Shown here: positions 1 through 17,405 of the stretch, piece by piece
Numbering within the stretch: position 1 is the first letter of the stretch
How the letters are laid out: every line of letters starts with the position of its first letter
NCBI GenBank assembly: GCA_963827755.1
Contig: CAWHCQ010000052.1
Coordinates: 1 to 17,405 of the forward strand
Reading direction: 5' to 3'
Origin: an uncultured Gammaproteobacteria bacterium
Lineage (GTDB): Bacteria; Pseudomonadota; Gammaproteobacteria; UBA9214
DNA: 17,405 nucleotides
The notes under the pieces: generated by a model
The model's input: only the letters and a program-made list of their open reading frames with translations
Told to the model about the DNA's origin: nothing
Database searches by the model: none
Made by a program: the position numbers and the translations under genes

Positions 1-467
1 ACGTTGACCCGCGCCACGACGTGCTCGGCGTCATCGGCGAGCATTACCACGGCGCGGTCTCATTTGTTATACATGCCTTTGGTGGTTTTGCACCTTATTT
101 GACAATCGCCGGAGTGGCGACGGCCTGGTACATGACGCTGAAGAACCCGGGTTTTGCGGATGACATGCAAAAGCGTTTCAGCGGCCTCTACCGAGTGCTG
201 GTCAACAAGTACTACGCCGATGACTTCAACGAGGCCGTGTTTGCCGGCGGGGCACGCGGCGTCGGCCAGCTGTGCTGGAAGATCGGCGACGTGCTGATCA
301 TCGACGGGTTGATTGTCAACGGCAGTGCGAAGGTCGTCGGCTGGGTGTCCAGCGTCGCGCGTCACCTGCAGACCGGCTACCTGTATCACTATGCCTTCAG
401 CATGATCGTCGGCCTGTTGCTGATGCTGTTCTGGTTCGTGTTCATGGCACCGGGAGCAGGCGCATGA
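1..467 (+). CDS. nuoL: NADH-quinone oxidoreductase subunit L, 3' part (5'-truncated by window)
   Basis: Frame open from position 3. Has the NuoL C-terminal motifs NKYYADDFNE, GDVLIIDGLIVNG and LQTGYLYHYAFSM. The stop overlaps the nuoM start (ATGA, 464-467). Confidence 0.95.
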   Translation, partial: VDPRHDVLGVIGEHYHGAVSFVIHAFGGFAPYLTIAGVATAWYMTLKNPGFADDMQKRFSGLYRVLVNKYYADDFNEAVFAGGARGVGQLCWKIGDVLIIDGLIVNGSAKVVGWVSSVARHLQTGYLYHYAFSMIVGLLLMLFWFVFMAPGAGA

Positions 468-2038
468 CCGACTTGCCACTGCTCAGTTTACTGATCTGGC
501 TGCCGATTGTCGGCGGCGTGGCGCTGCTGGTGATGGATACTCTCGGCAACACGGCATGCCGCCAGACGGCCTTCGTCGTCGCGATGGCCACCTTCCTGCT
601 GAGCCTGCTGCTGTACACGAACTTCGATATGGCGACGGCGGCCATGCAGTACCAGGAAAAGGTGCCGTGGATCGCGGCGTTCAGTGCCAATTACCATCTT
701 GGTGTCGATGGCATCTCGATGCCGCTGATCATCCTCACCAGCTTTACCACGGTGCTGGTGGTGCTGGCCGGCTGGCAGGTGATCAAGGACCGTACGGCAC
801 AGTACATGGCGTCCTTCCTGATCATGGAAGGGCTGATGATCGGCGTGTTTTCCGCGCTCGATGCCGTGCTGTTCTATGTCTTCTGGGAGGCGATGCTGGT
901 GCCGATGTTCCTCATCATCGGCATCTGGGGCGGTCCGAACCGGGTCTATGCCACCATCAAGTTTTTCCTCTATACCTTCCTCGGCTCGGTGTTCATGCTG
1001 GTCGCGCTGATCTACATGTACCTGAAGGCCGGCAGTTTCAGCATTCTTGATTTCCACGTGCTGCCGCTGAACATGACCGAACAGGTGCTGATCTTTATCG
1101 CCTTCCTGATGGCCTTTGCGGTGAAGGTGCCGATGTGGCCGGTACACACCTGGCTGCCGGATGCGCACGTCGAGGCGCCGACCGGCGGTTCCGTGGTGCT
1201 TGCCGCCATCATGCTGAAGATCGGCGGTTACGGCTTCCTGCGTTTCAGCCTGCCGATCACGCCGGACGCCAGCCATGAACTCGACTGGCTGATTATCCTC
1301 ATGTCGCTGGTGGCGGTGGTCTACATCGGCTTCGTGGCGATGGTGCAGGAAGACATGAAGAAGCTGATTGCCTATTCATCGATTGCGCACATGGGCTTCG
1401 TCACGCTGGGCATCTTCCTGGTGTTTACCCTGCTGGACAACAACGGCTCATTGCAGGGCGCCAGCATGGGCATGGAGGGCGGCATGGTGCAGATGATCTC
1501 GCACGGCTTTATTTCCGGTGCGCTGTTCCTCTGCGTCGGCGTGCTCTATGACCGCATGCACTCGCGCCAGATCAGCGATTACGGCGGTGTCGTCAATACC
1601 ATGCCGGTGTTCGCCGCGTTCATGGTGTTCTTTGCGATGGCCAATGCCGGCCTGCCGGGCACCTCTGCCTTCGTCGGCGAGTTCATGGTGATCCTCGCCA
1701 GCTTCAAGGCGAACTTCTGGTTTGCCTTCCTCGCGGCCACCACCCTGATTCTCGGCGCGGCCTACAGCCTGTGGATGGTGAAGCGCGTGGTGTTCGGCGA
1801 GGTCGCCAACGACAACGTGAAACAACTGGAAGACGTCAACCTGCGCGAGTTTGTCATCCTCGCAAGCCTGGTGGCCGTGGTGCTGTTCTTCGGCCTGTTG
1901 CCGGGGCCGCTGGTCGAGGTGATGCATGCCAGTGTCGATCAACTGCTGGCCCATGTGTCTGTCTCCAAGCTGCCGATCGGAGACCGGCCTGGCACTGATG
2001 CAAGGCATGCAGCCCTGAGACTAACGGAACGATTATGA
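464..2038 (+). CDS. nuoM: NADH-quinone oxidoreductase subunit M
   Basis: Starts [14 protein letters not shown] at ATG 464 after GGAG. Motifs [57 protein letters not shown]. The true stop may be 2016-2018 if one base near 1980 is an error. Confidence 0.96.
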
Positions 2039-3471
2039 CCATTCCCCTGACTGACTTCGCACCTTTGGCCACGGAGCTGTTCGTGCTCACAATGGCCTGC
2101 ATCATCCTGGTCGTGGAGGCCTTCTTCGGCGAGCAGCGCCGTCAGCTGAGTTATGTGCTGGCGCAGCTGACCCTGCTGGTCGCGGCCCTGATCAGCTGGA
2201 ACATGCTCGATGCGGGCAGCGTGGTGGTGCTGGGCGGCAGCTTCGTGCATGACCCGATGGCGGCACTGTTAAAGACCAGTGTTTTCCTGGTGACGGTCGG
2301 TGCCTTCGTCTATGCGCGCGGCTACCAGACCGGCAAGGGCAGCCTGCGCGGTGAGTTCTACGTGCTCGGCCTGTTTGCCGTGCTCGGCATGATGGTGATG
2401 ATCTCGGCGCACAGCCTGCTGACCATCTACCTCGGGCTGGAGCTGCTGTCGCTGTCGCTCTATGCGATGGTCGCCTTCGACCGCAATTCGTCGCCGGCCA
2501 GCGAGGCGGCGATGAAGTACTTCGTGCTCGGCGCGCTGGCCTCCGGCATGCTGCTCTACGGCATGTCCATGCTCTACGGCGCCACCGGCAGCCTCGACCT
2601 TGCCGAGATCGCGGCCGCCATTTCCGTCATGCAGGACAGCGGCCTGATCCTGATCTTCGCGCTGTGTTTCATCGTCGTCGGGCTGGCCTTCAAGTTCGGC
2701 GCGGTGCCGTTTCACATGTGGGTGCCGGATGTCTACCACGGCGCGCCGACCGCCGTGACCCTGTTTATCGGCAGCGCCCCGAAGATCGCGGCCTTCGCCA
2801 TGGCGATGCGCCTGCTGGCGGAATCGCTGGGCGGCCTGATGCCCGACTGGCAGGGGATGCTGGTGATCCTCGCGGTGCTCTCGCTGGCGCTCGGCAATGT
2901 CATCGCCATTGCACAGACCAACCTGAAACGCATGCTCGCCTATTCGACCATCTCCCATGTCGGCTTCCTGCTGCTGGGCATTCTTGCGGGCACGCAGGAA
3001 GGTTATTCGGCGTCCATGTTCTATGCCATTACCTATGCGCTGATGGCCATCGGCGCCTTCGGCATGATTATCCTGCTCAGCCGCCAGGGCTATGAGGCCG
3101 ATAAGCTGGATGACTTCAAGGGGCTGAATGAACGCAGCCCCTGGTTTGCCTTCATGATGCTGATGCTGATGTTCTCCATGGCCGGTGTGCCGCCAACCGT
3201 CGGTTTCTACGCCAAGCTGTCGGTGCTGCAGGCCGTGATCCACGTCGACATGCTGTGGCTGGCCCTGGTCGCGGTGGTCTTCTCGGTGATCGGCGCGTTC
3301 TACTACATTCGCATGGTCAAGCTGATGTACTTCGACAAACCCGAATCCGAACAGCCGCTGGTCATCAATACCGATTTGCAGGTTGCCATGAGTATCAACG
3401 GGCTGGCCGTGCTGTTGCTGGGGTTGTTTCCGGGTGGCCTGCTGACGCTCTGCCTGAACGTGTTGTCCTGA
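2035..3471 (+). CDS. nuoN: NADH-quinone oxidoreductase subunit N
   Basis: Motifs [60 protein letters not shown]. Follows nuoM. Confidence 0.97.
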
Positions 3472-3478
3472 TAAAGGT

Positions 3479-3515
3479 TTCCGGGTTTGCCGGAAGCGCG
3501 GAGTTCATCCGCGCT
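3479..3515. repeat. Two adjacent short hairpins just after nuoN (the second REP-like)
   Basis: TTCCGG(3479-84)/CCGGAA(3490-95), and AGCGCGGA-GTTCA-TCCGCGCT (3495-3515, perfect 8-bp stem). Confidence 0.5.
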
Positions 3516-3525
3516 GAATCACGTC

Positions 3526-3825
3526 TTGTTGGAGCGCCTTGCAGGCGCGGTTTTATTGTGATGCGGGCTCTCGCGCCCGCGCGGCGAGATACTTTTCTTT
3601 GCTTCGCCAAAGAAAAGTATCCAAAAGAAAGGCGACCCGGAGGCTGCAGCCCGCTACTCATTTTCATGAGTATTCGGGTTCCCTGCGCTTCTCGCGAAAA
3701 CCGGCGCATGCGCAACTCGCAATCTCGCTGCGCTCGAAAGCTCAAACAGGGCGCATGCTTCATCCGGTTTTCACTGCGATGCTCGGCTGCGCCTACGGGA
3801 GGGGTAGATCAAACCCCCATACTCA
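3526..3825 (-). repeat. ~300-bp structured repeat element, copy 1 (left arm of large palindrome)
   Basis: Aligns end to end with the reverse complement of 3827-4136. Outer ~80 nt and inner ~33 nt are nearly identical; the internal stems have diverged with compensation. Strand inferred from GNA loops and G-T wobble. Confidence 0.9.
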
Positions 3826-3826
3826 C

Positions 3827-4136
3827 TGAGTATGGGGGTTGATCTACCCCTCCCGTAGCACTCACCGAGTACCGCAGCCAATCCGGGGAATAGCCGCGCA
3901 CCCTGTCTGAGCTTTCGAGCGCAGCGAGATTGCGAGTTGTGCGCGGCCCCGGATTGGCGAGGAACGCAGGGGACCGCGCGGCGAAGCCGCCTTGCTGTAC
4001 TTGCCTAAGCGGTGAGTGCTCCGGGGTGCCCTTCTCTTTGGGTACTTTCTCTTGTGGCGAAGCAAAGAAAGTATCTCGCCGCGCGGGCGCGAGAGCCCGC
4101 ATACAATAAAACCGCGCCTGCAAGGCGCTCCAACAA
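3827..4136 (+). repeat. ~310-bp structured repeat element, copy 2 (right arm)
   Basis: Inverted copy of 3526-3825. Nested stems 3857-67/4010-20, 3877-88/3947-58 and 3894-3901/3939-46. Confidence 0.9.
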
Positions 4137-4143
4137 AGAAATC

Positions 4144-4225
4144 GGCGGAGCAAAGAAAAGTACCTCGCCGGCGGGCGCGAAAGCCCGCATCAAATAAAAC
4201 CAGCGCCTGCAAGGCGCAACAAAAG
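4144..4225 (+). repeat. Partial third copy (3' ~80 nt) of the element, in tandem with copy 2
   Basis: GGCGGAGCAAAGAAAAGTACCTCGCCGGCGGGCGCGAAAGCCCGCATCAAATAAAACCAGCGCCTGCAAGGCGC resembles 4056-4138. Confidence 0.85.
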
Positions 4226-4363
4226 TCACACATGCGCCTGCACACGCAAGGGCGATTAGCCCGGGACTTCCGCCCCTGCGGACCCGTAACCGTGCCACGC
4301 GGCTGGCCATCTGCCTCAAAACGAGAGCGTTTCCGTAAAAATCAGCCTTTTGGGGCTGAGGGC

Positions 4364-4400
4364 TTGAAAATAAGCAGTGCAATCGGCTACACTCCTCGGC
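4364..4400 (+). promoter_or_regulatory. Sigma70-type promoter for tRNA-fMet/rimP operon with GC-rich discriminator
   Basis: TTGAAA (4364-69), 18-bp spacer, TACACT (4388-93), then CCTCGGCC, just upstream of the tRNA. Confidence 0.65.
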
Positions 4401-4406
4401 CGTTGA

Positions 4407-4483
<77 letters not shown>

Positions 4484-4600
4484 ATCAAGACATTATCCCG
4501 CATGTTTGCAGGGGTTTTGTAGCCCGGACAGGAGTCCATAGTGGCGCCGCAGGCAGGGTAGTCGGTTGATACACTGCGCGAGAAAAATATAGGAGTTATG

Positions 4601-4628
4601 GAGTGGGCCTTTGGCCCATTTTTTGTTT
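4601..4628 (+). terminator. rimP leader hairpin / intrinsic terminator-like attenuator
   Basis: TGGGCC-TTT-GGCCCA (4604-18) followed by TTTTTTGTTT directly before rimP, matching the GGGC...GCCC-U-tract leader known upstream of rimP. Confidence 0.75.
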
Positions 4629-4640
4629 CCGGAGTAAGGC

Positions 4641-5099
4641 GTGAGGCAGGATCCCTTGAAGATTGGTGAGCTGCTGGAGCCGGGAATTCGCTCGCTGGGT
4701 TACGAGCTTGTCGGCGTGGAATACCGGAGGGGCGGCCCGGGTGGCGATCTGTTGCGTGTCTACATCGACAAGGAAGACGGGATCTCGGCGGATGACTGCC
4801 AGAAGGTAAGTTACCAGGTCAGCGGTGTGCTCGATGTCGAGGATCCGATCACGGGGCACTACACCCTGGAGATCTCGTCACCCGGGCTGGACCGCCTGTT
4901 GTTCAAGCGGGAAGACTTTGAACGATTTGCCGGGCAGCAGGTGAAACTGCGCGCTATCTACCCGATTGAAGGGCGGCGCAAGTTCAAGGGACGCTTGCTC
5001 GGGCTGCGGGATGCGAATGTCGTCATCGAGCAGGATGGCGAGGAACTCAGCCTGCCGATTGACCAGGTTGAACAGGCGCGCCTGGTGCCGGAATACTGA
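4641..5099 (+). CDS. rimP: Ribosome maturation factor RimP
   Basis: GTG start after GGAG. Motifs [35 protein letters not shown]. Precedes nusA. Confidence 0.96.
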
Positions 5100-5124
5100 A
5101 TGCGGTATTTGGAGGTTTGCGAGA

Positions 5125-6687
5125 ATGGACAGTAAAGAGATATTGATGGTCGTCGATGCGGTGTCGAATGAAAAAGGCATCGACAAGGAGATCATCTTTG
5201 AAGCCATTGAGGTTGCATTGGCGACGGCCACCCGGAAAAGCCACGGGGGAGAGATCGATGCGCGCGTCGCAATCAATCGTGACACCGGCGAATACGAGAC
5301 CTTTCGCCGCTGGCAGGTGATTGACGACAGTCTCGAGCCGGAACCTGTGGCGGACGCGGACGCAGACGCGGAATCGGACGAGGAAGGACCACTGGTTTTC
5401 GAGCACCCCGAACGCCAGATTACGCTGGCCGCCGCGCAGCTTGACGATCCCGATATACAGCATGGCGATTTCATCGAGGAACCCATAGAGTCGGTTGCCT
5501 TTGGCCGCATCGGCGCACAGACCGCGAAGCAGGTGATCGTCCAGAAAGTGCGCGAGGCCGAACGTGCCATGGTCGTCGAGGCCTACAAGGACCGCGTCGG
5601 GGAGCTGGTTACCGGTATCGTCAAGCGTGTCGAGCGTGGCAACGTTTATCTCGATCTCGGCATGAACGCCGAGGCGATCATCCTGCGTGAGGAAATGATT
5701 CCGCGCGAGGCCGTGCGTCCGGGAGACCGCCTGCGCGGTTATTTGCGCGATGTCAGTGCCGAGCAGCGTGGACCACAACTGTTTGTCAGTCGCGTCGCGC
5801 CCGATTTTTTGCTTGAGTTGTTCAAGCTCGAGGTGCCTGAAGTCGGGCAGGACCTGATCGACATCCTGGCGGCCGCACGTGATCCGGGCCTGCGTGCCAA
5901 GATTGCGGTAAAGAGCAACGACCCGCGCATCGACCCGGTCGGCGCCTGTGTCGGTATGCGTGGTTCACGTGTACAGACGGTGTCCACGGAATTGTCGGGT
6001 GAGCGTGTCGATATCATCCTCTGGGATGAAAACCCTGCCCAGTTTGTTATCAATGCGATGTCGCCTGCAGAGGTTTCCTCGATCGTCGTCGATGAAGATT
6101 CGCATACCATGGATATTGCCGTGGTCGAGGAACAGTTGTCGCAGGCCATCGGCCGTGCCGGGCAGAACGTGCGCCTTGCCAGCCAGTTGACCGGCTGGAC
6201 GCTGAATGTAATGGATGAGGTGCAGGCCGAGGAAAAGGGTGAGGCAGAGGCGGCAGAGTTGCAGAAGCTGTTTACCGAGCAACTCGACGTGGATACCGAG
6301 ATTGCGGCCATCCTGGTACAGGAGGGTTATTCCAGTATCGAAGAAATTATCTACGTACCGAATAGCGAACTGCTTGCTATCGAGGAGTTTGACGAAGAAA
6401 TGGTCGAGGAGTTGCGTGGCCGGGCGCGCGATGTGCTGTTGACGCAGGCGATCATGAAAGAAGAGAAAATCGGCGATAATGAACCGGCTGCTGATCTGCT
6501 GGAAATGGAAGGTATGGACGAAGGTCTCGCCTACGAGCTTGCCGGCCGCGGCATTATTACCATGGAAGACCTCGCGGAACAGGCGGTTGATGAGCTGATA
6601 GATATCGAGGGGATGGACGAGGCACGGGCCGGGTCCCTGATTATGACAGCCAGGGCGCCCTGGTTTGCGGAAGAAGCGGTTGAGTAA
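5125..6687 (+). CDS. nusA: Transcription termination/antitermination factor NusA
   Basis: ATG 5125 after GGAGG. Motifs [68 protein letters not shown], acidic C-terminal repeats, ARAPWF. Confidence 0.98.
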
Positions 6688-6700
6688 TGGAGTGGATGTA

Positions 6701-9262
6701 ATGTCAAACGTCACGGTAAAACAATTTGCTGAAGTCGTCGGGGTTCCCCCGAACCGTTTGCTTGTGCAACTGGGTGAAGCCGGTCTTGAAATAAGTGATG
6801 AGAACGCCACTATTTCGGACAAGGAGAAGACCCAGCTGCTGGACTTTCTTCGTCAAAGCCATGGCAAGCGCGGAGCACTGTCAACCGGTGGCGCCAGCAA
6901 GGTTACCCTGAAGCGAAAAACCCAGAGCGAATTGCGTGCCACGGTGCCAGCCGGTCGCGGACCTGCCGGTCGCGGTGCCGTTCGTGCCAGGCCTGAAACC
7001 AAGACCGTCAGGGTCGAGGTTCGCAAGAAACGCACCTATGTAAAGCGTGCGGATTTGATGGCCGAAGAGCAGGAGCGCGTCAACAAGGAGCTGGAAGAAC
7101 AGCAGGCCAAGCGCGCTGCCGAAGAAGCCGAAGAGGCAGCGGCACGCAAGTTGCGGGAAGATGCCAAAAAGCAGGAGCAGGAAGAAAAGGCCGCAGAGGA
7201 GTCAAAGCTGCAGGCGGAGCGCGAAAGCAGGCAGCAGGCAGCCGAGGAGGCGCGCCTGCAGTCAATCGCGGCGTCAGAGGCCAAGCAGCAGGCGGAAACG
7301 GAAGATGCCCGCCAGAAGAAACCTGCCGATGCTGATCGCAAGTCGCGCAAGGCCGGTGCCGGAAAGAGCACCAAGTATGGCCGCCAGGAATTGCACGTTG
7401 CAGCAGGCAAGGGCGGGCGCCGCAGGAAAAAATCGAAGGCAACACGACGCGTCAGCATCGAGAGTACCGGTGAACACGGTTTTGCGTTGCCGACTGAATC
7501 AGTCGTGCACGAGGTCGAGATACCGGAAAATATCCAGGTCTCCGAGCTGGCCCGGAAGATGTCCATCAAGGCTGCTGAAATTATCAAGGTACTGATGCAG
7601 CTGGGTGTGATGGCCACGATCAACCAGGTACTGGACCAGGATACGGCAACACTGGTTGTCGAGGAAATGGGACATGTCGCCAAACCGGTTGATGAGAATG
7701 CGCTCGAGGCGGAACTGATACAACAGGCTGCCGAGGTCGAGGGTGACAGGTTGCCGCGACCTCCGGTAGTCACGATCATGGGCCATGTCGATCACGGCAA
7801 GACCTCGCTGCTGGATTATATCCGCCGTACCACGGTGGCCGATGGTGAAGCTGGCGGTATTACCCAGCATATCGGCGCCTACCACGTAGAAACATCAAAG
7901 GGGATGATCAGTTTTCTCGATACACCCGGACATGCCGCCTTTACGGCCATGCGCTCGCGCGGTGCCGGCGTGACCGACATTGTCATCCTGGTGGTTGCCG
8001 CCGATGACGGCGTCAAGCCACAGACCAAGGAAGCTGTTCAGCATGCCCGGGCGGCCGATGTTCCGCTGCTGATTGCCGTCAACAAGATGGACAAGGCGGG
8101 TGCCGATATCGAAAAGGTCAAGACCGAACTGGCGGCGCTCGAGGTGATCCCGGAAGACTGGGGGGGTGACACGATGTTCGTGCCGGTCTCGGCGAAAACC
8201 GGTGACGGCGTCGATGCATTACTCGATGCCGTGTTGCTGCAGGCGGAAGTCCTGGAACTGACCGCGGTATACGATTGTCCTGCGACCGGTATCGTGGTGG
8301 AGTCCAGCCTCGACAAGGGGCGTGGTGCCGTGGCCACGGTGCTGGTACAAAACGGTATACTCAAAAAAGGTGACCTGCTGCTGACCGGTGAAGAGTATGG
8401 CCGGGTGCGCGCCATGTTTGATGAGAGCGGCAAGCAAATCAGCGAGGCCGGTCCATCCATGCCTGCACTGGTACTGGGCTTGTCTTCTGTACCGAATGCC
8501 GGCGATGACGTGATCGTCGTTGCCAATGAGCGCAAGGCCCGTGAACTGGCGGAGCAGCGCAAGGAGAAGGCACGCGCCAGGCGGCTTGAATCCCAGCAAC
8601 AGGCACGCCTCGAGGATGTTTTCTCGGCAGCCGCGGAAGGCAGGGTGCCAACAGTCAATATCGTGCTGAAGGCGGATGTACAGGGCAGTGCGGAAGCATT
8701 GAGTAACGCCCTGGTCAACCTGACGGCTGAACAGCCCGACGTCAAGGTCAAGGTGATTTCCAGTGGTGTCGGCGGCATCAACGAGTCCGACGCAAGCCTG
8801 GCAATCGCTTCGAATGCAATCATTATCGGCTTTAATGTGCGTGCCGATTCCTCCTCGAAGCAGATGATCGATGAGAACAATGTTGACCTCAGGTATTACA
8901 GCGTCATTTATAATGCCATCGATGACGTCAAGGCCGCCGCCAGCGGCATGATGGCGCCGGAAACCCGGGAAGACATCATCGGCCTGGCCGAGGTCAAGGA
9001 AGTCTTTCTGTCACGCAAGCTGGGTGATATCGCCGGCTGTATTGTCGTCGACGGGGTGGTGCGCCGTAATTCGCCGATCCGCGTGCTGCGTGACAATGTC
9101 GTGGTCTACGAAGGCGAACTCGAATCCCTGCGGCGCTTCAAGGATGACGTCAACGAGGTCAAGTCCGGCACCGAGTGTGGTATCGGGGTGAAGAATTACA
9201 GCGTCAGTGCCGGTGACCAGATCGAGGTATTTGAACGCGTCCAGGTGGAACGCTCCCTGTAG
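6701..9262 (+). CDS. infB: Translation initiation factor IF-2
   Basis: ATG 6701 after GGAG. GTPase motifs [38 protein letters not shown], plus KADVQGS and the C-terminal ECGIG. Confidence 0.98.
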
Positions 9263-9282
9263 CACTACAGGGGACTGTCCCC
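9255..9282. repeat. Two overlapping short palindromes at the infB stop
   Basis: CCCTGTAG-CA-CTACAGGG (9255-72) and GGGGAC-T-GTCCCC (9270-82). Confidence 0.55.
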
Positions 9283-9358
9283 CTTATCGCGCTTCCGGTA
9301 TCCATTCCCGTATGCAATTGTTTTGCGCCAAGCAGGTCTGCTTCCGGATTGCGCCCTG

Positions 9359-9733
9359 ATGCCGAAAGAGTTTCCAAGGACGCGCCGTGTCGGCGAGCAA
9401 ATCCAGCGTGAACTGGCGGCATTGATACATGATGAGCTGAAGGACCCGAGGCTGGGCATGGTCAGCATCTCCTCGGTACATGTATCACGCGACCTGGGCC
9501 ATGCAAAAGTTCATGTTTCGGTACTCGGTAATGCCGACCAGACCAGGGAATCCCTCGAAGTGTTGAATCATGCTGCCGGTTTCCTGCGTCACAAGCTTGG
9601 CAAGCTCATGCACATACGGGTGATACCTGCGCTGCGCTTCTATCACGACAGGTCACTGGAAGAGGGCGCACGGCTGGGCGCGCTGATTAACGAGGCGATC
9701 GCCAGTGACAAGGGAAATACTGATGATGAATAG
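9359..9733 (+). CDS. rbfA: 30S ribosome-binding factor A
   Basis: MPKEFPRTRRVGEQIQRELA, KDPRLG, VSRDLGHAKV, PALRFYHDRSLEEG. Start chosen at ATG 9359 by family N-terminus. Confidence 0.96.
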   Translation: MPKEFPRTRRVGEQIQRELAALIHDELKDPRLGMVSISSVHVSRDLGHAKVHVSVLGNADQTRESLEVLNHAAGFLRHKLGKLMHIRVIPALRFYHDRSLEEGARLGALINEAIASDKGNTDDE

Positions 9734-9762
9734 CTCTTTCTCAAACAGGCCTGTGTTCGACC

Positions 9763-10686
9763 ATGAGTAGACGCCAGCGAAACAGTCACCTGCGGCCCGT
9801 CAACGGCATACTGTTGCTCGACAAGCCTGCCGGGGTGACTTCCAATGCCGCGCTGCAGACGGTGAAGAAGTTATACCGCGCGCGCAAGGCCGGGCATACC
9901 GGCAGCCTTGATCCGCTTGCCACCGGTTTGCTGCCGATCTGCTTTGGCGAGGCGACCAAGATTTCGGGCTTCCTGCTGGATGCCGACAAGGACTACCTGG
10001 TCACCTGCAAGCTGGGTGAGCGCACCAACACCGGCGATGCAGAAGGCGAGGTGCTTGAGCAGCGCCCGGTAAAAGGTGTCACCGAGAAGCGCGTGCGCCA
10101 GGCCATGCAGGAATTCATCGGCGATATCGAGCAGATTCCACCGATGTACTCGGCCCTGAAACACAAGGGTGAGCGCCTCTACAAGCTGGCGCGCCAGGGT
10201 GTTGAAGTCGAACGCGAGCCCCGCACGGTGACGATTTTCGGGATGGAGATGCTGGATTTCGGCCTGCCCGAGGCAACCTTCCGGGTGCATTGCTCGAAGG
10301 GGACCTACGTGCGTACCCTGATAGAGGACATGGGCGAGATTCTAGGCTGTGGCGCGCATGTGATCGGTCTGCGCCGCCTGGGGGTTGGCCCCTTTGACGA
10401 TAGCGGCATGATTGAACTGGGCACCTTGCAGGCGCTGGCCGCGGAGGGGGTGGCCGAGCTGGACAAGCTGTTGCTGCCGCTGGAACGCGGCCTGGCCCAC
10501 TGGCCGGATGTGCGCCTCAGCGGGGACGCGGCTTTTTACCTGCGCCAGGGCCAGCCGGTGCTGGTGCCGAATGCGCCGACCGACGGCTGGGTGCGTATCT
10601 ACGAGGGCGAATCGCGTTTTATGGGCATGGGCGAGATCCTCGACGATGGCCGGGTGGCCCCGCGCCGGCTGATGACGGCCCGCTAG
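9763..10686 (+). CDS. truB: tRNA pseudouridine(55) synthase TruB
   Basis: GILLLDKP, KAGHTGSLDPLATGLL (catalytic Asp), QIPPMYSALK, CSKGTYVRTL, C-terminal PUA-like region. Confidence 0.98.
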   Translation: MSRRQRNSHLRPVNGILLLDKPAGVTSNAALQTVKKLYRARKAGHTGSLDPLATGLLPICFGEATKISGFLLDADKDYLVTCKLGERTNTGDAEGEVLEQRPVKGVTEKRVRQAMQEFIGDIEQIPPMYSALKHKGERLYKLARQGVEVEREPRTVTIFGMEMLDFGLPEATFRVHCSKGTYVRTLIEDMGEILGCGAHVIGLRRLGVGPFDDSGMIELGTLQALAAEGVAELDKLLLPLERGLAHWPDVRLSGDAAFYLRQGQPVLVPNAPTDGWVRIYEGESRFMGMGEILDDGRVAPRRLMTAR

Positions 10687-10711
10687 TTGCGGCTATCCCC
10701 TGCAGGAGAGC

Positions 10712-10740
10712 TTGTGGCGAGCCTGAAGCACGGTTAAAAT
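10712..10740 (+). promoter_or_regulatory. Probable rpsO-pnp sigma70 promoter
   Basis: TTGTGG (10712-17), 17-bp spacer, TAAAAT (10735-40). SD CAGGAG lies before the rpsO ATG. Confidence 0.55.
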
Positions 10741-10782
10741 ACCGGGCTCAACAGATTTTACAAGTAAATTCAGGAGTTTTTC

Positions 10783-11052
10783 ATGGCTTTGAATGCCGAA
10801 CAAAAAAGCGAGATTGTAAAGACCCATCAGCGCGCAGCGGATGATACCGGGTCGCCGGAAGTGCAGGTTGCCCTGCTGACCGGGAACATTGCAGCGCTGA
10901 CCGAACACTTTGCAGCACACAAGGCTGATCACCATTCCCGAAGAGGACTCCTGCGCATGGTCAACGCGCGCCGCAAGCTGCTCGATTACCTGAAGGGTAA
11001 AGACAGCACGCGCTACCAGGACCTGATCACCAAGCTTGGCCTGCGCCGTTAA
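10783..11052 (+). CDS. rpsO: 30S ribosomal protein S15
   Basis: 89 aa. [33 protein letters not shown]. Confidence 0.99.
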
Positions 11053-11108
11053 TTAATCACTTCTTGCCGGCTTAACCCGCCACCTTTTTCAGACGAGGAA
11101 ATACACCC

Positions 11109-13193
11109 GTGAGTGCAATCAAGAAATCCTTTCAGTACGGTGACCAGACGGTCACGATCGAGACCGGGGAAATTGCCCGCCAGTGTAGTGCAGTCATCGT
11201 CAGCATCGGTGATACCAAGGTGCTTGCCACCGTGGTGGGTGACAAGCATCCGATGGTAGGGCGTGACTTTTTCCCGATGACAGTTGATTACCAGGAAAAG
11301 GGTTATGCAGCCGGTCAGATACCCGGTAACTTTTTCCGCCGTGAAGGACGCCCGAGCGAACCCGAGACACTCATGTGCCGCCTGATCGACCGGCCGCTTC
11401 GTCCGCTGTTTCCGAAAGGCTTCACGCACGAAGTGCAGGTCATCCTCACGGTGATCTCCTACGACCCGCAGATCCAGCCCGATATCGCCGCATTGATCGG
11501 CGCCTCCGCCGCCATGTCCATTTCCGGACTGCCGTTTGCAGGACCGGTAGGCGCGGCCCGCGTCGGCTATATCGACGGCAACTACGTGCTCAACCCGACG
11601 ACCGAGCAGCTGGAAGTGTCGAAACTCGACCTGGTCGTTGCCGGTACCGAGAGTGCCGTGCTGATGGTGGAGTCCGAGGCGAAGGAGTTATCCGAAGAAG
11701 TCATGCTGGGTTCCGTACTGTTCGGACACGAGCAGCAGCAGGTCGTTATCAAGGCCATCAGGGAACTGGCTGCCGAGGTGAACACACCGCCAATGGCGTG
11801 GACAGCACCGCAGGAGAACACATCACTGGCCGACGCCGTCGAGAAGGAAGGCGCCGAGGCCATTGCAGCCGCGTACAAGGTGGCCGACAAGCAGGACCGC
11901 TATACCCTGTTGAGCAAGGTGCGCGAAGAGATCGTCGACAAGGTGGCCGATGATTCAGACGGCGGCTTCTCGCGTGATGAAGTCAAGGGCGCGACTGGCA
12001 AGCTCGAGAAGAAAACCGTGCGCAGCCGCATCCTCTCCGGTGAGGCCCGCATCGACGGACGCGATACCAGCACCGTGCGTCCCATCACCATTCGCATGGG
12101 CGTGTTGCCGCGTGCACATGGTTCCGCACTGTTTACCCGCGGCGAGACCCAGGCACTGGTAGTGACCACGCTGGGTACCGAGCGTGATGCGCAGTTGATC
12201 GACGCGCTCTCAGGCACGACCAAGGAACAGTTCATGCTGCACTACAATTTCCCTCCGTACTGTGTCGGTGAAACCGGCCGCGTCGGTGGCACCAAGCGCC
12301 GCGAAGTCGGCCACGGCAAGCTCGCCAAGCGCGGCGTTGCCGCCGTGATGCCGCCGAAGGACAGCTTTCCCTACACCATTCGCATTGTCTCGGAAATCAC
12401 CGAGTCCAACGGCTCCAGCTCCATGGCCAGCGTCTGCGGCAGCAGCCTGTCGATGATGGATGCCGGTGTGCCGGTCACCGGCGCCGTTGCCGGTGTGGCC
12501 ATGGGCCTCATCAAGGAAGGCGACAGCTATGCCGTGCTCACCGATATCCTCGGTGACGAGGACCACCTCGGCGACATGGATTTCAAGGTGGCCGGTACCG
12601 GAAACGGCGTGACCGCACTGCAGATGGATATCAAGATCCAGGGTATCACCGGCGAGATCATGGAAAAGGCCCTTGCCCAGGCGAACCAGGGCCGCATGCA
12701 TATCCTCAGTGAAATGTCCCGCGCCATCAACGCGCCGCGTGAAGACGTGTCCGATTACGCGCCGCGTTACATCACCATAAAGATCAATCCCGACAAGATC
12801 CGCGATGTCATCGGCAAGGGCGGTGCAACCATCCGTGCCATCCAGGATGAGACCGGTGCCAATATCGATATCGATGATACCGGCACTATCAAGATTTCAT
12901 CCGTCGACCTCGACGCCGGTAACGAGGCGCGCCGCCGCATCGAACAGATCACCGCCGATGTCGAAGTCGGTACCATCTACGACGGCAAGGTCGCCAAGCT
13001 GATGGATTTCGGCGCCTTCGTCACCATCCTGCCGGGCAAGGACGGCCTGGTGCACATCTCGCAGATCTGCGAAGAGCGTGTACAGAATGTCAGCGACAAG
13101 CTGTCCGAGGGCGACCTGGTCAAGGTCAAGGTGCTCGAGGTCGACAAGCAGGGCCGCATCCGCCTGAGCATGAAGGCTGTCAACGAGGGCTAG
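11109..13193 (+). CDS. pnp: Polyribonucleotide nucleotidyltransferase (PNPase)
   Basis: GTG start after [61 protein letters not shown] (VIGKGG) and S1 domains. Confidence 0.98.
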
Positions 13194-13216
13194 CAGGTAC
13201 AAAGCACAGGCAGTAC

Positions 13217-13245
13217 AAAAAAAGGGCCGGCAGGCCCTTTTTTTT
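13217..13245 (+). terminator. Rho-independent terminator after pnp (bidirectional form)
   Basis: A7-GGGCC-GGCA-GGCCC-T8. Confidence 0.9.
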
Positions 13246-13356
13246 GTGGCGGGTGATAAATGCGCACCGGCAGGACGCCGATAAAGACGGAACCCTGTTA
13301 AGCAAGTGCTATTCGACACCGGACCCCTTTCTTGTGATACATAGCTGGAGAGACTT

Positions 13357-13818
13357 GTGACCAATAACGACATCTTGCGCCGCATTCGCTATATTTTCGA
13401 TTTCGACGACTCGAAGATGATTGCTGTCTTCGGGCTGGCGGATTACAAGGTGACGCGGGAGCAGGTCAGCGCCTGGCTGAAAAAAGACGCTGACCCGGCG
13501 CTTCAAAAATTAAGCGACGTTCAGCTGGCGAGTTTCCTCAATGGCCTGATCATCGACCGCCGGGGTCAGAAGGAAGGGGCACAGCCGGAGCCCGAGCAGC
13601 AACTGACCAACAATATTGTCTTCAGGAAGCTGAAGATAGGACTGGACCTGAAAGCCGAGGACGTACTGGAGATACTGGCGTTGAGCGACATGCGTATCAG
13701 CAAACACGAGTTGAGCGCGCTGTTTCGCAAGCCGGGTCACAAGCACTTCCGTAAGTGCAATGACCAGATCCTGCGTAATTTCCTGAACGGGCTGCTCCTG
13801 AAATATCACGGCAAATAA
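13357..13818 (+). CDS. yehS: DUF1456 (YehS-family) protein
   Basis: Duplicated-domain pattern MTNNDILRRIRY...FLNGLI / LTNNIVFRKLKIGL...SKHELSALFRKPGHKHFRKCNDQILRNFLNGL. GGAG before the GTG start. Confidence 0.88.
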   Translation: MTNNDILRRIRYIFDFDDSKMIAVFGLADYKVTREQVSAWLKKDADPALQKLSDVQLASFLNGLIIDRRGQKEGAQPEPEQQLTNNIVFRKLKIGLDLKAEDVLEILALSDMRISKHELSALFRKPGHKHFRKCNDQILRNFLNGLLLKYHGK

Positions 13819-13906
13819 ACAGGTGGCCGGCTCGAGTGCGCGTCCCCGGATTGCGCCTCTCCAGGCTGGCCCGGATCACGACATCTGTCCTTCGGGAATA
13901 TTCGAG

Positions 13907-14359
13907 ATGAAAAAATTTTACAAACCGGCAGTGATCGCGCTCCTGCTTTTCACAGCCTGCGGAAGCGCCACCGGAAAAAACGACAAGCAGGTTATCGGCC
14001 CCGTTGTCGGGGTGTATATCAATGAAGGTGGTCTCTATTTCTCGGCCCGTGTCGATACCGGGGCAGAAACTTCGTCCATCAACGCCCGGAATATAAAATT
14101 CTCCAATGGACAGGTGGAGTACTCCATCGTCAACGAGAGCGGCAAGGCGGCCAGGCTGACGTCGAGGGTAGTCAGGGAGTCGACGGTGAAGAGTGCGGAA
14201 TCCAGGGAGAAACGATACTACGTCTACCTGACGATCTCGTATATGGGGCTTGTAAAGAAGACCCTGGTGAACCTGAATACCCGGGACGAGTCCAGATACA
14301 AGTTGTTACTTGGCCGGAACTGGCTGTCGGGCAGTTACGTCGTAGACGTCGACAGGTAA
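13907..14359 (+). CDS. Retropepsin-like protease ('putative ATP-dependent zinc protease'/RimB-like family), probable lipoprotein
   Basis: ARVDTGAETSSI and LLLGRNWL motifs. The start MKKFYKPAVIALLLFTA-C gives a lipobox-like signal. Confidence 0.8.
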   Translation: MKKFYKPAVIALLLFTACGSATGKNDKQVIGPVVGVYINEGGLYFSARVDTGAETSSINARNIKFSNGQVEYSIVNESGKAARLTSRVVRESTVKSAESREKRYYVYLTISYMGLVKKTLVNLNTRDESRYKLLLGRNWLSGSYVVDVDR

Positions 14360-14446
14360 ATTAAATGGCGGCAGGATGTTTTTCTGCTTATAGTAAAAAG
14401 AAGCGCCCCTGTACCTTCCCGGTACCCAACACTGGAGTGAGCCCTG

Positions 14447-14734
14447 ATGAACAGTAAAGACGCCTACATTGAAAAAGCCGCGGCCAGAATCGAAGAATAT
14501 TCAGCCAAACTCGAACTCCTCAAGGCGAAGGCCGGGGTAGAGGTCGTCAACCGGAAAATCGACGCACAGGAACACATCGTCAAGCTCGAGGCGTCTCTCG
14601 AAAACGCAAAATCACGGCTCACGGAGCTCTCCGATGCGGCCGAAGACGGCTGGGAGGACCTGTCGGAGCGGTTTGAGGTACTGGCGGACGACCTCGGGGC
14701 GTCTTTCAGGAAGTTCTTCGCGAAGCACGAATAG
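14447..14734 (+). CDS. Small coiled-coil protein (resembles Sll1863-like stress proteins)
   Basis: 95 aa, helical and charged: KDAYIEK...KLELLKAKA...EDGWEDL. GGAG SD. Family assignment is from recall only. Confidence 0.7.
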   Translation: MNSKDAYIEKAAARIEEYSAKLELLKAKAGVEVVNRKIDAQEHIVKLEASLENAKSRLTELSDAAEDGWEDLSERFEVLADDLGASFRKFFAKHE

Positions 14735-14817
14735 CAGGCACCCGCACGAGGCGGATACACGGCATGGCAGGACCGCTCGTGAAGCCTGCGCCACCTTTAC
14801 TCCATCGGAACTGAACC

Positions 14818-15780
14818 GTGTTGAATCTGGTTTACCTGGCACTGGGCCTGGTCCTGCTTACCCTGGGGGGCGAGGCGTTGATCCGCGGCGCTCTCGGCGC
14901 CGCCCGGCGCTTCGGGGTTTCTCCGTTACTGAGCGGGCTGGTGATCGTCGGCTTCGGCACCTCGGCCCCCGAACTCGTGGTCTCTGTCGAAGCGGCGCTT
15001 GCCGGCCAGCCGGACATCGCCATCGGCAACGTCGTCGGCAGCAACATCGCGAACATCCTGCTGATCCTGGGAGTCTGCGCATTGATCACACCGCTGGCCG
15101 TGCGGCGGTTGGCACTGCGCCGCGACGCCGTCACCGTGGTGGCCGCCAGCGTGCTGTTTATTATCCTCGCCAGTGGCGGCGCGCTGTCGAAGTTCGACGC
15201 CCTGATCCTGCTTTTGTGCCTGGGCACGTACCTGGTATGGGCCTGGTGGAGCGAAAGCTACCAGGGTGAACCGGCCGCCGACGTGCATCGCGCCGAGGCC
15301 GGGGAACTGACCCTGGTGCCGAAGCCGCTGGTCGTCACAGTGCTGGTGCTGGTAACCGGCCTGCTGCTGTTGATTGGCGGTTCGCACGTGCTGATAAAAG
15401 GGGCGGTGGGGCTTGCCGAAAGCCTTGGCGTCTCGGAGGCGCTGATCGGTTTGACGGTGGTCGCGGTCGGTACCTCGCTGCCTGAATTCGCGATCTCGGT
15501 GATTGCCGCGCTGCGCCGGCATGCGGACGTGGCGGTCGGCAATATTCTCGGCAGCAATATCTTCAACCTGTTCGGAATCCTGGGTGTGTCCGCGCTGCTC
15601 CAGCCGCTGCCGATTCACGCACGCATCCTGCAATACGATCAATGGTGCATGCTGGGCGCGGCCCTGCTGCTGTTGCTGTTCCTCTACTCGGGGCGACGCC
15701 TCAGCCGGCTTGAAGGCTTCATACTGCTGGCGGGTTACGGGTGTTACCTCGGCCTGGGTGTGGCTGCATTCGGGACCTGA
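14818..15780 (+). CDS. Calcium/sodium antiporter (CaCA, YrbG-like)
   Basis: Two alpha-repeats, GFGTSAPEL...AIGNVVGSNIAN and AVGTSLPEF...AVGNILGSNIFN, and about 10 hydrophobic segments. Confidence 0.92.
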   Translation: MLNLVYLALGLVLLTLGGEALIRGALGAARRFGVSPLLSGLVIVGFGTSAPELVVSVEAALAGQPDIAIGNVVGSNIANILLILGVCALITPLAVRRLALRRDAVTVVAASVLFIILASGGALSKFDALILLLCLGTYLVWAWWSESYQGEPAADVHRAEAGELTLVPKPLVVTVLVLVTGLLLLIGGSHVLIKGAVGLAESLGVSEALIGLTVVAVGTSLPEFAISVIAALRRHADVAVGNILGSNIFNLFGILGVSALLQPLPIHARILQYDQWCMLGAALLLLLFLYSGRRLSRLEGFILLAGYGCYLGLGVAAFGT

Positions 15781-15904
15781 CCCCGGGCGCGAGTCATGCC
15801 GCCGGACAGGTTCCGCGGCACAGGGTGATTGTGGGAAATGCTGCAAAAAGGCGGCCACCACCGTGATGTTCTGCCACTTCGTGACAGAAAAACGACGCTA
15901 TAAC

Positions 15905-15913
15905 TGCTACAAT
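15905..15913 (+). promoter_or_regulatory. Possible extended -10 promoter for the TPR gene
   Basis: TG-C-TACAAT in an AT-richer intergenic region, 40 bp before ATG 15953. Confidence 0.35.
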
Positions 15914-15952
15914 CAACAAGTATGACGCTCTGACAGTGTTGGGGGCAGTGGC

Positions 15953-16844
15953 ATGAATCAGTCTTTATTTCCGGTAAACGCACGGCGCTTCTTCTTCGGG
16001 CTGGTCGCAGTGCCGGTCCTGGTGTGCACCCTCTGCGCCTTTCCCGTGCTCGCCCACGTCGGCATCTCCGAGGAGATCGAGGCGGTCACGGCGCAGCTCG
16101 AGGATGAACCCGAGGCTCCTGAACTCTACCTGCTGCGCGGCGATCTGCATCGCATCAACGGGCACTGGCCCGAGGCGATCGCCGATTTCAACAAGGTGCT
16201 GCAGCTCGACCGGGACAACGCATTGGCCGAGCTGGGCCTGGGCAGGACCTGGCTGGACCGCGGCCAGTTCCGCAAGGCGCTCAGGCACCTGGACCGCGCG
16301 CTTGCCCGCGAGCCCGGCAACGTGCGTGCGCTGGTGTCCCGGGCGCGGGTCTATCGCCGGTCCGGCAGACCGCTGGAGGCCGCTGCCGATTACCAGCGTG
16401 CGATCGCTACGTTTACAGCACCCGCAAATCCAATCCCGGAATATTACTTCGAACGTGCGCGCGCCCTCGAGGCCGCCGGCGCCGATTACATCGGCGCAGC
16501 AATCGCAACGCTGGATGCCGGCATCACCCGACTGGGCAAGCTGCGTATTTTCGAAGACTATGCCATCGAGCTTGAACGCAGGCGCGGCAATTACGGCGTC
16601 GCGCGCCAGCGCCTGGACCGCATTATCGAGCGCTCGGCACGCAAGGAAGCCCTGCTGCTCAGGCGTGGTGAAATCCTGCTGGAGGCCGGCGAGCCTGCTG
16701 CGGCCGCGGCTGACTTTGCCGCAGCACGCGCCGCTATCGATGCGCTTGCCGGAACAGCGCCGCCACAGCCGGGCGATGAAACAGATGCGTAGCGACATCG
16801 ATCAGCGCATGCATGCGCTGAAACAACCGGGCGGCGGGGAATAA
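15953..16844 (+). CDS. Exported tetratricopeptide-repeat protein (apparent +1 frameshift near 16746; ends at 16792 as read)
   Basis: Signal peptide ending PVLA-H. TPR patterns LYLLRGDL...AIADFNKVL, LGLGRTW...ALRHLDRAL, YYFERARAL. Removing one base gives ...AIDALPEQRRHSRAMKQMRSDIDQRMHALK...* at 16844. Confidence 0.8.
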
Positions 16845-16879
16845 GGACATGCGCTATCCGTTACTCCCGGGCCAGCCGC

Positions 16880-17405
16880 ATGAAGCACGTTTTTCTGCTG
16901 ACGCTGGCCGGCCTGTTGCTGTGGCCCCTGTCCCCGGCGCGTGGCCGTCGAGGTGCTGGTGGAGTTCGGCAGCGCCAACAAGTACCTGGTCAATACCAGC
17001 GACCCCGGCATAGGGGAGGACTGGACGGCCGAGAGCTATCCCGCGGAATCTTCCTGGGCCGACGACGGGACCTACGGCATCGGCTACGACACGAGCACGG
17101 GTTCGAACGCGCTCAACCTGCTGGATACCGTCGTACCGAGCGGCCTGAGCGGCAGCCGTCCGCGCACGATCTACACCCGCACCACGTTCAATATCACGGA
17201 TATCAATACCGTCAACAACGTCGTCCTCGGCGCGGACTATGATGACGGCTACGCGGCCTGGATTAACGGGGTCGAGGTGTTTCGTTCTGCCCGAATTGCC
17301 GTCCTCGGGTGCGCTCGACTGGAATACAACGCCCGGCTCGCACGAGTCGAGCAATGCCACGCTGCCCGATTACAATCCCTTGAGAAACATTAGCACTGCT
17401 GCTTT
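16880..17405 (+). CDS. N-terminus of a secreted protein with a galactose-binding-like domain (YDDG-x4-NG-x-EV-x-R), interrupted by apparent +1 frameshifts; runs off the window
   Basis: The signal peptide MKHVFLLTLAGLLLWPLSPA joins the 16941 frame (IGYD...TIYTRTTF...ADYDDGYAAWINGVEVFRS) after a one-base shift. A second shift at ~17291 continues open to the window end (ELPSSGALDWNTTPGSHESSN...). Confidence 0.65.

Follow-up and report, generated by a model that had tools for sequence, protein, structure and literature searches.

What occupies the space between the end of the nuo operon (nuoM-nuoN) and the tRNA-Met/rimP-nusA-infB operon in this uncultured gammaproteobacterium, and does it act as RNA or as DNA? 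In the window, by which we mean the whole 17,405-nt stretch of DNA analysed here, inverted-repeat search and alignment reveal at positions 3526-4136 two non-coding units of about 300 nt that are arranged head to head. A preliminary description had taken them for two diverged copies of an unnamed structured element, selected for its fold and not for coding, probably mobile and dependent on an enzyme encoded elsewhere. A protein-coding role was rejected, in agreement with that description, given that the six open reading frames across the region match 0 Pfam and 0 NCBIfam families. Here, we show the anatomy of the element, its conservation and a three-way covariation. The reading that we favour, and to which we give not quite an even chance, is that the window carries a head-to-head pair, together with a duplicated end fragment, of a modular non-coding element widespread in beta- and gammaproteobacteria, the arms of which would form a structured RNA made from the strand opposite to copy 1; the DNA would be a low-copy, non-autonomous palindromic element.

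The features of the pair are the following.

3526..3826, plus strand: unit 1 (copy 1), full length, from the inverted repeat with unit 2 and alignment; fold of -124.6 kcal/mol, z = -4.05, 0 of 100 shuffles as good
3826..4136, minus strand: unit 2 (copy 2), full length, inverted, from the inverted repeat and alignment; fold of -145.1 kcal/mol, z = -4.43, 0 of 100 shuffles as good
4140..4222, minus strand: third, partial copy, outer module only, about 85 nt, from direct and inverted repeats and alignment
3794..3857 (approximate), no strand: central palindrome at the junction of the two units, with one 1-nt indel, from repeat search and sequence
3534..3558, plus strand, inward: terminator-like hairpin GCGCC-TTGCA-GGCGC (3534-3548) with T-run, unit 1, directly after nuoN
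4104..4128, minus strand, inward: identical terminator-like hairpin (4128-4114) with T-run, unit 2
4193..4217, minus strand: identical terminator-like hairpin (4217-4203) with T-run, partial copy
3563..3588, plus strand: second GC hairpin of unit 1 (3563-68/3575-80), overlapping helix P0, read from the sequence
3570-74/3584-88, plus strand: helix P0 of unit 1, CTCGC with GCGAG, two-sided change in 4 of 5 pairs
3588..3635, plus strand: pseudoknot and putative triple-helix module of unit 1, from inverted repeat, S1/S2 covariation and the mirror rule
3588-3601/3608-3621, plus strand: S1 of unit 1, a 14-bp A/T hairpin, from inverted repeat and covariation (S1 and S2 are helices 2 and 3 of the covariation set)
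3623-3630, plus strand: mirror tract AAAAGAAA of unit 1
3604-3607/3632-3635, plus strand: S2 of unit 1, loop bases paired downstream, from covariation
4024..4075, minus strand: pseudoknot and putative triple-helix module of unit 2, a variant, from mirror-rule comparison
3636..3799, plus strand: compound long hairpin of unit 1, from sequence, fold and helices 4-9 of the covariation test
3852..4026, minus strand: compound long hairpin of unit 2, built like that of unit 1 but with other stem sequences, from sequence, fold and covariation

The outer 34 nt of the pair are 100% complementary (3526-59/4103-36) and constitute terminal inverted repeats of the kind by which DDE-type MITEs are recognised. 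Identification of these ends with Tn3-family inverted repeats was rejected, only the GGGG start resembling them. The partial copy contains the terminator hairpin and the second hairpin and, of the A/T hairpin, the 5' arm and the loop. It forms a tandem repeat with the outer module of unit 2, the period being 88-89 nt; this copy, the terminator-like outer hairpins, and the pseudoknot with its mirror tract at 3588-3635 were absent from the preliminary description. The long hairpin of unit 1 comprises a closing CCC/GGG, stem A, a side hairpin and the box CTGCGCTTCTCG, followed by stem B, stem C, a conserved apical segment (3714-3750, AACTCGC ... GCTCAAACA) and the box CTGCGATGCTCGG. The helices proposed previously are all in place: stem A joins 3641-51 to 3785-94 in copy 1, with one bulged T, and 3857-67 to 4010-20, perfectly, in copy 2; stem B (3696-3704/3764-72 versus 3877-88/3947-58) was recovered by inverted-repeat search; and stem C (3706-13/3751-58 versus 3894-3901/3939-46) is present in the sequence. 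Alignment of the copies yields the single A/G difference in the apical 37 nt that had been reported, and the short helix with a central mismatch, previously given as A.A, is T.T when copy 1 is read on the plus strand and A.A when read on the opposite one. Both window units possess the beta-type long hairpin, with boxes CTGCGNTNCTCG paired across the T.T mismatch and the apical AACTCGC ... GCTCARACA.

The proposal that it is the fold rather than the sequence that is conserved, originally drawn from two copies, holds on a larger alignment of 33 units (the two window units and 31 from other genomes), in which 57 pairs were assessed by five measures against 500 shuffles. Paired cells make up 88.3%, compared with 75.5% in the shuffles and at most 50.7% in slid-partner controls; two-sided change is seen in 35 of the 57 pairs and in 226 cells, versus 75.9 cells in shuffles; and 0 of the 500 shuffles reach even one of these measures. 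All 33 units share AACTCGC and GCTCA.ACA without variation. At an orthologous site in Polaromonas, direct alignment reveals that whole stems have been replaced by another variant, with the boxes identical. Comparisons of orthologous copies each give 8-23 predicted pairs broken one-sidedly versus 0-4 preserved by double changes; these counts, made on single-sequence MFE structures, give no clear sign of in-situ compensatory evolution between orthologous copies. This is, then, a non-coding element that keeps an elaborate fold while the stem sequences are swapped between copies. We propose that the stem sequences of the two arms differ because bacteria do not tolerate palindromes that are both long and perfect. 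A free-standing apical module found no support in the motif-selected sample: 14 of 52 apical motifs were flagged as having no pseudoknot nearby, and by eye all but one (L070) have one upstream.

The core of the element, namely, an A/T hairpin, a mirror purine tract and a segment complementary to the hairpin loop, is found in both units. Unit 1 carries the exact 25-nt core and unit 2 a co-varied variant, in which the purine arm AAGAGAAA is accompanied by the mirror tract AAAGAGAA. The pyrimidine arm of unit 2 is short of one C, which leaves one base bulged, so this copy may be decaying; the same variant recurs with a perfect helix in another locus (L005). Complementarity in S2 extends over at least five contiguous bases in 50 of the 77 distinct loop/downstream combinations, compared with 3.5% of 5328 non-cognate ones, and S2 is represented in the family by more than 12 different sequences. 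In addition, all 6 asymmetric run-length classes of the purine arm ([3,4], [4,3], [2,4], [2,1,3], [1,1,3] and [2,3]) are reversed in the third tract, and 0 are repeated directly. Locus L065 is among the members that follow this mirror rule. The register of the third strand is continuous with S2 (alignment columns 100-124), and the isomorphic covariation expected of a major-groove triple-helix pseudoknot, U over A-U and C over G-C, is present.

Mirroring of the purine arm by a covarying third tract is a signature of a triple helix, and, judging by covariation and geometry, the conserved shape probably includes a three-stranded helix. Only on the unit-minus strand would the 1-2-nt linker that follows the 14-bp helix be compatible with a third strand in the major groove; there, the U-rich tract would run alongside the purine arm in parallel orientation and could contribute U.A-U and C+.G-C triples in that groove; by the same token, a purine-motif DNA triplex on the plus strand appears disfavoured. 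According to sections of a review (PMC13541005), telomerase-RNA pseudoknots and ENEs place a U-rich strand along the major groove of an A-U helix, where it makes U.A-U triples with C+.G-C interspersed, and dENEs are found in transposable-element transcripts; the bacterial triple helices that these sections mention are only riboswitches and a group II intron. The family described here has in common with those elements an H-type pseudoknot or clamp and a U-rich strand along an A-U helix. However, they are eukaryotic or viral, whereas the present module is bacterial, its triple helix is deduced from covariation only, and its A-rich strand occupies an internal position in the DNA, which makes its being a 3' end a guess. 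If the triple helix is real, many genera of proteobacteria possess a sequence-simple triple-helix pseudoknot of 50 nt that belongs neither to riboswitches nor to introns, and this would be a convenient natural system for the study of RNA or DNA triplexes in bacteria.

The 25-nt core pattern matches at least 122 loci; among the matches listed, there are 129 exact core matches in 125 loci, and the taxa represented include Comamonadaceae, Burkholderia, Silvimonas, Lysobacterales, Aeromonas, Methylococcales, Pasteurellaceae and others. Polaromonas sp. JS666, Silvimonas terrae and Acidovorax soli are examples of cultured carriers. Thus, the two window copies, which do retain the same stems in different sequence as had been claimed, are not a private pair but one case of a very widespread family. 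Matches in the plasmid collection (Burkholderia, Ralstonia, Pasteurella, Aeromonas, Pseudoalteromonas and Chitinibacter) span only query nt 55-117, and E. coli genomes and phage records yielded no blastn match. Head-to-head pairs account for at least 22 of the 59 long loci. Among 11 pairs in other genomes, the better-aligned ones (local score of at least 37) have outer inverted repeats of 28-97 nt, and beside the inferred ends of the 11 pairs, which were set by local alignment, no direct repeat indicative of a target-site duplication was detected. The family loci among the matches listed are always flanked by unrelated housekeeping genes, with no transposase nearby; moreover, none of the 124 flanking open reading frames at 62 related loci, and none in the 17-kb window, encodes a transposase, recombinase, Rep protein or reverse transcriptase, nor is there a RAYT gene in either set, in line with the earlier suggestion that the enzyme is encoded elsewhere. 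The copy number, where counted, is low, with the element in 4 places in one chromosome-size Aeromonas record, and some copies reside at orthologous sites in different species, which implies that mobility is slow or past. The notion of a mobile non-autonomous element accordingly survives with this restriction, the scattered loci, the head-to-head pairs and the exchange of stem variants being compatible with it. In Aeromonas schubertii, two motif matches (L101 and L102) lie 4.4 kb apart.

As for the strand on which the element might act, GC-rich hairpins followed by a T-run, the signature of intrinsic terminators, were found at 7 sites, versus 1.8 +/- 1.3 in shuffles, and, family-wide, an inward-reading terminator-like site is present in 58 of the 139 units and an outward-reading one in 9. 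Inward terminators make transcription of the plus strand of a unit unlikely. In 129 units, the gamma-type loop motif ATCC(N)TG was counted 71 times on the unit strand and its reverse complement 6 times; read from the opposite strand, the motif gives GGA-containing hairpin loops; the matches to the Rfam families RF02421 and RF02902 also lie on the strand opposite to the unit. Such indirect evidence suggests that the folded molecule may be an RNA transcribed from the strand opposite to the plus strand of unit 1, outward from the centre. A search for sigma-70-type promoters of the proposed RNA returned 3 promoter-like sites in 96 units and none at the window centre, and no terminator was detected after it.

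The same two Rfam families bear on whether the element is unnamed, as the preliminary description had it. The sole gathering-level match of Rfam 15 is the tRNA at 4407-4480, with none within 3526-4222; at E up to 10, there are 16 sub-threshold matches in the window, all well below the cut-offs, including microRNA-family matches on the central palindrome that were dismissed as hairpin artefacts (40 bits, cut-off 67). RF02421 (Bp1_Cand684_SIPHT) scores 18.6 bits at 3532-3598 (minus strand) and 17.9 bits at 4061-4130 (plus strand), with E = 0.2-0.3 and a cut-off of 44; in Burkholderia members, however, it reaches 45-123 bits over the outer module of about 113 nt (7 matches in 5 loci: L003, L021 twice, L027, L069 and L078 twice). 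RF02902 (AaHKsRNA22, cut-off 39.8 bits) fails to match the window even with E relaxed to 10, and only L065 passes, with 65 bits at 1035-1135, inside the long hairpin on the opposite strand, the match stopping just before the pseudoknot. In the 40 related loci that were scanned, only these two families match the elements, and 3 riboswitch matches in L046 are all in the flanks. The element is, accordingly, not entirely without a name: the Burkholderia outer module is RF02421 and part of the Aggregatibacter member is RF02902, although Rfam names only fragments of some family members and the window stays below threshold. According to Khoo et al. (2012, PMC3521395), Bp1_Cand684 is a Burkholderia sRNA candidate located between pdhB and lpdA, with expression by RT-PCR only; these authors regard it as one sRNA acting in trans. 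The family member L003 has aceF and lpdA as its neighbours. RF02421 spans the outer module only, without the pseudoknot or the long hairpin, and is not framed as a palindromic repeat. Oogai et al. (2017, PMC5909427) derived the Aggregatibacter sRNAs from strand-specifically mapped RNA-seq, and AaHKsRNA22 has 0 mentions in the main text; RF02902 is lineage-specific, in contrast to the widespread family described here. In the literature, we found no description of the whole element, and a literal sequence search of papers gave only primer coincidences. The family joins the orphan sRNA annotations Bp1_Cand684 and AaHKsRNA22, perhaps along with BRE/BprJ, into one element.

Each arm of about 300 nt is built of four parts. 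The outermost is an inward-reading, intrinsic-terminator-like hairpin, which in the window may end transcription of nuoN; next, going inward, comes a short GC helix; then a 14-bp A/T hairpin with a loop that pairs downstream in an H-type pseudoknot, with the homopurine mirror tract in between; and, finally, a compound hairpin of about 170 nt in which internal loops stay constant and stems vary freely. Under the favoured reading, the triple helix would fold the 3' part into a compact module and so stabilise the RNA, and the long hairpin would display protein-binding loops. The DNA, for its part, may spread slowly as a non-autonomous palindromic element, through a putative trans-acting activity or gene conversion.

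Which protein might bind such loops can be asked of the gamma-type members, which carry 2-4 hairpins with CA(N)GGAUG loops on the unit-minus strand and in this may resemble the Csr/Rsm sponges (CsrB, RsmY/Z); these loops look like the CsrA/RsmE site consensus. Among 129 units of gamma-type relatives, the loop motif is present at least once in 43, at least twice in 21 and at least three times in 6, and it occurs in 7 of the 47 units with the AACTCGC apical. In the window type, GGA is located in the internal loop (25 of 33 units) and there are no GGA loop hairpins; in the window units themselves, GGA is found only in the internal loop and the junction. None of the 40 scanned loci matches an Rfam Csr/Rsm family. 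RsmU of Xanthomonas (Xcc 8004, downstream of XC1332) is a short, 3'-UTR-derived, GGA-bearing RNA that has no Rfam relative (PMC7694677), and its likeness to the family is one of description (GGA-bearing, no Rfam relative), not of compared sequences. We would extend these observations, as a conjecture that is rather improbable as a whole, to the scenario in which the family is a horizontally spreading modular sRNA cassette, with a 3' triple-helix module acting against 3' exonucleases and a 5' hairpin as an interchangeable display of protein-binding loops, such that gamma members, possibly including RsmU, would be mobile Csr/Rsm sponges and the constant boxes of the window type would bind another partner. 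If the gamma-type loops do bind CsrA/RsmA, the family adds a mobile layer to a global regulatory system.

The element might, alternatively, function as single-stranded DNA, with RNA a by-product: the arms would fold at replication forks or during transfer and serve as sites for a trans-encoded ssDNA transposase or recombinase, in the manner of REPIN/RAYT, IS200/IS605 ends or attC. We regard this as possible though clearly short of probable. G:T and A:C mismatches are equally tolerated, with 85 versus 50 in an alignment of units, where one conserved pair supplies 25 of the G:T, and 36 versus 52 in 127 single-sequence folds; wobble pairs, therefore, give no strand signal, and such symmetry is expected of DNA-level pairing or use of both strands. 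The scarcity of promoters and the lack of target-site duplications at the 11 pairs agree with ssDNA, as do the head-to-head doublets, which resemble REPINs, and the attC-like conservation of structure over sequence, in which the unpaired bases stay constant while the terminal hairpin varies; a linked enzyme would not be expected, and none was found. Purine-motif and pyrimidine-motif triplexes are, moreover, both chemically possible in DNA. However, the low copy number, the persistence of copies at orthologous sites and the detection of transcripts overlapping members speak against this reading, and so does the strand-biased loop motif, the repetition of which, 2-4 times per gamma-type unit, is not typical of sites for nicking or recombination; the linker, too, would admit a third strand in the major groove of the unit-minus strand alone.

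The terminators invite another interpretation, quite unlikely in our view, under which the pair is a domesticated terminator or insulator cassette, with outer hairpins terminating the flanking operons on both sides and an inner structure that is a relic of past mobility. A hairpin with a T-run directly after nuoN and two more reading inward from the right, the location between two operons, the inward bias of terminator-like sites and a duplicated third fragment that is exactly the terminator module are all in line with such a role, which nevertheless leaves unexplained the covariation of the inner helices, pseudoknot and mirror tract across distant taxa as well as the near-invariant apical and box sequences; besides, fewer than half of the units (58 of 139) score as terminators. 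Least probable of all, and very unlikely, is a decaying selfish palindrome without a fold-dependent function, in which intrastrand template switching or hairpin gene conversion would create the appearance of compensation. The many one-sided, pair-breaking changes between orthologous copies, the defective A/T helix of unit 2 and the absence of a promoter could be so explained, but template switching, while restoring Watson-Crick pairs, cannot make the third tract a mirror of the purine arm, nor does it account for unpaired boxes and loops that are constant across beta- and gammaproteobacteria.

Even if the other readings fail, the family is well defined, useful for annotation and for spotting mis-binned contigs, and it explains why some open reading frames in GC-rich genomes are wrongly annotated as "hypothetical protein". 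Among known repeats, REPINs are non-coding doublets of two inverted hairpin units that are mobile and long-persisting, with the enzyme encoded elsewhere. However, REPs are 20-40 nt long and occur in hundreds of copies whereas the units described here, of about 300 nt and with a pseudoknot and a compound hairpin, are low-copy; the short, high-copy REP doublets that characterise REPIN/RAYT systems are thus not what is seen. Correia/NEMIS and ERIC elements are intergenic, have terminal inverted repeats and no open reading frame, may supply terminators and fold when transcribed; they are 100-160 bp long and form simple hairpins, Correia with a TA duplication, in contrast to the covarying pseudoknot at the ends of the present elements and the absence of a visible duplication at 11 pairs. 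An integron attC site was rejected on context, which is nuoM-nuoN and tRNA-Met-rimP-nusA-infB in the window and housekeeping genes elsewhere. The Haemophilus "intergenic dyad sequences" offer a literature lead. The Beta-proteobacterial repeat element, BRE (Hot et al. 2011, PMC3110155), is an intergenic repeat of about 90 bp with 69% G+C that is transcribed (BprJ). Bordetella carries it, as do Polaromonas sp. JS666, with 29 copies, Delftia, Acidovorax and Rhodoferax; it stands by itself within an intergenic region of 206 nt or, sometimes, in tandem, the arrays numbering up to 8. Compared by description and not by sequence, the BRE and the present family overlap in taxa, and the window contains a tandem duplication of 88-89 nt.

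Direct reading of the region recovered all of the stems and coordinates of the preliminary description, which had recognized a pair of structured elements, and that observation is here confirmed and extended to a whole family. The layout of the region is as follows.

272-3471, nuoM-nuoN, on the upstream side of the element
3526-3826 (+), copy 1
3826-4136 (-), copy 2, inverted relative to copy 1
4140-4222 (-), third, partial copy, outer ~85 nt only
4407-4483, tRNA-Met, on the far side of the element

The partial copy, missing from the preliminary description, repeats the outer module of copy 2 in tandem, with a period of 88-89 nt. The outer 34 nt of the two full copies are perfectly complementary (inverted-repeat search), the next ~70 nt inward are 76% and the apical parts 82% complementary, and the centre of the pair is a palindrome with one indel. 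When copy 1 is aligned with the reverse complement of copy 2, near-identity is seen at the ends, in the apical 37 nt (one difference) and in the last ~30 nt; the previously described stems A, B and C are almost wholly different between the copies, each still being self-complementary. The folding of each arm beats 100 of 100 dinucleotide shuffles (z = -4.05 for copy 1 and -4.43 for copy 2). There are no mobile-element genes within the 17-kb window. The tRNA-Met gene, with a promoter-like TTGAAA-18-TACACT sequence (together 4364-4483), lies directly upstream of rimP, nusA, infB, rbfA, truB and pnp (4641-13193), a layout that resembles the E. coli metY-nusA-infB operon.

From the outside inward, in the orientation of copy 1, each unit (an arm of ~300 nt) consists of the following parts.

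(a) 3534-3548 (+), 4128-4114 (-), 4217-4203 (-), GC hairpin with T-run, scored as an intrinsic terminator reading inward
(b) short helix P0, CTCGC/GCGAG, covarying at 4 of 5 pairs
(c) 3588-3601/3608-3621, 14-bp A/T hairpin
(d) 3623-3630, purine tract
(e) bases complementary to the loop of the A/T hairpin
(f) compound hairpin, ~170 nt
(g) G-rich tail

Family-wide, an inward-reading terminator site is present in 58 of 139 units and an outward-reading one in 9. Covariation was examined in A2, an alignment of 33 units with the window's apical motif, namely, the two window units and 31 from 24 other loci (picked from 36 found; L011, L065 and L118, L-numbers denoting related loci in other genomes, were left out). 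A2 was built by MAFFT without structure fitting, and the tested structure, the RNAalifold consensus with the loop-downstream helix entered as a pseudoknot, was derived from A2 itself; on this basis, 88.3% of 1849 cells are paired, two-sided changes occur in 35 of 57 pairs (226 cells), none of 500 column shuffles matched any measure, and pairing falls to 37-51% when partners are slid by 1-3 columns. The covariation test proposed in the preliminary description accordingly finds, across the 33 units, a conserved structure with abundant compensatory change. A T.G pair (A2 columns 195/385, window 3684/3786) is conserved in 25 of the 33 units, with T-A in 5; it lies within the helix of the boxes (near-invariant sequences of the compound hairpin) and adjoins a conserved T.T mismatch, which points to a fixed non-canonical motif.

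The most distinctive feature of the family, apparently unnoticed before within the literature searched, is a pseudoknot that covaries and probably includes a triple helix. Loop bases of the A/T hairpin are complementary to those immediately after the purine tract: at least 5 contiguous complementary bases are found in 50 of 77 distinct loop/downstream combinations (143 units), compared with 3.5% of 5328 non-cognate combinations. More than 12 different 5-nt pairings occur, e.g. TCGCC/GGCGA, TGGCC/GGCCA, TGCCC/GGGCA, GGTGC/GCACC and TCACC/GGTGA. The purine tract itself is neither a repeat nor a complement but the mirror image of the purine arm of the hairpin, both in the canonical form and in five other arm types that come from copies not matching the search pattern.

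Purine arm/third tract
AAAGAAAA/AAAAGAAA, canonical
AAAAGAAA/AAAGAAAA, 10 units
AAGAAAA/AAAAGAA, 2 units
AAGAGAAA/AAAGAGAA, L005 and window copy 2
AGAGAAA/AAAGAGA, L031
AAGAAA/AAAGAA, L065

Four single copies deviate at one position or by a truncated arm (L010, L018, L037, L059), and L013+ has one additional A in the third tract; symmetric arms and five all-A or near all-A copies (L016+, L017+, L017-, L057-, L116-) are uninformative for the mirror rule. In none of the arm classes is the arm directly repeated in the third tract, and the mirror register runs on directly from the loop-downstream helix (A2 columns 100-124). Watson-Crick pairing does not account for such mirror symmetry; base triples require it. 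Two triplex chemistries fit the tract: on the unit's + strand, it would form A.A-T and G.G-C triples, and on the unit-minus (opposite) strand, a U-rich tract parallel to the purine arm would give U.A-U and C+.G-C. The unit-minus strand is favoured because, in the usual H-type geometry (reasoned, not computed), the long loop would lie in the major groove only on that strand, and the linker of 1-2 nt that follows the 14-bp helix would fit the same path. Examples given in the accessible part of an RNA triple-helix review (PMC13541005) are telomerase pseudoknots (the one from Kluyveromyces lactis being of the pyrimidine motif) and the ENE/dENE elements found in viruses and in transposons of plants and fungi; for bacteria, they are riboswitches and a group II intron. 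A bacterial repeat element was not found in that part.

An RNA made from the unit-minus strand is suggested by several other observations as well. Both Rfam families that match relatives (RF02421, RF02902) do so on this strand, and one of them derives from strand-specifically mapped RNA-seq (PMC5909427). Given the inward terminators, transcription of the unit's + strand should stop. In the hairpin loops of the gamma-type subtype, ATCC(N)TG occurs 71 times on the unit strand versus 6 times as the reverse complement (129 units); on the minus strand, these loops, carried on 3-6-bp stems, read CA(N)GGAUG, the CsrA/RsmE site consensus. The window's type has no GGA hairpins; there, GGA lies in an internal loop in 25 of 33 units and at a junction in 9 of 33. 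Against such an RNA, G:T mismatches are about as common as A:C mismatches, the Aggregatibacter sRNA match (RF02902) stops just short of the pseudoknot, and Bp1_Cand684 (RF02421) was shown by RT-PCR only (PMC3521395). No sigma-70-like promoter is placed so as to make the RNA: such sites number 3 in 96 units, and the window's centre has none. The acting strand and the function of the element are both inferred.

Six ORFs of 96-147 aa cross the element region, none with a match in Pfam or NCBIfam. Both strands of the element are crossed by spurious ORFs of 96-195 aa (3255-4459), one of which (3255-3842) starts within nuoN in another frame; such reading frames probably give rise to erroneous "hypothetical protein" annotations. 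Rfam 15 at curated thresholds reported only the tRNA (4407-4480) in the region. Relaxing the search to E up to 10 gave 16 weak matches, among which the only meaningful ones were two Burkholderia sRNA families, both on the outer module: Bp1_Cand684 (18.6 and 17.9 bits, cut-off 44) and ncS025 (22.1 bits, cut-off 46).

No similar sequence was found in E. coli genomes and phage records. Matches in the plasmid collection are confined to nt 55-117 of copy 1, which comprise the A/T-rich hairpin and the following ~25 nt (84-94% identity, 18 records from Burkholderia, Ralstonia, Pasteurella, Aeromonas, Pseudoalteromonas and Chitinibacter). The 25-nt core pattern detects at least 122 stretches in the species-representative genome collection, with 129 exact matches within 125 loci. 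Judging by record titles, the carriers are Comamonadaceae (Polaromonas, Acidovorax, Hydrogenophaga, Rhodoferax, Ottowia and others), Burkholderia, Silvimonas, Lysobacterales, Aeromonas, Methylococcales, Pasteurellaceae, Porticoccaceae, Psychromonas, Halopseudomonas and two Desulfobulbales MAGs. Comamonadaceae- or Burkholderia-type copies also occur on contigs binned as Kapabacteria, Synechococcus, Asaia, Ruminococcus flavefaciens and Brevundimonas (L008, L081, L086, L088, L123), which are probably mis-binned rather than true hosts. Masked N runs lie inside elements in L010 (~1055-1150) and L087.

The flanking ORFs of 62 loci are unrelated housekeeping genes, and none of these 124 ORFs encodes a transposase, integrase, Rep or reverse transcriptase. 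One chromosome-size Aeromonas record has only 4 element places and hence a low copy number. Four locus pairs have both flanks in common, which means that copies have been retained at orthologous sites in different species. In one such comparison, from Polaromonas (L037/L045), the flanks are ~85% identical and the boxes and pseudoknot nearly identical, two stems are swapped wholesale for another self-complementary variant, also present at L023, and the centres cannot be aligned. Such a pattern suggests re-insertion or a swap between members of the family rather than compensation one position at a time. Counted more crudely, on folds predicted from single sequences, each orthologous comparison has 8-23 one-sided breaks versus 0-4 double changes that keep the pair. 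Examination of 11 pairs revealed no target duplication. Bacteria do not stably maintain long perfect palindromes, which would explain why surviving pairs, the window's included, join arms with different stem sequences.

Parts of the family are already recorded as the lineage-specific sRNA entries RF02421 and RF02902. The preliminary reading is partly supported: it stands as to a conserved, non-coding, fold-constrained element with no enzyme nearby; for the rest, the element belongs to a very widespread, partly annotated family. By description, not by sequence, it can be set beside the ~90-bp "Beta-proteobacterial repeat element" of Bordetella and Comamonadaceae, transcribed as BprJ (Hot et al. 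2011; PMC3110155), and, likewise, beside RsmU of Xanthomonas, a 3'-UTR sRNA bearing GGA and without an Rfam relative (PMC7694677). No description of the whole element, its pseudoknot or its mirror tract was found in the literature searched, a scope that excluded subscription journals.

Of the 59 loci that span 1900 nt or more, 31 have a single unit, 22 a head-to-head pair like the window's, 3 a back-to-back pair and none a tandem pair, the pair counts being underestimates because the scan misses degenerate partners. In the back-to-back pairs (L013, L026, L042), the reverse of the window's arrangement, the outer terminator modules are adjacent, with 99-147 nt between hairpin starts. Two core motifs face each other 4.4 kb apart on Aeromonas schubertii contig NZ_CDDB01000106.1 (L101/L102), and two in the same orientation lie 5.5 kb apart in Aggregatibacter kilianii (L091/L092); either arrangement may represent a composite or autonomous form. 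Some single units, in Silvimonas (L042, L046, L103, L118, L011) and Lysobacter (L026, L110), are followed by short tandem repeats of 5-12 nt that differ by locus, such as (CCCCAA)n, (GCCAAA)n, (CAACGG)n, (GGCAAG)n and (CAGCAA)n, so the unit tail looks like a hypervariable slippage zone. A second short repeat, the dyad ATTCCCGCG-N-GCGGGAAT, which may resemble the Neisseria dRS3-type repeat, recurs beside Silvimonas units (downstream in L011, L046, L103 and L118).

Follow-up and report, generated by a model that had tools for sequence, protein, structure and literature searches.

An insertion of ~700 bp (3526-4222) separates nuoN from the tRNA-fMet/rimP operon within the window, the whole 17,405-nt stretch of DNA that was analysed. 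The first-pass annotation described the right half of this insertion and distinguished three copies, all of which are real: an A half (3520-3826), an inverted B half (3827-4136) that is 78% identical to it, and an extra end module (4144-4222). The basic unit is a non-coding, multi-helix imperfect hairpin of ~220-250 nt. From the centre outward, each unit runs from a GT(A/T)G-like tag through an invariant 20-mer and the multi-helix imperfect hairpin (a closing helix, a long arm and a slot for a variable hairpin) to hp3, which is an A/T-rich hairpin, and on to a terminal GC hairpin. The A and B unit types have diverged and are usually arranged head to head, and both A-A' dimers and solo units exist too. 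The nuoN gene stops at 3471, and the left hp1 module lies just after it. The features of the locus are as follows.

3526-3559, + strand: left hp1 module, a GTTG-tagged hairpin GCGCCT-TGC-AGGCGC (3534-3548) followed by GGTTTTATT, an inward intrinsic-terminator-like site after nuoN; its 34 nt are 100% complementary to 4103-4136.
3563-3580, no strand: left hp2, GCGGGC-TCTCGC-GCCCGC, overlapping the ancestral terminal hairpin (TCTCGC...GCGAGA).
3588-3621, no strand: hp3 of the A unit, a 14-bp A/T-rich stem (GATACTTTTCTTTG / CAAAGAAAAGTATC, 100%) with a 6-nt loop reading GCGAAG on the outward strand.
3650-3678, no strand: variable (V) hairpin slot of the A unit; the sequence differs among copies and a hairpin is always formed.
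3696-3772, - strand: long arm hairpin of the A unit, with outer stem GAAAACCGG/CCGGTTTTC, inner stem CGCATGCGC/GCGCATGC, apex CTCGC-TGC-GCTCG and compensatory changes.
3774-3793, + strand: A-type invariant 20-mer CTGCGATGCTCGGCTGCGCC, found in 31 of 54 genomes, with one match for a reversed-pattern control.
3794-3857, no strand: dimer centre, a non-palindromic A/C-rich spacer in other species and, in this lineage, an almost perfect palindrome of ~32 bp about an axis at 3826.
3858-3877, + strand: B-type invariant 20-mer GCACTCACCGAGTACCGCAG, with CCCGTAG ahead of it; the closing helix joins its 5' part to 4010-4020.
3878-3957, + strand: long arm hairpin of the B unit, apex CGAGC-GCA-GCGAG (3916-3928); helices 5 and 6 show both-sided changes in 10 of 20 pairs.
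3974-4012, + strand: V hairpin slot of the B unit, with a private hairpin GCGGC-GAA-GCCGC (3978-3990) and the right-arm remnant of a hairpin present in other copies.
4044-4072, + strand: hp3 of the B unit (helix 9), ACTTTCTCTTG ... CAAAGAAAGT, with GC-GAA-GC at 4057-4063 in the loop.
4083-4100, no strand: hp2 of the B end, GCGGGC-GCGAGA-GCCCGC.
4103-4136, - strand: right hp1 module, with the hairpin at 4114-4128, terminator-like on the - strand: GCGCCTTGCAGGCGC GGTTTTATTG.
4144-4222, - strand: extra tandem end module (copy 3), with half of hp3 (GC-GGA-GC, 4145-4151), hp2 (4171-4188), hp1 (4203-4217) and a T-run on the - strand.
4407-4483, + strand: flanking tRNA-Met (CAT), with a promoter-like site at 4364-4393 and rimP (4641-5099) downstream.

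The element belongs to a dispersed family. A BLAST search of its own 2.85-Mb genome (52 contigs, 92% complete) identified 16 loci, with dispersed copies at 90-97% identity, and beyond them two fragments only. Whole-element matches are present in 22 of the 24 sampled genomes of the genus and in 0 of 16 other families of the class, while the invariant motif extends to 3 of the 6 genera in the order sample, with 1-10 matches per other genome; overall, the copy number ranges from 1 to 16 per genome. The nuoN/tRNA-fMet site is empty in three related species (G003, G022 and G023), where the nuoN/tRNA-Met spacer is 58-152 nt long, compared to 935 nt here; the flanks of these orthologous empty sites are too diverged to align, and the closest relative, G012, is without the locus. 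Further, copies are more alike within a genome (identities of 0.83-0.89) than at the same locus across species (0.81 over nine same-locus pairs, with 0.775 over 134 other pairs), a pattern of concerted evolution, and in some species the copy at a shared locus has the opposite orientation. Many copies are found at the ends of contigs, and such repeats break the assemblies of this uncultured group.

Dispersed copies of high identity, empty orthologous sites, two inverted halves and repeated ~45-nt end units at the element's ends, which resemble multiple transposase-binding sites, would all be expected of an ordinary MITE moved by a DDE transposase, with the inverted halves as its terminal repeats and the internal hairpins as incidental. 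We consider this origin improbable. No target-site duplication was seen by eye at the C52, C7 and C35 junctions, whose ends are blurred by decaying tandem end units. The BLAST search of the genome returned no longer copy with a gene between the element halves. On contig C4, where two inverted A units enclose an 11-kb segment of lower GC, the 15 ORFs scanned in that segment include no transposase or mobility domain. The solo units and A-A' dimers also count against this origin, as do the internal helices, which are preserved by compensatory changes although a DDE enzyme would have no need of them. Correia/NEMIS, ERIC and similar MITEs are whole-length imperfect intergenic palindromes that can carry terminator-like or processing signals; Correia/NEMIS and ERIC are simple hairpins of 100-160 bp with defined target duplications, whereas the present element is 450-700 bp long, contains two independently folding units and has no duplication seen by eye.

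Individual copies differ through several kinds of change. The hairpin slots hold perfect hairpins of unrelated sequence, and the near-perfect central palindrome is restricted to the present lineage. REPINs of another family sit inside the centres of two copies in the same genome (C17:40037-40114 and C45:12437-12515), and in one relative a RAYT gene with its own REPs directly follows CCCGTAG (G014:C317). Solo units have unrelated DNA upstream of their invariant motif, and no partner units were found within 15-17 kb of those in G008 and G002.

The B half and its end module fold far better than their shuffles. In particular, the z-scores of 3857-4217 are -5.95 (DNA, + strand), -6.12 (DNA, - strand), -6.06 (RNA, + strand) and -3.66 (RNA, - strand); nearest-neighbour fold energies do not separate the strands. 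Across 27 dimers, the whole-strand fold is slightly better on the - strand in 20, with a mean of 6 kcal/mol, an advantage deemed uninformative because the complement of the A/C-rich centre is G/T-rich. In an alignment of 29 B units, 97.8% of cells are paired versus 93.5% in shuffles, 16 of 54 pairs have changed on both sides versus 0-6 such pairs in slid controls, and none of five pairing measures is reached by any of 500 shuffles. Both-sided changes affect 3 of the 7 pairs of the closing helix (helix 2), and where A and B differ within the 'invariant' motif, the paired positions covary (C-G/T-A in 58-59 A units versus T-A/C-G in 38 B units). The helices are maintained by compensatory changes.

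Wobble asymmetry is weak and pseudo-replicated, with 55 outward G.T versus 23 A.C in the unit alignment and 25 versus 9 in A1 on the outward-derived structure, and it is absent over whole elements (26 versus 26; 204 versus 172). A search for strand-asymmetric substitution on the outward strand, which had low power, did not find it (18 C>T versus 25 G>A, p = 0.88).

The loops carry the strand polarity. The first-pass annotation proposed, from GNA triloops and tandem G.A motifs, that the element folds as single-stranded DNA reading outward from the centre, and all six motif strings that it cited are present on the + strand where it had placed them: CGAGCGCAGCGAG (3916-3928), GCGGCGAAGCCGC (3978-3990), GCGAAGC (4057-4063), GCGGAGC (4145-4151) and GCGCCTGCAAGGCGC (4114-4128, repeated at 4203-4217). 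Between 3857 and 4217 there are 7 GNA triloops with at least two Watson-Crick pairs, compared to 1.80 +/- 1.28 in 2000 dinucleotide shuffles of the same segment (4 of the 2000 reach 7), and 3 with stems of at least 5, compared to 0.05 +/- 0.22 (0 of 2000 reach 3); two of these three long-stem hairpins are copies of one module, hp1. Both the outward polarity and the DNA-type loops hold over 126 units from ~25 genomes, where the 156 outward-strand triloops include 72 G-N-A and 4 T-N-C loops (20 versus 4 distinct contexts) and the 178 tetraloops include 36 G..A and 3 T..C, counts that are inherited from few ancestral hairpins and so overstate the number of independent events. The genome background of GNA is 158 of 2736 triloops (5.8%). 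Comparing loop classes across homologues, a check that the first-pass annotation had suggested, gave the same answer: next to the 72 GNA triloops, GNRA accounts for 7 of the 178 tetraloops, UUCG for 0 of 178 on either strand, and GNYA for 29.

Within these loops, the first and last bases are kept and the middle bases vary. The middle base of the GNA loops is C in 32, T in 18, A in 15 and G in 7 cases, and the V-apex loops of B units read GCA (10), GTCA (6), GTA (4), GTTA (4), GCCA (3) or TTTA (1). The closing pair in the 20 distinct GNA contexts is 5'C..G3' in 16, T..A in 4 and G..C in none. On the outward strand, the unit loops thus conform to C-GNA-G / C-GNNA-G, the rule for DNA mini-hairpins. 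As described in PMC13037366, mini-hairpins of the GCGNAGC/GCGNNAGC type are much less stable as RNA (the DNA forms melt at 76.5 C, versus 39 C for r(GCGAAAGC)), accept GTTA loops, and are present at the G4 origin, ssiA and the N4 promoter. The units share with d(GCGNAGC) and d(GCGNNAGC) the G-N-A or G-NN-A loop, the free middle base, the C..G closing pair and the GTTA-type loops; they differ in that their loops cap long stems inside a 250-nt fold.

The proposal that single-stranded DNA is the functional form survives in part. Its outward loop polarity and its DNA-type loops stand, while several of the hairpins first offered in its favour do not. The genome contains a single instance of the GAA hairpin at 3978-3990, which sits in the hypervariable slot, the GAA loop of hp3 is replaced in B homologues mostly by the non-GNA sequences GGCAAG or GGCACT, and the GCA hairpin of hp1, taken as an outward element, is REP-derived and has its tag and T-run on the opposite, inward strand. 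No HUH gene is associated with the units in the genomes searched.

Conserved loop ends bear on a reading in which the element has no function, its decaying palindromes being kept hairpin-like by template switching and gene conversion between arms or copies. Quasipalindrome correction is an established process, and the concerted evolution within genomes, the centre palindromised in one lineage and the unrelated perfect hairpins in variable slots are all consistent with it. We nevertheless give this reading little credence: arm-to-arm correction does not explain loops whose end bases are kept while the middle varies, the A and B units keep conserved non-complementary differences, with A.C and G.T mismatches fixed in 26-27 of 27 elements, and the invariant 20-mers persist across three genera.

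The structure could also act as RNA, either as a product of its own gene or as part of the transcripts of its neighbours. An Rfam search of 3000-5000 returned only the tRNA above the gathering score, all other hits being sub-threshold, and the loci of five relatives gave no match at E<=1. A search of sequencing runs gave small shares only. In the RNA libraries among four runs that were mapped, coverage fell mainly on the tRNA and came with no strand or end information, so that transcription is neither shown nor excluded. One library contig (X15; 309 nt, depth 9.4) spans 3666-3799 and 3852-3901, a weak hint given that such libraries can contain DNA; the X16 contigs contain hp1 pairs only. Neither an outward promoter nor an outward terminator was seen, and no U-tract follows the outward 3' hairpins. 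Readings of the invariant motifs as sigma-54 or sigma-70 promoters were rejected by eye for their wrong spacing and lack of a -10. Nor is coding supported: none of the five overlapping ORFs matches a Pfam family, and the copies differ by indels in the hairpin slots. Repeats of this kind could be mis-called as sRNAs or ORFs.

A gene for a trans-acting structured ncRNA, or two such genes diverging from the centre, would account for the strong covariation, the conserved unpaired junctions, 20-mers that are invariant across three genera, the G..A loops and slight excess of G.U over A.C on the outward strand, and the z-score of the + strand RNA fold. We regard it as very unlikely. The element has no Rfam match and no conserved promoter, its centre is variable, solo units begin beside unrelated DNA, and the outward 3' hairpins are without a U-tract. 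Moreover, the loops are G-N-A and G-YY-A rather than GNRA or UNCG, and there are 1-16 dispersed copies that are homogenised within genomes.

The hp1 modules have a different history and polarity from the rest of the element. They are related to the genome's own GTAG-tagged REP family (GTAGGAGCG) and occur only in the present species and G012, where each end of the element has gained such a REP-derived module with a T-run. On the inward strand, the tag of the 39 hp1 copies is GTNG in 25 and GTAG in 6, and a T-run (at least 5 T in 12 nt) follows 32 of them. The hairpin is closed by T-A, unlike the C..G of the mini-hairpin rule. The hp1 module combines a GC-rich stem-loop with a direct T-run, at 3534-3548 (+), 4128-4114 (-) and 4217-4203 (-), and the 7 terminator-like sites in 3300-4600, compared to 1.8 +/- 1.5 in shuffles, include these three read inward. 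By its sequence, hp1 is a putative terminator-like site on the inward strand, facing the transcripts of the flanking genes. GTAC TTTTCTTT follows the terminal hairpin, whose stem is lengthened by T.G pairs on the inward strand only; the possibility that this hairpin is an independent abundant REP here was rejected, with just 28 loose pattern matches in the genome. The tags of the 29 B units are GTTTG (10), CCCGTTG (6), GTAG (5), CCGTTGG (4), GTCTG (3) and one other string.

These inward features suggest that the element may instead be a cis-acting RNA: a two-way terminator, an insulator or a 3'-end stabiliser that works through RNA hairpins on transcripts reading into it. By a crude ORF heuristic, an ORF ends within 300 bp of 13 of the 16 loci in the genome, pointing at the element, and 5 of the 16 lie between convergent ORFs. 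Along with the excess of terminator-like sites, the T-runs, the one-sided stem extension of the terminal hairpin and the X15 contig, this arrangement agrees with the report, in PMC3733652, that REPs are mostly downstream of genes and plausibly transcribed. However, the read-through RNA of the nearer unit would have U-N-C or U-NN-C loops, with the conserved G and A on the other strand, and the GNRA/UNCG loops seen in 13 of the 42 tetraloops of the genome's native terminator-like hairpins are almost absent from the units. Further, most of the 450-nt body is unneeded for termination, and the hp1 modules are confined to two species. For the element as a whole, we hold the cis-acting RNA to be a tentative possibility; for hp1 it may well hold, alongside a DNA-level reading of the body.

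A DNA-level reading raises the question of an enzyme. GTAG-tagged repetitive extragenic palindromes (REPs, REPINs and BIMEs) owe their mobility to RAYT, a tyrosine transposase of the HUH class. The present genome has four Y1 (HUH) genes, and the repeats that flank them are not the units; for example, GTAGGAGCGGATCTAATCCGC repeats surround the RAYT gene at C17:34152-34652. A TIRYT-like Y1 protein is encoded at C3:16046-16849. Among 15 Y1 genes in five other genomes, one is no more than 1 kb away from a unit, and it carries REPs of its own. The presence of RAYT does not track the motif, as genes above the cut-off, cross-tabulated by hand, occur in 19 of the 31 genomes with the motif and 15 of the 23 without it. 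TnpB/IscB domains (PF07282 and PF01385) gave 0 matches in the genome, which is 92% complete, and no repeats flank the one small GIY-YIG gene (C44:55754-55972). The last search relates to the NTS/SRM repeats, CGTC-tagged dispersed hairpins that, according to PMC11893778, are cut as ssDNA by Ssn GIY-YIG nucleases. The units resemble SRMs as dispersed hairpin repeats, and that source indicates that REP-like systems beyond RAYT exist; in contrast, the units carry no CGTC tag.

The closest likeness is to REPs, REPINs and BIMEs. As described in 10.1101/2021.07.10.451892, PMC3479197 and PMC3733652, these repeats are extragenic and mostly downstream of genes, form imperfect hairpins with conserved mismatches, are marked on one strand by a short 5' foot tag resembling GT(A/T)G, pair two diverged unit types in inverted orientation (Y and Z REPs in BIMEs, REP doublets in REPINs) and persist for long times in a lineage, all of which the units share. 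Inverted doublets and an extragenic location downstream of genes were found here, the latter at 13 of 16 loci by the crude heuristic, whereas a short high-copy unit and a cognate flanking RAYT were not. Specifically, the unit is ~220-250 nt long with several helices, compared to 20-40 nt for a REP; it has 1-16 copies per genome instead of hundreds; GTAG proper tags just 5 of 29 B units; and units flank neither RAYT nor TIRYT genes.

A second likeness is to the signals of ssDNA replicons. G4-type origins, ssi/primosome sites, plasmid single-strand origins and Frpo-type ssDNA promoters are multi-hairpin ssDNA signals of 150-300 nt. Like those covered in PMC13037366, the units would be orientation-specific multi-hairpin DNA folds with mini-hairpin loops; they differ in being dispersed chromosomal repeats without linked replication or transfer genes, whereas the known signals occur once per phage, plasmid or conjugative element. 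Searches of the literature, with subscription journals outside their coverage, found no published description of the element: four motif strings matched unrelated primers only, and its features led only to works on REPs, RAYTs and mini-hairpins.

Overall, we put at about an even chance the reading that the element is a new compound, palindromic extragenic repeat of the REP/BIME/REPIN kind, roughly ten times larger and acting through folded DNA. Folded DNA would then be the form in which the units are copied or homogenised and perhaps serve the cell, and it may arise where the lagging-strand template is single-stranded or where the duplex is extruded as a cruciform. A head-to-head pair would always present the outward strand of one unit, whichever way the fork passes. 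Several observations count against this REP-like DNA reading: a multi-helix fold with conserved junctions is typical of structured RNAs, the inward strand suits hp1 and the terminal hairpin better, and both the unit size of ~250 nt and the copy number of 1-16 are far from those of REPs.

A bolder form of the same reading, which we offer as a speculative possibility, is that the ~250-nt units constitute a third REP-like system beside GTAG/RAYT and CGTC/Ssn. Here, a covarying chromosomal DNA 'fold', exposed as lagging-strand ssDNA or as a cruciform, would be read by an unrecognised ssDNA-specific enzyme, either for copying or for a host task such as priming/restart or intergenic supercoil handling, and with the units paired head to head the direction of the fork would not matter.

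Known REP hairpins are single and 20-40 nt long, whereas this family repeats a multi-helix unit of 250 nt whose loops follow DNA rules and not RNA rules. The copies also show how such an element grows: a REP-derived, terminator-like module has been captured at both ends, REPINs have landed in a hairpin tip, and hairpin slots have been refilled. If the folded form is really DNA, few conserved ssDNA structures of bacterial chromosomes would be as elaborate as these units, which would also provide a handle for finding a new ssDNA-acting enzyme.

The element occupies the spacer that follows a gene of NuoN type, which matches Pfam Proton_antipo_M and stops at 3471. Beyond the spacer comes tRNA-Met(CAT) at 4407-4483, with its promoter-like site at 4364-4393 and with rimP downstream. 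Its parts are two head-to-head halves and an end module:

3520-3826: A half, ~300 bp, inverted relative to B
3827-4136: B half, ~300 bp, inverted relative to A and 78% alike to it
4144-4222: extra end module, 79 bp

The composite element is found at 16 loci of the source genome (2.85 Mb, 52 contigs, 92% complete), with identities among these copies of 90-97% for A halves and 85-93% for B halves. All five ORFs overlapping the element lack a Pfam family, tRNA is the sole Rfam match above threshold over positions 3000-5000, Rfam returns nothing at E ≤ 1 for the element copies of five relatives, and a longer, gene-carrying version was not found in the source genome. Ahead of the element, immediately 3′ of the nuoN stop codon, two small hairpins at 3479-3516 (TTCCGG-GTTTG-CCGGAA and GCGCGGA-GTTCA-TCCGCGC) are missing from other element copies and may be the native 3′ end of nuoN. 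The − strand has two more terminator-like hairpins in the stretch that separates the element from the tRNA promoter, at 4226-4249 and 4342-4359, the former having GCGCCTGCA in common with the hairpin module hp1. The window from 4364 to 5099 and onward holds the promoter-like site, tRNA-Met(CAT), rimP and then long ORFs at 4966-6687 and 6665-9262, the gene order of a metY-rimP-nusA-infB operon, nusA and infB being putative names for the long ORFs.

Of 24 genomes sampled within the genus, 22 contain whole-element matches; none of 16 other families of the class does. The invariant 20-mer CTGCGATGCTCGGCNGCGCC, with at most one mismatch, occurs in 31 of the 54 genomes of the order sample, covering 3 of 6 genera; a reversed-pattern control gave one hit. 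Copies from two further genera include solo A units, A-B dimers and A-A′ dimers, which identifies the half as the true repeat unit. From the dimer centre outward, each unit contains a GT(A/T)G-like tag, the invariant 20-mer, a closing helix, a long arm hairpin, a variable hairpin slot (V), an A/T-rich hairpin (hp3) and a terminal GC hairpin. Outside the source species and its nearest relative, elements measure 410-500 bp, are without hp1 and hp2, and end in the terminal hairpin TTTCGCCC-NNNN-GGGCGAG, whose loop varies from copy to copy. Many elements are flanked by decaying tandem copies of a ~45-nt end unit; at loci L055-L072 in other species, one to three of these (GTTTCGCCC-NNNN-GGGCGAGGTAC...) lie beyond both ends of many elements. 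Such tandem units could mark where earlier insertions took place, or serve as a favoured target.

The first-pass annotation had described GNA triloops on the outward strand, read from the dimer centre, and proposed single-stranded DNA as the functional form. The hairpins that it cited are found on the + strand at 3916-3928, 3978-3990, 4057-4063, 4114-4128 and 4145-4151, and the 4114-4128 hairpin is seen again at 4203-4217. Within 3857-4217, seven GNA triloops have at least two closing pairs, compared to 1.80 ± 1.28 after dinucleotide shuffling (seven are reached in 4 of 2000 shuffles); three have stems of at least 5, compared to 0.05 expected (0 of 2000 shuffles), with a single module accounting for two of the three. 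Loops were then counted in 126 units (74 A and 52 B), 125 of them unique. A core-motif match with at most one mismatch defined a unit, each unit was oriented from the invariant motif outward, and all hairpins with at least four Watson-Crick pairs were used. The 156 outward triloops include 72 G-N-A loops in 20 distinct contexts and 4 T-N-C loops, and the 178 outward tetraloops include 36 G..A loops (7 GNRA, 29 GNYA) and 3 T..C loops; UUCG is absent from both strands, and UNCG occurs once outward and six times inward. Across homologues, the count of GNA versus GNRA and UUCG loops therefore favours the annotation. The closing pair is 5′C..G3′ in 16 of the 20 GNA contexts and G..C in none, and the V-apex loop of B units keeps its end bases around a variable middle (GCA 10, GTCA 6, GTA 4, GTTA 4, GCCA 3, TTTA 1). 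Outside elements, GNA makes up 158 of 2736 triloops (5.8%), and the genome's 58 native terminator-like hairpins favour tetraloops (42, of which 13 are GNRA or UNCG). The observation is confirmed, and extends to the whole family. A 2026 mini-hairpin review (PMC13037366) describes GCGNAGC and GCGNNAGC as DNA hairpins of extraordinary stability that contain a sheared G.A pair, states that mini-hairpin DNA accepts GTTA loops, gives melting temperatures of 39 °C for r(GCGAAAGC) versus 76.5 °C for its DNA version, and places these motifs at the origin of phage G4, at ssiA and at the early promoter of N4.

Energy models choose neither strand nor chemistry, since both strands of the 3857-4217 region fold far better than shuffles with either set of parameters (z = -5.95 and -6.12 for DNA, -6.06 and -3.66 for RNA). 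RNAalifold calculations on 29 B units (alignment A1, outward strand) yield 54 pairs, 16 of them with changes on both sides, compared to 0-6 such pairs in slid controls; paired cells reach 97.8% versus 93.5% in shuffles, and none of 500 shuffles reaches any of five measures. A second alignment kept 100 of the 126 units on the criteria of length, hp3 anchor and uniqueness; in it, each position of the arm stem is occupied by three or four pair types. Differences between A and B within the 'invariant' motif are matched by covarying changes in the pairing partners (C-G/T-A in 58-59 A units versus T-A/C-G in 38 B units). It follows that each half folds as a unit of its own; in 26-27 of 27 elements, the long-range A:B helices contain A.C and G.T mismatches that are fixed.

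Other parts of the annotation fared less well. The hairpin GCGGC-GAA-GCCGC (3978-3990) occurs once in the genome, its slot holding different hairpins in other copies. The GNA-type hp3 loop holds for most A units (GCGGAG or GCGAAG) and fails for B units, which carry GGCAAG (13), GGCACT (9) or similar, with a single GC-GAA-GC. A wobble asymmetry appears in helices common to both strand-wise predictions (outward G.T 55 versus A.C 23) and vanishes over whole elements (26 versus 26; 204 versus 172); in A1 it is 25 versus 9 plus one invariant G.T, in a structure predicted on the outward strand, which favours G.U. The wobble evidence for the outward strand is weak. No bias towards either strand is seen among rare substitutions (C>T 18 versus G>A 25), and one RNA-library contig, unstranded and weak as evidence, spans the element centre.

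The element centre is a near-perfect ~32-bp palindrome in this lineage only, and the variable slots are filled by unrelated perfect hairpins; for example, the small slot hairpin CAAGGC-TGC-GNA-GCG-GCCTTG has loops GAA (5), GTA (2) and GCA (1). REPINs of another REP family (GTAGGATGGGTA...TACCCATC), which has 26 sites and mostly a GC-GNA-GC apex, lie exactly at the centre of two of the genome's own element copies (C17:40037-40114 and C45:12437-12515), and the element's hairpin tip looks like an insertion hot spot. The central palindrome, refilled slots and central REPINs would fit hairpin tips exposed as DNA. The reading with the best support is that the element body folds as outward-strand DNA; its chance of being correct is roughly even.

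The hp1 module (GCGCCT-GCA-AGGCGC) has 39 genome copies, 31 inside elements and 8 elsewhere. The 8 outside elements read GTAGGA-hairpin-CGAT, as does the REP family that flanks the genome's RAYT. For hp1 in elements, a GTNG tag (25/39) and a T-run (32/39) are on the inward strand, where a terminator scan calls three terminator-like sites in the window. According to PMC3479197, the RAYT enzyme reads the GTAG strand of single-stranded DNA; by that rule, the relevant strand of hp1 is the opposite of the one annotated. A REP-derived module that resembles a terminator and points inward is the better reading of hp1. At the window's 3549/4113 joints, contigs from runs X1 (DNA) and X16 (RNA library) place an hp1 beside an inverted hp1, separated by only about 20-25 letters of other sequence, which suggests that hp1 pairs without the element body exist in other organisms or loci.

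The source genome has one bona fide RAYT (C17:34152-34652; NCBIfam NF047646, 142.6 bits, cut-off 80) and three further Y1 genes, longer or broken. The RAYT is flanked by GTAGGAGCGGATCTAATCCGC-type REPs, five upstream and two downstream (C17:33900-34800), and the loose pattern GTAGGAGCG...CGC has 108 matches in the genome. Of the other three, a 233-aa Y1 (HUH) gene (region C3:16020-16990) has flanking inverted repeats TTCAAGGGGTCAGAGTACTTGAA, containing GGGGTCAG, that match the GGGGWSAS motif of TIRYT elements, as described in PMC3733652; this gene and its repeats are unrelated to the studied element. Among 15 Y1 genes in five other genomes, a single one is no more than 1 kb from a unit. It is a RAYT with its own GTAGCCCGGAT... 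REPs (locus L101, G014:C317:1-3000), inserted directly after CCCGTAG of the element and taking the place of most of its B unit. Further, RAYTs above the cut-off occur in 19 of 31 genomes with the motif versus 15 of 23 without it, TnpB is absent from the source genome, and no repeats were found flanking a small GIY-YIG gene. The Y1/RAYT, TnpB and GIY-YIG checks yielded no enzyme assignable to the units, and the proposed connection with HUH enzymes or with single-strand origins has no support.

The nuoN/tRNA-Met spacer is empty (58-152 nt) in three related genomes (G023, G003 and G022) and different in a fourth (G014), and several elements sit at matching loci in different species, some of them flipped in orientation. 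At locus L073 (G000:C4:87474-99093), two inverted A-type units 11 kb apart enclose a segment of lower GC (0.44-0.57 versus 0.574 for the genome) that carries SoxY, a PAS histidine kinase, and CBS and PDZ proteins, with no mobility gene among 15 ORFs scanned. Copies inside one genome are the most alike (identity 0.83-0.89), compared to a mean of 0.81 for same-locus copies between species (n = 9) and 0.775 ± 0.049 for other between-species pairs (n = 134), which points to ongoing copying or gene conversion rather than passive decay. The element stands beside REP/BIME/REPIN repeats as a new relative of compound build.
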